This document shows, piece by piece, positions 1 through 64,000 of a DNA stretch of 64,000 bases. Within the stretch, counting starts at the first letter, position 1. Every line of letters starts with the position of its first letter. The DNA is taken from contig JBEKSS010000010.1 of NCBI GenBank assembly GCA_049516875.1, forward strand, positions 1-64,000, given 5' to 3'. The position numbers and the translations under genes are program-made. Below the pieces are notes generated by a model that did no database searches, was not told the DNA's origin, and was given only the letters and a program-made list of their open reading frames with translations. The DNA comes from Candidatus Bathyarchaeia archaeon (lineage in GTDB: Archaea > Thermoproteota > Bathyarchaeia > Bathyarchaeales > Bathycorpusculaceae).

Positions 1-972
1 AAAACAACAACAGGATATATAGACTTGCTAAACAAAGCGGTTGAACGTGAAATTGCTGTTTCACTCCAGTATATACTTCAACATGCAAAAATGGAAAAGC
101 TCGTGCGCAGAACAATCCCTGAAAACATCCTTCTGGACAAAACCACCTATGACGCCGTTGGAAAATTCCTAAGAGAAATTGCCATCCAAGAAATGAAACA
201 TGCCGCAAGCATAATAGCGCGTATATACTATCTTGGAGGGAAAGCAACCACTAAATCCGGCAAACCTAGCATTGGCGACAGCATAAGCGAATTTGCCAAA
301 CTAGGCGTAAAAGCTGAAGAAGAAGCGTTAACGCTTTACCGCCAAATCATCGAGACTTCCGGGAAAATGGGCGATTGGGAAACACGCGAACTCTTCGAGA
401 AAATCTACGGTGAAGAAGAAGGACACTTATTCAAATTCCAAGAATACACCAAATTCCAAAACGAGAAAGAAGAGCCAAGCAAAGTGCCTTTGCCTAAATG
501 GCGCAAAATATACACAGACGATTACTTTGCCCTCTTAAACAAGGCTGTTGCAGCGGAAATCACCGGAATAGTCCAATACACAAATCAACATGAAAAGGCG
601 GTTTTTCTTGAACTTCGAATGAAGAACACACCGCTAGAAACCATAACTGAAACCAACAAAGCCAACGTAGTAAGCAAGATACTGAAAGAAATCTTCATGC
701 AAGAAATGGATCACTTAGAAAAAATCAGCGAAAGAATCTATTTGCTTGAAGGCGAAGCAACAACCAATCCAGATCCGCTTCCAGTTGTCGGCAACACAGC
801 TATGGATTTCCTAACATTGGATCATGCATTGGAAAGTAGCGCAATATCACTGTACCGCCAAATCATCGCTGAAGCACTCAAATGCGGCGACACAACAACA
901 AGACGCATGTTCGAAGACATAATAATTCAAGAAGAAGATCACTTCTGGACATTCGATGACTTCGTTAGATAA
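1..972 (+). CDS. Tandem two-domain ferritin-like (bacterioferritin-like) protein, probably 5'-truncated by the window edge
   Basis: Two repeats with di-iron motifs (QEMKH/EEEGH; QEMDH/EEDH). The frame is open from base 1, upstream of the TTG at 25. Confidence 0.85.
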   Translation, partial: KTTTGYIDLLNKAVEREIAVSLQYILQHAKMEKLVRRTIPENILLDKTTYDAVGKFLREIAIQEMKHAASIIARIYYLGGKATTKSGKPSIGDSISEFAKLGVKAEEEALTLYRQIIETSGKMGDWETRELFEKIYGEEEGHLFKFQEYTKFQNEKEEPSKVPLPKWRKIYTDDYFALLNKAVAAEITGIVQYTNQHEKAVFLELRMKNTPLETITETNKANVVSKILKEIFMQEMDHLEKISERIYLLEGEATTNPDPLPVVGNTAMDFLTLDHALESSAISLYRQIIAEALKCGDTTTRRMFEDIIIQEEDHFWTFDDFVR

Positions 973-1541
973 AACCAATAATTCTTTTTTTTATATCGAA
1001 AATTCTAGGCGCGCGCTACCCTGAGAGACTGCCCCCAAAGGAGTTTGCCGGCATACGAGAAGAGCTCGTAGGTTGGTTGGAGTACATCGCGCGCGCTAAA
1101 ACGTTCAAGGACTCCCTAAAATCTCCATCTAGCGCCCATGCGTGTTTTCAAATTCGGTTTCTAGCTGTAATACAGTGCGCACACATGTTTGGGATTTCGC
1201 CCTTAGGCAGGCTTGTGCATTCGCTAGGTGTGTGATGACGACCCCTCCCCCCGGTCAATGATATGAGCCAAATATGATTTGAGCGCGCAGGTCATTCATA
1301 GATCCATTCAACACGTGTGCTGAGCTTGGATTTGCAGAGCTCGCGCGCGCTTATGAAGGATTAGAAAACAAAGCGTAGCAACAAACCAGTCCATCTGCGA
1401 AGAAGTCAACCCGTAAACCTTGTCTTTTCAAATCAAAAACCCAACGTCGTGTTGTGCATAAGCTAATTAGAAAAAAGACGGAAGCCAACATTAGACTTAT
1501 AACGGCTGAGCCTCGTAATTGAAAACAAGGTGGATTGCAAG

Positions 1542-2045
1542 ATGGAAAAAACAGTTGAGAACTTGAAAAATGCTTTTGCAGGCGAGTCGCAAGCAAATCG
1601 GCGTTACTTGGCTTTTGCTCAGAAGGCTGAGGAGGAAGGTTTTTCTCAGGTTGCAAAGTTGTTCAGGGCAACCGCAGAGGCTGAGACTGTTCACGCGTTG
1701 AATCACATCAGGATAAAGGGAGAAGTGAAAGCCACAGCTGAAAACTTGGATGCTGCCGTCACCGGAGAGACTTTTGAATACAAGAAAATGTACCCGGAAT
1801 ACGTGAAAACGGCCAAGAAGGAAAAAAACACGCAGGCAACTTGGAGCTTCAACGTGGCCAATCAAGTTGAGCAGGCGCACGCTAACTTGTTCACAAAGGC
1901 TGTCAAGGCCTTGAAAACGGGTAAAGAACTGCCTAAAGTCGACTATTACGTTTGCAGCGTTTGCGGAAATACCGTGGAAAACGAAGCGCCCGAAAGATGC
2001 CCAATCTGCGGAAACCCGAAATCAAAGTTCTTCAGAGTGGCCTGA
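1542..2045 (+). CDS. rbr: Rubrerythrin
   Basis: AFAGESQANRRY, ETVHA, and a C-terminal CSVCG...CPICG rubredoxin-like site. ATG at 1542. Confidence 0.95.
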   Translation: MEKTVENLKNAFAGESQANRRYLAFAQKAEEEGFSQVAKLFRATAEAETVHALNHIRIKGEVKATAENLDAAVTGETFEYKKMYPEYVKTAKKEKNTQATWSFNVANQVEQAHANLFTKAVKALKTGKELPKVDYYVCSVCGNTVENEAPERCPICGNPKSKFFRVA

Positions 2046-2083
2046 GCACGCGGGATGCCAACCCTTTTTTTGTCTGTCTGTAT

Positions 2084-2791
2084 TTAGTAGCCAGCGAAAT
2101 TCTCTTTTCTAAGGTTCTTTGCAGGAACATCAAGAGCTTTGAGCAGGTTTTCCATGGCCTGGACCATGGCAGGAGGACCGCACACGTAGAACACTGTTTC
2201 AGGGTATTCTGGAATTTCTTTCTTGATCATTTCAGCATCGATGTTACCTGTGTGCCCTTCCCACTTTGCCTCCGGCTCAGCTAGGGTAAGCACTACCTTG
2301 AGGCTGTTGTTCTGCCTCTGCATCTGCTCAAGCTCCTGCCTGAAAACGATGTCTGCCTCAGTTCTATTCCCGTAGAGCAAGGTGACTTTCGTGTTCAGTT
2401 TCATCTCCGTGCAGAATTTGCATATGCTTCTCAGCGGAGTGATGCCGACTCCCCCCGAAAATAGGCCGATTCTTTCATGTTCTCCTTCAAACGTGAAGTT
2501 GCCGTAAGGTGCGTCGATTGTTACTGCATCGCCCACTTTCAACGTTTCCAATCCGTTGGAGAAAGGGTGTCCGGTGAGCTTCTTCGTGAATTCGATGTAG
2601 TCCTTCTCAGTCGGGCTACTTGAGATGCTGAAAGGCTTACGCGTCTCCTGGCCGCCTATTTTGAGGGTGACAATCATGTACTGCCCAGCTTTGTAGTTCA
2701 ATGAACTCGCCCTCGGAAATCGAAAACTCTTTACGTTATAGGTTCTTGGGATAATGTCTGCAACCTTCGTTTCAAACTTCAAATTGGCCAT
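2084..2791 (-). CDS. FAD/NAD(P)-binding ferredoxin reductase-like oxidoreductase
   Basis: KPFSISSSP, GGVGITP and YVCGPPAM motifs. Likely start MANLK at 2791. Confidence 0.9.
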   Translation of the reverse strand: MANLKFETKVADIIPRTYNVKSFRFPRASSLNYKAGQYMIVTLKIGGQETRKPFSISSSPTEKDYIEFTKKLTGHPFSNGLETLKVGDAVTIDAPYGNFTFEGEHERIGLFSGGVGITPLRSICKFCTEMKLNTKVTLLYGNRTEADIVFRQELEQMQRQNNSLKVVLTLAEPEAKWEGHTGNIDAEMIKKEIPEYPETVFYVCGPPAMVQAMENLLKALDVPAKNLRKENFAGY

Positions 2792-2925
2792 GCCTCCAGC
2801 AAAGATTGATAGGCGTCGGATTGGTCTAGTCGACAATTCTTTAAATAGATTTCTAACTGCCCATCTTACGTGCAAGCGGGCCCTAGAAGAGGCGCTGATG
2901 CTCGCGGCTTCAGAGAAAAAAACTT

Positions 2926-5046
2926 TCATGACTGCTTCGTGTCTATTAGCTCTAGGATTTTGTTTGGATCAGTGGTTGGAGGGTTGCATACATGGTTGCA
3001 GCAGACGTACGCTGTGGCCTTTCCCTCTTCACTTCGGAGGCCCCCAGCGAATGCTTCTGGGTACGGCATTCCTTGGGTCTGACCCTGAGGCGATTGGAGA
3101 AGCACTACTTTTCTTGGTGCAAACCTGCTTCGGAGAGTCTCCAGCATGCGTTTTGTGCCAGCATCATCTGAACCGCCGACAATAACCACTTCGCAAGAGG
3201 GGCCGATTGCGAAGTCAAGCGCGATCATCAGCTGAGTGCAGGCAGAGGGGGCCCTCGAAACTGTACTGAAGAATGAATTCATCAGTTGTGCAGCCTTTTG
3301 CTCGTATCGGATCTCTCCAGTCATGTGTGCAAGGCGAATGAGGTTCAGAGCTGCAACCGAGTTGCCTGAGGGCAGAGCGCTGTCAAATATTTCCTTGTTT
3401 CTGACGACAGTAGCATCGGCATCATCGGCTGTGAAATAGAAGCCTCCTTGCTGTTCATCCCAAAAGTGTTCAATCATACTTTCGGTGAGCTCGACTGCAC
3501 GCTGCAAGTATGCCGTGTCAAAGACTGTTTCGTATAGTTCCACCAGTCCCCAGACAAAGAATGCATAATCGCTCAAGAAACCAGTCACCTTGGCCTCTCC
3601 ATCACGGTAACGATGGAAAAGCCGGTTCTGGGAGTCACGCATGTCCCTGAGTATGAAGTCTGAGGCTTTTTTCGCCGCGTTCGCGTATTCGGGCTCATCG
3701 AAGACCTGTGCTGCTTTCGACAGAGCCGCTATCATCAGCCCGTTCCAGTCTGCCAAGATTGTATCATCCTTGCTGGGGCGAACACGTTTCTGGCGCACAT
3801 CAAAAAGCCTCTGTCGGATTCGGTCTAGACGTTTCTGAACGTCCTGCAGAGAAGTGTTCAGGTCTGAGGCAATCTGCGTCGGCGACTTCTCAAGATGGAG
3901 TATGTTCTTTCCCGTTTTCTTACCTGTGATGGTCTCTTCGAAGTTGCCGTCCTTCTCAACGTTAAAAATCTCTGTCGCGAAATCTGCTTCATCTGTGGGT
4001 AACAGTTGCCTGATTTCTTCTTCGGTCCACATGTAGAATTTCCCTTCCTCTCCTTCGCTGTCGGCGTCCTCTGCCGAATAGAATCCGCCTGCCGAGTCGG
4101 TCATGTCTCGCAAGACGTAAGCGATTATTTCACGGCCGGTTTGTCCGAATTCCTCATTTCCAGTGGCTTGATACGCTTCTGTGTAAGCCATTGTCAGCAT
4201 GGCTTGGTCGTAAAGCATCTTTTCAAAGTGCGGTACAAGCCATCCTGCGTCCGTGGAGTACCTGTGAAAACCGAACCCTAACTGATCGTATATTCCCCCC
4301 AGCCGCATTGCTCTCAGGGTTTTCTCAACCATTTGAAGAGCTTTTCTGTCAGAGGTTCGCGTCCAGTAACGAAGCAGAAAGGTGAGATTGTGAGGGGAAG
4401 GAAATTTCGGCGCGTTTCCAAAACCGCCGTTGCTGCCATCGAAGCTTTCCGAAAGCCGAGAGTACGCCTCGTCCATCGTTGAGGCTCCAAGCTCTTCAGC
4501 AACGGACGCTCGGTGTGACCCCGTTTCGGTTTCCTCAAGAAGTTCGGTGACATTCAAAGCTGACTCAATCAGCTCGTCTTTGTGTGATGCCCAGAGGCTT
4601 TTGACCCTCGGGATGAGCTCTTTCATGCCGACTTGTCCAAACCTGCTTTCCTTCGGTATGTAAGTTGCCGCGAAGAACGGCTTCTTGTCAGGCGTCATGA
4701 TTATATGAAGCGGCCATCCGCCACTGCCAGTCAATGACTGACAGACTTTCATGTAAACACTGTCCAAGTCCGGTCTCTCTTCGCGATCAACCTTAATGCA
4801 CACAAACGCATCGTTCAGCAGCTTGGCCACTTCAGCATCCTCAAACGACTCTTTCTCCATCACGTGGCACCAGTGACAAGTTGAGTAACCGATGGAAACG
4901 AAAACAGGCTTGTTTTCGTTCTCCGCTCTTCTGAAAGCTTCAGGCCCCCAAGGATACCAGTCCACAGGATTGTGAGCGTGTTGCAGCAAGTAAGGACTCT
5001 TCTCGAATATCAGCCTGTTACGTTTCCGATAGGACATGGGCTGCAC
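2926..5046 (-). CDS. YyaL/SSP411-like thioredoxin-domain protein
   Basis: [42 protein letters not shown]. Confidence 0.93.
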
Positions 5047-5249
5047 TCTCTAGTCAACCATGCCTACTCTTTCTTGGAGAAGAACTTAAACTTGGCTTTG
5101 TGGAAAACTGAATCAAGGTTGGCCAGGCGCAGAGCTTTCGGATTCAGAAGCATCAAATCCCTTCAACCGTGCCCAAAACAGAGTAATGACTTGCCCTCAG
5201 ACTTCATGGGTGCGCTATTTTTATTAGTGCAAAGAGCAGGTTATAGTGT

Positions 5250-5648
5250 ATGTATACTGGCTACGTTTTCCTTTGTGCATCAGAATCGCTGAAGGATTGT
5301 CTAAAACACAAGCTTTTCACTTGCTCAGGCGAGAACGTTCAGATTGTACGGGAAATGGAAGTAGGTTCCATCGTTTTTCTTCTAAACATGGATTCAAACA
5401 CGCTCGTTGGACCATTCACGGCAACAGGTTCAGCCAGAACTGGGCTGGAGCCAGGAGGCTGGAGAGAAGTTACTGACACGCAGAACAAGGCCAGCATCAG
5501 GGTTGAGCGGGAAGAATTGCATGAGATGAAAGATGCTCAGGACAAGTTTCCTTTCTTGAAGGACATAAACACATGCAAGCTCTCTCACTTCCAAACCCAA
5601 GACCTGTTGAACGCACTCAAAGAAGCCCCACTGTTCAGCACAAAATAA
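5250..5648 (+). CDS. Small protein resembling a DCD (development and cell death)/EVE-like domain
   Basis: GYVFLC..S..DCL...LF...GSIVFLLN....L.GPF.A pattern recalled as similar to DCD domains. Confidence 0.55.
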   Translation: MYTGYVFLCASESLKDCLKHKLFTCSGENVQIVREMEVGSIVFLLNMDSNTLVGPFTATGSARTGLEPGGWREVTDTQNKASIRVEREELHEMKDAQDKFPFLKDINTCKLSHFQTQDLLNALKEAPLFSTK

Positions 5649-5799
5649 AGCTCAGCCCGCAAGCAAAAATGAAATCGCACGGCGCATTTGAAGACGTTGC
5701 CTTACCGCAGTCAACTTCAAAACAGTAGTGAACGCTGAGCACGTCCACGCAGATTACGACAGAGTAAAAACTTGTGTGCGCACTTAATGCTTGTTGAAA

Positions 5800-6285
5800 C
5801 TAGTCTTTGCTAATCTCTTTTATTATTCGCAAGGCTTCTTCGATGTGCTTCGTCGGATTCAGCTGCGAAGAAAACACCTGCCTGGCGATTCCCTTCTTAT
5901 CGATGACGTATGTTACTCTCCCCGCAACAAGTCCGAACGCTGAAGATGCACCGTAAAGCTTCCTGACTTTACTGTCTTCGTCGCTCAGGAGAATGAAAGG
6001 GAGCACGTTGGCTGAGGCGAATCTCTTGTGTGAATCCACAGATTGCGAACTCACCCCTACCACCTCCGCGCCCGCTTCCTTGAACACCTCGTAGCTGTCC
6101 CTGAAAGCACAAGCTTCAGCGGTGCACCCAAGCGAAAAATCTCTGGGATAGAAGTACAACACGATGATCTTCTTGCCAACGAGATCTTTCAGGCTGACCA
6201 TCTCACCGGACTGGTTTGGAAGCGTAAAGTCCGGAGCAGTGTCTCCAACCTTGACTCTGCCTTGAACGGATTCTTCGGAGCCCAT
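5800..6285 (-). CDS. bcp: Peroxiredoxin, BCP/PrxQ type
   Basis: LYFYPRDFSLGCTAEACAFRD motif. Confidence 0.93.
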   Translation of the reverse strand: MGSEESVQGRVKVGDTAPDFTLPNQSGEMVSLKDLVGKKIIVLYFYPRDFSLGCTAEACAFRDSYEVFKEAGAEVVGVSSQSVDSHKRFASANVLPFILLSDEDSKVRKLYGASSAFGLVAGRVTYVIDKKGIARQVFSSQLNPTKHIEEALRIIKEISKD

Positions 6286-6651
6286 ATCCTCATCAACCCT
6301 CTTGTCGAAGAGACGCCCTCAACTCTGATTCGCACAATGCAGCTTGTCAGACATAAGCGTTGCGACTGTTGATACACACCAAGCGCGGGCCAACTTAAAG
6401 CAAGCCGCAGACACCTGTCTCAAAGATTAATTTCCCAAGCCAAGCAAGAAAACGTGGAGCGCACGGAATGAACGGAGTTCTCAAGATGCTCCTATGAAAA
6501 CTCGTGGATAGTTCTTGCATTCTTGACCAAGGCCAAATGGTTAGTCAACAGTTGTAGACAAGGTGGTCAAGAAAGTAGGAATAAAGTGCAGTCTCTCCTC
6601 AATTATGTTGTAGCACGCGCTTCGTCTTCAGTCTGGTCTTCGAGTTTGGGG

Positions 6652-7704
6652 ATGAGTATGAATAGAATGGCGCAAGCCTTCAAAATCGCCAGTAGTCTGG
6701 TGAGGTACAAGGTAGGATCTCCAAGACCCTTTTTTGTCAGTTATCAAATAACTCTTCGATGTAACCGAAGATGTGTATTCTGCAGTGCATGGAAGCTGAA
6801 GACTTTCAGAGAATTAGACACAAGACAAGCAAAGAAAGTCGTCGGTGAACTCGGGGATTCCGGCGTCAATGCCCTAGGCATAACCGGTGGCGAACCGTTG
6901 ATTAGAAGAGACTTAGAAGAAATAGCCGCGTACGCTAGACGCAAAGGACTTATCGTCGGAGTCAACACAAACGGTACGCTACTGACTCCAAAAAGGGCGA
7001 AATCCATATCAGGAGTGTTTGACACGGTTTTCGTTTCTCTGGATGGGTTTGAAAAAACGCACGATGCGATTCGAGGAGAAGAAGGAACGTTCAGAGAAGC
7101 TCTGGCTGGACTGAAGAACCTTATTGCCGTGAAGCACGATTGCACCGTCGGCGTGAACTTCGTTTTGAACAACATGAACTACAAAGAATTCATTCCATTC
7201 TGCAACTGGATTAAGAGCCTACGTGTGCTCGTCACGTTTTTCCCCGTCGCCGGAGAAGACAACTTTATCACAGACTACTCTATTCCCTGCAGCGAGGTTG
7301 ATGAGTTCGTCTGTAATGTTCTTAAAGAAAAGGCAACCAACTCCTTCCTTGGACCTTCAGAAAAAGTCATTGAACTCATTCCCAAATTCGTTAAGGGCAA
7401 AATGCCGCATATTTGCGATGCGGGACGCCTGTACCTGGGTGTGTCTCCCACTGGCGAACTTCGCGTATGCCCGATTGGACCAAATTCTCCTGACTGGCAA
7501 ATCGGTTCACTTGTGACCTCTCCGCTGACAGAACTTATGGGTACAGGTCGTTTCCGTCAAGTTCGGGAAGCAAGAAAACACTGCACGCCCTGCCTTGCCG
7601 GTTGCACGACACCTTATTCACTATTGTTCAGGGGCTCTGCCAAAGACTTGGCTGAAGAAGCACTCAATTATTACAAGGTCTTTCGTCACACTATCGAGAA
7701 TTAG
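6652..7704 (+). CDS. Radical SAM protein with SPASM/twitch-type C-terminus
   Basis: CNRRCVFC, TGGEP, VSLDG, and C-terminal CDAG..CP..CTPC...C. Start uncertain. Confidence 0.88.
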   Translation: MSMNRMAQAFKIASSLVRYKVGSPRPFFVSYQITLRCNRRCVFCSAWKLKTFRELDTRQAKKVVGELGDSGVNALGITGGEPLIRRDLEEIAAYARRKGLIVGVNTNGTLLTPKRAKSISGVFDTVFVSLDGFEKTHDAIRGEEGTFREALAGLKNLIAVKHDCTVGVNFVLNNMNYKEFIPFCNWIKSLRVLVTFFPVAGEDNFITDYSIPCSEVDEFVCNVLKEKATNSFLGPSEKVIELIPKFVKGKMPHICDAGRLYLGVSPTGELRVCPIGPNSPDWQIGSLVTSPLTELMGTGRFRQVREARKHCTPCLAGCTTPYSLLFRGSAKDLAEEALNYYKVFRHTIEN

Positions 7705-7736
7705 AGAGCCTGTTCTTTGTCCCTCCAACCAAAGAA

Positions 7737-8231
7737 TCACAGAGCGCTCCCGACATCTTTTCTCAGAATGTAAGAGTTGATTCTTGCCTTTTTCTTTGTG
7801 AAACCGTACTTTCGGTACAGTTTAAGTGCAGGGGTGTTTACCTTGTTGACTGAGAGTTCGAGAATGCTCTTGTCGAGTTGCCTTGCCAAAGCAGCGGCAT
7901 GGTCCAACAAGTAGGTGGCGACACCTATCCTTCGGTAGAATGGAGAAATAGCCACGTTGCTGATGTAAAGTACTCGTGTTCTTTCTTCGAGCGCAAACAC
8001 TCCGACTATTTGCTGCTTAACAGTGACAAAGTACCTTCTCTGCCTGAAGAAATAGACTTCCGAGAACACGATATAAGGAATAACTGTGAACACAAACAGC
8101 GGATTGCTTTCAATCGAGAAACCTTCTCTATAGTCTCTTTTTCTGAAATAGAGAAAATTGAGCAAATTGAAAAGGAAATGTTGACGCCACGTCACAGGTT
8201 TAAGTTGAAAATATCGTTGGACAGTCAACAT
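7737..8231 (-). CDS. GNAT acetyltransferase
   Basis: YRRIGVA acetyl-CoA motif and N..A..LYRKYGF. Confidence 0.8.
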   Translation of the reverse strand: MLTVQRYFQLKPVTWRQHFLFNLLNFLYFRKRDYREGFSIESNPLFVFTVIPYIVFSEVYFFRQRRYFVTVKQQIVGVFALEERTRVLYISNVAISPFYRRIGVATYLLDHAAALARQLDKSILELSVNKVNTPALKLYRKYGFTKKKARINSYILRKDVGSAL

Positions 8232-8603
8232 TGCAACCTCATTTTTGGTTCTGGCTAAATGATGATGGCTTTTTTAATATATAACGCGCGCCTGGAACTC
8301 CTAATAGCTACCGCTAAGCCACAGACAACTACAAGTAATCGCTTGGCTGAATGTTCATCTTCTAGCAATTCTTGAACGTGTGTGCGCACCTGCCCTCCCC
8401 CGGGTTCAGTATATGAATCAAATATGATCAAAATATGCTCTAGGAAAAAGCCAAACACCTCAATGAACCTGCCTTCATGAATGAGTGCTTGCTTTAACCC
8501 TACAAACATTATGATTGATGGTTGTTGCACAGTTAGCGCTCGTTGATGAAGCTAAGGTTCAGAAAGCGCAATAAACGAAGGAAGATTGTGCCAAGAACAT
8601 AAT

Positions 8604-8726
8604 TGGTGGGGTCGCTGGGATTTGAACCCAGGATCGCCAACGCCCCAGGCTGGTATACTAAACCACTCAAGGTAACGGTAGACCAGTATACTATACTGTC
8701 GCCGTCACTAGCTATACGACGACCCC
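8604..8726 (-). tRNA. tRNA-Pro(GGG) with encoded CCA and a 44-nt D-loop insert (8666-8709), probably an intron
   Basis: Minus strand reads GGGGTCGTCGTATAGCT-[44 nt]-TGGTTTAGTATACCAGCCTGGGGCGTTGGCGATCCTGGGTTCAAATCCCAGCGACCCCACCA. A complete cloverleaf forms once the insert is removed, and the insert folds into a hairpin. Confidence 0.9.
8647..8665 (+). repeat. Left att core
   Basis: Identical to 15005-15023; lies in the tRNA D/anticodon arm. Confidence 0.88.
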
Positions 8727-9610
8727 AACCAGAAACACGATACCAAGAACAAATAGATAAAACAATCGCCAAAGCCACAATCGAAGGAAAAGCAAAAAAC
8801 ACAATCAAATCCTTCAAACACAGGCTAAGAGAACTAAGCAGATTCGCAGACCTGATGAACCCCGAAGACGTAAAACAAGCAATAGGATACTCAAAACTCT
8901 CAAACTCTAGCAAATGCTCATTCGCACTAGCTTATGAATGGTTCACCAGAGCCAACGGGCTACAATGGGAAAAACCACGCTTCAAATGGAACTTACCCAC
9001 TCCAATTATGCCAACCACCGACCAAGTAAACAAAATAATCTCAGCCACAACGCTAAGATTCGCTACCATATTCAAACTAATGGCAGAAATCGGAGTAGGA
9101 GGCGAAGAACTACACCAGACACACCGCAACCAATTCGAGACAACGCAAGGAATCATAAGCATAAAAGGACTCAAAGGACACGGTTCAGCCAACTACAAAC
9201 TCAAAAGTCAAACAGCCGAAATGCTACGAGAATACCTAGCCAAAAACCCACAAGACTACCCATTCCCAAGACCATATATAATGTCAACAATGTGGCGACG
9301 AGCGCGAGAAACAGCCTCAAAGAACCACAACGACCCAAGCCTCAAAACAATACCCATGAAGAACCTCAGAAACTACTCTGGTGCGCAATTTTACTACAAA
9401 TTCCCCGACCCAATCGGAGTAATGCGACACCTAAGACACAAAAGACTAGAAACAACCATGCACTACCTAAGAGCAATCGTACTCAACGGAGAAGAAGAAT
9501 ACACAGTCAAAACGGCAACCAACATCAAAGAAGCCACCGAACTCCTAGAACACGGATTCACATACGTACAGGAAATCGACGGCATCAAACTATACAGAAA
9601 ACGCAAATAA
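8648..9610 (+). CDS. int: Tyrosine recombinase, C-terminal fragment (IntC)
   Basis: KGLKGH, KNLRNY, LRHKRLETTMHY and a C-terminal KTATNIKEATELLEHGF tail. The frame runs antisense through the tRNA and has no convincing start of its own. Confidence 0.88.
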   Translation, partial: GWYTKPLKVTVDQYTILSPSLAIRRPQPETRYQEQIDKTIAKATIEGKAKNTIKSFKHRLRELSRFADLMNPEDVKQAIGYSKLSNSSKCSFALAYEWFTRANGLQWEKPRFKWNLPTPIMPTTDQVNKIISATTLRFATIFKLMAEIGVGGEELHQTHRNQFETTQGIISIKGLKGHGSANYKLKSQTAEMLREYLAKNPQDYPFPRPYIMSTMWRRARETASKNHNDPSLKTIPMKNLRNYSGAQFYYKFPDPIGVMRHLRHKRLETTMHYLRAIVLNGEEEYTVKTATNIKEATELLEHGFTYVQEIDGIKLYRKRK

Positions 9611-9651
9611 CCCCTCTTTTTCTTTTAACTCTTCATCGACCAATCTTCCAA

Positions 9652-10350
9652 ATGGAGTATTACATTATGGATTGGAGCGATTTCGATGAGAATTACACAC
9701 AGCTGAAAAATGTTTTGAGAGACCTCATAGGGAACTCTGAGAATGTAGACGAACACAACATTTACGAAGGTTACCTTGGCTATAGAGATGAAGTGAAAAT
9801 CATTGTTGAGAGAATTGAGGAAGAAACTCAAGTACACATGAAGATGTTCAGAGAAGTCTCAGGAATGATAGAAAAAGAAGAAGAACCAAACGGTTTGTTG
9901 GATGCTTTTCTTAATTATCATTCATTAATACGATTAGATGTAAAGTCGTTTTTCATTTTCACACGGATATTCATTGATACACTCGCAAGAATAGTAAAAT
10001 TACGCTTTGGTGAAAAAGGGAAAAATCTACCTTGGAGAATGAGAAAGCTATTGAAAAACGAAGAATTCTTGGCTCTTGACCCAGACTTTGCCGAAGAATT
10101 CAAAAGCAAAATGTCATGGATGACTGATTTCATAGAGACTCGTGATGAAATCGAACACTATCTCGGAAATCCACGATGGTACACCGTTACAGGAGATGGT
10201 AAGTTCGGATTTATCATTCAAGGCTCCAGCGACCGAAATACTCCATTTTTGGGAATAAACAAAGTGGATTCTATAGCTGACTTCATGGAAAAGATTCTGT
10301 CCAACTTGTCAGAAGTAATCCTGTTCATTCGTTGCAGATTTCCTTCATAG
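9652..10350 (+). CDS. Putative HEPN-domain protein
   Basis: Helical protein with RxxxxH motif (TRDEIEHY). ATG at 9652 or 9667. Confidence 0.6.
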   Translation: MEYYIMDWSDFDENYTQLKNVLRDLIGNSENVDEHNIYEGYLGYRDEVKIIVERIEEETQVHMKMFREVSGMIEKEEEPNGLLDAFLNYHSLIRLDVKSFFIFTRIFIDTLARIVKLRFGEKGKNLPWRMRKLLKNEEFLALDPDFAEEFKSKMSWMTDFIETRDEIEHYLGNPRWYTVTGDGKFGFIIQGSSDRNTPFLGINKVDSIADFMEKILSNLSEVILFIRCRFPS

Positions 10351-10447
10351 TCTTCTTTTTGCCGCGCACCAGCCAGAATTATGCTAACTTGTAGCGCGCG
10401 CTTAAAAAAAAGAAAAAAAATACCCGATATTGACTTTTGGGTTAGAC

Positions 10448-10456
10448 TTTTATATA
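10448..10456 (+). promoter_or_regulatory. TATA box for the 10495-11875 operon
   Basis: TTTTATATA about 40 nt before the ATG at 10495. Confidence 0.5.
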
Positions 10457-10494
10457 CAAACCCTCAAATTACTCCAACCAATAAGGGATTCTCA

Positions 10495-10785
10495 ATGAGC
10501 AAACAAGAAGACCCTTTACTGAAGAAGCTAGACCTTTTGGCTGAAAAGCTTAACGTCTTAACGACTGTAATACTGCTCAAAGAGCATACTAAGAAAATTC
10601 TTGAAGGGAAGAAGACTCAAAAAGAACAAATCCAGACTCTCAAAAAATGGAAATTGCCAAATGAAGTAATCGCACTCATAATAGACACGACCCCAGATGT
10701 AATAGGCGTTAGAGCAAGTGAAATGAAAGTCAAAAAGACTCGCAAAGAGAAACAACCCAAACCAGAACAGAAGGTTACTCCATGA
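10495..10785 (+). CDS. Small coiled-coil/HTH-like protein (paralog 1)
   Basis: KTQKEQIQTLKKWKLPNEVIALIIDTTPDVIGV; overlaps the next gene by ATGA. Confidence 0.7.
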   Translation: MSKQEDPLLKKLDLLAEKLNVLTTVILLKEHTKKILEGKKTQKEQIQTLKKWKLPNEVIALIIDTTPDVIGVRASEMKVKKTRKEKQPKPEQKVTP

Positions 10786-11075
10786 GCAAAGACCAGAAAG
10801 AACTTCTTAAAAGACTTGATTCACTAAACAAAAACATTGAAATTCTTACGAAAGTCATTGCCGTCAACGTTGGAAAGGAAATATTGTTTAAAGAGAAGAA
10901 ACAGAAAGACCAAATCGCATTTCTGTCTGAGTTGGGACTGCCACGCAACATCATTGCATCAATGGTTGTGACAACACCGCTAACTGTTAGCGTCACAGTA
11001 AGCCAAAAAAAACCCAAACAGAAGACCGCTCCAGAGAAAGCGAAAATCGATACGAAGACAGAGACTCCCAAATAG
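10782..11075 (+). CDS. Small coiled-coil/HTH-like protein (paralog 2)
   Basis: KKQKDQIAFLSELGLPRNIIASMVVTTPLTVSV, collinear with paralog 1. Confidence 0.7.
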   Translation: MSKDQKELLKRLDSLNKNIEILTKVIAVNVGKEILFKEKKQKDQIAFLSELGLPRNIIASMVVTTPLTVSVTVSQKKPKQKTAPEKAKIDTKTETPK

Positions 11076-11101
11076 GAAAAATCAGAGAAGTCTAGCGACA
11101 A

Positions 11102-11875
11102 TTGAACAGAATATTCAAAGAAATCTGCAAGAAGACACGGAAAACTGAGCCGAACATAAAAGATAGAACAATTTACAAGAGAATTGAGACGTTTCAGAGA
11201 AAACACGATATACTCACAACGACACTAGCACAAAACGCATATGCTTATGGTGCCATGGGCATCAACGTTCAAAAACTTGGGTTGAACGAGGAAGAAAAGG
11301 AAGAACTGCAAGAGTGGCTAGACAATAGAGCCAAACCATTTGCGCAAGAATTCAAACAAGAAAGAAAAGAAACTAAAATCCGTAAAATTCGCAAGAAAGT
11401 TGTTGATGAATTCAGTCTTCCATCTAATCTAGTAAATGATGCAAATAGAATGGCTGGCATCTACCAAGACTTGTATCTATTGGAGAATTTGGTCAGACAT
11501 GTGGTAATGACCATCTTGAGCAAAAAACATGGTAATGAGTGGTGGAAAAATCGTTCTGTTGTATCAAAGAAAATCGCTGATAAAGTCGAAGGTCGTAAGC
11601 AATTTGAGGGAGAAAATAGATGGGTTGCGAAAAGGGGTTCTCATGAGATTTTTTATACAGATTTTGCCGACCTTAGCAAAATCATTGCGGCAAATCCTAG
11701 AGAATTCAAAAAAGTCTTCGCAGACATGGAAATCGAGGCGGAACTAAGAAAACTGAAACCCTCAAGAAATATTATTGCCCATAACAACCTGCTACGCCCT
11801 AACGAAATCAAAAGAATACAACTAGGTCTCAACGAGTTGCAAGAACAGTTAAAGAATTATGCCGAGAAGAAGTAG
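11102..11875 (+). CDS. Swt1-like HEPN-domain protein
   Basis: LYLLENLVR...WW...YTDFADLSKII...SRNIIAHN (RxxxxH). Confidence 0.78.
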   Translation: MNRIFKEICKKTRKTEPNIKDRTIYKRIETFQRKHDILTTTLAQNAYAYGAMGINVQKLGLNEEEKEELQEWLDNRAKPFAQEFKQERKETKIRKIRKKVVDEFSLPSNLVNDANRMAGIYQDLYLLENLVRHVVMTILSKKHGNEWWKNRSVVSKKIADKVEGRKQFEGENRWVAKRGSHEIFYTDFADLSKIIAANPREFKKVFADMEIEAELRKLKPSRNIIAHNNLLRPNEIKRIQLGLNELQEQLKNYAEKK

Positions 11876-12253
11876 TAATTAGCGCGCGCCGCGCGAAGTC
11901 ATGCTTAACCATTACGCCGCGCTCGCATGATGCTCGCGCTCTAGCGCGCGCTAAGCTCGTGAGCCTCACGGCTCATTCGCACGTCACAAAATGCAACGTT
12001 CCATAACTCGATGAGCTAAAACTTAGCACAAGAAAAAATAGACAAACACACAAAATTAACCAAACACTTAAAACACACAACTTCAAACGCTCAATCTTAC
12101 ACAAACGCGCATCAATACCACAGAAACCAGCAACAACCCAATTACACGGCAAACAAACAACATCTCGCGCGCTTAGGATTTCTGTCTTTGAGGTTTTGCG
12201 GAAAAGTTATAGCTGAATCGAAGCAATCTTGGTGCGTTTGGGCTACCTTCCGT

Positions 12254-13087
12254 TCACGCTACTGTTTTTCCGAGTAGGTCTTTAGAAATTATGTGACCGT
12301 GACAATGGAAGACTCGGGCGAGGTATCTTTCTTCAAGCAAGTTCTTATCGTAGAGGCATAGCCCACAAACGTCAGAAACAAGTTGTCTGCCTAACGATTC
12401 ATCGTATTTCAATAACGCTTCACTTAATCCAGCATTGATGAAGTCAGTTACTTCACCAGCAACATGCACTCCCGTAAATCCAGCCTTCTTCTTCTCGTGA
12501 ATAAACATCTGCCCATTCATTGCGATTGTTTTGGCTTTGGCTCCTCCTTTTCTTAGATACCATTCATTAGCAGACATGATTGTAAATGCTTCCTTGCGTA
12601 GGCTGTCAAGGTCTATGCCATACTTTTGGATTTCTCGAATTTCCGAATCCAGTTTATCTTCGGAGACGAAATATACAGCCGCCTCACCCCTTGATAGTCC
12701 AGCTTTTAAGAACGGAAACGATATTTCGCGTTTGAAACCTTCATTGTCATACAAGGCTACAGCATGGGCCCCAATTGTCAGGCGTTCGGCATATCTCGAT
12801 GCTTCCTCTCCTCTTGAAGTCAGAAAGCGAAAATCATGAATCACATCAGCTAACAATTTTCCTCTATCCGTTAGGCGATATTTCTTTGTTGCAGGCTCAA
12901 GCTCAACGAATTTGCTCAGCGTTCTGAGATGATAACCAAATTTGCCATGATTACCATCACCACCAACCTTGTTCAACAGTTCCGTAAACGGCAAGTTCTC
13001 ATCGTGCAAACATTCTATGATTTTCCTATTCACAGGATGCGACATTGCCCTTTGAATTTGATAGTCCCAACTGTTGTTTCCATGCAT
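12254..13087 (-). CDS. Winged-HTH plus MEDS-domain sensor/regulator
   Basis: N-terminal SHPVNRKII...YHLRTL...YRLTDRG; C-terminal HAVALYD, FLKAGLSRGE, GLCLYD, HGHII typical of MEDS. Confidence 0.82.
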   Translation of the reverse strand: MHGNNSWDYQIQRAMSHPVNRKIIECLHDENLPFTELLNKVGGDGNHGKFGYHLRTLSKFVELEPATKKYRLTDRGKLLADVIHDFRFLTSRGEEASRYAERLTIGAHAVALYDNEGFKREISFPFLKAGLSRGEAAVYFVSEDKLDSEIREIQKYGIDLDSLRKEAFTIMSANEWYLRKGGAKAKTIAMNGQMFIHEKKKAGFTGVHVAGEVTDFINAGLSEALLKYDESLGRQLVSDVCGLCLYDKNLLEERYLARVFHCHGHIISKDLLGKTVA

Positions 13088-13570
13088 TCGCAGTCAATAC
13101 TAATTAGAACACATGCTAATTACTTATCCGTTTGGTGAAGAATGTTTCACCTATCGAGAAAGAGAAAGGCACGAAGACCTACGAAGAATACGGATGGCAT
13201 CATGTAGAATAGAAGACACTTCTATCAGTCCTTTTGAGCCAGTTTGACTTGTCTATTCATTAGAAGAAAACGGCCATGTGAAGACGGAATTCGGGAGAAA
13301 TCTCCCACACCTTAGCTTTTTGCACTATCGTTTGCAGTTGTATTCTTGTGCTACTCTTTCGACATAATGTTGATAGCTAGTTAGACAATGACTAGCTATT
13401 TCTTCCCTCTTTTTCTATCCATTCCCATACGTGACAAGGCCTACTCCATGGGAAAACCATAGAAACACACTTAATCTATTGCACACAAACGGTACTCATA
13501 ATACTGCAATCCGTGAATTAACAAGCTTTTTCGTTTGTTTAGCTTGAAATATTTAAGTCCGAAAAGTGAA

Positions 13571-13720
13571 TTATTTAAGCGCGCGAACCACGTTCAGTTC
13601 TTTTCGCAAGCGTTCCTGTTCCTTTTCGCTTTCTATGATTTCTTTGTTTTTAGCCTCTATCAATTCATGATAGTGCTGTTTCAATAGTACCTTCTGTGCG
13701 TCGTCCACTTCGATGCTCAA
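13571..13720 (-). CDS. 49-aa coiled-coil microprotein, not in the ORF track
   Basis: TTG start after GGATGTGAG; MSIEVDDAQKVLLKQHYHELIEAKNKEIIESEKEQERLRKELNVVRALK. Confidence 0.5.
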   Translation of the reverse strand: MSIEVDDAQKVLLKQHYHELIEAKNKEIIESEKEQERLRKELNVVRALK

Positions 13721-13902
13721 AATCTCACATCCGAGTAACTAACTGGATGTTGATCGATTCTTAAAAAGAATATGCAAAAGCGTACAACAGAAAAACAGAG
13801 AAAATCGACAAAAAGCATTTCATTAATGACAAGTACGTAATGGTAAGACCGAGACAAATCTTAAATGTGCAGAGCAACAGAAGACAAACTAGGGGTTCAA
13901 AA

Positions 13903-14463
13903 ATGAGTGAAACAAAAGTCGATGAAACAAAACCAAACGAAACGAAGCCAAAGAAGTTTGTAAGACGAAGCGTTGCCATAGGACTCGGAGTAGTAATCAC
14001 TATCGTTGCTATCGTAGTAATCTTAATAATCGGTGTTATTCCTACAATGAACAAATTATCAAAGAGCAATATGGCTTCAACTCTACTTAATGTTCAGATG
14101 CAACCTCTAAGTGAATTATACACACCTTCACATAACGTAACCACATGGATACCGCCTTACTATAATGCGACTACATGGGAATGGTATGGCGGCTATTACA
14201 AAGTTACGGGTTTTGTACCCGCACAAGTTGTCATTTTTGGAACCGCATGGAACATTGGAACTGAAACCGCTTATAATTGTCAAGTTCACGTAGTCGGCTA
14301 TTACGAGGGTGGAGTTGTTGCTTTAGATACTTATATCAACATTGGATTGGGAACTCAAAGCGTAATTTATGTTAATGGACAAATGCCAATAGATACAACA
14401 ATAAATTGTTCAGATGGGATTGTAAACTGGATAACAACACCAATTTGCACTAACACTCCATAA
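13903..14463 (+). CDS. Single-pass membrane-anchored hypothetical protein
   Basis: Basic N-terminus, one hydrophobic helix, beta-rich C-terminal domain. Likely start MSETK. Confidence 0.7.
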   Translation: MSETKVDETKPNETKPKKFVRRSVAIGLGVVITIVAIVVILIIGVIPTMNKLSKSNMASTLLNVQMQPLSELYTPSHNVTTWIPPYYNATTWEWYGGYYKVTGFVPAQVVIFGTAWNIGTETAYNCQVHVVGYYEGGVVALDTYINIGLGTQSVIYVNGQMPIDTTINCSDGIVNWITTPICTNTP

Positions 14464-14903
14464 TTCCACGCTTACCTCTTAGCGCGCGCGCTTTTTCTAG
14501 GACTCGCGGTAATAGTTTTCGAAGCTCGATGATTCAAAGTAAGAGTTTCGCTAATTCGGAAAAAGCCACACTAAATAACACTTTCAGTAATGTATTAGGT
14601 TTCAGTCAAGGGTAGCATAAACCAATACCGTCTTTAACAACATCCAGCGCGCACCACACTTAGAACTCAACACTAAGTGAAGACGACAACGCAGAACGGA
14701 TGAACCCGCTAGGGCATCCTTGATACATACACGATGTATTCAGCCACAAGCTCCAGCATGGAATAAGCAAAACAAAATCCTCGGAGACATAAGCCTTTCT
14801 CCTTCGGAGCCTTCCTTCAGGAAACGTGAAAAGGCATATTGTCTCCTCGTCCACAAAACGACGAAATTATGAAGTTCGATGATTAGAAATAGGAGGTGAA
14901 AAA

Positions 14904-15050
14904 ATGCAAAACCAAAACACAAAACAAAGCCTAAAACAAACAGCTATAACCGAAAGCAAGCAAGAAACAAGCATACAAGATAATAAGAAATTACTAAGAC
15001 GTAGAGGCTGGTATACTAAACCAAGCTATACGACGACCCCACATTACTAG
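14904..15050 (+). CDS. Integrase N-terminal fragment (IntN), 48 aa, not in the ORF track
   Basis: RBS AGGAGGTGA at 14891. MQNQNTKQ...LLRRRGWYTKP reads the att core in the same frame as GWYTKP in IntC. Confidence 0.82.
   Translation: MQNQNTKQSLKQTAITESKQETSIQDNKKLLRRRGWYTKPSYTTTPHY
15005..15040 (-). repeat. Right att: intron-less 5' half of tRNA-Pro
   Basis: Minus strand GGGGTCGTCGTATAGCTTGGTTTAGTATACCAGCCT, ending at the anticodon loop. Confidence 0.9.
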
Positions 15051-15320
15051 TTTACGACCATCTGACGAAGGCGAAATTATTACTACGCTAATCAAACTTA
15101 AAGGTTCTGGACTTGCGGAGAGTGCACTGAAATCATTTCTTGGCCTCTGTCTTTCCTAGCAAAGGATTGAAGTTTGGACAACCCGCTAGAATTAGCTGAC
15201 TTCATGGCTAACATGAAAGGTTCTAACAGTCACAGAGACTGTGCGCACGCTCCGCTCTATAGTCAAGACTAAGCAAACAGCAGTAATCAAAACCATAGAA
15301 GAGGCCACCGATGCATTGGC
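15025..15320 (+). pseudogene. Decayed, internally deleted IntC of an older related element
   Basis: AIRRPHITSLRPSDEGEIITTLIKLKGSGLAESALKSF, then a frameshift to FLAKD*SLDNPLELADFMANMKGSNSH, then IKTIEEATDAL. These segments match the N- and C-terminal parts of the IntC at 8648-9610. Confidence 0.7.
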
Positions 15321-15387
15321 GCGAGCAAAGTGAACCTCTTAATGGCAACACATGTTTGACGCAGAATGAGTCTGTTCAGCAGGCTCC

Positions 15388-17217
15388 TCAAACGGATGGT
15401 TTTTCCAGAATCAGGACAGATTCATACCGTATCATGCCTGTCTGACTTTTTTCAAGCTCTCTAATGATAGTCCTGTCCTCTTTGAAACCTAGCATCAAAG
15501 CCATTTCCTTCAAGAGTTCATCATTCTTGACAACTGCATAGTTTCCGTCAAGTTTGTAATGATTGTTGCCTATTATGATCACGCATTTGGAAGAGCGTTT
15601 GAGTACACGGTACATTTCCTTCAAGGCAACACACATATCCTTGAAGAATTTGTAGGTCCTCAGAGCTTCCTTCGTCCGTCCATACCTAATCATAGTGGAT
15701 ATCGTGTCTTTAGCATCTTGAGGCAGATTCGCATATTCGGGGCTATTGTCTCTTATTTCGTTCGGAAGAGATCGCGAGTAGACCTTGAACCGCGGGTTGC
15801 CAATCATGTTTGCTTCTAGCTGAGGAATGTCTGCCAGTTCTAGTAACGTAAGCTGTGGATAATCGTTCATGACATAGTCTAATGCCGTGCTATACGGAGG
15901 GGAGTTCACTATGGCATCGATGCTTTCGCTTTCAACCATTCTCATATCTCTTGTGTCGTCAGCATGAGTTGTAGATTTTCCTAATCTTATCCTCATTACA
16001 TCGTTTAGTTTGTCGAAGATATAGAGTCTCAAGTAAAGGTTCTTCAGTCTGTCTTGAAGCACGTCCAGAAACTTGCCGTTGCGTCTTCTCGCCAAATCTG
16101 ATATTGCTCCACTGAGCGCCAGTAGAAGGAAGTCGCGGATTTTCTCATTCTTCACTTTCTTAACGAGTTCATGCGCAAGGATAACGTGATCGACTGTTTT
16201 GGGTTCGCTGAAGAGAGACATGACTCTGGCTGGTATGCTGTGCTTTCTCCTTTCAAGGGTCTCCTTGTCGTAGTTTGAGGGAACAAGCAATGCGGGACTT
16301 GATGATTGAGTTTCATAGCGCATAAGATTGCTGCGAAGATCCTGCAAATAGCTGTCAATGCCTTTCTTCAATTCGTCCACAGCGATATTGAGTGAACCAC
16401 ATTTGACGTTGCACATTAGCGCGGAAAGAGGATTAATCTCAATTCCCGTGCTGTCAAGCCCCATCAAAGTAGCTTCAACCAGAAGAGTTCCACATCCCGC
16501 AAAATTGTCCATAACCTTTCCCGTCGGTTGAGGGAAAGCGTAATTTAGAAGGGCCCTGACCATCTTCGGATGAAATTTGCCTTTGTACGGGTGCATGTAG
16601 TGAGTCAAATATAATGATGGTTCCTCTCTGATTGTGAAATAATCTTCCAACCTCTTTCCTATTTGCATCGTTTCCGTCGCGGGGATTCTGTGGAGTTTTT
16701 CAGTCAAGAATGAGAAGAGAGATTCAACATTGTTTGAGGCTTCTTCCTCATTTCTACTGAGCTTGGAGATGTACTGGGATTTTTCAAGAAAGTACTGATT
16801 GGTGATAAATCTCAGCAAAACATAACCGTTGCTGCCGAAATACTCAACGTTCTTCCTTTCCACTCCCCCGGGAAGCATTCGTTGCAAAACAACCTGTGGA
16901 TTACTGGATTCAGTGACCGCGAAGAATTCCCTGGTGTAGGCCAAACGCATGACCAAGTTTGATACATCGCGTATTCCATCTGTTCTTGCGAGAAATCCCT
17001 GACATTCCCCGTACGGAAGCTCATGCGCGAAGAAATCTTGCACTCTCGCGTCGCCGCTTCTGAAATTGTTGAAAGGGGTAGTATCCAAAACGTCGGAGAA
17101 ATTCTTTACTGGACTGACATTCGCGAATAGACTGGTCAGTTCCAGCTGGGCGAACGTGGTCTCATGTTTTTCCTTTATGCTGTTAAACAGCTTGAAGTAC
17201 CAGTACACTTCCAGCAT
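15388..17217 (-). CDS. Amino (N4-C/N6-A) DNA methyltransferase with N-terminal extension
   Basis: HPYKGKFHP, DNFAGCGT (motif I) and NSPPY (motif IV). RBS GGAGGTG precedes the ATG at 17217. Confidence 0.88.
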   Translation of the reverse strand: MLEVYWYFKLFNSIKEKHETTFAQLELTSLFANVSPVKNFSDVLDTTPFNNFRSGDARVQDFFAHELPYGECQGFLARTDGIRDVSNLVMRLAYTREFFAVTESSNPQVVLQRMLPGGVERKNVEYFGSNGYVLLRFITNQYFLEKSQYISKLSRNEEEASNNVESLFSFLTEKLHRIPATETMQIGKRLEDYFTIREEPSLYLTHYMHPYKGKFHPKMVRALLNYAFPQPTGKVMDNFAGCGTLLVEATLMGLDSTGIEINPLSALMCNVKCGSLNIAVDELKKGIDSYLQDLRSNLMRYETQSSSPALLVPSNYDKETLERRKHSIPARVMSLFSEPKTVDHVILAHELVKKVKNEKIRDFLLLALSGAISDLARRRNGKFLDVLQDRLKNLYLRLYIFDKLNDVMRIRLGKSTTHADDTRDMRMVESESIDAIVNSPPYSTALDYVMNDYPQLTLLELADIPQLEANMIGNPRFKVYSRSLPNEIRDNSPEYANLPQDAKDTISTMIRYGRTKEALRTYKFFKDMCVALKEMYRVLKRSSKCVIIIGNNHYKLDGNYAVVKNDELLKEMALMLGFKEDRTIIRELEKSQTGMIRYESVLILEKPSV

Positions 17218-17391
17218 TATCACCTCCAGCACTCTTTGGCACGTGCAACAGGTTCTGAACGTTCTCTCCAGCGCAGATACTCTGGTCTGACTAATATAAG
17301 ATTCATCTTTTGCCACGAGGCTGATGTTTGAGTGGTTGCTTGCCTGGAGGCTGAGACTAAGAACCAGAGGCGGGGGTGTTCGAAAAAAGGG

Positions 17392-20300
17392 TTATTCGCG
17401 TTGGTTGAAGAAGTAGACGGCTACTGCTATGTCCTTCATGTTGCAGAGGCCATCGTTGTTTACATCCGCGTTGGGCATCCAATTCGGCGAACTCGGCTTA
17501 GTGTTGAACAAGCTGACCAGGTAGGCGACGTCCTTCATGTTCGTGATTCCGTCGTACACTCCAGGAGTCGTGCCAGAAACGTCGCCTGGGACGCCCACGT
17601 GAACTGGAACATTGAACACGTAGTTATTGTCCGCCGTCAGGGTTTCGTCTGGAACAACGTCTGCCACAGAGTCTACAGTGTAGTTGCCGTAGAGAAGTCC
17701 TGTGGTGTCCCAAGTAAAGTTGATCTCAGTGGAACTCCTGTCCGCAAGAACAACTTGTTGCAAGTCAATCCTTAACTGGCTGACCCAGATTGCCATGTTG
17801 AAGGTTTCACCGCACAAGCCGTAATCCACGATTATCAGGGTGATGTTGCAGCAGTAGCCTCTGCCGACGACGGTCTTGCCCAAGGCTACATAAGCGATGC
17901 CGACGTTGTGCAGTTGGAACGGTTTCGCTAGCGGATAATTGTCCTTGTTGTTGACGGCAACAGTGTACGGCGTGTCGACTATGCCGTCGCTGACGCCCAA
18001 AATGTTCTGGTTGGGGCCACTGTTCTTGTCCGGGCCAGTCCACGTGCTCCAATAGTTTCCGCCTGAGGGATAGCCGTTGTCCCACGTGTTCCCGGGTGAC
18101 GTTGAAGCTGAGAGTTGGAAGGCGATGGTGTTATCCATGAAGTCGTTGTGGTAGATGGCGTTGTTGTTGGAATTCACGATGGTAATGCCCAGCTGATTCT
18201 CGGTTATCATGTTTTCACATATCGTGTTTCCGCTCGTCTCTATTCTTAGGCCTATGGAGCTGAGGCTGATGATGTTCTGCGAGATGACGTTGCTGCTCGA
18301 CGAAGAGGTCACGTCGACGGCAACAGCGTCTTGTTCGAACATGTTGCCGCAAACCTGGTTGCTGACGGCGCCGGTTCCCTGAAGGACAACGCCGTTGTTG
18401 TTGATAAGAGACATTATGTTATCATAGATTTGGCAGCTGGCAGCATCCTGAACGATTATACCTTGATCCCAACTGGTTATCGTTATCCCGGCAATTATCG
18501 ACCCAGAGCCACTGGACACTATTGTTATAGCGATTCCGCTTCCGCCGCCGTTGAAGATTGGTTCACTTCCAGGCTTTCCGATAAGCGTTATCGTCTTGTT
18601 GATTATAATGGACTCGTGGTAGACGCCCGGGGCAATCCATATCGTAGCTCCTGGAGCTGCCGCATTTATCGCTGCCTGTACAGTGCCGTAGTCTTCCGGG
18701 ACACGAATGACGTTTCCAAACGCATACATCTTGCCATTGTCTGAGCCTATGAAAACCAAGCCGTCGGCGACCGCCGGAGAAGATTGCACATTTTCTCCAG
18801 TCCCGTAACTCCAAACTTGAGAACCGGTTGAGGCGTTAAAACAGTGGACTAGACTCATACTCCCATTCCAATCTCCCACATAGACCTTGCCATCAGCGAC
18901 AGCTGGTGAAGACGTGAAATTGCACACTGCGTGGTAATCCCACACGTGTGCTCCAGACATGGCGTCCAAACAGTACAGTCTTCCGCTAAGTGATGCAACG
19001 TAGACCTTGCCATCAGCAACGGCGGGCGAGGATGTTACATGACCTGTCGCATAGGTCCATGAAACCGATCCATTGTAGGCATTCATGCAGTAGAGCTTGC
19101 CATCGTCCGATCCAACGTAGACTTTGCCATTAACAGCGGCGGGAGAAGAGTCAACATAGGCTCCTATCGTACGGTTCCACACTAGCGATCCGGATAACGC
19201 GTCCAGACAGAAGATATTGCCGTCCCCGGATGTACAGTAAACATTACCACTATAGATTGCCGGAGAAGAATTAAAACTCCGTCCCCGAGTAAAGTTCCAA
19301 ATTTGCAGTCCTGTCGACGCGTCTAGACAGTACATTCTGTCGTCGTCGTCCGTTGACCCGAAGTATACCCTATTGTCCGATACTGTTGGGGAAGAAATGA
19401 TAGATCCTCCTGCCGCGGTGAAGTTCCAAACCTGGGCGCCTGACAGAGCATCAAGGCAGTAGAATAAACCGTCTTGAGACCCAACGTAGACCTTGCCATT
19501 ACAGACAGCTGGAGAAGATGTAACCAAATACCCGGTCGTGTAGTTCCACAAAAGCGTCCCGTTGTTGGCGTCGAAGCAGTAAACTCTGTGATCATTCGAT
19601 CCGACGTACACTCTGCCATCTACAACTGCAGGGGAGGAAGCCACGGCGTCTCCAGTAGTGAAGTCCCACTGCGTTCTGTTCGTCTCTGGAGCTGGCCCAT
19701 CACCACATCCCGTGTGAGTGACATCGTGGTGGAACATGTCCCAAGAAAACCTCGAAGAAACAGAAGTGTTGCCTTTCCATTCACTGTAGAAGTAGTCTAT
19801 GGAGAACCATTCGTCGTTCAGCGTGTTGGAGTGCCAGCCTTGCACCCAGTCCCTTTGGAACCTGTACCCCAAGGGTTGATACGTTGGAACACTGGGACAA
19901 TCGTCATGGTAAACGCTCTGCAATTGATAGTATATCTGTCTTCTTGCAGTCTCATTCATCGTGCTAATTCCCTGCTCAACCAGCGAATCAATCGTACTGT
20001 TGGAATACGATTGCATAGGAGCAAAGGTCCCATAAGGACTCACAGAGTACATGAATCCCTCCGCGAAATCGTCAGGATCTGGAAAGTCAGCCAACCACCC
20101 TATATCAAAAATAGGAAGGCGCGAATTCACCGCGTTGTTTCTATAATCAGGCCAATCCAAGGGCTGTATTTGAATATGGAATTTGGGATTCAGTGATTCA
20201 ACTTCCGCCTTCATGATTTCACAAGCTTTTTGCCGAACGGCGCTGCCAACCTGGGCAAGCACATTGTACGCATTGTAGCACATTGTGAAGTTAAAGCCGT

Positions 20301-22350
20301 GAGACCAGAGCTGTCCGCTCCAAGCGCTGGAGAAGTACTGAATAGCTTTCGTCAAATTGCACGTGTATTTCTCCTGCGCCGAGTTGTAGTAAGGCAATCC
20401 AGGAATAATGGGTGTCGCTGGCTGGGACGCTTCGCCGCCGAGTGCTTCTGCTATCAACTCGGTGTAGTTGAACGCGTAGGCAAAACCTTTTCTTACGTTG
20501 ATATCGGTGAAGAAGTCTGGTGATATGCCGCTTTCATTCAATGTTCCAGGTGGTAAGCCGCCAGGAACACCCATGAACGGACTTGAGGTCGAAATGTTAA
20601 AAGTGAAAAACAGTGCATCACATAAGAAACATTGTAGCGGATAAATGCACTGTACCCCAGGTTGCCCATAGACCTCATCAAACCCTGTCTGTGGAACCTG
20701 AAGAGTATCCAGTTCACCGTCCAGAAACATGTTTTTTCGGGTTTCCCAGTCACTCACTATCTTTCCAGTCACGCGCTTCAGAGAGCCAGCCGAGCCACTC
20801 GCCGGCCATCCGCCCCAGTAACCGTCGAACCTGACAAGTTGCCACTCGACCCCGGCTTCATAATAATCAAACATGAAAGGCCCAGTTCCACACATCGCAT
20901 TCGTATGCGGGCCTGGGGGATTCGTATTCTCCAAGTCAATTGCAGTCTTGGCTGGATAAGAGTATTGCAGGTTGTAGAGTGTCCAGTTGTTCCATGTTCC
21001 AGGCCAATCTCCAATCTGCGTACACCACTTCTTGCAAACGATAGACGACCATGGCGAGGCAAGGATTTGCATCAACGGCGGGTAGGGTCTTATCAAGTGA
21101 AGTGCAACGCATGTGTCATTTCTTGTTACTGCGTTGTCTATCTGTAGTCCCGTCACTGTGAAGTTTTCCCCCGGCCGATCCCGACTTGCCGTCTGGTTGA
21201 GAAGCGCTTCATACAGCATCCAAGATGGGCCAAGATAGTAGTCTATGACAAGTATCCTTTCAAGGGAGTATTCCACATCCTCAACCGTGAGGCTCTCACC
21301 GTTGTGGAACTTGACGCCTTGTCTTATCCTGAAAGTGTAGGTTAAGCTATCTGGACTGATATACCAGTCTGTTGCGAGTCTCGGAACGAATTCGTCCGTT
21401 TTTTCCTCATCGAAGGCTATCAAGGTTTCATAAACGTTTGTGATGAGCCCCAAGCTAGCTGTATCATAAGCGCAAGCAGGGTCTAAGGTCAATGGACCGG
21501 ACGAGTAACCCACTACCATATGGTTGAAGATTGTGAAGTTGGCGGTCCATGGACTCATCAGGGGATAACCGTCTTTGTTGTTGGAGTCTATGACGTAGGG
21601 CGTGTCCCCTACGCCGTCTGAACCTGTTTCGTTCTGAAAAGGACCGCTCTTGACGTCGGTGCCATTATAATCACTCCAGTAGTTTCCACACCAAGGATAA
21701 CCTTCATCATAAACGTTGCCCGAGCCAGGATAAACGATGTCTACCTGCCTGTTAGTGCTTCTAACGAAGTTGTTGTGGACTATTGTGTTGTTAAATGAAG
21801 CGTCGACTAGTATGCCGTCGTAGTTGGTCGTTATGTTGTTCTTTGAGATCACATTATATGAAGAACAGTTCATCAGGATACCCGCGTAGGTACTGTTTAT
21901 CACGTTGTTTCCAGAAATAGTGTTGTTGGATGAGCCGCCCAGACAAACCCCGATTTGATTGTGTATCAGGCAATTCTCCAGCACCAAGTTAGGAGAAGTC
22001 ACAGACAGCATCACACCATATTGAAAATCAACGATGTATGTGTCTTCCAGGGTCACGTTGGAAACGGCACTTAAGTCGATACCCGTTCCGTTTCCTGCAC
22101 CTTGAACTGTGAAGCCATTGCCGTGGAAGAGTATGTTGTTTCTCTGAATAACAATCGAGCTACTCGTGTTGTTCATAAGAAGGTAGGTTATGTCGTTGGA
22201 TGTTGAAATGGGTGCAGTTGGCGGGTTTATGCTTCCGTCAGCCCTGATGTAGATTGTACCGGCTGCTCCAACTGGCGAAACCTCAAGTGCAAACAGCACA
22301 TTCAACATCAACAATGACAGCATCACAACTGCTATCAGTCTTCTATTCAA
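17392..22350 (-). CDS. 1652-aa secreted multidomain protein: NosD-like beta-helix, family-5 ABC solute-binding domain, PQQ-type beta-propeller, beta-helix, CARDB-like domain, dockerin-like domain
   Basis: Signal peptide; GNYWSDY; TLDPA..YETL..PRLA..FHNG; eight SSPAV.DG.VYVGS-type repeats; C-terminal GDV..DGITNMKD..ADVNNDGLCNMKD. Confidence 0.88.
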   Translation of the reverse strand: MNRRLIAVVMLSLLMLNVLFALEVSPVGAAGTIYIRADGSINPPTAPISTSNDITYLLMNNTSSSIVIQRNNILFHGNGFTVQGAGNGTGIDLSAVSNVTLEDTYIVDFQYGVMLSVTSPNLVLENCLIHNQIGVCLGGSSNNTISGNNVINSTYAGILMNCSSYNVISKNNITTNYDGILVDASFNNTIVHNNFVRSTNRQVDIVYPGSGNVYDEGYPWCGNYWSDYNGTDVKSGPFQNETGSDGVGDTPYVIDSNNKDGYPLMSPWTANFTIFNHMVVGYSSGPLTLDPACAYDTASLGLITNVYETLIAFDEEKTDEFVPRLATDWYISPDSLTYTFRIRQGVKFHNGESLTVEDVEYSLERILVIDYYLGPSWMLYEALLNQTASRDRPGENFTVTGLQIDNAVTRNDTCVALHLIRPYPPLMQILASPWSSIVCKKWCTQIGDWPGTWNNWTLYNLQYSYPAKTAIDLENTNPPGPHTNAMCGTGPFMFDYYEAGVEWQLVRFDGYWGGWPASGSAGSLKRVTGKIVSDWETRKNMFLDGELDTLQVPQTGFDEVYGQPGVQCIYPLQCFLCDALFFTFNISTSSPFMGVPGGLPPGTLNESGISPDFFTDINVRKGFAYAFNYTELIAEALGGEASQPATPIIPGLPYYNSAQEKYTCNLTKAIQYFSSAWSGQLWSHGFNFTMCYNAYNVLAQVGSAVRQKACEIMKAEVESLNPKFHIQIQPLDWPDYRNNAVNSRLPIFDIGWLADFPDPDDFAEGFMYSVSPYGTFAPMQSYSNSTIDSLVEQGISTMNETARRQIYYQLQSVYHDDCPSVPTYQPLGYRFQRDWVQGWHSNTLNDEWFSIDYFYSEWKGNTSVSSRFSWDMFHHDVTHTGCGDGPAPETNRTQWDFTTGDAVASSPAVVDGRVYVGSNDHRVYCFDANNGTLLWNYTTGYLVTSSPAVCNGKVYVGSQDGLFYCLDALSGAQVWNFTAAGGSIISSPTVSDNRVYFGSTDDDDRMYCLDASTGLQIWNFTRGRSFNSSPAIYSGNVYCTSGDGNIFCLDALSGSLVWNRTIGAYVDSSPAAVNGKVYVGSDDGKLYCMNAYNGSVSWTYATGHVTSSPAVADGKVYVASLSGRLYCLDAMSGAHVWDYHAVCNFTSSPAVADGKVYVGDWNGSMSLVHCFNASTGSQVWSYGTGENVQSSPAVADGLVFIGSDNGKMYAFGNVIRVPEDYGTVQAAINAAAPGATIWIAPGVYHESIIINKTITLIGKPGSEPIFNGGGSGIAITIVSSGSGSIIAGITITSWDQGIIVQDAASCQIYDNIMSLINNNGVVLQGTGAVSNQVCGNMFEQDAVAVDVTSSSSSNVISQNIISLSSIGLRIETSGNTICENMITENQLGITIVNSNNNAIYHNDFMDNTIAFQLSASTSPGNTWDNGYPSGGNYWSTWTGPDKNSGPNQNILGVSDGIVDTPYTVAVNNKDNYPLAKPFQLHNVGIAYVALGKTVVGRGYCCNITLIIVDYGLCGETFNMAIWVSQLRIDLQQVVLADRSSTEINFTWDTTGLLYGNYTVDSVADVVPDETLTADNNYVFNVPVHVGVPGDVSGTTPGVYDGITNMKDVAYLVSLFNTKPSSPNWMPNADVNNDGLCNMKDIAVAVYFFNQRE

Positions 22351-22591
22351 TGCTACTCCCCTTTCAACTAGTTAATAATGCATTACTCACACTATTAAGT
22401 TTTCAGAAACATTGTTCTATTGAATCAAAACTTCAGCATTCGATTCCACACTTGTATCTTTCGCACCTTTTCTCCAACTCATTTGAGGCTAACCGAGGTT
22501 CAACCCCGTTTGGCTAGAACTCCGAATTCTTATATTCTAGACACACCAAAGAAATACTATGCAGTAAACCTCCGTAATTTGGTTGAAGACT

Positions 22592-25500
22592 ATGAGGAGA
22601 ATTTTTCTTTCATTCTTGATTTGCCTATTCCTGCTGCAATCTATTTCCATCACACACTCTGAGAGTTCTCGATCCAGCTACGCCGAACAAACCCCATTAC
22701 CAGTCAGTGAAACTTCCAACAATCTAAATTCCACCCATGCTGGAGCTGATCGGTCCATTGCCAAGTCTTCTCAAGAGAATTCAACGGGCAATTTTCAAGG
22801 GGGGGACCAGATGATGCGTCTTTCCTCTCTTTCCGGTCTCCCTGCGTTCAGTCGACATCTAATGTGCAAGGATCATTCTATCGTCTATTATGGAGGGCGC
22901 GTGGATTATGATCCAATTGAACCCACAACTGTTTTTAGTCCAAGTGATACTAAGGCGGAATTCTTGACAAGCGTTTCATTAAATGAAAATGAAATAGTCG
23001 AATGGCAGTGGTATTACAGAAATGATTCATCGAAAGGCTGGGTCAACTGCTCCCTTCCCTATGACGAAAGACACTATACTGCACCAAGCGATGGTGATTG
23101 GGCGGTCGAGGGACATCTCGACATAGCAGGATACTGGCCAGGGGTATACTACCCTAGAGCATACAGAGTTGATTTCTACTGTTTGAACAATTCTTTCTCA
23201 TTTTCAGAGTTTTTTGAGGTAACCAACGGCGGGGTAGACAGCCCTCGCGTGTGTGAAAGTGTTGATGCAAACGGAACCGCTGTGAACACGAAATCACGGT
23301 TCACCGTAGGCGTTGACACACAAGTCTGTGACTACTTGAGGTTTGACAACGTGGCATACTTCAACGAAGAGACTGGAAACAGTCACAACTTCACAACCGT
23401 GTGGATTCAACCAGACGGCACAATCTACAAGACTCATTCGTGCGTCTTCCCAGACTACAAAGTCACGGATATCAACAGGAATTACTGGAATTACGCGTTA
23501 ATTCGTGACGATTCCATCCCAATCGACTCAAGCACTCCTGTTGGAAACTGGAGAGTCGAAGTCTACATGGACAGCTACCTCAATGATACATGGACACCAT
23601 ACGGACCCATCGCAACCACGCCTTTCATCATTGGAAACCTGTCCGTCCCACACTGGACGTTCATGGTCTATCTTGACTCAGACAACAGCCTGGCAAACGT
23701 CACTGTAGGCTATCCACCACAAGTCCATGATCTCGGTGTTGACGTTTTCCTGGATTTGGCGAGCGTGAACTCCTCATCTGACATTAACATAGTCGTTCAG
23801 CTGGATAGGGGGCCCAGTTCAGACGTGAGATACGGCAACTGGACCGGATGCAAACGCTTCAACATCAAGAATGGCATGACGCCAACCCCTGAAAACGCGG
23901 TCCAAGATTTAGGGGATGTCGACATGGGAGACCCAAATGCGCTGAAGGATTTTGTCAACTGGACGATTAACAACTACCCATCGGAACACTTGTTCTTGGT
24001 TCTCTGGGATCATGGAAGTGGCTGCATGGGTGTTTGCTACGATGTAACGAGTGGAGGCGACTATTTGTCCCTCCCAAAAATCACCGAAGCCTTTACAGGA
24101 ATCCCAGCAATCATAGACGACGTGCTCATAGACGCCTGCGACATGAGCATGCTAGAGGTGGCTTACCAGATTAAAGATTCCGCGAACATCCTAATCGGTC
24201 CCGAAGGACTCGGCTACGCCCCAGCACCTTACAATGATTATCTTAACAGCCTGTCAAACAACACATCCATGTCACCCAACGCATTTGCCCAAGAAATAGT
24301 CACAGACTACTTGCATTGGTGTTACAGAACCCCCGAGATCCAGAATGCAACAATGACAGCGACAGACCTGACCAAGATGACCAGTCTCACAGCAACAGTC
24401 GACGATTTCGCTACAACCTTGAAGGAAAAAGAAACCCTCTACCATGAGCAGATAAGCTCGGCTAGGAGCATGACTGAAGGATGCCCAGGACCCTACGCTT
24501 ACTCTAACGGAACATACCAAACCGGATACTTCATTGATCTTTACAACTTCACATGGCAGATATATGGAAATGTGCCGGACCAAGAGCTCAAGAACGCTTC
24601 TGACAAAGTGATGACAGCAATAAAGAACGCAGTAATCAAGGAGATCGACGTGAACGATCCAGGAACTAATGGTCTGGCAGTGTTTTTCCCTGATGAAAAA
24701 GGAAAGTATGTCTCTTTTGCAGCTCTTTACGGGGATATGGCATTCGCATTGGAAACGCCGTGGGATGAGCTTGTGAAGTACCACCTGTCTGGGTTCGTCT
24801 TAACCGTACAGACAGGTTATCCAGACATGCCAGTCAAGGTTGACGAAGACGTTTATAACACCACGGCTGAAGGAGAAATTCCTGTGTTCCTCCAACCCGG
24901 CACGCACACAGTTAATGTCACTGCAGTCTTTTTACCTGAACCTGATTCGCAAGTAGTGTTTGTCCAATGGAAAGATAATGGCAACACGTCAAATGTGAGA
25001 ACTTTTTCGCTAGACGGAACAATGACGGTAGAAGCTGAATATGAAACACAATACCTACTGATAATCGAGAAAAACTTCGGTACAACAGATCCACCTCAAG
25101 GCAGATACTGGTGCAACGCCACTTATACCGAGAAAATCACCGCAACACCCCCCAGCACTACATCAGGGGAGAAATATGACTGGGTTGGATGGGCACAAAC
25201 GGATTCTGGAAACCCGAACACAGACAATCCAATTTCAATTCTCGTGGATAGGCCCGTCAACGTGACCGCCGAATGGAACCACAAATATTCTCTAACAGTC
25301 ACTTCTTCATATGGCAATCCTGATCCACCCAGCGGATGGTTTGAAGCTGGAAAAACCATCACGGAATCGGTAGCCTCACCCATTTCAGAACTAAGTAGCA
25401 CTCAATATGTATGCACCGGATGGATTGGAAACGGAAGCATTCCAGCTTCTGGAACTTCTGCAGCGACCAGCTTCATCCTGAACACGTCATCAAGCATACA

Positions 25501-26119
25501 GTGGAATTGGAAAACTCAATATCTCTTGACAGTGCACACGGATCCAAATGGACTGAACCCACAGCCAAGCATCTCTCCCGCAGGATCCTGGTACGACAAC
25601 GACACCAAAGTTACCCTCACAGCACAGCAGATAAACGGGTACGCGTTTCAGCAATGGTCCACTGAGGGCGCAAGCTGGGACGTAGGAGTCAACCCTATAA
25701 ACATCACAATGGACGAACCCTCCGACCTCACAGCTCACTATGTTCGCGCGCAGGCTTGGTGGCAGATCTTAGTCCGTACAGACGTAATATCAGCAATCCT
25801 CGGGCTTCTTGGCACCGTAGTAACCGTCGGCTTGGTTGGAGGCGCATGGTTCAGGTCCCGCAAAAGAAGAGACATCGTCAAAGCATTCCTAGCTGAGATC
25901 GACGATGTTTACTCAAGGCTTAGGACAGATCCAAAGAAGTGTGAGGAAGAACTCTACACGCTACGAAACACTATCTTGGAAGGGTTAACCGAAGGCAAAA
26001 TGACTGAGGATAACTACGCGATTCTGGACAACAGAATAGACAAATACGTAAATGAGCTCGCGGAAAAACAAGAAGACAAACGTATATCCGGGGAAAAGCG
26101 TGCCAAGGGGAAAGAATAA
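22592..26119 (+). CDS. Membrane-anchored clostripain-family (C11) cysteine peptidase with beta-sandwich repeats
   Basis: Signal peptide, WTFMVYLDSDNSL, WDHGSG (His), DACDM (Cys), and a C-terminal TM helix. Confidence 0.88.
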   Translation: MRRIFLSFLICLFLLQSISITHSESSRSSYAEQTPLPVSETSNNLNSTHAGADRSIAKSSQENSTGNFQGGDQMMRLSSLSGLPAFSRHLMCKDHSIVYYGGRVDYDPIEPTTVFSPSDTKAEFLTSVSLNENEIVEWQWYYRNDSSKGWVNCSLPYDERHYTAPSDGDWAVEGHLDIAGYWPGVYYPRAYRVDFYCLNNSFSFSEFFEVTNGGVDSPRVCESVDANGTAVNTKSRFTVGVDTQVCDYLRFDNVAYFNEETGNSHNFTTVWIQPDGTIYKTHSCVFPDYKVTDINRNYWNYALIRDDSIPIDSSTPVGNWRVEVYMDSYLNDTWTPYGPIATTPFIIGNLSVPHWTFMVYLDSDNSLANVTVGYPPQVHDLGVDVFLDLASVNSSSDINIVVQLDRGPSSDVRYGNWTGCKRFNIKNGMTPTPENAVQDLGDVDMGDPNALKDFVNWTINNYPSEHLFLVLWDHGSGCMGVCYDVTSGGDYLSLPKITEAFTGIPAIIDDVLIDACDMSMLEVAYQIKDSANILIGPEGLGYAPAPYNDYLNSLSNNTSMSPNAFAQEIVTDYLHWCYRTPEIQNATMTATDLTKMTSLTATVDDFATTLKEKETLYHEQISSARSMTEGCPGPYAYSNGTYQTGYFIDLYNFTWQIYGNVPDQELKNASDKVMTAIKNAVIKEIDVNDPGTNGLAVFFPDEKGKYVSFAALYGDMAFALETPWDELVKYHLSGFVLTVQTGYPDMPVKVDEDVYNTTAEGEIPVFLQPGTHTVNVTAVFLPEPDSQVVFVQWKDNGNTSNVRTFSLDGTMTVEAEYETQYLLIIEKNFGTTDPPQGRYWCNATYTEKITATPPSTTSGEKYDWVGWAQTDSGNPNTDNPISILVDRPVNVTAEWNHKYSLTVTSSYGNPDPPSGWFEAGKTITESVASPISELSSTQYVCTGWIGNGSIPASGTSAATSFILNTSSSIQWNWKTQYLLTVHTDPNGLNPQPSISPAGSWYDNDTKVTLTAQQINGYAFQQWSTEGASWDVGVNPINITMDEPSDLTAHYVRAQAWWQILVRTDVISAILGLLGTVVTVGLVGGAWFRSRKRRDIVKAFLAEIDDVYSRLRTDPKKCEEELYTLRNTILEGLTEGKMTEDNYAILDNRIDKYVNELAEKQEDKRISGEKRAKGKE

Positions 26120-26277
26120 AAGAATAGTTTGTGGCAATGTTTCGGAGCGCCTTTGAATTGTGTTCTCCAATGTAAGCTGCAAGCGATAGGGTAGGATTTG
26201 CATCTGGCACCCGCACGCGCTAGACTATAAACTCAAAACTCGTACCATCAAGCCAAATTACGCTGAAAACCATAAGC

Positions 26278-26481
26278 TCACTGGGTAAGTACAAGCGGAC
26301 CAAGCTTAAGAATCACTGTACCCTCAATCTCCAAAAAACATAGAACATCCCCCGGCTTAAGCCCAAACTTCCTTCTAACCTCTGTTGGCACAGTTATCTG
26401 ACCCCGAGCCGTCATTTTAGATTGACCTCGAAAAACTGCTTCCACAGTTTCTTCCGCCTCGGTTTTGGTATCCCGCTTCAT
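26278..26481 (-). CDS. AbrB/MazE/SpoVT-family DNA-binding protein
   Basis: KMTARGQITVPTEVRRKFGLKPGD; GGAGG upstream. Confidence 0.88.
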   Translation of the reverse strand: MKRDTKTEAEETVEAVFRGQSKMTARGQITVPTEVRRKFGLKPGDVLCFLEIEGTVILKLGPLVLTQ

Positions 26482-26641
26482 TTTCGGATAACAACCTCCT
26501 GCACATCTATTTGTTATATATCGGATATCGGTAAGAAAAATCTTACTGTCGCGTCTATGCCTTGATCTTCAAACAATCTCTTAAATGAAACTGAAACATA
26601 TATGAAGCATGTCAAAATTGTTTCCTTGGAGGTGAAAGTGA

Positions 26642-26977
26642 ATGGAAGAAAAAAAGGATGTTAAGCCCGAAGAAAAAGTAGTTAGAGTTTTTCCCAAACT
26701 CAGAGAGCCAACGTTCGCGCGCGCGCCGGCCATACATCCGACAATGAAGCCCACCATGAAGCCGACAATGAAGCCCACCATGAAGCCGACAATGAAGCCC
26801 ACCATGAAGCCGACAATGAAGCCCACCATGAAGCCGACAATGAAGCCCACCATGAAGCCCCCACCAAGACAGCCTAATAAACACCATAATTCCAGTGAGG
26901 ATTGCATGTCACCTGCCCTTTTAAGGGCCTTCTCCTCTTTTTGTATATTCACGAGGGGGCCAAAATATCCCCTGTAG
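26642..26977 (+). CDS. Small protein with ten tandem PTMK repeats (candidate precursor peptide)
   Basis: RBS GGAGGTG at 26628 then ATG; charged leader of about 32 aa followed by (PTMK)10. Confidence 0.72.
   Translation: MEEKKDVKPEEKVVRVFPKLREPTFARAPAIHPTMKPTMKPTMKPTMKPTMKPTMKPTMKPTMKPTMKPTMKPPPRQPNKHHNSSEDCMSPALLRAFSSFCIFTRGPKYPL
26738..26857 (+). repeat. Perfect tandem repeat, 5 x 24 bp (two 12-bp synonymous variants)
   Basis: CCGACAATGAAGCCCACCATGAAG x5. Confidence 0.97.
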
Positions 26978-29762
26978 TGACATACCCATAAATTGCTTCT
27001 GTCCAGGCTAGTGTGAGCAGATGAATTCGATCAAAAGCTTCGCTGGGATATTTTGAAACTCTGCGAAATGATCTCCACATACGATAAAATGTGAACCAGT
27101 AAAGCGCTTGTGCGATCAACGCAATTGAAAGCATCGGAATCCACAGTGTCGCAAGAGGCAACAGAAAACCGAAAGCAGCAAGCAAGACCGAAATGGCAAT
27201 TATGGCCGGGTAAACCTTGAGCATTTTGTGCTTCTTCTGGTCGGTTTCAGCCTTTCTTTTCCCAAGCTCATCTTCGACGTGCTTTCTGATTCTATCAACT
27301 TCTTTGCACACGGCTTTACATCCTTTTCGAAAATCTTTTATCCTGCTAGGCAATGCTTCAAGGTTTTCAAGGTTGACGTTGAACGTCGCATCCAGCAATC
27401 CGATCTCAAAATTGTCAGACGGTTTTATCGCGTCACGCACTTCTCGGAGGCTCTGATTCAACCTCGAAAGGGTGTTTTCAGATCCTTGAATATACTTTTC
27501 GACCAATTCTTGGTTTTCCCCAAATTCTGAAAGATCATTGGCCAAGACCGTCAACTCGCCAGTGCTCATCTCCTTCATTTCTCTGGCCTCTGGAAGACGT
27601 ACCTTGTTCAATGCATAAAGCGTGTAACACGTTTCTGTGAGCAGATTGTCCAGGTAGCCAGACCAGGTTTCGGCCACAAAGTAAGGCGCGAATATGTGAA
27701 GTTTCTTTTCTAACTGCTCCGTTCTTCCCACAAACGTGATGCGGCTTTTGATGGGTTGAAAGACCGCGACTACCTGGTATTCTTGAGGTTGAGCAAGACT
27801 TTCCTTCAACCCCATCTCAGTCTCCTCCGCCAGTTCGGCCAGCGAGTCAAAACCGTAGACGTTGCGTTTTTTGAAGTTTTCGCAGTCGCCATGAAGATCT
27901 GTCAACGTCAAATCCTCTAGAAGCATGGCTGGCACTATTTCCCTCTGAATCTCATATTCATGGGCAGGCTGCACCTCTATCGTCCACACTGTTCCAAACG
28001 CCGAAGTGAGCAAGTACAAAATAGCGTCTTTCTGCTTCTCCTCACAAGCTTTAACGACTGCAAGAGCTCCAGAATTGCCTGAACTGGCAGACTCAGCCGC
28101 TACCTGCTCGAGCAGTCTTGTCAACTTCATCTTCGCGGGAGAATTAATCCCTATTGACTTTTGTAGTCCATCTTTATGATCCAAAATTAGCTTCATATAA
28201 GCTGCGCTGAACTCGTCTTCCACACGTTTAAGGCTATCTCTAATCTGAGTGAAGGCTAAGCTCGCCCCACCCATTCTCAAGACTGCAACACATGAACGTC
28301 CTGCTTGTCTTATTTCAAAGTCATGCGTGAACTTTTTCGCGGTTTTTTCCATCCTGCTTCTCAGGTTGTTAGCAAGCGATTCAGGAGCCTGTGGCGGTAA
28401 ATATGCGAAAACAGAAAGGGTGCGGTTATGTATTGCCTCGATTCGAAGAGGCTTCTTGGCTGCTTTTTTGGCGGCCATCAAGAAAAACGAGCCGTACCCG
28501 AGAACTTGCATTCCAAAGTAAACCACAGATACCAGAGCGATCACCACTGCTGCTGCAGAAAGCGCCTGAGACGTCCAAACGGCATGAAGAATTTTGGCAA
28601 GAGAAACTGTGAAGTCTTGGCTCATATAAATGAGGAAAAGTGCTGTCTGAAACACGATGTATATTATCCAACCTACGGACAGCATTGTGTAACCAACCAT
28701 AATGTTTTTTTTGCGCCTTGTCATTCCAGTGGCTTTCAACTTCTTTGCTCCGAAAACTCGCTTAATGAGCGAACCCACGTATTCGTAGGACTCGGGGCGC
28801 AAGTTCGGCATGTTCAGCGCGTCTGACAGGACTCCGTATCCGTCCGTTTCGAATGGCGGGGCGAAGTTGAACAAGGCCATGTCGAAGCAGTAGAAGGCAA
28901 CCATCGTCACAATCAGCGCAGCGGGTTGTGGAAATGTTACAAACAGGAGAATGAAAACAACAATAGATCCTATAAGAAGGGTACTTATGTTGCCCGCCAA
29001 GCTAACCATTAATCTCTGTCTTTTCTTGAGAGTGCAAACATCTGTAACTTCTGTGTAGAACATGGGACCAAAATAGAAGAGCCCTGTACCCATTTCTCCA
29101 GGCTCTCCGCCATAATGAACGAGAGCCAGCCCGTGGGAGATTTCGTGGATTGCAATAACAGGTGCGAGTGCTACGAAATAATAGAAGAAGAAGCCTACAA
29201 CAGATGATCCAAGGATCTGGAAGTTTGATTTGTTGCCGAAGATGGAGACGAATCTGCCTGCAAACAGCACAGCGCCCATAATTATAAAAATAACTGTCGC
29301 CCACAGCAAAGGTTTCTTGAAGATTGGATGAAGCTTATCGTGGATTGATTGAAGAAATTTGTTACTCTGCTCGATCAATGTGTAGTCAATCTGAAAGCTC
29401 GACATCACTTTGAACCTTTTCTTCTTCATTGGTCCGAGACTCGATACCAACAGGTTGGCGTCGGCGAAAAACAGTAGCAAGCCCATGACATCATCTTCTT
29501 TGACTTTGGGGTTCCGGTTTTGAGCTTCTGCAACGATTTCTTTCACAGTTCTTTTTCCATCGGTCAAAGTCCAGATTAGGTTTGTTAATTCGTCTGATTC
29601 ATAGTACAATCCGGTGGTGTGGTTCTTCATGACGTAGGAGGTTTTACCATCCACTACCATGTTGGTCTTGACACTGACTTTCGAAGAAGGGACTGGTACA
29701 AATTCTGGATTGTAATTAATCTCGTACATCAAGTCCGTCTTAGATGATGACTCTTTACTCAA
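26949..29762 (-). CDS. RRE/PqqD-like domain fused to an M50 intramembrane zinc protease with a long coiled-coil C-terminus
   Basis: IWTLTDGKRTVKEIV...LL.FFADANLL (PqqD-like), IHEISHG (HExxH), FNFAPPFETDGY (NxxPxxxxDG), multiple TM helices. Confidence 0.82.
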   Translation of the reverse strand: MSKESSSKTDLMYEINYNPEFVPVPSSKVSVKTNMVVDGKTSYVMKNHTTGLYYESDELTNLIWTLTDGKRTVKEIVAEAQNRNPKVKEDDVMGLLLFFADANLLVSSLGPMKKKRFKVMSSFQIDYTLIEQSNKFLQSIHDKLHPIFKKPLLWATVIFIIMGAVLFAGRFVSIFGNKSNFQILGSSVVGFFFYYFVALAPVIAIHEISHGLALVHYGGEPGEMGTGLFYFGPMFYTEVTDVCTLKKRQRLMVSLAGNISTLLIGSIVVFILLFVTFPQPAALIVTMVAFYCFDMALFNFAPPFETDGYGVLSDALNMPNLRPESYEYVGSLIKRVFGAKKLKATGMTRRKKNIMVGYTMLSVGWIIYIVFQTALFLIYMSQDFTVSLAKILHAVWTSQALSAAAVVIALVSVVYFGMQVLGYGSFFLMAAKKAAKKPLRIEAIHNRTLSVFAYLPPQAPESLANNLRSRMEKTAKKFTHDFEIRQAGRSCVAVLRMGGASLAFTQIRDSLKRVEDEFSAAYMKLILDHKDGLQKSIGINSPAKMKLTRLLEQVAAESASSGNSGALAVVKACEEKQKDAILYLLTSAFGTVWTIEVQPAHEYEIQREIVPAMLLEDLTLTDLHGDCENFKKRNVYGFDSLAELAEETEMGLKESLAQPQEYQVVAVFQPIKSRITFVGRTEQLEKKLHIFAPYFVAETWSGYLDNLLTETCYTLYALNKVRLPEAREMKEMSTGELTVLANDLSEFGENQELVEKYIQGSENTLSRLNQSLREVRDAIKPSDNFEIGLLDATFNVNLENLEALPSRIKDFRKGCKAVCKEVDRIRKHVEDELGKRKAETDQKKHKMLKVYPAIIAISVLLAAFGFLLPLATLWIPMLSIALIAQALYWFTFYRMWRSFRRVSKYPSEAFDRIHLLTLAWTEAIYGYVTTGDILAPS

Positions 29763-29884
29763 GACTCCAACTTCTCTCCCAAATCAATTGAAATATGACC
29801 AGTGAGATATTTATGCTATTTTCCATGTTGTGGTACTAGTAATTATTATTTAGATAGATTTATAACACTTAAATAACTATTTGT

Positions 29885-30727
29885 ATGTGGTTCGGCATGG
29901 GGAGACGCTGCAATTTTAACCTTAAAGAATTCTTGTCAAAACCAAGGTTTTTGCACGAGATAGCAGAGCACTATGGGGTTTCAAAGAAGACCGCAGTCTT
30001 TCATCTTCAAAAAGCCGTAAAATCTGGCCAGGTGCTAGTCAGTGAAGCCCCCGCGTTTCGGATCATCAAAGACTCCAGTGGCAACTTAAGAAAGCTCATA
30101 GGTTTTGTATGCATCTACCAAAGAAGACCAATTCTCATTGAAAAGGACGCAAGACCAGTTCTGCCCAAAACCGACAATTCTGTTTCAGTTCGAGGCAAGA
30201 CTTCACGGACAAGCTTAATTCCAGAACCTCATACATTATTCCGAAAATCACCCTTAAAGCATGAATTGCCAAGCTTCGCGTACACTGAGAAAATGAGAGC
30301 ACAAAACCGCGCAACAGAGCCAATCGCCAATTGGCCTTCAATACCAAAGTTAGATATGTCTCCTACAAACGCAACATCTGCAAACAACACAAAATTGGAC
30401 CGTGTGCCACCGTCAAGACATTATTCAAACAGCAAGTCCAAGCCTTTTCTGTACGTGGACAGAACCCGCCTGTTTAAGGCGTTGTTGGACAGATCTTTGC
30501 CTTTTCTCGATCTACACTACCGGTTTTACGTGTCCAGACAAACAATAACAAGACTTGTAGAGAAAGGATTGCTGAGTGAAACTTGGGGATCCAAAGGCGT
30601 TGGAGTAACGTTCAAACTCACAAGGAAAGGCAAAACCTACCTGAGGCAACTTGAGGCAGCGTCAACTTATGAAAGTAAAATAACTGAGAGTCCTCTTACA
30701 AGACTGAGACAACGAACCTTCGTCTAG
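29885..30727 (+). CDS. Putative regulator with N- and C-terminal winged-HTH domains
   Basis: LHEIAEHYGVSKKTAVFHL and C-terminal LVEKGLL...FKLTRKG. Confidence 0.65.
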   Translation: MWFGMGRRCNFNLKEFLSKPRFLHEIAEHYGVSKKTAVFHLQKAVKSGQVLVSEAPAFRIIKDSSGNLRKLIGFVCIYQRRPILIEKDARPVLPKTDNSVSVRGKTSRTSLIPEPHTLFRKSPLKHELPSFAYTEKMRAQNRATEPIANWPSIPKLDMSPTNATSANNTKLDRVPPSRHYSNSKSKPFLYVDRTRLFKALLDRSLPFLDLHYRFYVSRQTITRLVEKGLLSETWGSKGVGVTFKLTRKGKTYLRQLEAASTYESKITESPLTRLRQRTFV

Positions 30728-30838
30728 CGGGTTCTTTCTTAACACGCAGCGCGCGCGGATAAATGCTGCGTCGGGAAAAATATTCGACATCGAGTCAGCA
30801 GACTGCTCGCATCAGATAATAAAATGAAGGCCCGTACG

Positions 30839-33800
30839 TTAGAATTTGCTGCAGTTGAAGACGGCTATTGCTATGTCTCTCATGTTGCAGACGCCATCGT
30901 CGTTTATGTCCATGTCAGGGTTCCACTGCTGACTCGCAGGTCTTGTGTTGAATTTCCCGATGAGGGCGTATATGTCTTGCCTGTCAACAACCCCGTTAGG
31001 GCGGCCACCGGGGCCTGTAACGTCTCCTGGAACAGTGACGAACACCAAGCCACTTGATGAGCAGTTGTTGTCTATTGTGTCAACCTCTCCTGGAAGGGTG
31101 TCTGCGAGGGCTGTTATTGAGTAGTTGCCGATAGTGACTCGGGTGGTGTTCCAGACGAACGTGACCGTGGTTGAGTTTCTACTGATTAGTGTTATTGTCT
31201 GCGTCTGTATCCTTGTCGAGTTCGCCCAGATGGACATGTTGAAGGTTTCTATCTGTTCACCGTAGTTTATGATTTCTACGCTTATCCACATGTGAATGTG
31301 GCCAACCGTGTGTTTGGACGTGTCTATCATCACTACTCCAATGTCGTGTGGACCTGCGTAGGGCTTTGTGAGGGGAAACCGGTCGGTGTTGTTCGCGTCT
31401 ATGACGGGGGCCGCGTCTATTATGCCGTCGCATCCTGTTTCGTTCTGGTAAGCGCCTCTGAACACGTCGCTTCCATTATAGTCGCTCCAGTAGTTTCCTC
31501 CGGAAGGGTAGCCATTGTCCCAGAAATTCGCCAAACCAAGCGTGCCAACAGTGTTCGCACTGTTCACAAAGTTGTTGTGATAGATTTTGTTGTTTGAAGA
31601 ACTGTCGAGTCCAAGGCCATAACTGTGGTTGTTTGTTATGTTGTTTCCGACCAGACTGTTGTCTGATGAGTAGTCCTGGAGCCAAACACCATAATCGTTG
31701 TCTGTTATGCAGTTTCCAGCTAAGCTGTTGTTAGACGAATAATCGAGCCAAACACCATGATAGGGATTGGAGACTATGTTATTTGCGTTCAGACTGTTGT
31801 TGCTGGAAGAAAACCACAGGACGACTCCTTCATAATTGCTTGTTATGTTGTTCCCACTTAGGTTGTTGTTAGAACAAGAATGAAGCAAGACACCATAATG
31901 ATGATTGCCTACGATGTTGTTTTCATCTAGATTGTTGTTGTTAGAAGATAGAAAAATGCCTGTGCCAGTGTTGTTCAGCACGGTGTTTCCGTAGATGTTA
32001 TTACTGGATGAAGAAGGCAGTAGATAGATGCCGTCTCCGTTGTTGTCTGCGACATTATTGTGGCTAATCGTGCTGTAGCTTGAGCGCACTAGAATGCCGC
32101 AGCTTTGATATGTATACCCGCTGCTCCGTATCGTGAAGCCGGTGAGGTTGACGTTGTTGGCCGTTATGTTTACAACGGCTCCGGTTGAGGAGCCGTCAAT
32201 TATCGTGGTTCTGCTATTCTCTCCCACTAACGACACTGACTTGTTCACAACTACGTGCTCGTAATACGTTCCAGCATCAACGAGGATTCCGTGTCCGTTT
32301 AATGTCTCTGGCGCATCTATTGCCGCCTGAATAGTAGCGTAGTCCAACCCAGTGTTGACGTTGTGCACGGGAGAAAGGCTGTGCCTCAGGACTAGCGGAT
32401 AGTGATCTGTATTGTTTGCGTCTATGACGTAGGGCGTGTCGCCGATGCCGTCGCTGCCCGGAAGATCCTGGTTAGGGCCACTCTCCAAGTCAGTACCAGT
32501 ATAATCGCTCCAGTGATTGCCGCCCGAGGGATACCCGTTGTCCCAGATGTTTCGTCCTGCGCGATACACAATGTGAGTTGCTCCCACGCCGTTCACAGTG
32601 TTATGATAGAAGGAATTGTTCGAGCTGTCATCAAAATCAATTCCGCAGAAACCGTTCACCTGAAGATAGTTATCCGCGATGTTGTTGTAACTACTTCCCA
32701 GCACTTGGATGGTTGTGTTGCAGGAACGCAACGCGTTGTTCTCTACGTTGCAAGCTCTTGAGTTTATGAGTGAAACTCCAACGTTCGCGAGAGAGGAGTT
32801 CGTGTTCTCTAAGGTGCAGTTGACGCAATTGACGAGTTGAACATTGACCGAGTTTTTCATCAACTCGAGACTCTCCACAATCATGTTTGAACAGTCAACC
32901 AAGGTCACTTGTCCCGCATTCGAAGGAACCGTTTCATCAAGGTGGCCGATCCAATAGTAAACTGGTTTTCCATTTACCATGTTTGACGGGTCCATGTCAA
33001 GCTGGTCATACACGGTCGAACCCAACGCAAAATTATATCGGCTGTTGTTTTCCATCTCATTATTCCTAAAAGTGCCGTTAACTGCTCCTTCACCATAAAT
33101 ATTGATTCCTATCCCGTTGCTCGTGACCTGATTGTCGGAAATCCAATAATCACCTTGACCAATGCAGATTCCGCTTTCCGAATTGTACTCAACAAGGTTG
33201 TGCAGTATTACCCCGCGAGAGCTTTGAATACCTGCGCCCCAGTCACCCGCGTAGACGCCTGTCTGACCGTCCTGAATTGTAAAGTTGCAGAGGGAAACGT
33301 TGTCAGCACCCTTTATTCCCACAACATAACCTGAGCCGCTACCATCGATAATCGTCGCATCCCTGTCCTCTCCCAACAACGCCACCGTCTTGTTAGCGAC
33401 CACGTTCTCGTAATAAGTTCCTTTCCTGACTAATATCGAATCTCCACTGTTCACACTGTTAATCGCTTCCTGTATTGTCGGAAAAACGTCCGGCACTATC
33501 GTACCCTCTAAAATGTTAACTGAAAAAGTCTGGTTCAGAAAAGGTATATTGACACCGTTGCTGTCCAACAGAAACGTTTCCTGCGTGATGTGCTCTTTCA
33601 TGAAGGAGATGTTTGTCTCGCTTTTTTCTCCAACCTTGAAAGCCGTGAAGTTGATCATGCACAGTAATGCGTTGTCAACCGTCACGGCGTCGTTTGGGTT
33701 CGACAGAGTGGATCCAGCCACCACTTCTGGAGGTTGATAGTTGACATGGGGCAAGTCTACGGCTGAAATCTCGCTTTTTCCATGAAAGACATAGGAAGGA

Positions 33801-34105
33801 TCCGAAGAGGGTATCCAAACATTCGTGCAGTTCAAAGTGTTGTTGTCAAATGTTATTCCAACCTCCCAAGTCGCGAGGTTGCTTGTATGTCCCCTTAACG
33901 AGACGTTCAAGGTGAAGGGGATGCCTCTAGGAGGCAGCTCTTGAGTCTCGTTTCCGAGGGTTATGTTGCTCGAACCTGTTGTGAAGTCCGTAATTATAAT
34001 CGACCTAGAAACTGCTCCCTTTAAAGACCCAGAGTTCATTGAAGGAACGAACAAGCTCAGAAAGAGCAGAACGAGCATCATTCTGGAAACTGTTCTCTTT
34101 CGCAA
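30839..34105 (-). CDS. Secreted protein: cohesin-like domain, NosD-like beta-helices, CARDB-like domain, dockerin-like domain
   Basis: Likely TTG start at 34105 with signal peptide; NLATWEVGITFD cohesin-like segment; SNNNL.GNNI repeats; C-terminal GDV..NGVVDRQD..DINDDGVCNMRD. Confidence 0.82.
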   Translation of the reverse strand: MRKRTVSRMMLVLLFLSLFVPSMNSGSLKGAVSRSIIITDFTTGSSNITLGNETQELPPRGIPFTLNVSLRGHTSNLATWEVGITFDNNTLNCTNVWIPSSDPSYVFHGKSEISAVDLPHVNYQPPEVVAGSTLSNPNDAVTVDNALLCMINFTAFKVGEKSETNISFMKEHITQETFLLDSNGVNIPFLNQTFSVNILEGTIVPDVFPTIQEAINSVNSGDSILVRKGTYYENVVANKTVALLGEDRDATIIDGSGSGYVVGIKGADNVSLCNFTIQDGQTGVYAGDWGAGIQSSRGVILHNLVEYNSESGICIGQGDYWISDNQVTSNGIGINIYGEGAVNGTFRNNEMENNSRYNFALGSTVYDQLDMDPSNMVNGKPVYYWIGHLDETVPSNAGQVTLVDCSNMIVESLELMKNSVNVQLVNCVNCTLENTNSSLANVGVSLINSRACNVENNALRSCNTTIQVLGSSYNNIADNYLQVNGFCGIDFDDSSNNSFYHNTVNGVGATHIVYRAGRNIWDNGYPSGGNHWSDYTGTDLESGPNQDLPGSDGIGDTPYVIDANNTDHYPLVLRHSLSPVHNVNTGLDYATIQAAIDAPETLNGHGILVDAGTYYEHVVVNKSVSLVGENSRTTIIDGSSTGAVVNITANNVNLTGFTIRSSGYTYQSCGILVRSSYSTISHNNVADNNGDGIYLLPSSSSNNIYGNTVLNNTGTGIFLSSNNNNLDENNIVGNHHYGVLLHSCSNNNLSGNNITSNYEGVVLWFSSSNNSLNANNIVSNPYHGVWLDYSSNNSLAGNCITDNDYGVWLQDYSSDNSLVGNNITNNHSYGLGLDSSSNNKIYHNNFVNSANTVGTLGLANFWDNGYPSGGNYWSDYNGSDVFRGAYQNETGCDGIIDAAPVIDANNTDRFPLTKPYAGPHDIGVVMIDTSKHTVGHIHMWISVEIINYGEQIETFNMSIWANSTRIQTQTITLISRNSTTVTFVWNTTRVTIGNYSITALADTLPGEVDTIDNNCSSSGLVFVTVPGDVTGPGGRPNGVVDRQDIYALIGKFNTRPASQQWNPDMDINDDGVCNMRDIAIAVFNCSKF

Positions 34106-34401
34106 CTTCGCTTCTCGTAATTTAAATGATTCAAGCAGCAAATATGATTTTCGGAACAAGCCGAGACAGTTAACACTGGATTCATCTCTGTGGGTGTGCC
34201 CTCGCGGTTCCATCTTTCCTGCAACCACTTTCGTCCAAGGAAGCTGACGACTAACCATACCTCACAGGGCGATGTTTCGGAGGCAAACGGGATGGCTATA
34301 GCCCCCACTAAACTCGGCTCGGGGCTAAAACCGGAAAAAAGCGGCAAAGGCAGGAAGATTAAAGATTAATTAGGGCGCAGAGCCTTCTTGCAAAACAACT
34401 G

Positions 34402-34893
34402 TTGGGTGAAAAAGTGACAGGTAAAGTTGTGATCTTGATGGGGTCAGAGCGAGATTTGGAGTTGTGCCGTGAAATAGCTAGGCACGTGGAAGCTTTTGGT
34501 TTGGAGTACGAGTTTCGTGTTGCCTCTGCCCACAAGACCCCTGAAAAAGTCTTGGGAATCCTCAGAGAGTTTGAACAGCAGAAGATTGTCTACGTCACCG
34601 TCGCCGGCAGATCAAATGCTCTGAGCGCTTTTGTCGATGCGAACACCGCGAAACCAGTGATCGCCTGCCCACCCTATTCCGAAAAATTCGGCGGAGCAGA
34701 CATATACTCGTCTCTTCGAGTTCCAAGCGGTGTAGCCTCACTCTTGACGATTGAGCCTGAAGGAGCCGCACTCGCCGCGGCGAAAATCTTTGCTGCTGAA
34801 GACCGTGCTCTGGAAAAGAAAGTGCGAGACTATCAAAACGCGAAAAAGAGGGAGATCGAGAAAGCCGACGAGTCTGTTAGGAAACTAAAGTAG
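34402..34893 (+). CDS. purE: N5-CAIR mutase / AIR carboxylase
   Basis: ILMGSERD, VASAHKTPE, VAGRSNAL. Confidence 0.93.
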   Translation: MGEKVTGKVVILMGSERDLELCREIARHVEAFGLEYEFRVASAHKTPEKVLGILREFEQQKIVYVTVAGRSNALSAFVDANTAKPVIACPPYSEKFGGADIYSSLRVPSGVASLLTIEPEGAALAAAKIFAAEDRALEKKVRDYQNAKKREIEKADESVRKLK

Positions 34894-34902
34894 TGTGCGA
34901 TT

Positions 34903-35943
34903 ATGGGCAGCGTAAAAGACCTTGAAACGGTCAAGAAGCCGACAAAAAACGCTTTGGGCGTCGGCAGGTTCCACTTTTCAGATCGATACTCAGTTTTTGA
35001 CTGGGGAGAAATGCCTGACCAAATTGAGAACAAGGGAGCGGCTTTGTGCATCGTGGGAGCCTATTGCTTCGAGAAGCTGCAGGAGAGAGGCATCAAAACT
35101 CATTACAGGGGCCTGGTTGATAAGAGAGGGAAGGCTGTCACCGTTGAGGAGTTAAAGCAGCCAACGAGCATCATGGAAATAGACTTGGTCAACGTGTTCA
35201 GACCTAAAGCAGTTATGAAAGACGGAAGACTCCATTATAACTATCGCATGTACACGCCCAACCTGAGAAACTTTCTGATACCACTCGAAATTATCTACAG
35301 AAACGGGTTGCCCGAAGGCTCGTCAGTTTTCAAACGGCTAGAAGAAGGTGTAATCACTATTGAAACGTTGGGTTTAGATCATTATCCCATGCCGGGAGAG
35401 AGACTTTCGAAGCCGATTTTTGACGTAAGCACGAAGCTGGAAGAGGCGGACAGATACTTGACCTGTGACGAGGCAAGAGAAATCGCAGGGTTGACGGTTG
35501 AAGAGGTTGAAGACGTTAAGGCTTTGCTTCTAAGAGTCAACAAAATGATAACACAGATAGCATTGAAGGCCGATTTGGAAAATGAGGATGGAAAAATAGA
35601 GCTGGCGTTTGACCCTGAAAGAAAGCTCATGGTAGTTGACGTTGTGGGAACACTTGACGAGTGCAGATTCACCTACGACGGTCTGCACGTCAGCAAAGAG
35701 ACCGCCAGACAGTTCTACCGAAAAACAGATTGGTACAAGGATGTGGAAGAAGCAAAGAAAAGAGCAGAAAGAGAAGGAGTCAAAGACTGGAAGAAGCTTT
35801 GCACATCCAAACCGCCCAAGCTTGACCCAAGCTTGAAAAAGGCAATCAGCGAAATGTACATGGCCGTCGCAGATGAACTGACAGAAACAAGAATATTCGA
35901 TGTTCCAAGCCTTGCGGAAATAGTCGAACGCTACAGAAGCTAA
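34903..35943 (+). CDS. purC: SAICAR synthetase
   Basis: MGSVKD, FSDRYSVFDWG, DGKIE, VGTLDECRF. Confidence 0.94.
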   Translation: MGSVKDLETVKKPTKNALGVGRFHFSDRYSVFDWGEMPDQIENKGAALCIVGAYCFEKLQERGIKTHYRGLVDKRGKAVTVEELKQPTSIMEIDLVNVFRPKAVMKDGRLHYNYRMYTPNLRNFLIPLEIIYRNGLPEGSSVFKRLEEGVITIETLGLDHYPMPGERLSKPIFDVSTKLEEADRYLTCDEAREIAGLTVEEVEDVKALLLRVNKMITQIALKADLENEDGKIELAFDPERKLMVVDVVGTLDECRFTYDGLHVSKETARQFYRKTDWYKDVEEAKKRAEREGVKDWKKLCTSKPPKLDPSLKKAISEMYMAVADELTETRIFDVPSLAEIVERYRS

Positions 35944-36133
35944 GACTCTACGATGATTCCTGCCGAAAACCTTCCTCATCACATACACGAAAGAACAGAA
36001 GGGACACGGTGGCAGCAAAACACAACCATTTTACGAGTTTAAATTAGAAATCACAATCATTAGGTCCTGTCATTGCTCCCAATTCATAAATTATATGTTA
36101 AACTAGCAATTTCTCATATCCGAGAACGTGAAC

Positions 36134-36331
36134 ATGAAAACCATAGATGTTCTGATTGAAATTCCTTGTTTCAAGTGTCTCTATGCTGAACCGATAAAGG
36201 AGAGTCATCTACGCTGCAACCCTAACGAATGCGAAAAACTGACAGAGTGGCTCCTCACACAGGTTGAACATGATGAGAAGACTAAGGAGACCATAAGCCT
36301 CGCAATTTCTCACACCGAGAACCCTAGCTGA
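36134..36331 (+). CDS. Small Cys-motif (zinc-finger-like) protein
   Basis: IPCFKC...CNPNECEKLTEWL. Confidence 0.6.
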   Translation: MKTIDVLIEIPCFKCLYAEPIKESHLRCNPNECEKLTEWLLTQVEHDEKTKETISLAISHTENPS

Positions 36332-36534
36332 CCATGGCGAACCACGTTTGAAACGGCCCCCATCACGTCTCCCACATATTGAAGAATGGGGCAAAACAGT
36401 CTTGCATTGGAGGCCAGTCATTGTCTTGAATACGTAAACGGATAGGTGCTCAGACTGTGGAGGCTTGGGGGTTTTTTTACGAAGGATGGGCTCGTGTGGC
36501 GTAAGGGAAACGTAAAGGAGTCTGGGCCAGGTGT

Positions 36535-37977
36535 TTAGGTGACTAGTTCGTGCAGCTTGTTTGCTTTCATTGCTCTTTTGATCTCTAGGGCTATTCGGTC
36601 GCCTGTGCTTAGCGGTTTTTTGTATTTCGCGTTTGCGTATTGTGAACCAAGGCCCATGTGAACGTTTGTGCCGCCTCCATGTCTGAGGGCAACGTCCTGT
36701 GTGACTGGGATGTGCATGTATGGGTCTCGTTCTCCTGGCACATCGTAAAGACCGTAATCTATCGCGGATTTGGCTTCGCCGCCACCTGTGTAGTCCAACT
36801 TGCATGCCGGTTTCAGTTCGTACTTGGAAACGCGGTCCCACGTGATGAGGGTTTGCAGGCACCATGCGCCGATGATTCCTGGAGACGAGTATTCTCGGCA
36901 GGCGAGCAGGAAGCGGTCAGCGTACCGATGAATGTCTTTTAACAAGGATTCTCTTAAGCTCAGTATTGCGTGCGCCGTGACCTCGAATGATGGGACTTTC
37001 CTTATTTTTTGTTGAACGTCCGTTGGAAGCCTCTTTATACCGTCAAGTATCGTCTCTCTTCGCTCATCGATGGACAGGAACTGATTGGCCAAGCAGACTC
37101 TTGCCTCTTCCATGTCCACGTTGTAAAGCTTCGCAAACCAATTGTCAGCGTCTCCCCACTCGCTTTTCGCATCCAATGGCGAGAAGAAGAAGTTGAAGTT
37201 CGCGTGCGGACCGAGGACTATCTGTTCAACCCGTCCCTTCTCAAGCGCTTCCTTGCTCAGGTTTCCAGCCTGAACCTCCCTCTCAACTTTTTCTTCCAAG
37301 TCATCCGAGTCCGCGGCAAAGATGAACTCTCTTTCAAAGGCTCTGTGAGCGTGCTCAGCCTTCAGAATCATGGGTTCGCCCACTGGTTTTTTGAATTTTA
37401 TGCCACCTTTGTGGACCTCGTAAGCGTAAGACTTGGGCGAAGGTATGTTAGCCTTGTCTGCAAACCAGTAATAGTCTTTTTCAATTTCGCCCCTGTTCTC
37501 GATTTTTAAGAGATTCCTTGAACCGAGTATCGGAACGGCATACTTGTCTTCAATCACACTGCAACGTTCGTCTCCGCCAACATAAACCGCAAAGGCCCTG
37601 TTCGTGATCTGCATGCATTCCAAATTGACAAGCTCGTCAACGTACTTGACTATGTCGGAATATTTCTCAAGAATTAGTATAATGGTTCTCCAGCCACCCC
37701 TCTTCTTTATGTCCTTAGGGTCGTTCACAACGCGGAGGTCTCGCTTCACCAAGCCTGGCAAATCCTCCACAATCTCTTCAGGTTTGCCGACCATGGGGTT
37801 TTGAAGGTAAATCCTTGCCCTGCTCGGCGTGGTGTAGATTATGCTTCTCACACCGTAGTTGCGCTGACCCTGCCAAGCATCCAAGGCCGAGTGAGAGCCC
37901 AAGTTCAACCCGATTGGTTCCCTATACTTCTTAACTATATCCTGCATCTCTTCCCTTTTTATGACCACAAGTAACAC
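36535..37977 (-). CDS. purP: PurP-family ATP-grasp formate ligase (DUF1246/DUF1297)
   Basis: LGSHSALD, IIGAWCLQ, RHGGGTN; located next to purE/purC. Confidence 0.8.
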   Translation of the reverse strand: MLLVVIKREEMQDIVKKYREPIGLNLGSHSALDAWQGQRNYGVRSIIYTTPSRARIYLQNPMVGKPEEIVEDLPGLVKRDLRVVNDPKDIKKRGGWRTIILILEKYSDIVKYVDELVNLECMQITNRAFAVYVGGDERCSVIEDKYAVPILGSRNLLKIENRGEIEKDYYWFADKANIPSPKSYAYEVHKGGIKFKKPVGEPMILKAEHAHRAFEREFIFAADSDDLEEKVEREVQAGNLSKEALEKGRVEQIVLGPHANFNFFFSPLDAKSEWGDADNWFAKLYNVDMEEARVCLANQFLSIDERRETILDGIKRLPTDVQQKIRKVPSFEVTAHAILSLRESLLKDIHRYADRFLLACREYSSPGIIGAWCLQTLITWDRVSKYELKPACKLDYTGGGEAKSAIDYGLYDVPGERDPYMHIPVTQDVALRHGGGTNVHMGLGSQYANAKYKKPLSTGDRIALEIKRAMKANKLHELVT

Positions 37978-38205
37978 CTGCTAGACTATGCAAGCTAAAC
38001 ATTCAAACATTTTTTAAATCTTTCCACACATAGCTACAAAAACGTTGGCAGACCCACCATTCCACCTGGGACATTCCCAGAATTCTCTCTCAAGGTTTTC
38101 GACAACTCCAGATTTCGAAGAGTCTTCTAGAGTTCTGTTCTATTTTGTTCTTACAGGTGTAGTTATAAGAAAAGCAGCGCCATTTTTCAGACGGAGAGGG
38201 GAAGA

Positions 38206-38385
38206 ATGGCTGAATCTTGCAGCTGGCTGTTCGTTGAAAACGTGCCATTGCTCTATGACAAGGAAAAGGTTGCAAGACAGCTTAAGGTGGAAACCTGGCT
38301 CGACCTCACCCAACTTTTAAAGGAACTGAAAGACGAAGACACTGACAAGAAAAGCCCACAACAAGTAATAGACTACGTTGTATGA
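38206..38385 (+). CDS. 59-aa hypothetical protein, not in the ORF track
   Basis: TTATAAG at 38163 and a purine-rich RBS before the ATG; MAESCSWLFVENVPLLYDKEKVARQLKVETWLDL... Confidence 0.45.
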   Translation: MAESCSWLFVENVPLLYDKEKVARQLKVETWLDLTQLLKELKDEDTDKKSPQQVIDYVV

Positions 38386-39140
38386 AGGTCACAAGCCTTC
38401 AAAACCGTCTCAAAACTCTCGCGGGTCCCACATTTCTTGTAAAATCTCAATGCTTCAATTATCGCCTTCTTATCTTTCTCACCGATTTTTTCAGCGACTT
38501 TTCCCGCAATGCCACTGATGAACAGGAACTGACAGATTGAGGTTACGTTAGCTGTCGCCCGGTTCACACTGGCTGTTTCGAAATCAACGATAAACGGTCT
38601 ATCTTTCCTGTCAATGATTATGTGTTTTGGCGCATGGCTCAACTCTCCATGATCCAAGCTAATGCCGTCCAAAAGCCAACACTGCTCCAAAACCTCGCGC
38701 AAGACCTTCTTAACCCGCAACTTTCCAACACGTTTTTCAAGCCATACCGGAAGAAGACAGCCGTCAATAAATTGCATCAAAAGCAAGTTGCTGGTAAACC
38801 CTAGCAGTCGAGGCCCGACTTTGACGGAATTAGCCTTTTCAAGCATTTCCGCTTCACGTCGCATCCTCAACCGGTCAGCATCCAACCTTCGAACCTTCAA
38901 AGCCACCTTCTTTTTGTCTACATAAGCTATTAGAACAATTCCAACACAACCTTTGCCCAAGACATTCAAATTAGAGACTTGCTTGTCTCCCCTGAATTCC
39001 AAGGCTTTGACCCCTAGCTTCTGCAGTTCCTTTAATCGCCTCTTCAGTTCCGCCTTTCCAGGTTTGGGATAACTCAGCATTATTGCATATGGCGTGTCGT
39101 ATGTCAGTCTTTCTAACGGCACCATGAGCGGTTTCTTCAA
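38373..39140 (-). CDS. RIO-like serine/threonine protein kinase
   Basis: LGKGCVGIV, VALK, DHGELS, IVDFE. Confidence 0.85.
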   Translation of the reverse strand: MKKPLMVPLERLTYDTPYAIMLSYPKPGKAELKRRLKELQKLGVKALEFRGDKQVSNLNVLGKGCVGIVLIAYVDKKKVALKVRRLDADRLRMRREAEMLEKANSVKVGPRLLGFTSNLLLMQFIDGCLLPVWLEKRVGKLRVKKVLREVLEQCWLLDGISLDHGELSHAPKHIIIDRKDRPFIVDFETASVNRATANVTSICQFLFISGIAGKVAEKIGEKDKKAIIEALRFYKKCGTRESFETVLKACDLHTT

Positions 39141-39360
39141 ACCTTGACACTCTCATCGCTTTATTTCTAGCCAATCCGAATAAAAGCTAGCGGAACTTTG
39201 CCCGTTTGGAAGAAGGTTGGTAGAACGTTCAATATGTTCCAAAACAAGCTCCAAGGAAAAACCTGAATATTGCTTGGCCTAGAATGCTCATTCCCATCCG
39301 TCGTGGAAGTTTAAAAGCAAGAGGGAATATAGAAAAAAACAGTTGCAGGGAGAAACTGCT

Positions 39361-41556
39361 ATGCCGAGGTTTAAACAGACGGCGGAAATACTGAAACTGA
39401 TGGGTAGAAAAGAGGCTATACGCAACGTGGGCATAATTGCGCACATTGACCACGGAAAAACGACGATGACCGATTCACTCCTCGTTGAAGCCGGTTTGTT
39501 ATCTCCGCAAGTGGCAGGCTCAGCCAGAGTTCTGGACTACCTGGAAGAAGAGCAAAGGCGTGGAATCACAATAAAAACCGCGAACATTTCACTCCTGCAC
39601 GAGACGGGTGGTCATCCTTACCTGATCAACCTCGTTGACACTCCAGGCCACGTGGACTTCACTGGCAAGGTGACAAGGGCTTTACGGGCGATAGACGGCG
39701 CGGTTGTCGTCATTGACGCTGTGGAAGAAGTTATGGCGCAAACGGTAACTGTGACCCGTCAAGCTCTTGAAGAGAGAGTCAAACCAGTCCTTTTCATAAA
39801 CAAGCTTGATCGCTTGATAGAAGAAATGAAACTGGCCCCCGTGGAAATTCAGAGTAAGCTGACCCGCATAATCGCCGACTTCAACAATCTGATAGAGAAT
39901 TATGCTGAACCAGAATTCAGAAAGAAATGGAAAGTTGACCCTGAACAAGAAAGCGTCGTTTTCGGCTCCGCTCTCCATAAGTGGGGATTCACCCTCAAGA
40001 CAGCCGGTGAAAAAGGCATAAAATTCGGCGACAGAGACATTATGGAAGCCTACGGAAAAGGCAAACATCGGGCACTTTCAAGGCTGATCCCGCTCCCCAC
40101 AGCCATCCTGGACATGGTTGTCAAGAATCTTCCAAGTCCCATTGAAAGTCAAAAATACCGCGTGCCGAAAATCTGGAAGGGTGAAACTAGGTCTGAAATC
40201 GGCCAAGCGATGTTAAACTGTGACGACGAAGGACCAACAGTGATGTGCGTAACCATGGCCCAAACGGTTCCGGGAACAGGTTTGGTGGCGACTGGCAGAC
40301 TGTTCTCAGGCTCCATAAGAGAAGGAGACCAAATCTACTTGGTTGAGGCAGATAAGGAATACCGCGTCCAGCAGGTTTCCATGTACATGGGAGCCTTCAG
40401 AGAAGCCGTCAACAAAATCAGTGCAGGCAACATTGCCGGATTATCTGACCTCGGTCTGGCAAGGGCCGGACACACGCTCGTCGATTACAAGCACAGAGAA
40501 ACCATGGTTCCGTTCGAACGTGTAAAATACGTTGCGGAGCCCGTAATGACCATAACGATAGAGCCAAAAAAACCGAGCGACTTGCCAAAAGTAATGGAAG
40601 CCATGAACAGAATTTCGATAGAAGATCCTAACCTCCTAACCACCATTGACAAAGAAACAGGCCAGTACCTGATAAGCGGCATAGGAGAGCTTCACCTGGA
40701 GATTGCCATGAATTTCTTGAGACAGTACGTCGGCGAGGTGGAGCTTACTGCGTCCAGCCCGAACGCATCCTACAGAGAAACTGTTTCAAGACCAGGCAGA
40801 ACTGTAATGGCCAAAAGCCCAAACAAGCGCAACAAATTCTGGATAGAAGTAGAACCCTTAGAAAGCACGTTCTTGGAAATGATAGAAAACAGCAGGTTTT
40901 CGGAACAAATGATGGAAGAGCAACCCGCCGACTTGCAGTGGAAAGAGGCCGGTAACATCTGGGCCGTTGACAAAAACAAAAACGTGCTCGTCGACTTGAC
41001 TGAAGACGCCCAATACCTTCAAGACGCAAAAGCCAACATCATAACAGGGTTCCATTGGGCATGCAGAACCGGAGCTTTATGCATGGAACCTCTGAGAGGA
41101 ATAAAAGTCAAGCTGATGAAAACGCAACTTGACCCAGATCCATGCCTGCGCGAGACGACGCAGATAACACGAGGCGTAAGCCGTGCAATTCTAGGTTCAT
41201 GCTTGACGGCGAAACCAATCCTTCTCGAACCAATATACAAAATCGAGGTGTCTGTTCAAGCTCAATGGTTCGGCACATGTACCAACATTATATCCCGCAA
41301 GCGAGGGAAAATAGTCACCACCGAACAGAAAGGCTTTCTAATGACAATCATCGGCTACATCCCAGTCGCAGAAACCTTCGGCTTGTCTGCCGAAATGCGC
41401 TCCGCAACCTCAGGCTACGCCTTTTGGCAGTTCGCCTTCGATCATTGGAACAAGGTTCCAAGGAACCTTGCAAGTAAAGTAATCAGAAAACTTCGCGAGA
41501 GAAGAGGATTACCCGAAGAGATTCCTACACCACAAATGTTCGTGGATGAAGCTTGA
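39361..41556 (+). CDS. Elongation factor 2 paralog (aEF-2p-like)
   Basis: AHIDHGKTT, RGITI, DTPGHVDF, NKLD. The diphthamide loop reads LDPDPCLRE with no His. Confidence 0.9.
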   Translation: MPRFKQTAEILKLMGRKEAIRNVGIIAHIDHGKTTMTDSLLVEAGLLSPQVAGSARVLDYLEEEQRRGITIKTANISLLHETGGHPYLINLVDTPGHVDFTGKVTRALRAIDGAVVVIDAVEEVMAQTVTVTRQALEERVKPVLFINKLDRLIEEMKLAPVEIQSKLTRIIADFNNLIENYAEPEFRKKWKVDPEQESVVFGSALHKWGFTLKTAGEKGIKFGDRDIMEAYGKGKHRALSRLIPLPTAILDMVVKNLPSPIESQKYRVPKIWKGETRSEIGQAMLNCDDEGPTVMCVTMAQTVPGTGLVATGRLFSGSIREGDQIYLVEADKEYRVQQVSMYMGAFREAVNKISAGNIAGLSDLGLARAGHTLVDYKHRETMVPFERVKYVAEPVMTITIEPKKPSDLPKVMEAMNRISIEDPNLLTTIDKETGQYLISGIGELHLEIAMNFLRQYVGEVELTASSPNASYRETVSRPGRTVMAKSPNKRNKFWIEVEPLESTFLEMIENSRFSEQMMEEQPADLQWKEAGNIWAVDKNKNVLVDLTEDAQYLQDAKANIITGFHWACRTGALCMEPLRGIKVKLMKTQLDPDPCLRETTQITRGVSRAILGSCLTAKPILLEPIYKIEVSVQAQWFGTCTNIISRKRGKIVTTEQKGFLMTIIGYIPVAETFGLSAEMRSATSGYAFWQFAFDHWNKVPRNLASKVIRKLRERRGLPEEIPTPQMFVDEA

Positions 41557-41575
41557 CTGCACGGAAGTGAGAGCA

Positions 41576-42448
41576 ATGACAATTCAGTTAAGTTCTTCAT
41601 GTCTGTTCAACCTCGATTTTACTCTTTGCTGCGGACAGACGTTCAGATGGGACAAGCATGGGGAGTGGTGGTACGGCGTCGTTGGAGAAGAAGTGTGTAA
41701 AATACGTCAGAAGTTTGAAACGTTAGAGTTTGAACGTGTAAACGCGAGTTTTGTCGAAAACTACTTTCGCTTACACGATGATTTGCCAAAAATACTCTCG
41801 CGTATCAACAAGGACAAGAACATTGAAGCAGCCATAAGCGAGTTCAGAGGTTTGCGCATCCTCCGTCAAGAACCTTGGGAATGCCTGATTTCATACATCT
41901 GTGCGACGTACAAGAGCATCTCAGCAATAAAGCGCATGTTGGCTGATCTTTCCAAAAGATTTGGAGAAGAAATCTGCCTAAACAGCCATGACTTTTACAC
42001 TTTTCCAAAACCAGCAGAGCTTGCAAGAGCAAGCGTGAAGGAGCTGGCGGCTTGCGGTCTGGGCTACCGAGCCAAGTACGTCTCTGAAACAGCAAAGCTC
42101 ATCTATGAAGACACTTTCGACCTTGAACGCTTGAAAAAAACAACTTATGAAAAAGTCAAAGAAGAATTGATGAATCTTCCAGGCGTAGGACCAAAGGTGG
42201 CAGATTGCGTCTTACTGTTTTCTTTGGAAAAACTTGAGGCTTTTCCCGTCGATGTGTGGATAAGACGAGTTATTCTGAAGTACTATGCAAGGCACTTTCC
42301 AGACGAATTCGTCAAGAAGATTTCTGCCCAAGAATCGCTAAGCAGTTCCGAGTATGAGAAATTGAGCTCCTTCGGAAGAGAATACTTCGGCAGCTATGCA
42401 GGATACGCGCAAGAGTACCTGTATCATTATGAACGCATGCAACACTAG
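41576..42448 (+). CDS. 8-oxoguanine DNA glycosylase (OGG1-like HhH-GPD)
   Basis: TLCCGQTFRW, LPGVGPKVADC, FPVDVW, AGYAQ. Confidence 0.92.
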   Translation: MTIQLSSSCLFNLDFTLCCGQTFRWDKHGEWWYGVVGEEVCKIRQKFETLEFERVNASFVENYFRLHDDLPKILSRINKDKNIEAAISEFRGLRILRQEPWECLISYICATYKSISAIKRMLADLSKRFGEEICLNSHDFYTFPKPAELARASVKELAACGLGYRAKYVSETAKLIYEDTFDLERLKKTTYEKVKEELMNLPGVGPKVADCVLLFSLEKLEAFPVDVWIRRVILKYYARHFPDEFVKKISAQESLSSSEYEKLSSFGREYFGSYAGYAQEYLYHYERMQH

Positions 42449-42619
42449 TTTGGGATTTCACACGCGTGCCAGAAACTTACCCAACACTTGTTTTTTTTCA
42501 ACCCGATAAAACCTTGCATTCAAGAGGAACGATAGACTCTTCAAGCCTTAAATAATCTAAACCCGGAAAACGTTTAAATTAACTTAAAAACAGCATAATA
42601 AGAGAAAACAGGCAAACGC

Positions 42620-42713
42620 GGGCCCGTAGCTCAGCTAGGTAGAGCGCCAGGCTCATAAGCGCACGAAGCGTTCAGAAACCTGTTGATCCCCGGTTCAAAT
42701 CCGGGCGGGCCCA
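42620..42713 (+). tRNA. tRNA with CAU anticodon, most likely tRNA-Ile2, with a 20-nt canonical 37/38 intron (42658-42677)
   Basis: GGGCCCGTAGCTCAGCTAGGTAGAGCGCCAGGCTCATA-[intron]-ACCTGTTGATCCCCGGTTCAAATCCGGGCGGGCCCA. The GGGCCC acceptor stem is Ile-like. Confidence 0.9.
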
Positions 42714-42784
42714 CATCTCCAAGAATCAGAAGAACGGTTATGTTCACATTGCGCACTTTTCTGATAGAGCCCCATAACGAAACG

Positions 42785-43264
42785 CTATTCTTCAAGCTTC
42801 AGAACAAGATGTGCAACTCTTCTCCCGAGTTCTCTGCAGTATTCAATCTCTTTTGCGTGCGGGGCGCCTACGGCTGCCGAGCCAAAATGCTTGTCATCCG
42901 ATCTGCCCTGAATAATCATGCCGTGGACTAGCATGGTTTCAAGAATGGCGAGGAGTGTGGTTTCTGCCCCCGTTGCCGTCCCACCTGAGCTTGTGAAAGC
43001 CGCCCCGACTTTTCCTTCAAGCTTCCCGTGTATTTTGACCGAACTGTCGATAAAAGCCTTGAGTTTACCAGACATTTGCCCATAGTATGTCGGTGAACCC
43101 ATTATGATCCCGCCGGAGCTGCACAGGTCATCCAAGCTTGCCTGTTCAACCTTTTTCACGGTCACCTCAACATTCTTAATCTGCTTAACGCCCTCTGCAA
43201 CTGCAAACGCCATTTTCTCAGTGTTCCCACCCTCGGAATCATACACAACTAAAACTCTTGCCAT
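42785..43264 (-). CDS. Flavodoxin/WrbA-family NAD(P)H:quinone oxidoreductase
   Basis: YDSEGGNTEKMA, GSPTYYG, GKVGAAFTS. Confidence 0.92.
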   Translation of the reverse strand: MARVLVVYDSEGGNTEKMAFAVAEGVKQIKNVEVTVKKVEQASLDDLCSSGGIIMGSPTYYGQMSGKLKAFIDSSVKIHGKLEGKVGAAFTSSGGTATGAETTLLAILETMLVHGMIIQGRSDDKHFGSAAVGAPHAKEIEYCRELGRRVAHLVLKLEE

Positions 43265-43639
43265 CTTGCCTCACAGCTTGAGTTCTTATGTTTGAATCAT
43301 GTTTTAAATCTTGAGTAACTATGCTCTGATGGGCTTTTTTGGCTGAATAGAACATTGTTCCACAAGCTATAAGTGTCAAAGAGTCGCTTTAAAATGAAGA
43401 TGAGGGAGATGGTAGCTTTACTCACGAGGGGAGAAAGGAGAGAAGGGAGCAAAAATTAACTACCATTTCCCTCATTCAAGTTCCATTATTCACACGTAGG
43501 TTGCTTTTAAGTTTTTCTTCGATTTTTGAATCGAATCTACACAAAACTAAAACATAAAGTTCTTTTGGCTGCTGCGCGCCTATTTTCTTCTTTGGATTTC
43601 TCTGTTTTCATGAAAAGCGCGTCTATCGACCTAGATTCA

Positions 43640-44260
43640 CTATGTTAAGATCGTTCTAGTTTGATTCTGAAAGATTCCCTTGATGATATCGTCAACCGTC
43701 AGTATCTTCGCGTTGTAGATGTTTTTTAAATATTTCAATCCTTGTTCGTGGTCCTCTTGCGTGAAAGCTTCCACGCCGTCCTTCGCCACTATTATCCCAT
43801 AGCCCCTGAAGAACGCATCGGCAGCCGTGTGCCTGACGCATATGTTAGTGTGTAACCCGGTCAGGATGACTGTTTTAACGCCTTCCCCACGGTACAGACT
43901 CCTAAGCAGCATGTCCAAGCCTGTTTCGTGAAAGCCACTGTACGTTCGCTTTTCAACAATGTAATCTTTTTTTTGAGGTCTGAGCTCAGGGATGACTTCT
44001 GCTCCTTTTGTGCCCTTTATCGCGTGTTTTCCCCATCTTTCAACGACTTCTTCATCAACGGGAAGGTGTGCATCGTTGCTGTAAATGACGGGCACTCTGT
44101 GTTTGTGAGCGGCTACTACCAACTTTTTCAGGTTTGGAATGATGTGCTTGGCCCTTTCACACTTCAAACCTCCGGTGACGAAGTCGTTTAGCATGTCAAG
44201 AACAATCACAGCTTGGTTGTTCAAAGATTCAGATCCTTGGTAGACTCTGTTGCGAAGCAT
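43640..44260 (-). CDS. Isochorismatase-family cysteine hydrolase
   Basis: LDMLNDF, EKRTYSGF, TNICVRHT. True start is probably slightly downstream. Confidence 0.92.
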   Translation of the reverse strand: MLRNRVYQGSESLNNQAVIVLDMLNDFVTGGLKCERAKHIIPNLKKLVVAAHKHRVPVIYSNDAHLPVDEEVVERWGKHAIKGTKGAEVIPELRPQKKDYIVEKRTYSGFHETGLDMLLRSLYRGEGVKTVILTGLHTNICVRHTAADAFFRGYGIIVAKDGVEAFTQEDHEQGLKYLKNIYNAKILTVDDIIKGIFQNQTRTILT

Positions 44261-44280
44261 GAAAAAAAGTTTATGGTATA

Positions 44281-45351
44281 TTACTTTTCAGCTTCCAGAG
44301 TATACGGGCCTTTTGTGAGCTTCTCGGCTTTCTCTTCTTGCACGAGAACAGTGTCTTCTATGCGAATGCCTCCTAAGTTCGGAATGTATATGCCAGGCTC
44401 ATTTGTCACAACGTTTCCGGCAACTAATCTGTCCTTACTCGTAGCTGAGAGCGTGGGAGGTTCATGAATTTCCAATCCTACGCCGTGACCTAGGCCGTGG
44501 TCATACGGTACGTATCCTGCATCTTGTATCGTTTTCCTGGCTATTTGATCTATGTCTTTGGCTTTCGCTTTGGCCTTTATGGCTTGATAGGCTTTTTCCT
44601 GGGCTGTCTTGACAGTTTCGTACATTCTTTCTTGCTTCTCGGAGGGCTTTCCAGCCACCATGGTTCTTGTCATGTCGGAACAGTAATGTTCATAGATGGC
44701 GCCTATATCCACGACGACAAGATCGCCTTTGCCAATTTTTCGGTTCGCGCATCCGCCGTGAGGATACGCTGAACGGATACCTGAAGCGACGATGGTGTCG
44801 AATCCTGTTCCCCAACCTCCCTCCTTGCGCATCGCATACTCGATTTCCGCTGCAACTTCAATTTCGGTCACTCCCGGTTTTATGGTCTTATACGCTGCCT
44901 GCATGCCCACACTAGTTATTTTTCCGGCTTTTCGCATAAGTGGGAGTTCTTTCTCATCTTTCACTTTGCGCAGCTTCCAGATGAGACCGCCTTCCACCTT
45001 CAATCTGGCGCGCCCGCGGAGACCTTTGGCGAGTAGGCGATAGTAATCGTAGCTCAAGGTGTCTATCGCGAGTTTCTCGATCTTGAAAGCCTTGAGCATT
45101 GGAGCAAGTCTTTCAGTCAGTTTTTCGCCCGCTTTGAGAAGTTCAACTTTGAAACCTCTTGCTTCCGCCTTTGTCTGTTCGTAATTGACACCGTATGCGT
45201 AGACGGTGCTTTCGCCTTTCCTTGGAATCAGCAGGCAGAAGGCTCCCGGGGTTCCAGTCAAATATAACAGATTTTTTTCGTTGCCAACCAAAAATGCGCC
45301 AAACCCCTTCTCTTCGAAAGCCAATTCCCTGAGAACATCTACTCTATCCAT
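44281..45351 (-). CDS. Xaa-Pro aminopeptidase (M24)
   Basis: SDMTRT, HGLGHGVGLEIHE, EPGIY, GIRIED. Confidence 0.94.
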   Translation of the reverse strand: MDRVDVLRELAFEEKGFGAFLVGNEKNLLYLTGTPGAFCLLIPRKGESTVYAYGVNYEQTKAEARGFKVELLKAGEKLTERLAPMLKAFKIEKLAIDTLSYDYYRLLAKGLRGRARLKVEGGLIWKLRKVKDEKELPLMRKAGKITSVGMQAAYKTIKPGVTEIEVAAEIEYAMRKEGGWGTGFDTIVASGIRSAYPHGGCANRKIGKGDLVVVDIGAIYEHYCSDMTRTMVAGKPSEKQERMYETVKTAQEKAYQAIKAKAKAKDIDQIARKTIQDAGYVPYDHGLGHGVGLEIHEPPTLSATSKDRLVAGNVVTNEPGIYIPNLGGIRIEDTVLVQEEKAEKLTKGPYTLEAEK

Positions 45352-45412
45352 CGTTTTTCACCGTTAGGAAAGAAGTCGTTTAGCATTCTAGGCTAAAATG
45401 CTTTGCCCTTTT

Positions 45413-45712
45413 TTATCCGCCGCTTACAATCGGCATTAAGACCACGTGATCTCCATTCTTGAGTTTCGTTTCAACCCCATTCAACTGATTAAGCAGGTAA
45501 CCGTTAACAGTGGCTATGAAATTCGACTTTATGTCTTTGCCACCAGCTTCATAAACAGCCTTCTTGAACGATTCCCCATGTCTCTCAGAGAGCACAACAA
45601 GCAAGTCGCTGATTGAGGAGTCATCTTCTATGTCAATCTCCTCCTCTCGTCTGCTCTCTAGTATGTTCTTGATGTGACCCAGGTACTCGACTTTAACTCT
45701 CAAACCAGGCAC
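45413..45712 (-). CDS. MoaD/ThiS/SAMP ubiquitin-like protein
   Basis: Beta-grasp size with C-terminal PIVSGG. Confidence 0.9.
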   Translation of the reverse strand: MPGLRVKVEYLGHIKNILESRREEEIDIEDDSSISDLLVVLSERHGESFKKAVYEAGGKDIKSNFIATVNGYLLNQLNGVETKLKNGDHVVLMPIVSGG

Positions 45713-45807
45713 CAGAACGCCGTTAATATCTAGATTTGAGGTCGATATATATCTGTTTCAGTGCCGCTCTCAGTTTTTGAACAGCGTAGCGTTCGGATAA
45801 TTCTTTT

Positions 45808-47526
45808 ATGCTTCCCAGACAGTCTAGATTTGAGGTGCTCTCATTGACATACGATAAGCAAAAACTGGATGAAATCTCTCAGCGCAAGGAAAAATGGGAA
45901 ACAGAGACAGTTCAAAAAAGCTTTGACAAGCTTCCAGAGAGAGGCGAGTTTTCAACGACCTCTCACATACCTGTAAGTCGAGTTTACTCTCCGATCGACG
46001 TCGCAGACGTCGATTACTTGCGTGACTTGGGGTTTCCAGGAGAGTTTCCATTCACCCGAGGCGTCTATCCAACGATGTACCGAGCGAGACTATGGACCAT
46101 GCGGCAGTATGCAGGCTTCGGCACCGCGGAGCAGACAAATCAACGCTTCAAGTACTTGCTGAGCCATGGGCAAACGGGATTGAGCGTGGCTTTTGATTTT
46201 CCAACGCAGGTTGGCTACGACTGTGACCATCCGATGGCGCTCGGCGAGGTCGGTAAGGTAGGTGTCAGTGCAAGCACGTTACGGGACATGGAAGTCCTGT
46301 TTGACGGAATTCCTCTTGACAAGGTTACTACTTCAATGACCATTAACGCTCCGGCAAACGTTCTACTTGCAATGTACGCTATAGTAGGGCAGAAGCAGGG
46401 GGTTGAGGGAGCCCGGCTCGGGGGGACGGTTCAGAATGACGTTCTAAAAGAATACGTTGCTAGAGGCATGTACATTTTCCCGCCTAAGCCCTCGATGCGT
46501 ATGGTAACAGACATTTTCGAGTACTGCTCCCAGAACATGCCCCAGTGGAACACTATCAGCATAAGCGGGTACCACATTCGGGAGGCAGGTTCCACAGCAG
46601 TTCAGGAAGTCGCATTCACCCTTGCCAACGCCATAGCGTACGTACAGGCCGCCATTGACAAGGGGCTGGATTTAGACAGGTTCGCCGGCAGGCTGTCATT
46701 CTTTTTCGCAGCACACAGCAACTTCCTCGAAGAAATTGCGAAGTTCAGGGCTGCACGTCGCCTATGGGCGCGAATTATGAGGGATCGCTTCGGAGCCAAG
46801 AACCCAAATTCCTGGATGCTGCGGTTCCACACCCAGACTTCAGGTGTATCACTGACGGCCCAACAGCCCCACAACAACATTGTACGCGTCGCGCTACAGG
46901 CGTTATCAGCCGTCCTGGGCGGAACGCAGTCTCTACATACGAACTCTTTTGATGAAGCTTATGCGCTGCCAAGTGAACAAGCAGTCACCGTTGCTCTAAG
47001 AACACAGCAGATAATCGCTCACGAGAGCGACGTGATAGAGACTGCAGATCCACTGGCAGGTTCCTACTACATTGAGTCTTTGACCAATGAGATTGAGGAA
47101 AGAGCTCAGAAATACATTGAACACATCGACGGCATGGGCGGAGCAGTTGCAGCTATCGAGAAAGGATTTATGCAGCGTGAAATCACCGAGAGCGCCTACC
47201 GTTTCCAGAAGGAGGTTGAAACCAAGAAGCGAATCGTGGTAGGTGTGAACGACTTCCTCAGCGAAGAGAAGGTTCCGATGAAACTGTTACAGATTGACCC
47301 AACGATTGAAAAAAGGCTTGTTGAACAATTGAAGCTGGTTAAACAGCGAAGAAACGAAACCAAGACACAGGAAGCCTTACTTAAGCTTCGAGGTGCGACT
47401 GAACAAGAAAATGTGAACCTGATGCCTTTCATACTCGAAGCCGCAAAGGGATATGCAACCTTAGGCGAGATCTGCGGCACTTTGCGTCAGGTTTTTGGTG
47501 AGTACAAACCGCCTTCTATATTTTAG
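45808..47526 (+). CDS. Methylmalonyl-CoA mutase, substrate-binding large subunit
   Basis: [38 protein letters not shown]; no B12-binding domain. Confidence 0.95.
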
Positions 47527-48077
47527 TTTATTACGAAAAGCGTTTCGCTTTCGTTCACAGGCGTCCCTTCAGCAACGTTTACCTCTTGGACGATTCCTGC
47601 CTTTGGTGCCGAGATTTCGTTCTCCATTTTCATGGCTTCAATCACGCATAAGACTTGACCAGCCTTAACTTGGTCACCCTTCTTCACTTTAACTTGAACA
47701 ATCTTGCCTGTCATAGGCGCGGTCACTGCACCTTCAACAGCGATCTTCCTATTCGTGCCAGTTTTCTTCATTGCCGCTTGTGATGTTGGTTCAAAACCTA
47801 TCAATGCCTGTCTCCTGCTGGCAATCTTCACTTCCACTTCAAACCCGGTGTCTTCAACCTTGACCGGAATCTTTTTTCCTTCGACTTTAGGCAGTTCGAC
47901 CTTGTAGGTTTTGCCATCTATTTCTATGGTAAATGCTTTCTCTGATACGATTCCATTTTCTTGAAGCTTGATTTCCCGAGGTTTGCCGTCTATCTTGGCT
48001 GCGTAAGAGTTCGGGGATGTTCTTGTCAGTTCGATTCTCCGTGGCTTGCCGTCTATGACGGCTTCGTAATCAGGCAT
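47523..48077 (-). CDS. Biotin carboxyl carrier protein
   Basis: [14 protein letters not shown]. Confidence 0.94.
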
Positions 48078-48078
48078 G

Positions 48079-49623
48079 CTAGGCGCCTCTTTCCGTCAGG
48101 TTTTGGCGACCAGCGAGTACCCAAGGCGATATCACGCCTTTGGGCCGCCGTTGTACTAGTGCCTGCAAGCTCGAGTTGCGTGTGGTGAAGGTGGCGATTG
48201 TGGCCGACAGTGCTGCAACTTCTTCAAGCTCGGCAAGCCTTTCAGGCGGGATTGTTGTCTTGATCTCTTCGCGTTTGGCTTTTCTCCTTTTGAAGAATTC
48301 CAATGCTGTTTGCGGAAAGAGTGCATAGGTAATCTTGTCTTCCTCGGTCTCTAAGTAGGGCTTCACATCACCCGGGATCTTGTCTAGTGCAGGCTCCAGC
48401 AGGTCGGCTGGACGGCCCGTTATGGGTTCTTCGTCACCGATGATTTTCTTCTTGACGTGGGGGTCAATCGGTGCTGGAGGTTTTCCATACAGGCCTCGGA
48501 CATAGTCTTTTATTTCTTTTGGGACAATGCCGTAGCGTTTACCTGAAATGACATTTAGAACAGCTTGTATCCCTACAAGCTGGCTGGTCGGCGTTACGAG
48601 CGGCGGATATCCAAGTTCTTTTCTGACTCTAGGCACTTCTTCAAGCACTTCGTTAAGTCTGTCGAGTGCTTTTTGCTCGCGTAGTTGCTCCAGCAAGTTA
48701 GAAAACATTCCGCCAGGAATCTGATGAACGATTATTGATGCATCGACTCGTTCAGCTTTTGGATCGATCAGTCTTAATGGATCGTAGTATTTTTCGCGCA
48801 GTTCTCGGAAATACTGTGCTATTTCGTCCAGAAGTTCATTGTCTAAGCCTGTGTCATACGGGGTTCCCTTAAGCGCTGCCACAACAGACTCAACAGGCGG
48901 CTGGGATGTGCCCCACGCCAGTGGCGAGAAAGCGGTGTCGAGGATGTCTACGCCTGCTTCACATGAGCGCAGGTAGGTCATCATGACCATTCCGCTTGTG
49001 CTGTGGCTGTGCAAGTGCACGGGCAAGCCTACTTCCCTTTTCAAAGCCCTGATAAGGTCGTATGCAGGCTGCGGCGCGAGCATACCGGCCATGTCTTTTA
49101 TGCAGATGGAGTCACAGTCTAACTCAGCCAGTTTTCTCGCGAATTCTACAAAGTGTTCGACAGTGTGGACTGGACTTATTGTGTAACTGATTGTTCCTTG
49201 AACATGTTTACCGACTCTCTTGACTGTTTTAATGGCGACTTCCATGTTTCTAACGTCGTTCAAGGCATCGAATATTCTGAAAATCTCAACACCATTTTCA
49301 GCAGCCTTTTCCACGAACTTTATGACAACATCATCGGGGTAGTTGCGATAACCGACAACATTTTGTCCGCGCAACAGCATTTGTAGAGGTGTTCGTTTGA
49401 CATGCTGTCTCAGCTTTCGTATGCGTTCCCAAGGGTCTTCATTTAGAAAACGTATTGCAACGTCGAAGGTTGCACCTCCCCATGCCTCAAGCGAGAAAAA
49501 GCCGACTTGATCCATTTTTTCAGCTATTGGAAGCATTGTTTCGGTTCGCATTCTCGTGGCTAGCAGGCTTTGATGCGCGTCTCGGAATGTCGTGTCGGTG
49601 ATTTTAACAGGTTTCGAGGCCAA
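48079..49623 (-). CDS. Pyruvate/oxaloacetate carboxyltransferase (OadA/PycB/transcarboxylase 5S-like), without biotin domain
   Basis: RDAHQSLLATRM, WGGATFD, KDMAG, HLHSH, PPLVTPTSQ. Confidence 0.92.
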   Translation of the reverse strand: MASKPVKITDTTFRDAHQSLLATRMRTETMLPIAEKMDQVGFFSLEAWGGATFDVAIRFLNEDPWERIRKLRQHVKRTPLQMLLRGQNVVGYRNYPDDVVIKFVEKAAENGVEIFRIFDALNDVRNMEVAIKTVKRVGKHVQGTISYTISPVHTVEHFVEFARKLAELDCDSICIKDMAGMLAPQPAYDLIRALKREVGLPVHLHSHSTSGMVMMTYLRSCEAGVDILDTAFSPLAWGTSQPPVESVVAALKGTPYDTGLDNELLDEIAQYFRELREKYYDPLRLIDPKAERVDASIIVHQIPGGMFSNLLEQLREQKALDRLNEVLEEVPRVRKELGYPPLVTPTSQLVGIQAVLNVISGKRYGIVPKEIKDYVRGLYGKPPAPIDPHVKKKIIGDEEPITGRPADLLEPALDKIPGDVKPYLETEEDKITYALFPQTALEFFKRRKAKREEIKTTIPPERLAELEEVAALSATIATFTTRNSSLQALVQRRPKGVISPWVLAGRQNLTERGA

Positions 49624-49687
49624 GCTGATTTGCTTCCTGTCATTGTCTTTATTTTGGATGTGAAAAATGAGTTGAAGCTCTATTAAT

Positions 49688-51256
49688 TTATAATGGTACG
49701 TTTGAGTGTTTTCTGGATGGACGAGATTCGCGTTTTGTAGCTAGACTTTCGAGGGCGCTGATGAGCTTCATTCGGGTTTCCGAGGGTATGATGACCTCGT
49801 CTATGTACCCTTTCTGCGCGGCAATATATGGGCTTGCAAATTTCTGGCGGTACTCACTCACAAGCTCGTTGTGTTTCTGTTGAGGGTCTTTGGCTTCTGC
49901 AATTTCCTTTCTGAAAATTATGTTGATGGCCCCGTGAGGACCCATGACCGCGATTTCGGCTGTCGGCCAAGCATAGTTGATGTCGGCGCCTGAGTGTTTG
50001 CTTCCCATCACGTCATAAGCTCCACCGTAGTCTTTTCTGAGGATAACCGTTATCTTTGGCACTGTGGCTTCACAATAAGCGTACAGAAGTTTGGAGCCGT
50101 GTTTGATTATTCCGCCATGCTCTTGTTCAATACCAGGCAAGAAGCCGGGCACGTCTACGAATGTTATTATTGGGATATTGAAGGCGTCGCAGAAACGGAC
50201 GAACCTGCCTGCTTTCATTGAACTGCTAATGTCTAATGCCCCAGCGTAGTGCGCAGGTTGATTAGCTACTATTCCTATGGCTTTCCTGTTTAGACGCGCG
50301 AAGCCTATCACAATGTTCTGTGCCCACAGAGGTTGAATTTCGAAGAATTCACCGTTGTCTACTACCCGAAAGATGATTTCTTTCACGTCATAAGGTTTGT
50401 CAGGGTCGTCTGGAAGCACCTTGACCAAGCCTTCATCGACGCGGTTCGGATCGTCTCCAGTTTCAACAACAGGAGGATCCTCCAAGTAGTTGCTGGGCAA
50501 GTAGCTTAGAATCTTCTTGATGATTTGGATGCACTGCTGTTCGTCTTTTGCGATGAAGTGGGCAACGCCGCTGGTTTGACTGTGAACCATGGCCCCACCA
50601 AGGTCTTCGAAAGACACTTCTTGCCCTAGCACCGTTCTTACCACGTCTGGGCCTGTGATAAACATGTGGCTTGTCTTATCCACCATGATTATGAAGTCAG
50701 TTAAGGCTGGTGAATAGACAGCCCCCCCGGCACAAGGCCCCATTACGGCAGAAATCTGTGGCACTACCCCTGAGCTTATCACGTTTCTGAAAAAGATGTC
50801 ACCGTACCCTGCGAGGCTTGCCACACCTTCTTGAATCCTAGCTCCGCCAGAGTCGTTCAAGCCTATGACTGGTGCGCCTGTTTTCAAAGCCAAATCCATT
50901 AGTTTGCAGACTTTCTTTGCAAACATCTCGCCCAAAGAACCTCCGAAGACCGTGAAGTCCTGCGAGAAGACATAGACGAGTCTACCGTCTATCGTCCCGT
51001 AGCCTGTTACCACGCCGTCGCCGAGGAATTTTCGGTCGGACATGCCAAATTCTATGCAGTGGTGGACAACAAACTGGTCAATCTCGTTGAAGCTGCCTTG
51101 GTCAAGCAAGAGTTCGATGCGTTCTCTAGCCGATAACTTGCCTTTAGCATGCTGTTCTTCGATTCTTTTCTTTCCACCACCCAGTTTGGCCTGCTCTCTT
51201 AAACCGTCCAACTGTTTGATCTTCTCATCGGCTGAAGGTTCTTTTGTTGCGGTCAT
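49688..51256 (-). CDS. Methylmalonyl/propionyl-CoA carboxyltransferase (PccB/MmdA/12S-like)
   Basis: [35 protein letters not shown]. Confidence 0.95.
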
Positions 51257-51470
51257 ACATTATTCCCTCAGTTTTGGCAGTAATATTGTCCTATTAAGTA
51301 TTTAGAACATATGGAGATTCTTGGAAATGCGCCCCAAGCTTTTGCGGAAGACTGATTTAGCCTCCAAATCTGACAGCGCGCGCTCAACAGGAAAGACATA
51401 TGCGTATTGAACACCACTTCTCTTTGGAGACGTGTGCCCTGTCTTGCGTAGAACAGTCACTGCAGATTCG

Positions 51471-52427
51471 ATGACACATCCCACGGGCCCTTCATCACCT
51501 GTCAAGAAAATTGTGGCTATTCTGCTAGTTGCAGTAATTCTTGGTTTTCTTCTGTTGAACGCTCCATCCCCATTGCAGATTTTTCAGAGAATGTTTGGAT
51601 TGCACAGATATCCAACCTACAGCCATGACGAACTGGTGAATTATGCATTGTCCCTCGTCAATTCTGACAGATCCCAAAACGGCCAATCAAACGTAAGCCT
51701 CAGTTCGGTTAGCTCAGGCCAACAGCATGCCGACGACATGCTTGAACACCACTACTTCAGCCATTGGGACGTGAATGGCTACAAACCATACATGAGGTAC
51801 ACGTTGGCCGAAGGAAGAGGCTCCGTGGAAGAAAACATCGCATGGTACCATAGCAGTGGTTCTTTTGATGCAAAAGAAGTGTTGAAAGATTTGGAATGGC
51901 AGATGATGTACAACGACTCTGGATCTAGTAATGGTCACATGTTCAACATTCTGAGCACTTCACACAACAGGGTCAATGTTGGAATAGCCCTCGACAGGAA
52001 CAACCTATACTTGGTCCAAGACTTTGAAAACGACTACGTACAATGGTCGACTTTCAATGTTTCCACAGACAATGAAGTGACAATGATAGGGATGCTGCAA
52101 GGAAAAAGTCTGTCAGTGAAACAGATGAGCATCTTCTACGATAGCCTACCCATAAACCTGACATCCGAGCAACTAGAACAGCCTCCGCACAGTGATGGCT
52201 ATAGCGCGGGCGGCTTTGTAGGCATGGCTCTTCCGGCAGGGTACAGGTCACCCAATGGCGTTACGATTGCAGCACAAACATGGACTCAAACTGGCCAAGC
52301 ACTACAAATACTGTTCGACATTTCTCCAGCTCTCGACGCACACGGCAAAGGCGTCTACACGTTATACCTTCAACCAAGCGCAAGTACATTGGACGCGCTG
52401 ACAAGTTACTCAATTTGGTACACCTAA
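51471..52427 (+). CDS. Membrane-anchored CAP/SCP-domain protein
   Basis: TM helix, QQHADDML..YFSH, ENIA, GHMFNIL. Confidence 0.85.
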   Translation: MTHPTGPSSPVKKIVAILLVAVILGFLLLNAPSPLQIFQRMFGLHRYPTYSHDELVNYALSLVNSDRSQNGQSNVSLSSVSSGQQHADDMLEHHYFSHWDVNGYKPYMRYTLAEGRGSVEENIAWYHSSGSFDAKEVLKDLEWQMMYNDSGSSNGHMFNILSTSHNRVNVGIALDRNNLYLVQDFENDYVQWSTFNVSTDNEVTMIGMLQGKSLSVKQMSIFYDSLPINLTSEQLEQPPHSDGYSAGGFVGMALPAGYRSPNGVTIAAQTWTQTGQALQILFDISPALDAHGKGVYTLYLQPSASTLDALTSYSIWYT

Positions 52428-53221
52428 CACTTCCCGAAGACAAGGTCGCCCACAAGAATTCGTCTTGTTGTTCCGTCTTCAAGCTTGAGAATCAGCGCAC
52501 CTTCAAGATCAACGTTCAACGCCAGACCGTTCAATTCTTCATCTTGATCTGTAACTACTACCTTATGTCCTAGAAACCCTGCGTACCTTTTCCACCTTTC
52601 TAGCAGAGAAGCAAAGCCGCCTCCCACGTACGTGTCGTAGATCCTCTCCATCTTCTCAAGCAACGCCTTAAGCAAGCTTTCCAAACGGATTTTTCTGCCA
52701 AGCTCGTTCTGAATGGAAGTCGCGGTAGTTTTCACCGATTCCGACAAAACGTCCTCCGCACAGAAGTTTGCGTTTATCCCGACGCCCAAGATAGCATAGT
52801 TGACGTTTTCGCATTTCGTGTTCATTTCGGCCAGTATGCCGCAGATCTTCTTGCCGTTCACGAGCACATCGTTAGGCCATTTAGTTTCGGTTCTCATTCC
52901 GTACTTCTCATGCAAGACTTCAGCCACAGCCAAACTGCCCACAAACACCAGCTTCACAGCTTCGTTGGCTTTCTGGTCGGGCCGCAGAACAATTGAAAAC
53001 CATAATCCGCCTCTCGGCGAGATCCACTCTCGCCCAAGTCTTCCTCGTCCAGCCATCTGAGTCTGGGCCACTGTGACTGTCCCCTCTTCTGCACCGATCT
53101 TGGCAAGTTCCTTGGCCCAATCGCTCGTCGAGTTGACTTCGCGACTGAAAAAGACGCGTTTCCCAAAACGTTTAGTGAGTAGACTTTCCTGAAGTCTTTC
53201 TAGGTTTATTTTTGCTGACAC
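52424..53221 (-). CDS. birA: Biotin-protein ligase
   Basis: QMAGRGRLGREW, KWPND, KICGIL. Likely GTG start at 53221. Confidence 0.93.
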   Translation of the reverse strand: MSAKINLERLQESLLTKRFGKRVFFSREVNSTSDWAKELAKIGAEEGTVTVAQTQMAGRGRLGREWISPRGGLWFSIVLRPDQKANEAVKLVFVGSLAVAEVLHEKYGMRTETKWPNDVLVNGKKICGILAEMNTKCENVNYAILGVGINANFCAEDVLSESVKTTATSIQNELGRKIRLESLLKALLEKMERIYDTYVGGGFASLLERWKRYAGFLGHKVVVTDQDEELNGLALNVDLEGALILKLEDGTTRRILVGDLVFGKC

Positions 53222-53234
53222 GTAGGGCCCGCCA

Positions 53235-53639
53235 TCAGGGTGCTTCACAGAGTTCCAGAAGAACACCCTTGGTGCTTTTCGGATGGACGAAGGCAATTTT
53301 CTTTCCCTGTGCGCCCGCCCTCGGCTTCTCGTCAATCAACGTCAGGCCCTTCTGTTTGAACTTCTCAAGCACCGCTTCAATGTTCTTGACTTTCAACGCT
53401 ATATGGTGAATGCCTTCCCCGCGGCTTGCAAGAAACTTCGCGATGGTGCTTTCATTATCAAGCGGTTCCAAAAGTTCAATGTTTGTCTCGTTGCCGCTTG
53501 AGAAAAACGCTACTCTGAGCTTTCGATCATTCAAAACGTGAACACCCTCAAGCTTTAGACCCAAGACATCACGATAGAAACCGATTGCCTCATCCAGACT
53601 CTTCACCGCAACTCCGATATGATCCAATCCGTTAATCAA
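53235..53639 (-). CDS. mce: Methylmalonyl-CoA epimerase
   Basis: DHIGVAV, IELLEP, GEGIHHIA, FVHPKSTKGVLLEL. Confidence 0.92.
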   Translation of the reverse strand: MINGLDHIGVAVKSLDEAIGFYRDVLGLKLEGVHVLNDRKLRVAFFSSGNETNIELLEPLDNESTIAKFLASRGEGIHHIALKVKNIEAVLEKFKQKGLTLIDEKPRAGAQGKKIAFVHPKSTKGVLLELCEAP

Positions 53640-53775
53640 TGTACTCACCGGTTTTTTACAGTGACGCCAAAACATGCAGACGTCGGCAAGGATTTAAGCT
53701 TAACTTCTATCTATATTGACATGAAAGGCGGGTGGTAACGTATTCAGTATATTCGGGTTTGACCTGCCCTTTCTA

Positions 53776-54594
53776 ATGGCGTCCATGGTTCTAATTGCAA
53801 TGGGCTGCGTAGCCTTAGCTTTTTCTCTGATCTTGCGGAAAAAATCGCGTGCTCTTCAGAAATTTCCAAAAAGCCCGCAAATCAAAATATTCAAGAAAAC
53901 CTTCAATGTTTTCGACCCGTATTCAGAACAACGGAAGGTTATTCATGAACACCTTCAACTGCTCATTCTACTCGCTATTTACGGATCTTTTATCGGCATT
54001 GGTTTTGCGATATTGGCGATGCTTCAAGTTGGATTCTTGCTGGGCTTCATGGTGTTGATAGTTTGTCTCGGTTTCCTTTTGCTTGACGAGACTCTGGAGG
54101 TTCACAAGAACGCCAACATCTTTTTGAAAGCCTTCAAGAATGAAGTAAGCTTCGGCAAAGGTGATTTGGAAGCACTGGACTTTCTGAGACAGACCTTGCC
54201 AAGACTAAGTCACTACCATCTTTCGGTTGCAATCGCATTCTTTGCAACCTCTCTAGCAGTGCCATCCGTCGTGAACATCTTTGTGCTGGCCTTTGCTCAA
54301 TGGGCAGGCGTGATATTCGCGGCAAGCGCAGCTTTCTGGTTTTTCCCTCCCTTTGTACTTATCTGCACAGGTATCCTGTTTGCTGCCACTGTGTTCGTGG
54401 TGCAGTTTGCGGCCGGCAAGGTTAAGAGAAGGATTTTCAGTTTTCCTTCTCCTCAACCGCTGAACGGAATGAGTGAACAGTTCTATCGTATGAAAATGTT
54501 CGTAGGAATTCAACATCATCATCCAACACTTCACCTACCTGAAGTGGAGCAGAAGAAGACAGATGAAAAAGATGTTGAACAGACCGAAGCTTAA
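53776..54594 (+). CDS. Multi-pass membrane protein of unknown function
   Basis: Several hydrophobic helices in a long clean ORF. Confidence 0.7.
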   Translation: MASMVLIAMGCVALAFSLILRKKSRALQKFPKSPQIKIFKKTFNVFDPYSEQRKVIHEHLQLLILLAIYGSFIGIGFAILAMLQVGFLLGFMVLIVCLGFLLLDETLEVHKNANIFLKAFKNEVSFGKGDLEALDFLRQTLPRLSHYHLSVAIAFFATSLAVPSVVNIFVLAFAQWAGVIFAASAAFWFFPPFVLICTGILFAATVFVVQFAAGKVKRRIFSFPSPQPLNGMSEQFYRMKMFVGIQHHHPTLHLPEVEQKKTDEKDVEQTEA

Positions 54595-54713
54595 CTCATA
54601 CTTCTATGCCAAGTGCTGGAACAGCCTTGGAAATCCTTAGACACACTTGATAGACTGCAAATCGGCTTTCATCGGCAAACACTTTTAAATATTGCTTAAA
54701 ATATCAGTGAGCC

Positions 54714-54989
54714 ATGCCAGACAAGGTTCACTGTGCCCACATCCTCGTGAAATCGGAACAGGAAGCCAAAGCCATCTTGCAACGGTTGAACAAGGGTGAA
54801 AAATTCGCAAACATAGCCAAAGAAGTGTCACTCTGTCCATCTGGAAAGCGCGGTGGAGACCTCGGCACGTTCACAAGAGGAAAAATGGTCAAAGAATTCG
54901 AGACATGCGCCTTCGCGCTTCAGAAAGGACAAGTTTCGCCCATCGTGAAAACAAAATTCGGATATCACATAATAAAAAGACTAGACTGA
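54714..54989 (+). CDS. ppiC: Parvulin-type peptidyl-prolyl isomerase
   Basis: AHILVK, SLCPSGKRGGDLG, TKFGYHII. Confidence 0.93.
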   Translation: MPDKVHCAHILVKSEQEAKAILQRLNKGEKFANIAKEVSLCPSGKRGGDLGTFTRGKMVKEFETCAFALQKGQVSPIVKTKFGYHIIKRLD

Positions 54990-55046
54990 ATAGCATCAAC
55001 ATCCCGATTGGCAATATGACTCCCAAAAGGGTGAGAAATCGCAGTT

Positions 55047-55628
55047 TCAACGGGACTTCGCGACGTTTGTGAAATTCCGAAGGATTTCTTCCCCATGCTC
55101 AGTGTTGTTCACTTCAGGGTGAAATTGAACCCCATAATACGGCTTTTCCATATGCTTCACAGCTTGGACACTGCAATTCTCTGATACAGCAAGCACCGCG
55201 AACCCGTTTGCAACCTTCACCTCGTCGTTATGCGACTCCCAAACAAGAAACTCTTTAGGCAACCCCTTGAATAGGTCATCCTCTTCAATGACCGTTATCC
55301 TTGCCAGCCCGTATTCTGGAACCTCAGAAGGCCCAGCCTTTCCACCGCAATACACAGCCATCAGCTGAAGCCCTACACATATGCCCAGAATCGGTCCCTT
55401 GAAATCCTGCAAGTAATCAATACACTTGCCCAGTTTCGGAGACTCCCAAGCGATTCTAGGTGCTCCCCCACTCAAAATCAACGCCTCAGCCTCTATTTCA
55501 TCTACAGGCGTAGTGTTAGCTATGATCTTCGAATCGCAACCGAGTTCCTTCAAGACCCTCCAAATCCTGTGAGTCCATTGGCCACCGTTGTCAACAACGT
55601 GAACTCTGACAGGCCTACTCATACTCAA
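55047..55628 (-). CDS. guaAA: GMP synthase glutamine amidotransferase subunit A
   Basis: DNGGQWTH, GICVG, SHND, QFHPE. Confidence 0.93.
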   Translation of the reverse strand: MSMSRPVRVHVVDNGGQWTHRIWRVLKELGCDSKIIANTTPVDEIEAEALILSGGAPRIAWESPKLGKCIDYLQDFKGPILGICVGLQLMAVYCGGKAGPSEVPEYGLARITVIEEDDLFKGLPKEFLVWESHNDEVKVANGFAVLAVSENCSVQAVKHMEKPYYGVQFHPEVNNTEHGEEILRNFTNVAKSR

Positions 55629-56568
55629 TCGTCCCCGGAGGTTTGTTCGTTACATCAAAAACAACTCTACTTACATCATCCTTCAGAGTATTCGTAATTC
55701 TCACAGATATCCTCTCCAACACCGTATGAGGAATCTTTGAGTACGCAGCGCTCATTCCATCCAGACTCTCAACCGAGCGAACTGCAACGACGTTCCCGTA
55801 GACTCTCACATCACCATGAACCCCGACTGTTTTGCATGGCAGCAACACGGCAAAGTACTGCCATGGTCTGCTCATCTCCTTGTTAGCTACAGCTTTTTCG
55901 ATCTCTTCTTCCACGATTGCGCATGCCTCTCTAACGATTCTCACGTTAATTGGAGTAGCTTCCCCAAGTATCCTCACAGCCAAGCCGGGGCCCGGAAAAG
56001 GCTGACGCTCATAAAGCTCTGAAGGTAGACCCAACTCTTTCCCAACAATTCTCACTTCATCTTTGTACAAATCTCTTAACGGTTCGACAATTTCAAATTC
56101 GATTTTTTCAGGCAGGCCTCCGACATTATGATGAGATTTAATTCTGTCCCTCAAACCGCCCCCGCTTTCTATCCAATCTGGAGCGATTGTTCCTTGAACA
56201 AAAAACTTCGCACTCTCCGTTCTGGCAACTTCCTCAAAAACTCTAATGAACAATTCACCAATGATTTTCCTTTTCTGCTCTGGGTCAACTGCGCCCTGGA
56301 GCTTCTCATAGAATCGTTCCTTGGCATCCACAACGATGACGTTCAAACCGAGTTTTTTCAACATTTTTTCATTGTTCCCTATCTCGTTCTTTCTCATGTA
56401 ACCAGTATCCACCAGAACACAGCGCAAGTTCTCCCCAACGGCTTTGTTCACCAAAATCGCTGCTGCAGTTGAATCAACACCGCCAGAAACGCCTATGACA
56501 GCAACACCCTTTATCCTCTCAGCCAATTCCTTAACCGCCTCATCTATGAACTTTGCAGCATTGAACAT
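55615..56568 (-). CDS. guaAB: GMP synthase ATP pyrophosphatase subunit B
   Basis: SGGVDS, IKSHHNVGG, PFPGPGL, KPPGTIEYE. Confidence 0.94.
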   Translation of the reverse strand: MFNAAKFIDEAVKELAERIKGVAVIGVSGGVDSTAAAILVNKAVGENLRCVLVDTGYMRKNEIGNNEKMLKKLGLNVIVVDAKERFYEKLQGAVDPEQKRKIIGELFIRVFEEVARTESAKFFVQGTIAPDWIESGGGLRDRIKSHHNVGGLPEKIEFEIVEPLRDLYKDEVRIVGKELGLPSELYERQPFPGPGLAVRILGEATPINVRIVREACAIVEEEIEKAVANKEMSRPWQYFAVLLPCKTVGVHGDVRVYGNVVAVRSVESLDGMSAAYSKIPHTVLERISVRITNTLKDDVSRVVFDVTNKPPGTIEYE

Positions 56569-56747
56569 GCAGGTACCACACGGTAGGATTGAACAGGGCA
56601 CGTATAAAAGTCTTGTAAACACTTTCAGGAATACACTCAGCCACGACACTAACATCATTATCGAGAAGAAAACTGGAAAAACTATAAAACACAGGTCACA
56701 GACTTACCTAGTCTCCATCAATAATCAAATCAAAACAGGCGAGTCTA

Positions 56748-58448
56748 GTGGAGAAATTGATTCATGACATAATAATCGTCGGCGCCGGCTTAGCCGGCCT
56801 TAGGAGTGCGGTCGCCGCTGCCGAAGTTGACAGCAAACTGGACATAGCCGTCATCTCAAAGCACCATCCTTTACGATCGCACTCTGTTTGTGCACAGGGC
56901 GGAACAGGAGCCGTTATGAACGAAAAAGACTCTTTTGACCTCCATGCCTATGATACCGTGAAGGGCGCGGATTTCCTCGCAGACCAAGACGTTGTGGAAT
57001 TCTTCGCCAGAGGGGCACCGAAAGAAATAGTCCTCACAGAACACTGGGGATGTCCGTGGAGCAGAACGGCTGACGGAAAAATAGATCAAAGAGCATTCGG
57101 CGGGCACACTTTTCCAAGAGCATGCTTTGCAGCAGACATGACAGGCTTTCATGAAATGCACGCCGTCTACGGAAAAGCGACATCTTATCATAACATAAAA
57201 TTCTACGACGAATGGTTCGTCACCTCCCTTGTCGTAGAAAACGCAACAGCCATAGGCCTTACGGCTTTGGAAATGAGGACGGGCCGAATGTACGCGCTCC
57301 AAGCTAAATCAATTGTGATGGCAACTGGAGGACACGAACGCATCTACGAGTTCACCACGTTTTCGCACACAACAACAGGCGACGGCATGGCAATGGCCTA
57401 CCGCGCAGGTGCACCGCTGGAGGACATGGAGTTCGTCCAGTTCCACCCAACAGGCATGGTCCCCTCAGGCGTACTGATAACGGAAGGGGCAAGAGGAGAA
57501 GGAGGCTACCTAATCAACGCCAACGGCGAACGCTTCATGAAAAAATACGCACCTGAAAAAATGGAACTAGCTCCACGAGACGTGGTTTCACGTGCAGAAC
57601 AAACAGAAATACTGAAAGGAAGGGGCTTGCAGGGACCCTACGGACCTTACATAGCTATAGACCTAAGACACCTAGGAGAAGAGAAAATAAACCTAAGGCT
57701 ACCGCTCATCAGAGACGTCGCGATAAAACTCGGCGGAGTAGACCCCGTCAAAGAACCGATACCGATCAGGCCAGCGGCTCACTACTCGATGGGAGGAATC
57801 AAGGCCAACATAAAAACCGAGACACCGATTTCAGGCTTATACGCCTCAGGAGAATGCTCATGCCTAAGCCTACACGGAGCAAACAGACTGGGCACAAACT
57901 CCACAGCAGAATGTCTAGTTTTCGGCGCAGTCTCAGGCGAACAAGCTGCCAAGCACGCGTTATCAACAGGCTTGCATGAACCCCCACAGGGAAAATTGGC
58001 TGCAGAAGAAAAGCGGGTCTTCGACCAGACATTGGGAAGCGAAGGCACCGAAAGGGTCCCGGACATCAGAGATGAAATGAGACGCATAATGAACGAGAAG
58101 GCATGGATATACAGAAGAGGAGACCAGCTTGAAAGCGGCCTGAAGGAAATCAGACAGCTTAAGCAAAGGTTCAAAAAGATAAGAGTCCAAGACAAAGGAC
58201 GACCATTCAACACTGGAATGTTAAACGCACTGCAACTTAATTTCATGCTGGATCTTGCCGAAGTCACCATGGTCGGTGCTCTGCCGCGTAATGAATCACG
58301 CGGAGCACATTCAAGAACCGACTATCCAAAACGCGATGACCAGAACTGGCTGAAACACACACTCGCCTACTACACGAAAGACGGACCGAGACTCGAGTAC
58401 ATTCCAGTCACGATAACCAGATGGCCTCCTGTGGCCAGAACCTACTAG
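56748..58448 (+). CDS. sdhA: Succinate dehydrogenase/fumarate reductase flavoprotein subunit
   Basis: GAGLAG, RSHSVCAQGG, QFHPT, HYSMGG, HGANRLGTNS. Confidence 0.93.
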   Translation: MEKLIHDIIIVGAGLAGLRSAVAAAEVDSKLDIAVISKHHPLRSHSVCAQGGTGAVMNEKDSFDLHAYDTVKGADFLADQDVVEFFARGAPKEIVLTEHWGCPWSRTADGKIDQRAFGGHTFPRACFAADMTGFHEMHAVYGKATSYHNIKFYDEWFVTSLVVENATAIGLTALEMRTGRMYALQAKSIVMATGGHERIYEFTTFSHTTTGDGMAMAYRAGAPLEDMEFVQFHPTGMVPSGVLITEGARGEGGYLINANGERFMKKYAPEKMELAPRDVVSRAEQTEILKGRGLQGPYGPYIAIDLRHLGEEKINLRLPLIRDVAIKLGGVDPVKEPIPIRPAAHYSMGGIKANIKTETPISGLYASGECSCLSLHGANRLGTNSTAECLVFGAVSGEQAAKHALSTGLHEPPQGKLAAEEKRVFDQTLGSEGTERVPDIRDEMRRIMNEKAWIYRRGDQLESGLKEIRQLKQRFKKIRVQDKGRPFNTGMLNALQLNFMLDLAEVTMVGALPRNESRGAHSRTDYPKRDDQNWLKHTLAYYTKDGPRLEYIPVTITRWPPVARTY

Positions 58449-58462
58449 AAAGATGAAGTAAC

Positions 58463-60028
58463 ATGAGCACCAAAGTAGAGAAAACGGTTGAATTCAACAT
58501 AAGCCGATTTGAACCAGAACAGAAAAGACACTACGTATCAACATTCAAAGTCCCCATTCACCAAGGAACAACTCTCCTTGACGCCCTGCTTTATATCAAA
58601 GATCACTTTGACGATTCACTCACGTTTAGACAGTCATGCAGGATGGGCATCTGCGGAGACTGTGCAATCAACGTTAACGGCAAGCCGATGCTAGCCTGCT
58701 ACACGCAGGTGCTCGACCTCGGCGCAGACTCTCTGACCGTTGAACCGCTCTCAAATTCTCCTGTGATAAAAGACCTTGTTGTCGACATGCAACCGTTCTT
58801 CGAAACTTACAAGAGGATCAAACCGATCCTGATTAAGCCTGAAGAAGAATTCAAGAAACCTGATGAATTCTCTCAAAGTCCCGAGGATCTTAAAAAATAC
58901 TGGGACCTGACACTATGTATCAAATGCTCCATTTGCAACTCAGCCTGTCCAGCAGTCATAGACGAGAAATTCCTCGGACCCTCAGCGTTAACGGCTACTT
59001 ACAGATTCCTCACAGATTCAAGGGATCAAGGCTTGGATCAACGGTTGAAACCAATGGCCGACAACATCTGGCTCTGCACCCAATGCAACTCGTGCACGAT
59101 GTTCTGCCCCAAAAAACTAACCTGCGCAAACGCCATAGTTGACGATCACAGCCTCCTAGTCGAAGCCGGAGACATTCCAAGAACCGTCAAAGACGTGCTT
59201 GAAAGCGTATACAAATACCACAACCCCATGGGAACAACGCAGGCCAAAAGGATGGAATGGGCAAAAGATCTGAACGTTAAAACCTTTCCAACAACCACAA
59301 AAGCCGATGTCCTGTTTTTCACCTGCTGCTCAAATGTTTACGACCTGAGAAACCAAGAAGCAGCAAGAACCATGGCCTCAATATTCAATCACATGCAGGT
59401 CTCCTTTGCGACACTGGGCACTGAAGAATGGTGCTGCGGAGACCACATGCTAAGACTCGGCGAAAAAGGATTGTTCGAAGAACTCGCCGAACACAACATC
59501 TCAATGTTCAAGAAATTCAACCCAAAGAAAATCGTAACGTTATCACCACACTGTTACAACACGTTCAAGAATGACAAGCCTTACAGCGACGCTGGCCTGA
59601 ACGTCCAACACTACACCCAATTCCTCGCCGAGGCCCTTGAAAAAGGAAGCATCAAACTCTCGAAGCCCATAAGGAAAAGAATCGTCTACCATGACCCCTG
59701 CTTCCTAGGCAAACGCAACGATGTATTTGACGCACCACGACAGATCTTGCAGTCAATAAAAGGCGTAGAACTTATCGAAATGAGAAGGACAAAACAGAGC
59801 AGCTTCTGCTGCGGCGGAGGCGCTGGAAGGGTGTGGACAGAAGACGCGTTGCCTGAAAAGAGACCCAGCACAAACCGACTTCAAGAGGCACTCAGCCTCA
59901 ACGCTGACACTGTAGCTGTGGCCTGCCCATACTGCGTCACCACCTTAGAAGATGCGGTAAAAGTGCTAGACGTAGAAAACAAGATTTCGGTAAAGGACAT
60001 TCTGGAGCTCATTAAAGAAGCACTGTAA
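58463..60028 (+). CDS. SdhB/FrdB Fe-S subunit fused to two CCG (HdrD/GlpC-like) domains
   Basis: SCRMGICGDC, CIKCSICNSACP, CTQCNSCTMFCP, EWCCG, YHDPC, FCCGGG, ACPYC. Confidence 0.92.
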   Translation: MSTKVEKTVEFNISRFEPEQKRHYVSTFKVPIHQGTTLLDALLYIKDHFDDSLTFRQSCRMGICGDCAINVNGKPMLACYTQVLDLGADSLTVEPLSNSPVIKDLVVDMQPFFETYKRIKPILIKPEEEFKKPDEFSQSPEDLKKYWDLTLCIKCSICNSACPAVIDEKFLGPSALTATYRFLTDSRDQGLDQRLKPMADNIWLCTQCNSCTMFCPKKLTCANAIVDDHSLLVEAGDIPRTVKDVLESVYKYHNPMGTTQAKRMEWAKDLNVKTFPTTTKADVLFFTCCSNVYDLRNQEAARTMASIFNHMQVSFATLGTEEWCCGDHMLRLGEKGLFEELAEHNISMFKKFNPKKIVTLSPHCYNTFKNDKPYSDAGLNVQHYTQFLAEALEKGSIKLSKPIRKRIVYHDPCFLGKRNDVFDAPRQILQSIKGVELIEMRRTKQSSFCCGGGAGRVWTEDALPEKRPSTNRLQEALSLNADTVAVACPYCVTTLEDAVKVLDVENKISVKDILELIKEAL

Positions 60029-60183
60029 TCCCCAAGAATACCTGTATCCTATTCCTTTTTTCGGCGAAGAATCCATCAGCAGAACGTTGATTTATCTTCG
60101 TTCAGAAATCAGATTTTTAAACGATAAATTAATATTAAACATGCAGGTTCGTTAAGAACAAGAATGGTGTAGAGGGAACAGTA

Positions 60184-62031
60184 TTGTTTGGTTATGCAGG
60201 GCGTGTACTTTATGTTGATTTAACATCAGGAAAAACTCACACCGAACCCCTGAACGAAGAGTATGCCAAGAAATACATAGGTGGAATAGGCTTGGGCATG
60301 CGACTGTGGCTAGACAATTCTAAACCCAAGATAGACCCGTTCGACCCGGAAAACCCGCTGGTCATTGCAAATGGCCCGATATCGGGCACGATGTGGCCTA
60401 CAGGCGGAAATGGACACGCTTTTGTTTCCAAGTCCCCGCAGTCCTTTGGAATAGGTGAAGCCAAAGCTCACGGCACTTTTGGAACGGAATTGAAAAGAGC
60501 AGGATATGACGCTGTAGTGTTCAAGGGCAAAGCCGAAAAACCAGTTTACGTCTGGATTGATGATGATTCAGTTCAGCTTTTGGATGCTTCAGGCTTGATG
60601 GGAAAATCGCCCGGGGAGACTGAAGATGCCATAAGAGAAGAGCTGGGCGACTACTACATCCGCGTTGCCTCCATAGGTGTGGCTGGCGAAAAGCTTTCTC
60701 GAATGGCATGTATAATCAACGACAAGACCCGCGCGGCTGGAAGAACCGGCTTAGGCGCGGTTATGGGTTCAAAGAATCTCAAGGCGGTTGCTGTGCGTGG
60801 AACACACGATGTCACGGTTGCAAAACTCGATGAATTCATGGAGTACGTGAAGGAATTTCATGAAAGAATGAAAGGCCCTGCCACGCAGAAATACAGAACG
60901 CTCGGCACGTCTGAAAACGTCCTTGTGCACAATTCACTGTCTTGTATGCCTACAAGAAACTATAATAACTCAAGATTTGAAGGTGCGGAGAAGGTCAGCG
61001 GTGAATGTCTAAACGAGAAATACGTCGCAAAAATCATCGGATGCAGTTCTTGCGCGATGCGGTGTGAACACATGTGTGTAGTCCCAGAGGGACCATACAA
61101 GAACACGATGACACGGATGGAGTATGAAACGTTGTGGGCGCTTGGTCCCTACTGTGGGGTAGATAGACTTGACGCCATCATAAAAGGAATGGAACTTACG
61201 AACTACTACGGCATGGATGCAATCAGCGCAGGCGTAACTGTCGGTTTTGCAATGGACTGCTACGAAAGAGGCATATTGACTCAGAAGGAACTCGACGGGA
61301 TAGACGCGAAATTCGGCAACGCCGAAGCAATGGTTCAACTGGTTGAGAAAATCGGTAAACGTGAAGGCATCGGCGATGTGCTGGCGGATGGAGCCAAGTT
61401 TGCAGCTGACCGCATAGGCAAGGATTCCTACAAGTTGGCGGCAACCATAAAAGGGGTTGAAATCACAGGTTATGACTTGAGATGCCTCAAGACAGCCGCG
61501 TTAGGTTTTGCTGTTTCATTCCGGGGAGCTGACCACAACAGGCATGGAGCCTACGCTTTTGACGTAAAAGGAAAAGTCAACAGGCTTATAGCTGAAAAAG
61601 GCAGAGGCAAGCTTGTCAAAGACATGGAAGATGTCTACAACCTCATCGACTCATTCATCGTCTGCAAGTTTTCAAGAGGCACATACTACAAAGAACTGCC
61701 GGATATGGCAAAGCTTTACACTTTGGTAACCGGATTCGAAATGACACCTGAAGAACTGAAGAAAACAGGCGAAAGAATACAAAACATTGCCAAACTAATC
61801 AACATCAGAGAAGGATTAGGAAGGAAAGACGACACGTTGCCATACAAGGTCATGCACGAACCAATTCCAGACGAAGGCCCATCCAAAGGAGCCATGGTTA
61901 CACAGCAAGAACTGGACCTGCTTCTAGACGATTATTATGAGTCCCGAGGATGGACAAAAGAAGGAGTACCAACCGTGGAAAAGCTCAAGGAGTTAGGAAT
62001 TGACGACCTGATTCACGTCATCCACAAATAA
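60184..62031 (+). CDS. aor: Aldehyde:ferredoxin oxidoreductase family (tungstopterin) enzyme
   Basis: AAGRTGLGAVMGSKNLKA, CSSCAMRC, EYET, DDTLP, YYESRGW. Confidence 0.93.
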   Translation: MFGYAGRVLYVDLTSGKTHTEPLNEEYAKKYIGGIGLGMRLWLDNSKPKIDPFDPENPLVIANGPISGTMWPTGGNGHAFVSKSPQSFGIGEAKAHGTFGTELKRAGYDAVVFKGKAEKPVYVWIDDDSVQLLDASGLMGKSPGETEDAIREELGDYYIRVASIGVAGEKLSRMACIINDKTRAAGRTGLGAVMGSKNLKAVAVRGTHDVTVAKLDEFMEYVKEFHERMKGPATQKYRTLGTSENVLVHNSLSCMPTRNYNNSRFEGAEKVSGECLNEKYVAKIIGCSSCAMRCEHMCVVPEGPYKNTMTRMEYETLWALGPYCGVDRLDAIIKGMELTNYYGMDAISAGVTVGFAMDCYERGILTQKELDGIDAKFGNAEAMVQLVEKIGKREGIGDVLADGAKFAADRIGKDSYKLAATIKGVEITGYDLRCLKTAALGFAVSFRGADHNRHGAYAFDVKGKVNRLIAEKGRGKLVKDMEDVYNLIDSFIVCKFSRGTYYKELPDMAKLYTLVTGFEMTPEELKKTGERIQNIAKLINIREGLGRKDDTLPYKVMHEPIPDEGPSKGAMVTQQELDLLLDDYYESRGWTKEGVPTVEKLKELGIDDLIHVIHK

Positions 62032-62555
62032 TGGAGGAAAAGAAAATGGTGAAGATTCATGAGAAAAAATTCGTTTCAGCAGACCCAGACAAGTGCGTAG
62101 GATGCCAAGTCTGCGAATACATCTGCTCATTAACTAAAGACAAGGCGTTCAACCCGCTGAAATCGAGAATACGAGTCGTCAGAATAAACCAGCTGATAAA
62201 CATGGCTGTTACATGCAGACTGTGCGAAGACCCGCCCTGCGTTGCTGCCTGCCCAAGAGAAGCATTGACCCAGTCTGAAGAAACAGGGGTGATAAGCGTA
62301 GACAAAGACAAGTGCAACGGATGCGGATGGTGCATCGAAGCATGCGACTATGGAGCAATCATGCTGCACCCGGAAAACAAGGTCGTCTACGTCTGTGACC
62401 TGTGCAAAGAAAAAGGAGAACCGCAATGCGTCAAATGGTGCCCAGAGGAAGCCCTAGAAGTAACCACAAGCGACGTCCTAGCCCAAAAAGCAAGAATAAC
62501 AGCCGTGAAAAAACTGTTCCAAGAAGCCGTGAAAGAAACCCAGAAAACCTCCTAG
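62031..62555 (+). CDS. 4Fe-4S dicluster (DmsB/HybA-like) electron transfer subunit
   Basis: Four CxxCxxC-type clusters; translationally coupled to aor. Confidence 0.92.
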   Translation: MEEKKMVKIHEKKFVSADPDKCVGCQVCEYICSLTKDKAFNPLKSRIRVVRINQLINMAVTCRLCEDPPCVAACPREALTQSEETGVISVDKDKCNGCGWCIEACDYGAIMLHPENKVVYVCDLCKEKGEPQCVKWCPEEALEVTTSDVLAQKARITAVKKLFQEAVKETQKTS

Positions 62556-62697
62556 GCCTTTTTTCCCAGGATAGCTCTGGGTCAATTTTCATAGCACGTG
62601 CGATTCATTAAGGACGCGTGCTCTAGAGGTTCTAATGTTAGGTAATATTGGTAGTACCGAAAAAAGATGGGACAGCTGATGTGCCAGTCTGTAGTGT

Positions 62698-63828
62698 TCA
62701 CTCGAGGACGAAGATGTTCCTCGTGCGGCCCATTTCCTTCAGTATTTTCGGCCACACGGTGACGCTGACCTCGCCGAGGTGTGCTTTCTTAAGTATTGCC
62801 ATTTGGGTGCGGGACTGCCCTATGCCGCCTCCGATGCTTAGCGGAATCTCGTTTTTCATTATGGCCTGGTGGTACGGGTACTTGAGAAAGTCGAGCTGGC
62901 CAGACATCTCTAGTTGCTTCTTAAGAGTGTCTGCGTTGACTCGTATGCCCATCGATGACAGTTCGTGGCGGCGCTTCGTGACAGGGTTCCAGACGAGGAT
63001 GTCGCCGTTGAGACCGTGCATCGGTTTTCCGTCCTTTGACTTCGTCTCCGTTACCCAGTCATCATAGTCTGCCGCCCTCATTTCATGTGGATAACCGTCT
63101 TTGAGGGGCCAGCCGATTCCATAAATGAATATTCCGGGGTACTCCTGCAGAATTCTCGTCTCGCGCTGCTTGCGGGGTAAGTTGGGGTATTTGTCAAGGA
63201 TCTCCTCGGCGTGAAGGAATGTAAGCTTGTCTGGGAGGTCGGGATACTTGTCTGTCTTCAATTGAGGACAGAGTTTCTGTACGTGTTTCTCGGCGCCCTT
63301 GATGACCTTCCAGATTCTCTCCACGGTTTCGGTGAGGTACTTGAGGTTACGCTCCTTCTCGGTTATCGCCTTTTCCCAGTCCCACTGGTCAACGTAGGCA
63401 CTGTGGTCATGGTCGAGGAAATAGTCCTTGCGCACGGCACGCATGTCAGTGCACAGACCCTCGCCCGGCTTCATCCCGAATTCTTTCAGGGCCATCCGCT
63501 TCCACTTGGTCGCAGCCTGGACGATTTGAGCGTCGACCGGATGCTTGTCATAATCGTTTGAAATGTGGAACTGAATGGGTGTACGCGAGCCATCACGATC
63601 CAAAAGGTCGTTGACGCCGCTCTCGACGTCCACGATGAGGGGAACCTGGACCATTATCAGATTGAGCTCTTTGCACAGGTTTTCCTCGATGTAGGTCTTC
63701 ACTGCAGAGATCGCTTTCTGTGTGTCTTTCGGATTCAAAATAGAGTAGTAGTCTTTTGGCAGAATCTTCTCCAGCTCCTCGTAGCTGCCGATACCGGGGC
63801 CTGCGAGGTCGGCTTTCTTGTCCGACAT
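62698..63828 (-). CDS. asnA: Aspartate-ammonia ligase (bacterial-type AsnA)
   Basis: KWKR, HSAYVDQWDWE, RAADYDDW, ELSSMGIRV, IGGGIGQSR. Confidence 0.93.
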   Translation of the reverse strand: MSDKKADLAGPGIGSYEELEKILPKDYYSILNPKDTQKAISAVKTYIEENLCKELNLIMVQVPLIVDVESGVNDLLDRDGSRTPIQFHISNDYDKHPVDAQIVQAATKWKRMALKEFGMKPGEGLCTDMRAVRKDYFLDHDHSAYVDQWDWEKAITEKERNLKYLTETVERIWKVIKGAEKHVQKLCPQLKTDKYPDLPDKLTFLHAEEILDKYPNLPRKQRETRILQEYPGIFIYGIGWPLKDGYPHEMRAADYDDWVTETKSKDGKPMHGLNGDILVWNPVTKRRHELSSMGIRVNADTLKKQLEMSGQLDFLKYPYHQAIMKNEIPLSIGGGIGQSRTQMAILKKAHLGEVSVTVWPKILKEMGRTRNIFVLE

Positions 63829-64000
63829 ATAATCACACATCGAATCCGATACTGAGCCCCATAATATAAGTTTTCAGTTGGGATCGCATGTGAATCCAAC
63901 ATTGCCATGGTAGTTGTGATCGGAATCAGAGGTCAACGCGCACTACTGTGACTATCGCGGAAGCAGTTCAAGCAATGTCTGGACGATTTCCTTCTCAGAC

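What the first reader, a model, noticed from the sequence alone, without database searches (positions are those of the whole stretch)
8604..15050. Split-integrase element whose att site carries a tRNA intron that doubles as integrase coding sequence
Seen: the element sits in tRNA-Pro(GGG) and duplicates the 5' half of the tRNA. The complete tRNA (8604-8726) has a 44-nt hairpin insert in the D-loop that the other copy (15005-15040) lacks. On the opposite strand an RBS-led ORF at 14904 reads ...RRR-GWYTKP through the right att, and IntC reads GWYTKP-LKVTVDQYTILSPSL-AIRRP through the left att. Crossover in the 19-bp core gives a 6358-bp circle encoding a continuous 354-aa integrase that includes the insert. 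Because 44 is not a multiple of 3, crossover in the second 18-bp block would give an intron-less, frameshifted integrase and leave the intron in the host tRNA. Known: SSV1-type integrases are partitioned on integration, and archaeal tRNA introns occur at non-canonical sites. Inference: the same 44 bp act as spliced intron, protein code and frame check, and the element may be a vector for tRNA intron gain.
Basis: partly seen in the sequence, partly recalled or inferred. Interest (0 to 1): 0.9.

Follow-up and report, generated by a model that had tools for sequence, protein, structure and literature searches.

The report
Integrase element that brings a tRNA intron
A 6.4-kb mobile element in a peat archaeon has replaced the front end of the cell's only proline tRNA(GGG) gene with its own copy, and that copy contains a 44-base insert shaped like an archaeal tRNA intron which also forms part of the element's integrase gene.

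Summary
A 6358-bp element with a split integrase sits in the only tRNA-Pro(GGG) gene of a Bathyarchaeia genome. The rebuilt tRNA has a 44-nt D-loop insert that the displaced 5' half lacks. Crossover in the 19-bp core gives one 354-aa integrase ORF that reads through the insert.

The intron reading is supported by comparison, not by RNA data. In 25 distinct related pre-tRNAs the insert sits in a bulge-helix-bulge-like motif, and cutting there restores a normal tRNA. The inner helix covaries: 88-100% paired, 29 G·U pairs and no A·C, so the structure lies on the tRNA strand. A TATA-like box lies about 30-38 nt upstream, inside the integrase gene. Genomes where the integrase has decayed keep the insert in their only tRNA-Pro(GGG) gene.

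This window's copy has the weakest central helix of the set (2 of 4 pairs).

The "frame check" idea does not generalise: 17 of 25 inserts have lengths divisible by three.

The idea of an element acting as an intron vector is already published (Sugahara 2012). What is new is the overlap with a split-integrase ORF and the size of the family.

Earlier notes of this scan touch similar themes on other DNA.

The parts
8604..8726 (-). Chimeric tRNA-Pro(GGG) gene at the left junction (123 nt; 79 nt without the insert, CCA encoded)
   Evidence: Read. After in-silico removal of the insert, ARAGORN calls tRNA-Pro(ggg). It is the only tRNA-Pro(GGG) in the genome.
8710..8726 (-). Exon 1 (tRNA nt 1-17), supplied by the element; part of the 18-nt second repeat 8710-8727
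   Evidence: family D11. 100% identical between element pairs whose integrase bodies are 57-89% identical.
8666..8709 (-). 44-nt insert, the putative BHB-type intron. Bulge 1 = 8711, 8710 | 8709; inner helix 8702-8708 with 8672-8678 (GUGACGG/CCGUUAC); central helix 8712-8715 (AUAG) with 8668-8671 (CUUG), 2 of 4 pairs; bulge 2 = 8667, 8666 | 8665
   Evidence: H 2/4, inner helix 7 bp; 7 of 2000 shuffled inserts reach the score. Family covariation.
8647..8665 (.). Left copy of the 19-bp core (tRNA nt 17a-33), where the crossover took place
   Evidence: family D9. Identity to the right copy ends exactly at the insert on one side and at the anticodon on the other.
8754..8762 (-). TATA-like box (TTTTATCTA on the tRNA strand), starting 36 nt upstream of tRNA nt 1, inside the integrase ORF on the opposite strand
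   Evidence: a TATA-like pentamer starts at -29..-38 in 24 of 27 distinct loci, against 40 of 855 control windows.
8648..9610 (+). IntC: C-terminal 320 codons of the integrase. It reads through core, insert and exon 1 (GWYTKP-LKVTVDQYTILSPSL-AIRRP) and then the catalytic body
   Evidence: Pfam PF00589, 32.2 bits against a cut-off of 27.1. 353 homologues. Family found in 250 of 401 genomes of the order.
14904..15023 (+). IntN: first 34 codons plus the core, with a Shine-Dalgarno-like GGAGGTG. In the integrated state the ORF runs on to 15050
   Evidence: Homologous IntN ORFs at the right junctions of G366 and G073 and a remnant in G348.
15005..15040 (-). Displaced 5' half of the tRNA (nt 1-33, no insert) at the right junction; core copy 15005-15023, second block 15024-15041
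8666..15023 (.). The integrated element (6358 bp, counted from one core copy). Cargo: 9667-10350, 10381-10785, 10782-11075, 11102-11875 (HEPN_Swt1), 12254-13087 minus strand (HTH + MEDS), 13840-14463
   Evidence: No capsid or replication family was found.
15004..15135 (+). Fossil N-terminus of an earlier integrase of the insert-less type, next to the displaced 5' half
   Evidence: tblastn: P0100 residues 29-74, 48% identity, E 1.2e-6.

Best explanation
A small integrative element of Bathyarchaeia encodes a tyrosine integrase whose attP lies inside its own gene. It recombined with the host tRNA-Pro(GGG) gene within a 19-bp core (tRNA nt 17a-33). That cut the integrase gene into IntN (right end) and IntC (left end) and pushed the host's original 5' half and promoter to the far end of the element.

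The element repairs the tRNA gene with its own parts. All of them are written on the strand opposite to the integrase ORF: a TATA-like promoter box, a perfect copy of tRNA nt 1-17, and a 44-nt insert. On the tRNA transcript the insert forms a relaxed bulge-helix-bulge motif of the HBh' type: two 3-nt bulges, a central 4-nt helix made with D-arm nt 12-15, and a 7-bp inner helix.

The host's two-subunit splicing endonuclease and RtcB ligase would then cut out the insert and rejoin the exons, giving the native tRNA. So the same 44 bp are integrase codons on one strand and intron on the other.

Shown: the anatomy, the open reading frames, the family-wide motif and its covariation, and the presence of the enzymes. 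Inferred: transcription from the internal box, and splicing itself.
For: (1) Anatomy and frames.

(2) Eight of 12 relatives' loci carry an insert-less tRNA-Pro(GGG), so the insert comes with the element.

(3) All 25 analysable distinct insert-bearing pre-tRNAs have a BHB-like motif at a cut position that restores the native tRNA. Shuffled inserts reach the observed score in 0-7 of 2000 trials for 21 of the 25. ARAGORN calls tRNA-Pro(ggg) on 24 of 25 spliced products; the 25th keeps a second, anticodon-loop intron.

(4) Inner-helix positions 1-6 are paired in 88-100% of the 25, with 4-5 pair types per position, against 4-72% in shifted controls. Of 150 cells, 29 are G·U and none is A·C, so the structure is selected on the tRNA-sense RNA and not on the DNA or the integrase mRNA.

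(5) A second class (L010, L031, L093, L094) has a strict hBHBh' motif at another site: outer helix 5 bp, central helix CUAG/CUAG, inner helix up to 14 bp.

(6) Exon 1 is 100% identical in 7 of 7 element pairs. The insert is 87-100% identical in three pairs whose integrase bodies are 57-89% identical.

(7) The tRNA-like blocks are read in different frames in different integrases, so their conservation is at the nucleotide level.

(8) TATA-like box: 24 of 27 loci against 40 of 855 control windows.

(9) The host has two EndA paralogues. One is most similar to crenarchaeal catalytic subunits. RtcB is present.

(10) Where the integrase is truncated or gone (G348, G337, G228, G333, G334), the insert-bearing gene is still intact and is the only match to the tRNA-Pro(GGG) anticodon arm.
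Against: There is no RNA evidence of any kind.

In this window's copy the central helix has only 2 standard pairs of 4 (A·G and U·U mismatches). With its close kin G366 it is the weakest of the 25.

Class I motifs have no outer helix, so they depend on an endonuclease that accepts relaxed motifs. The endonuclease type here is inferred only from paralogue count and best PDB matches.

The minimum-free-energy fold of the precursor contains the inner helix but not the full motif, and its z-score is only -1.99.

The central helix rests on a self-complementary CUAG that a duplication could produce without selection.

The promoter box coincides with conserved integrase residues (I-I/D-N/K-T), so its conservation may be due to the protein. 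The 25 sequences are related, which inflates the counts.

Four of the 25 score weakly against shuffles: L002 26, L023 53, L021 148 and L014 190 of 2000.
Confidence: 0.7

Rival explanations
1. The insert is not spliced in this genome. Integration inactivated tRNA-Pro(GGG), the cell reads CCU/CCC with tRNA-Pro(UGG)/(CGG), and the insert is a decaying relic of an ancestral intron or merely integrase linker sequence.
For: The central helix is only 2 of 4 pairs here. ARAGORN and Rfam do not call the gene. tRNA-Pro(CGG) and (TGG) genes exist. The element looks recent and intact.
Against: The same CUUG variant persists in three species-level genomes whose integrases are 80-83% identical (G000, G366, G400) and arose separately in G073. 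Between G000 and G366, exon 1 is 100% and the insert 95% identical while the integrase body is 78-86% identical. All 8 element-free relatives examined keep a tRNA-Pro(GGG) gene. Genomes with a decayed element keep the insert-bearing gene as their only copy.
Confidence: 0.18
2. The hairpin serves recombination or regulation rather than splicing. It could be an integrase binding site or cruciform in attP, or part of an antisense RNA that controls integrase translation. Its BHB look would then be a by-product of a duplicated palindromic CTAG.
For: A conserved loop motif (GGTATCTTGG and variants) resembles the tRNA D-stem/anticodon-stem junction. In the insert-less element L032 it lies upstream of the tRNA instead. 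The insert's 3' end resembles the end of exon 1. Any transcript from the internal box is antisense to the integrase 5' region.
Against: 29 G·U and no A·C among 150 helix cells places the selected structure on the tRNA-sense RNA, not on duplex DNA. The bulges are exactly 3 nt on both sides in all 25. The predicted cut restores the native D-loop exactly. The motif survives after the integrase has decayed.
Confidence: 0.1
3. The duplication is an assembly or binning artefact.
For: The genome is a metagenome-assembled draft of 20 contigs. Short contigs of the public runs break inside the tRNA T-arm at 8632-8636.
Against: Contigs from runs of four studies cover the right junction, and one contig covers 8636-12213 with no difference. 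G366 has the same element with a matching right junction about 6.3 kb away, and G073 has a 3.4-kb version. 20 independent public assemblies carry insert-bearing genes.
Confidence: 0.02

Closest known systems
SSV1-type ('type I', partitioning) archaeal integrases
   Same: attP lies inside the integrase ORF. Integration into a tRNA gene splits the gene into N- and C-terminal parts that overlap the tRNA repeat at the two borders. It is a tyrosine recombinase (Pfam PF00589). Description of the type is taken from passages of PMC3293823 and PMC8371274.
   Different: The target is the 5' half of the tRNA (nt 1-33), not the 3' half, so the element must also bring a promoter. attP carries an insert that the host site lacks. 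No sequence match to a solved SSV integrase: the best PDB hit is an archaeal XerC-like recombinase, 4a8e, at E 2e-4.
Sugahara et al. 2012 model of tRNA intron gain in Caldiarchaeum subterraneum (PMC3293823; abstract, sections 5 and 7 read)
   Same: An intron-containing attP recombines with an intron-free attB. The rebuilt tRNA gains a D-arm intron (24/25 there) and a 5' tRNA fragment is left upstream. The mobile element is proposed as an intron vector. The model is restated in the review PMC8371274 (passage).
   Different: That case is one locus with a pNOB8-type recombinase that does not overlap the tRNA. Here the intron lies inside the integrase ORF. There are 25 or more variants with covariation, two or three intron positions, at least three target tRNAs, and a graded series from intact element to element-free intron.
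Non-canonical archaeal tRNA introns with relaxed BHB (HBh') motifs, cut by two-subunit endonucleases (class named from my own knowledge; PMC2724299 and PMC12397907 seen only as search listing and abstract)
   Same: 3-nt bulges, a 4-bp central helix, an inner helix, and a position outside 37/38. The host has two EndA paralogues.
   Different: These introns are carried by a mobile element and double as protein code. The central helix of this window's copy is imperfect. Splicing has not been shown.
Elements that break a tRNA gene and bring a replacement
   Same: Integration would disable a host tRNA gene, and the element compensates.
   Different: Here no whole spare gene is carried. Only the 5' exon, intron and promoter are supplied, and they fuse with the host's 3' part.

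Membership tests
SSV-type (partitioning) integrase element | Tyrosine recombinase catalytic domain | tested here: met
   PF00589, 32.2 bits (cut-off 27.1), residues 124-275 of IntC. Weak PDB match to XerC-like 4a8e, E 2e-4.
SSV-type (partitioning) integrase element | attP inside the integrase ORF, so that integration splits it into IntN and IntC at the two borders | tested here: met
   Both ORFs read the 19-bp core in the same frame. The joined frame is open for 354 codons. IntN homologues lie at the right junctions of G366 and G073. One apparently unsplit homologue, P0118, is 354 aa.
SSV-type (partitioning) integrase element | Direct repeats made of a tRNA gene segment | tested here: met
   19-nt and 18-nt repeats equal tRNA nt 17a-33 and nt -1 to 17.
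SSV-type (partitioning) integrase element | Sequence kinship to fusellovirus integrases | tested here: not met
   The Pfam scan listed only PF00589 at E <= 0.01. No SSV integrase appears among PDB hits at E <= 1. No relative in viral contigs.
Archaeal BHB tRNA intron | Two 3-nt bulges on opposite strands separated by a 4-bp helix | tested here: inconclusive
   This copy: bulges CU|A and AG|U in the right geometry, but the central helix AUAG/CUUG has 2 of 4 pairs. Among the 25 sequences the helix has 4 of 4 pairs in 10, 3 of 4 in 13, and 2 of 4 in 2.
Archaeal BHB tRNA intron | Inner helix h' next to the 5' bulge | tested here: met
   GUGACGG/CCGUUAC, 7 bp. Covaries across the family.
Archaeal BHB tRNA intron | Outer helix h (strict hBHBh') | tested here: not met
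   One pair only in class I, so it is at best the relaxed HBh' form. It is met (5 bp) in the four class II sequences.
Archaeal BHB tRNA intron | Removal at the bulges yields a canonical tRNA | tested here: met
   The product equals the 5' half at the right junction joined to the host 3' part. ARAGORN calls tRNA-Pro(ggg) in 24 of 25.
Archaeal BHB tRNA intron | Host encodes splicing endonuclease and RtcB ligase | tested here: met
   Two PF01974 + PF02778 proteins of 185 and 183 aa. RtcB at 598.7 bits.
Archaeal BHB tRNA intron | Cleavage and ligation observed in RNA | not testable with these tools
   No RNA run was listed for this DNA.
Element-mediated tRNA intron gain (Sugahara 2012) | attP with intron, attB without; 5' tRNA fragment displaced | tested here: met
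   The right-junction half lacks the insert. 8 of 12 relatives' loci are insert-less.
Element-mediated tRNA intron gain (Sugahara 2012) | Intron persists in the host gene after loss of the element | tested here: met
   Integrase reduced to 277 aa or less, or to nothing beyond the tRNA overlap, in L082, L084, L079, L080, L090, L097 and L081, with the insert intact. It is the sole tRNA-Pro(GGG) gene in the 5 genomes checked. The direction of the series is inferred.

The most novel reading that the evidence does not exclude
Split-integrase elements of this family are a main source of non-canonical D-arm introns, and of the promoters and 5' halves, of tRNA genes in Bathyarchaeia. Each integration overwrites nt 1-33 of a tRNA gene with element DNA in which promoter, exon, intron and integrase codons overlap. 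When the element decays, the intron and promoter stay behind as host features. The introns themselves would arise from duplicated tRNA segments created by serial integrations, with the palindromic CUAG of the D-arm seeding the central BHB helix.
Probability: 0.35. Interest if true: 0.85.

Novelty: new variant of a known kind. Interest (0 to 1): 0.7.

Why it matters
Where the scattered, non-canonical introns of archaeal tRNA genes come from is a long-standing question. The proposal that mobile elements deliver them rested on one locus in one population.

This family offers dozens of natural variants. They include intact elements, shrinking remnants and element-free genes, two or three intron positions, and at least three target tRNAs. 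The model can therefore be tested directly by tRNA sequencing, by endonuclease assays and by phylogeny.

It is also a compact case of overlapping information. One stretch of DNA is recombination site, integrase code and antisense promoter on one reading, and tRNA exon plus intron on the other.

It also warns annotators. Standard tRNA finders miss the only tRNA-Pro(GGG) gene of these genomes.

Tried and rejected
Rfam at gathering score and ARAGORN, with and without intron mode, do not call the gene. They were therefore useless for classing the insert.

The metagenome scan with P0118 did not return its own contig. No intact attP was inspected at the DNA level.

Viral contigs held no relative.

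Sequencing runs: no RNA holder was listed. The four runs laid were contigs only. No joint corresponding to an empty site or to a circle junction was listed, and one joint was not shown. Contigs break in the T-arm, so this says nothing about excision. In run X5 the flanks (about 3% diverged) have depth near 220 and the element near 9. I read that only as a related strain without this element.

An alternative cut two bases further in (central helix 3 of 4, outer helix 3) was rejected because it leaves four extra D-loop bases.

The 'frame check' was rejected as a general function.

A loose BHB scan with ARAGORN as filter gives many false candidates. Only the CTAG/CTAG solutions at nt 17 in L113, L117 and L125 were kept; L109, L111, L128 and L102 stay unclear, and L101 gave none.

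The catalytic Tyr/His/Lys of the 185-aa EndA, and the missing His in the 183-aa one, were read by eye against a recalled motif. They were not aligned, and I do not lean on them.

Supplementary files of papers were closed and not opened. Table S1 of PMC3293823 and the data of Krupovic 2019 (known only through a review passage) may bear on novelty. Literature searches.

Full report
**What is there.** The window belongs to a 2.43-Mb, 20-contig genome, 97% complete. Homologue names and record titles place it in Bathyarchaeia (P0044, all 20 titles).

On the minus strand, 8726..8604 is a tRNA-Pro with anticodon GGG and an encoded CCA. It is interrupted by 44 nt (8666-8709) between D-loop nt 17 and 17a. 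15040..15005 repeats nt 1-33 without the insert.

The repeats are exact: 19 nt (8647-8665 / 15005-15023) and 18 nt (8710-8727 / 15024-15041). On the plus strand a 48-codon ORF with a GGAGGTG leader (14904) reads ...RRRGWYTKP into the right repeat. The 8603-9610 ORF reads GWYTKP, then the insert, then AIRRP and a tyrosine-recombinase body (PF00589).

Joined at the core, the frame is open for 354 codons and the circle is 6358 bp. Joined at the second block, it stops after 56 codons.

**Who brought the insert.** Because the crossover lay in the core, everything to the right of 8665 at the left junction is element DNA: the insert, tRNA nt 1-17 and whatever drives the gene. The host's former 5' half and upstream region now lie at 15005 onward.

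Among the 12 best loci of 41 relatives, 8 have an uninterrupted tRNA-Pro(GGG) and 4 (including this one) have an insert at or near the same place.

Just right of the displaced half lies the fossil N-terminus of an older integrase of an insert-less type. The site has therefore been used at least twice.

**A family.** A pattern search found insert-bearing genes in 15 of 401 genomes of the order (G021's longer form escapes that pattern). It also found 20 stretches among 185,579 species' genomes, all Bathyarchaeia. Metagenome loci added more.

This gave 27 distinct sequences, of which 25 could be analysed. L015 is cut by a contig end, and L024 has a T-arm variant that my expression missed.

The integrase family itself occurs in 250 of 401 genomes at E <= 1e-20. 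Nearly all database homologues start inside the antisense of a tRNA, so they are integrated copies. One, P0118 (354 aa), looks unsplit.

**Is the insert an intron?** I used the standard BHB geometry, recalled from the literature: cleavage after the second base of each 3-nt bulge, with the bulges separated by 4 bp. I asked whether a cut that restores the native tRNA sits in such a motif.

It does in all 25.

- In class I (21 sequences) the central helix pairs D-arm nt 12-15 with four bases near the insert's 3' end. Both bulges are exactly 3 nt. An inner helix starts at insert base 2. There is no outer helix, which makes this the relaxed HBh' form.
- In class II (L010, L031, L093, L094) the element's 5' block is longer. 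The motif lies near nt 25-27 and is a strict hBHBh': outer helix 5 bp, central helix CUAG/CUAG, inner helix up to 14 bp.
- L033 uses a third site.

Shuffled inserts reach the observed score in 0-7 of 2000 trials for 21 of the 25 sequences. The weaker cases are L002 (26), L023 (53), L021 (148) and L014 (190).

Inner-helix positions 1-6 pair in 88-100% of sequences, with 4-5 pair types each. Shifted controls give 4-72%. Of 150 cells, 29 are G·U and none is A·C. That places the selected structure on the tRNA-sense RNA, not on DNA or the integrase message.

ARAGORN recognises tRNA-Pro(ggg) in 24 of 25 spliced products. The exception, L036, also has an ordinary anticodon-loop intron.

The genome has two EndA paralogues. 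One is closest to crenarchaeal catalytic subunits and the other to M. kandleri and M. jannaschii enzymes. RtcB is present.

**Further signs of function.**

- The two tRNA-like blocks are translated in different frames in different integrases (GWYTKP or AGILNQ; AIRRP or LDDDP). Their conservation is therefore at the nucleotide level.
- Exon 1 is identical in 7 of 7 element pairs. In three pairs the insert is 87-100% identical while the integrase body is 57-89% identical. In one pair (L016/L021) the insert is less conserved, and its helix changes are compensatory.
- A TATA-like pentamer starts 29-38 nt upstream of tRNA nt 1 in 24 of 27 loci, against 40 of 855 control windows. It overlaps conserved integrase residues, so this is suggestive only.

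**Decay series.**

- In G348 the element has shrunk to about 820 bp between a right-junction half and the insert-bearing gene.
- G337 keeps 82 integrase residues.
- L079 keeps fewer than 100.
- L080, G228 and G333 keep only a few dozen.
- G334 keeps nothing beyond the tRNA overlap.

In G333, G334, G228, G337 and G348 the insert-bearing gene is the only match to the tRNA-Pro(GGG) anticodon arm. The simplest reading is that the intron, and often the element's promoter, stay behind when the element dies. The direction of this series is inferred.

**Beyond tRNA-Pro.** I classed by eye the 30 best integrase loci, as printed. 18 adjoin a tRNA with an insert, 10 adjoin an uninterrupted tRNA, and 2 show no tRNA.

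Six of the 18 are at tRNA-Arg(GCG) or tRNA-Gly(GCC). Three of these (L113, L117, L125) show the same CUAG/CUAG motif at nt 17.

Insert-less elements also exist at tRNA-Pro (L032). The intron is therefore not needed by the integrase.

**Weak points for this window.** The central helix here is AUAG/CUUG, only two standard pairs. This copy and G366 are the weakest of the set. The variant is nevertheless shared by G000, G366 and G400, whose integrases are 80-83% identical, and it recurs in G073.

The free-energy fold shows the inner helix but not the full motif. No RNA data exist. Contigs of public runs neither show nor exclude excision.

I put 0.7 on splicing in this genome and would put more on the family as a whole.

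**What is not supported.** The 'frame check' is not supported: 17 of 25 inserts are multiples of three.

The intron-vector idea is not new. Sugahara et al. 2012 proposed it for Caldiarchaeum tRNA-Thr with a non-overlapping recombinase, and a 2021 review repeats it.

I found no paper that describes an intron inside a split-integrase ORF or this Bathyarchaeia family (searches, over the held library only).

**Verdict.** This is a real and unusually informative variant of two known things at once: a partitioning integrase and a mobile-element-borne BHB intron.

Noticed in passing
window 15004-15135 (+): Fossil N-terminus of an older, insert-less-type integrase directly beside the displaced tRNA 5' half. 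The host's 'native' promoter at this site is itself integrase-derived, so the site has been used serially.
   Followed up: partly
L004, L006, L009, L012, L014, L015 (upstream 60 nt of tRNA-Pro): Upstream regions of tRNA-Pro(GGG) in element-free relatives contain degenerate copies of the tRNA's first ~15 nt and stretches that translate like integrase N- or C-termini. The 5' half and promoter of this gene may have been replaced many times.
   Followed up: no
inserts of L002, L008, L010, L014 and others; L032: A loop motif (GGTATCTTGG / GGGTATACTGG) is conserved whatever the reading frame and resembles the tRNA D-stem/anticodon-stem junction. In the insert-less element L032 it lies upstream of the tRNA 5' end. 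It may be a second integrase binding site.
   Followed up: no
L036: A tRNA-Pro(GGG) with two interruptions: an ordinary anticodon-loop intron in the host-derived part and the element-borne D-loop insert.
   Followed up: no
L113, L117, L109, L111, L128 (tRNA-Arg GCG); L125 (tRNA-Gly GCC): Related integrases at other tRNA genes also bring D-arm inserts. Three of them have the same CUAG/CUAG motif at nt 17.
   Followed up: partly
whole genome G000: ARAGORN in intron mode finds only 38 tRNA genes, and several isoacceptors (for example Phe and Tyr) are missing in a 97%-complete genome. More non-canonical introns are likely.
   Followed up: no
window 42620-42714 (+): A tRNA called with an odd four-base anticodon by default ARAGORN and as intron-bearing tRNA-Leu(CAG) in intron mode. 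Rfam tRNA gives 57.5 bits.
   Followed up: no
window 9667-14463: Element cargo: a Swt1-like HEPN protein (11102-11875), an HTH + MEDS regulator (12254-13087, minus strand) and four ORFs without a Pfam family. No capsid or replication gene was recognised.
   Followed up: partly
L101 (G400:C1): A close relative of this element (integrase 80% identical) sits at a tRNA-Pro whose anticodon stem has one extra base. This is either a damaged gene or a sequencing error.
   Followed up: no
window 7800-8631 and 15387-15800 in run X5: The flanks are about 25 times deeper than the element and about 3% diverged. An abundant sister strain in that sample seems to lack this element.
   Followed up: no
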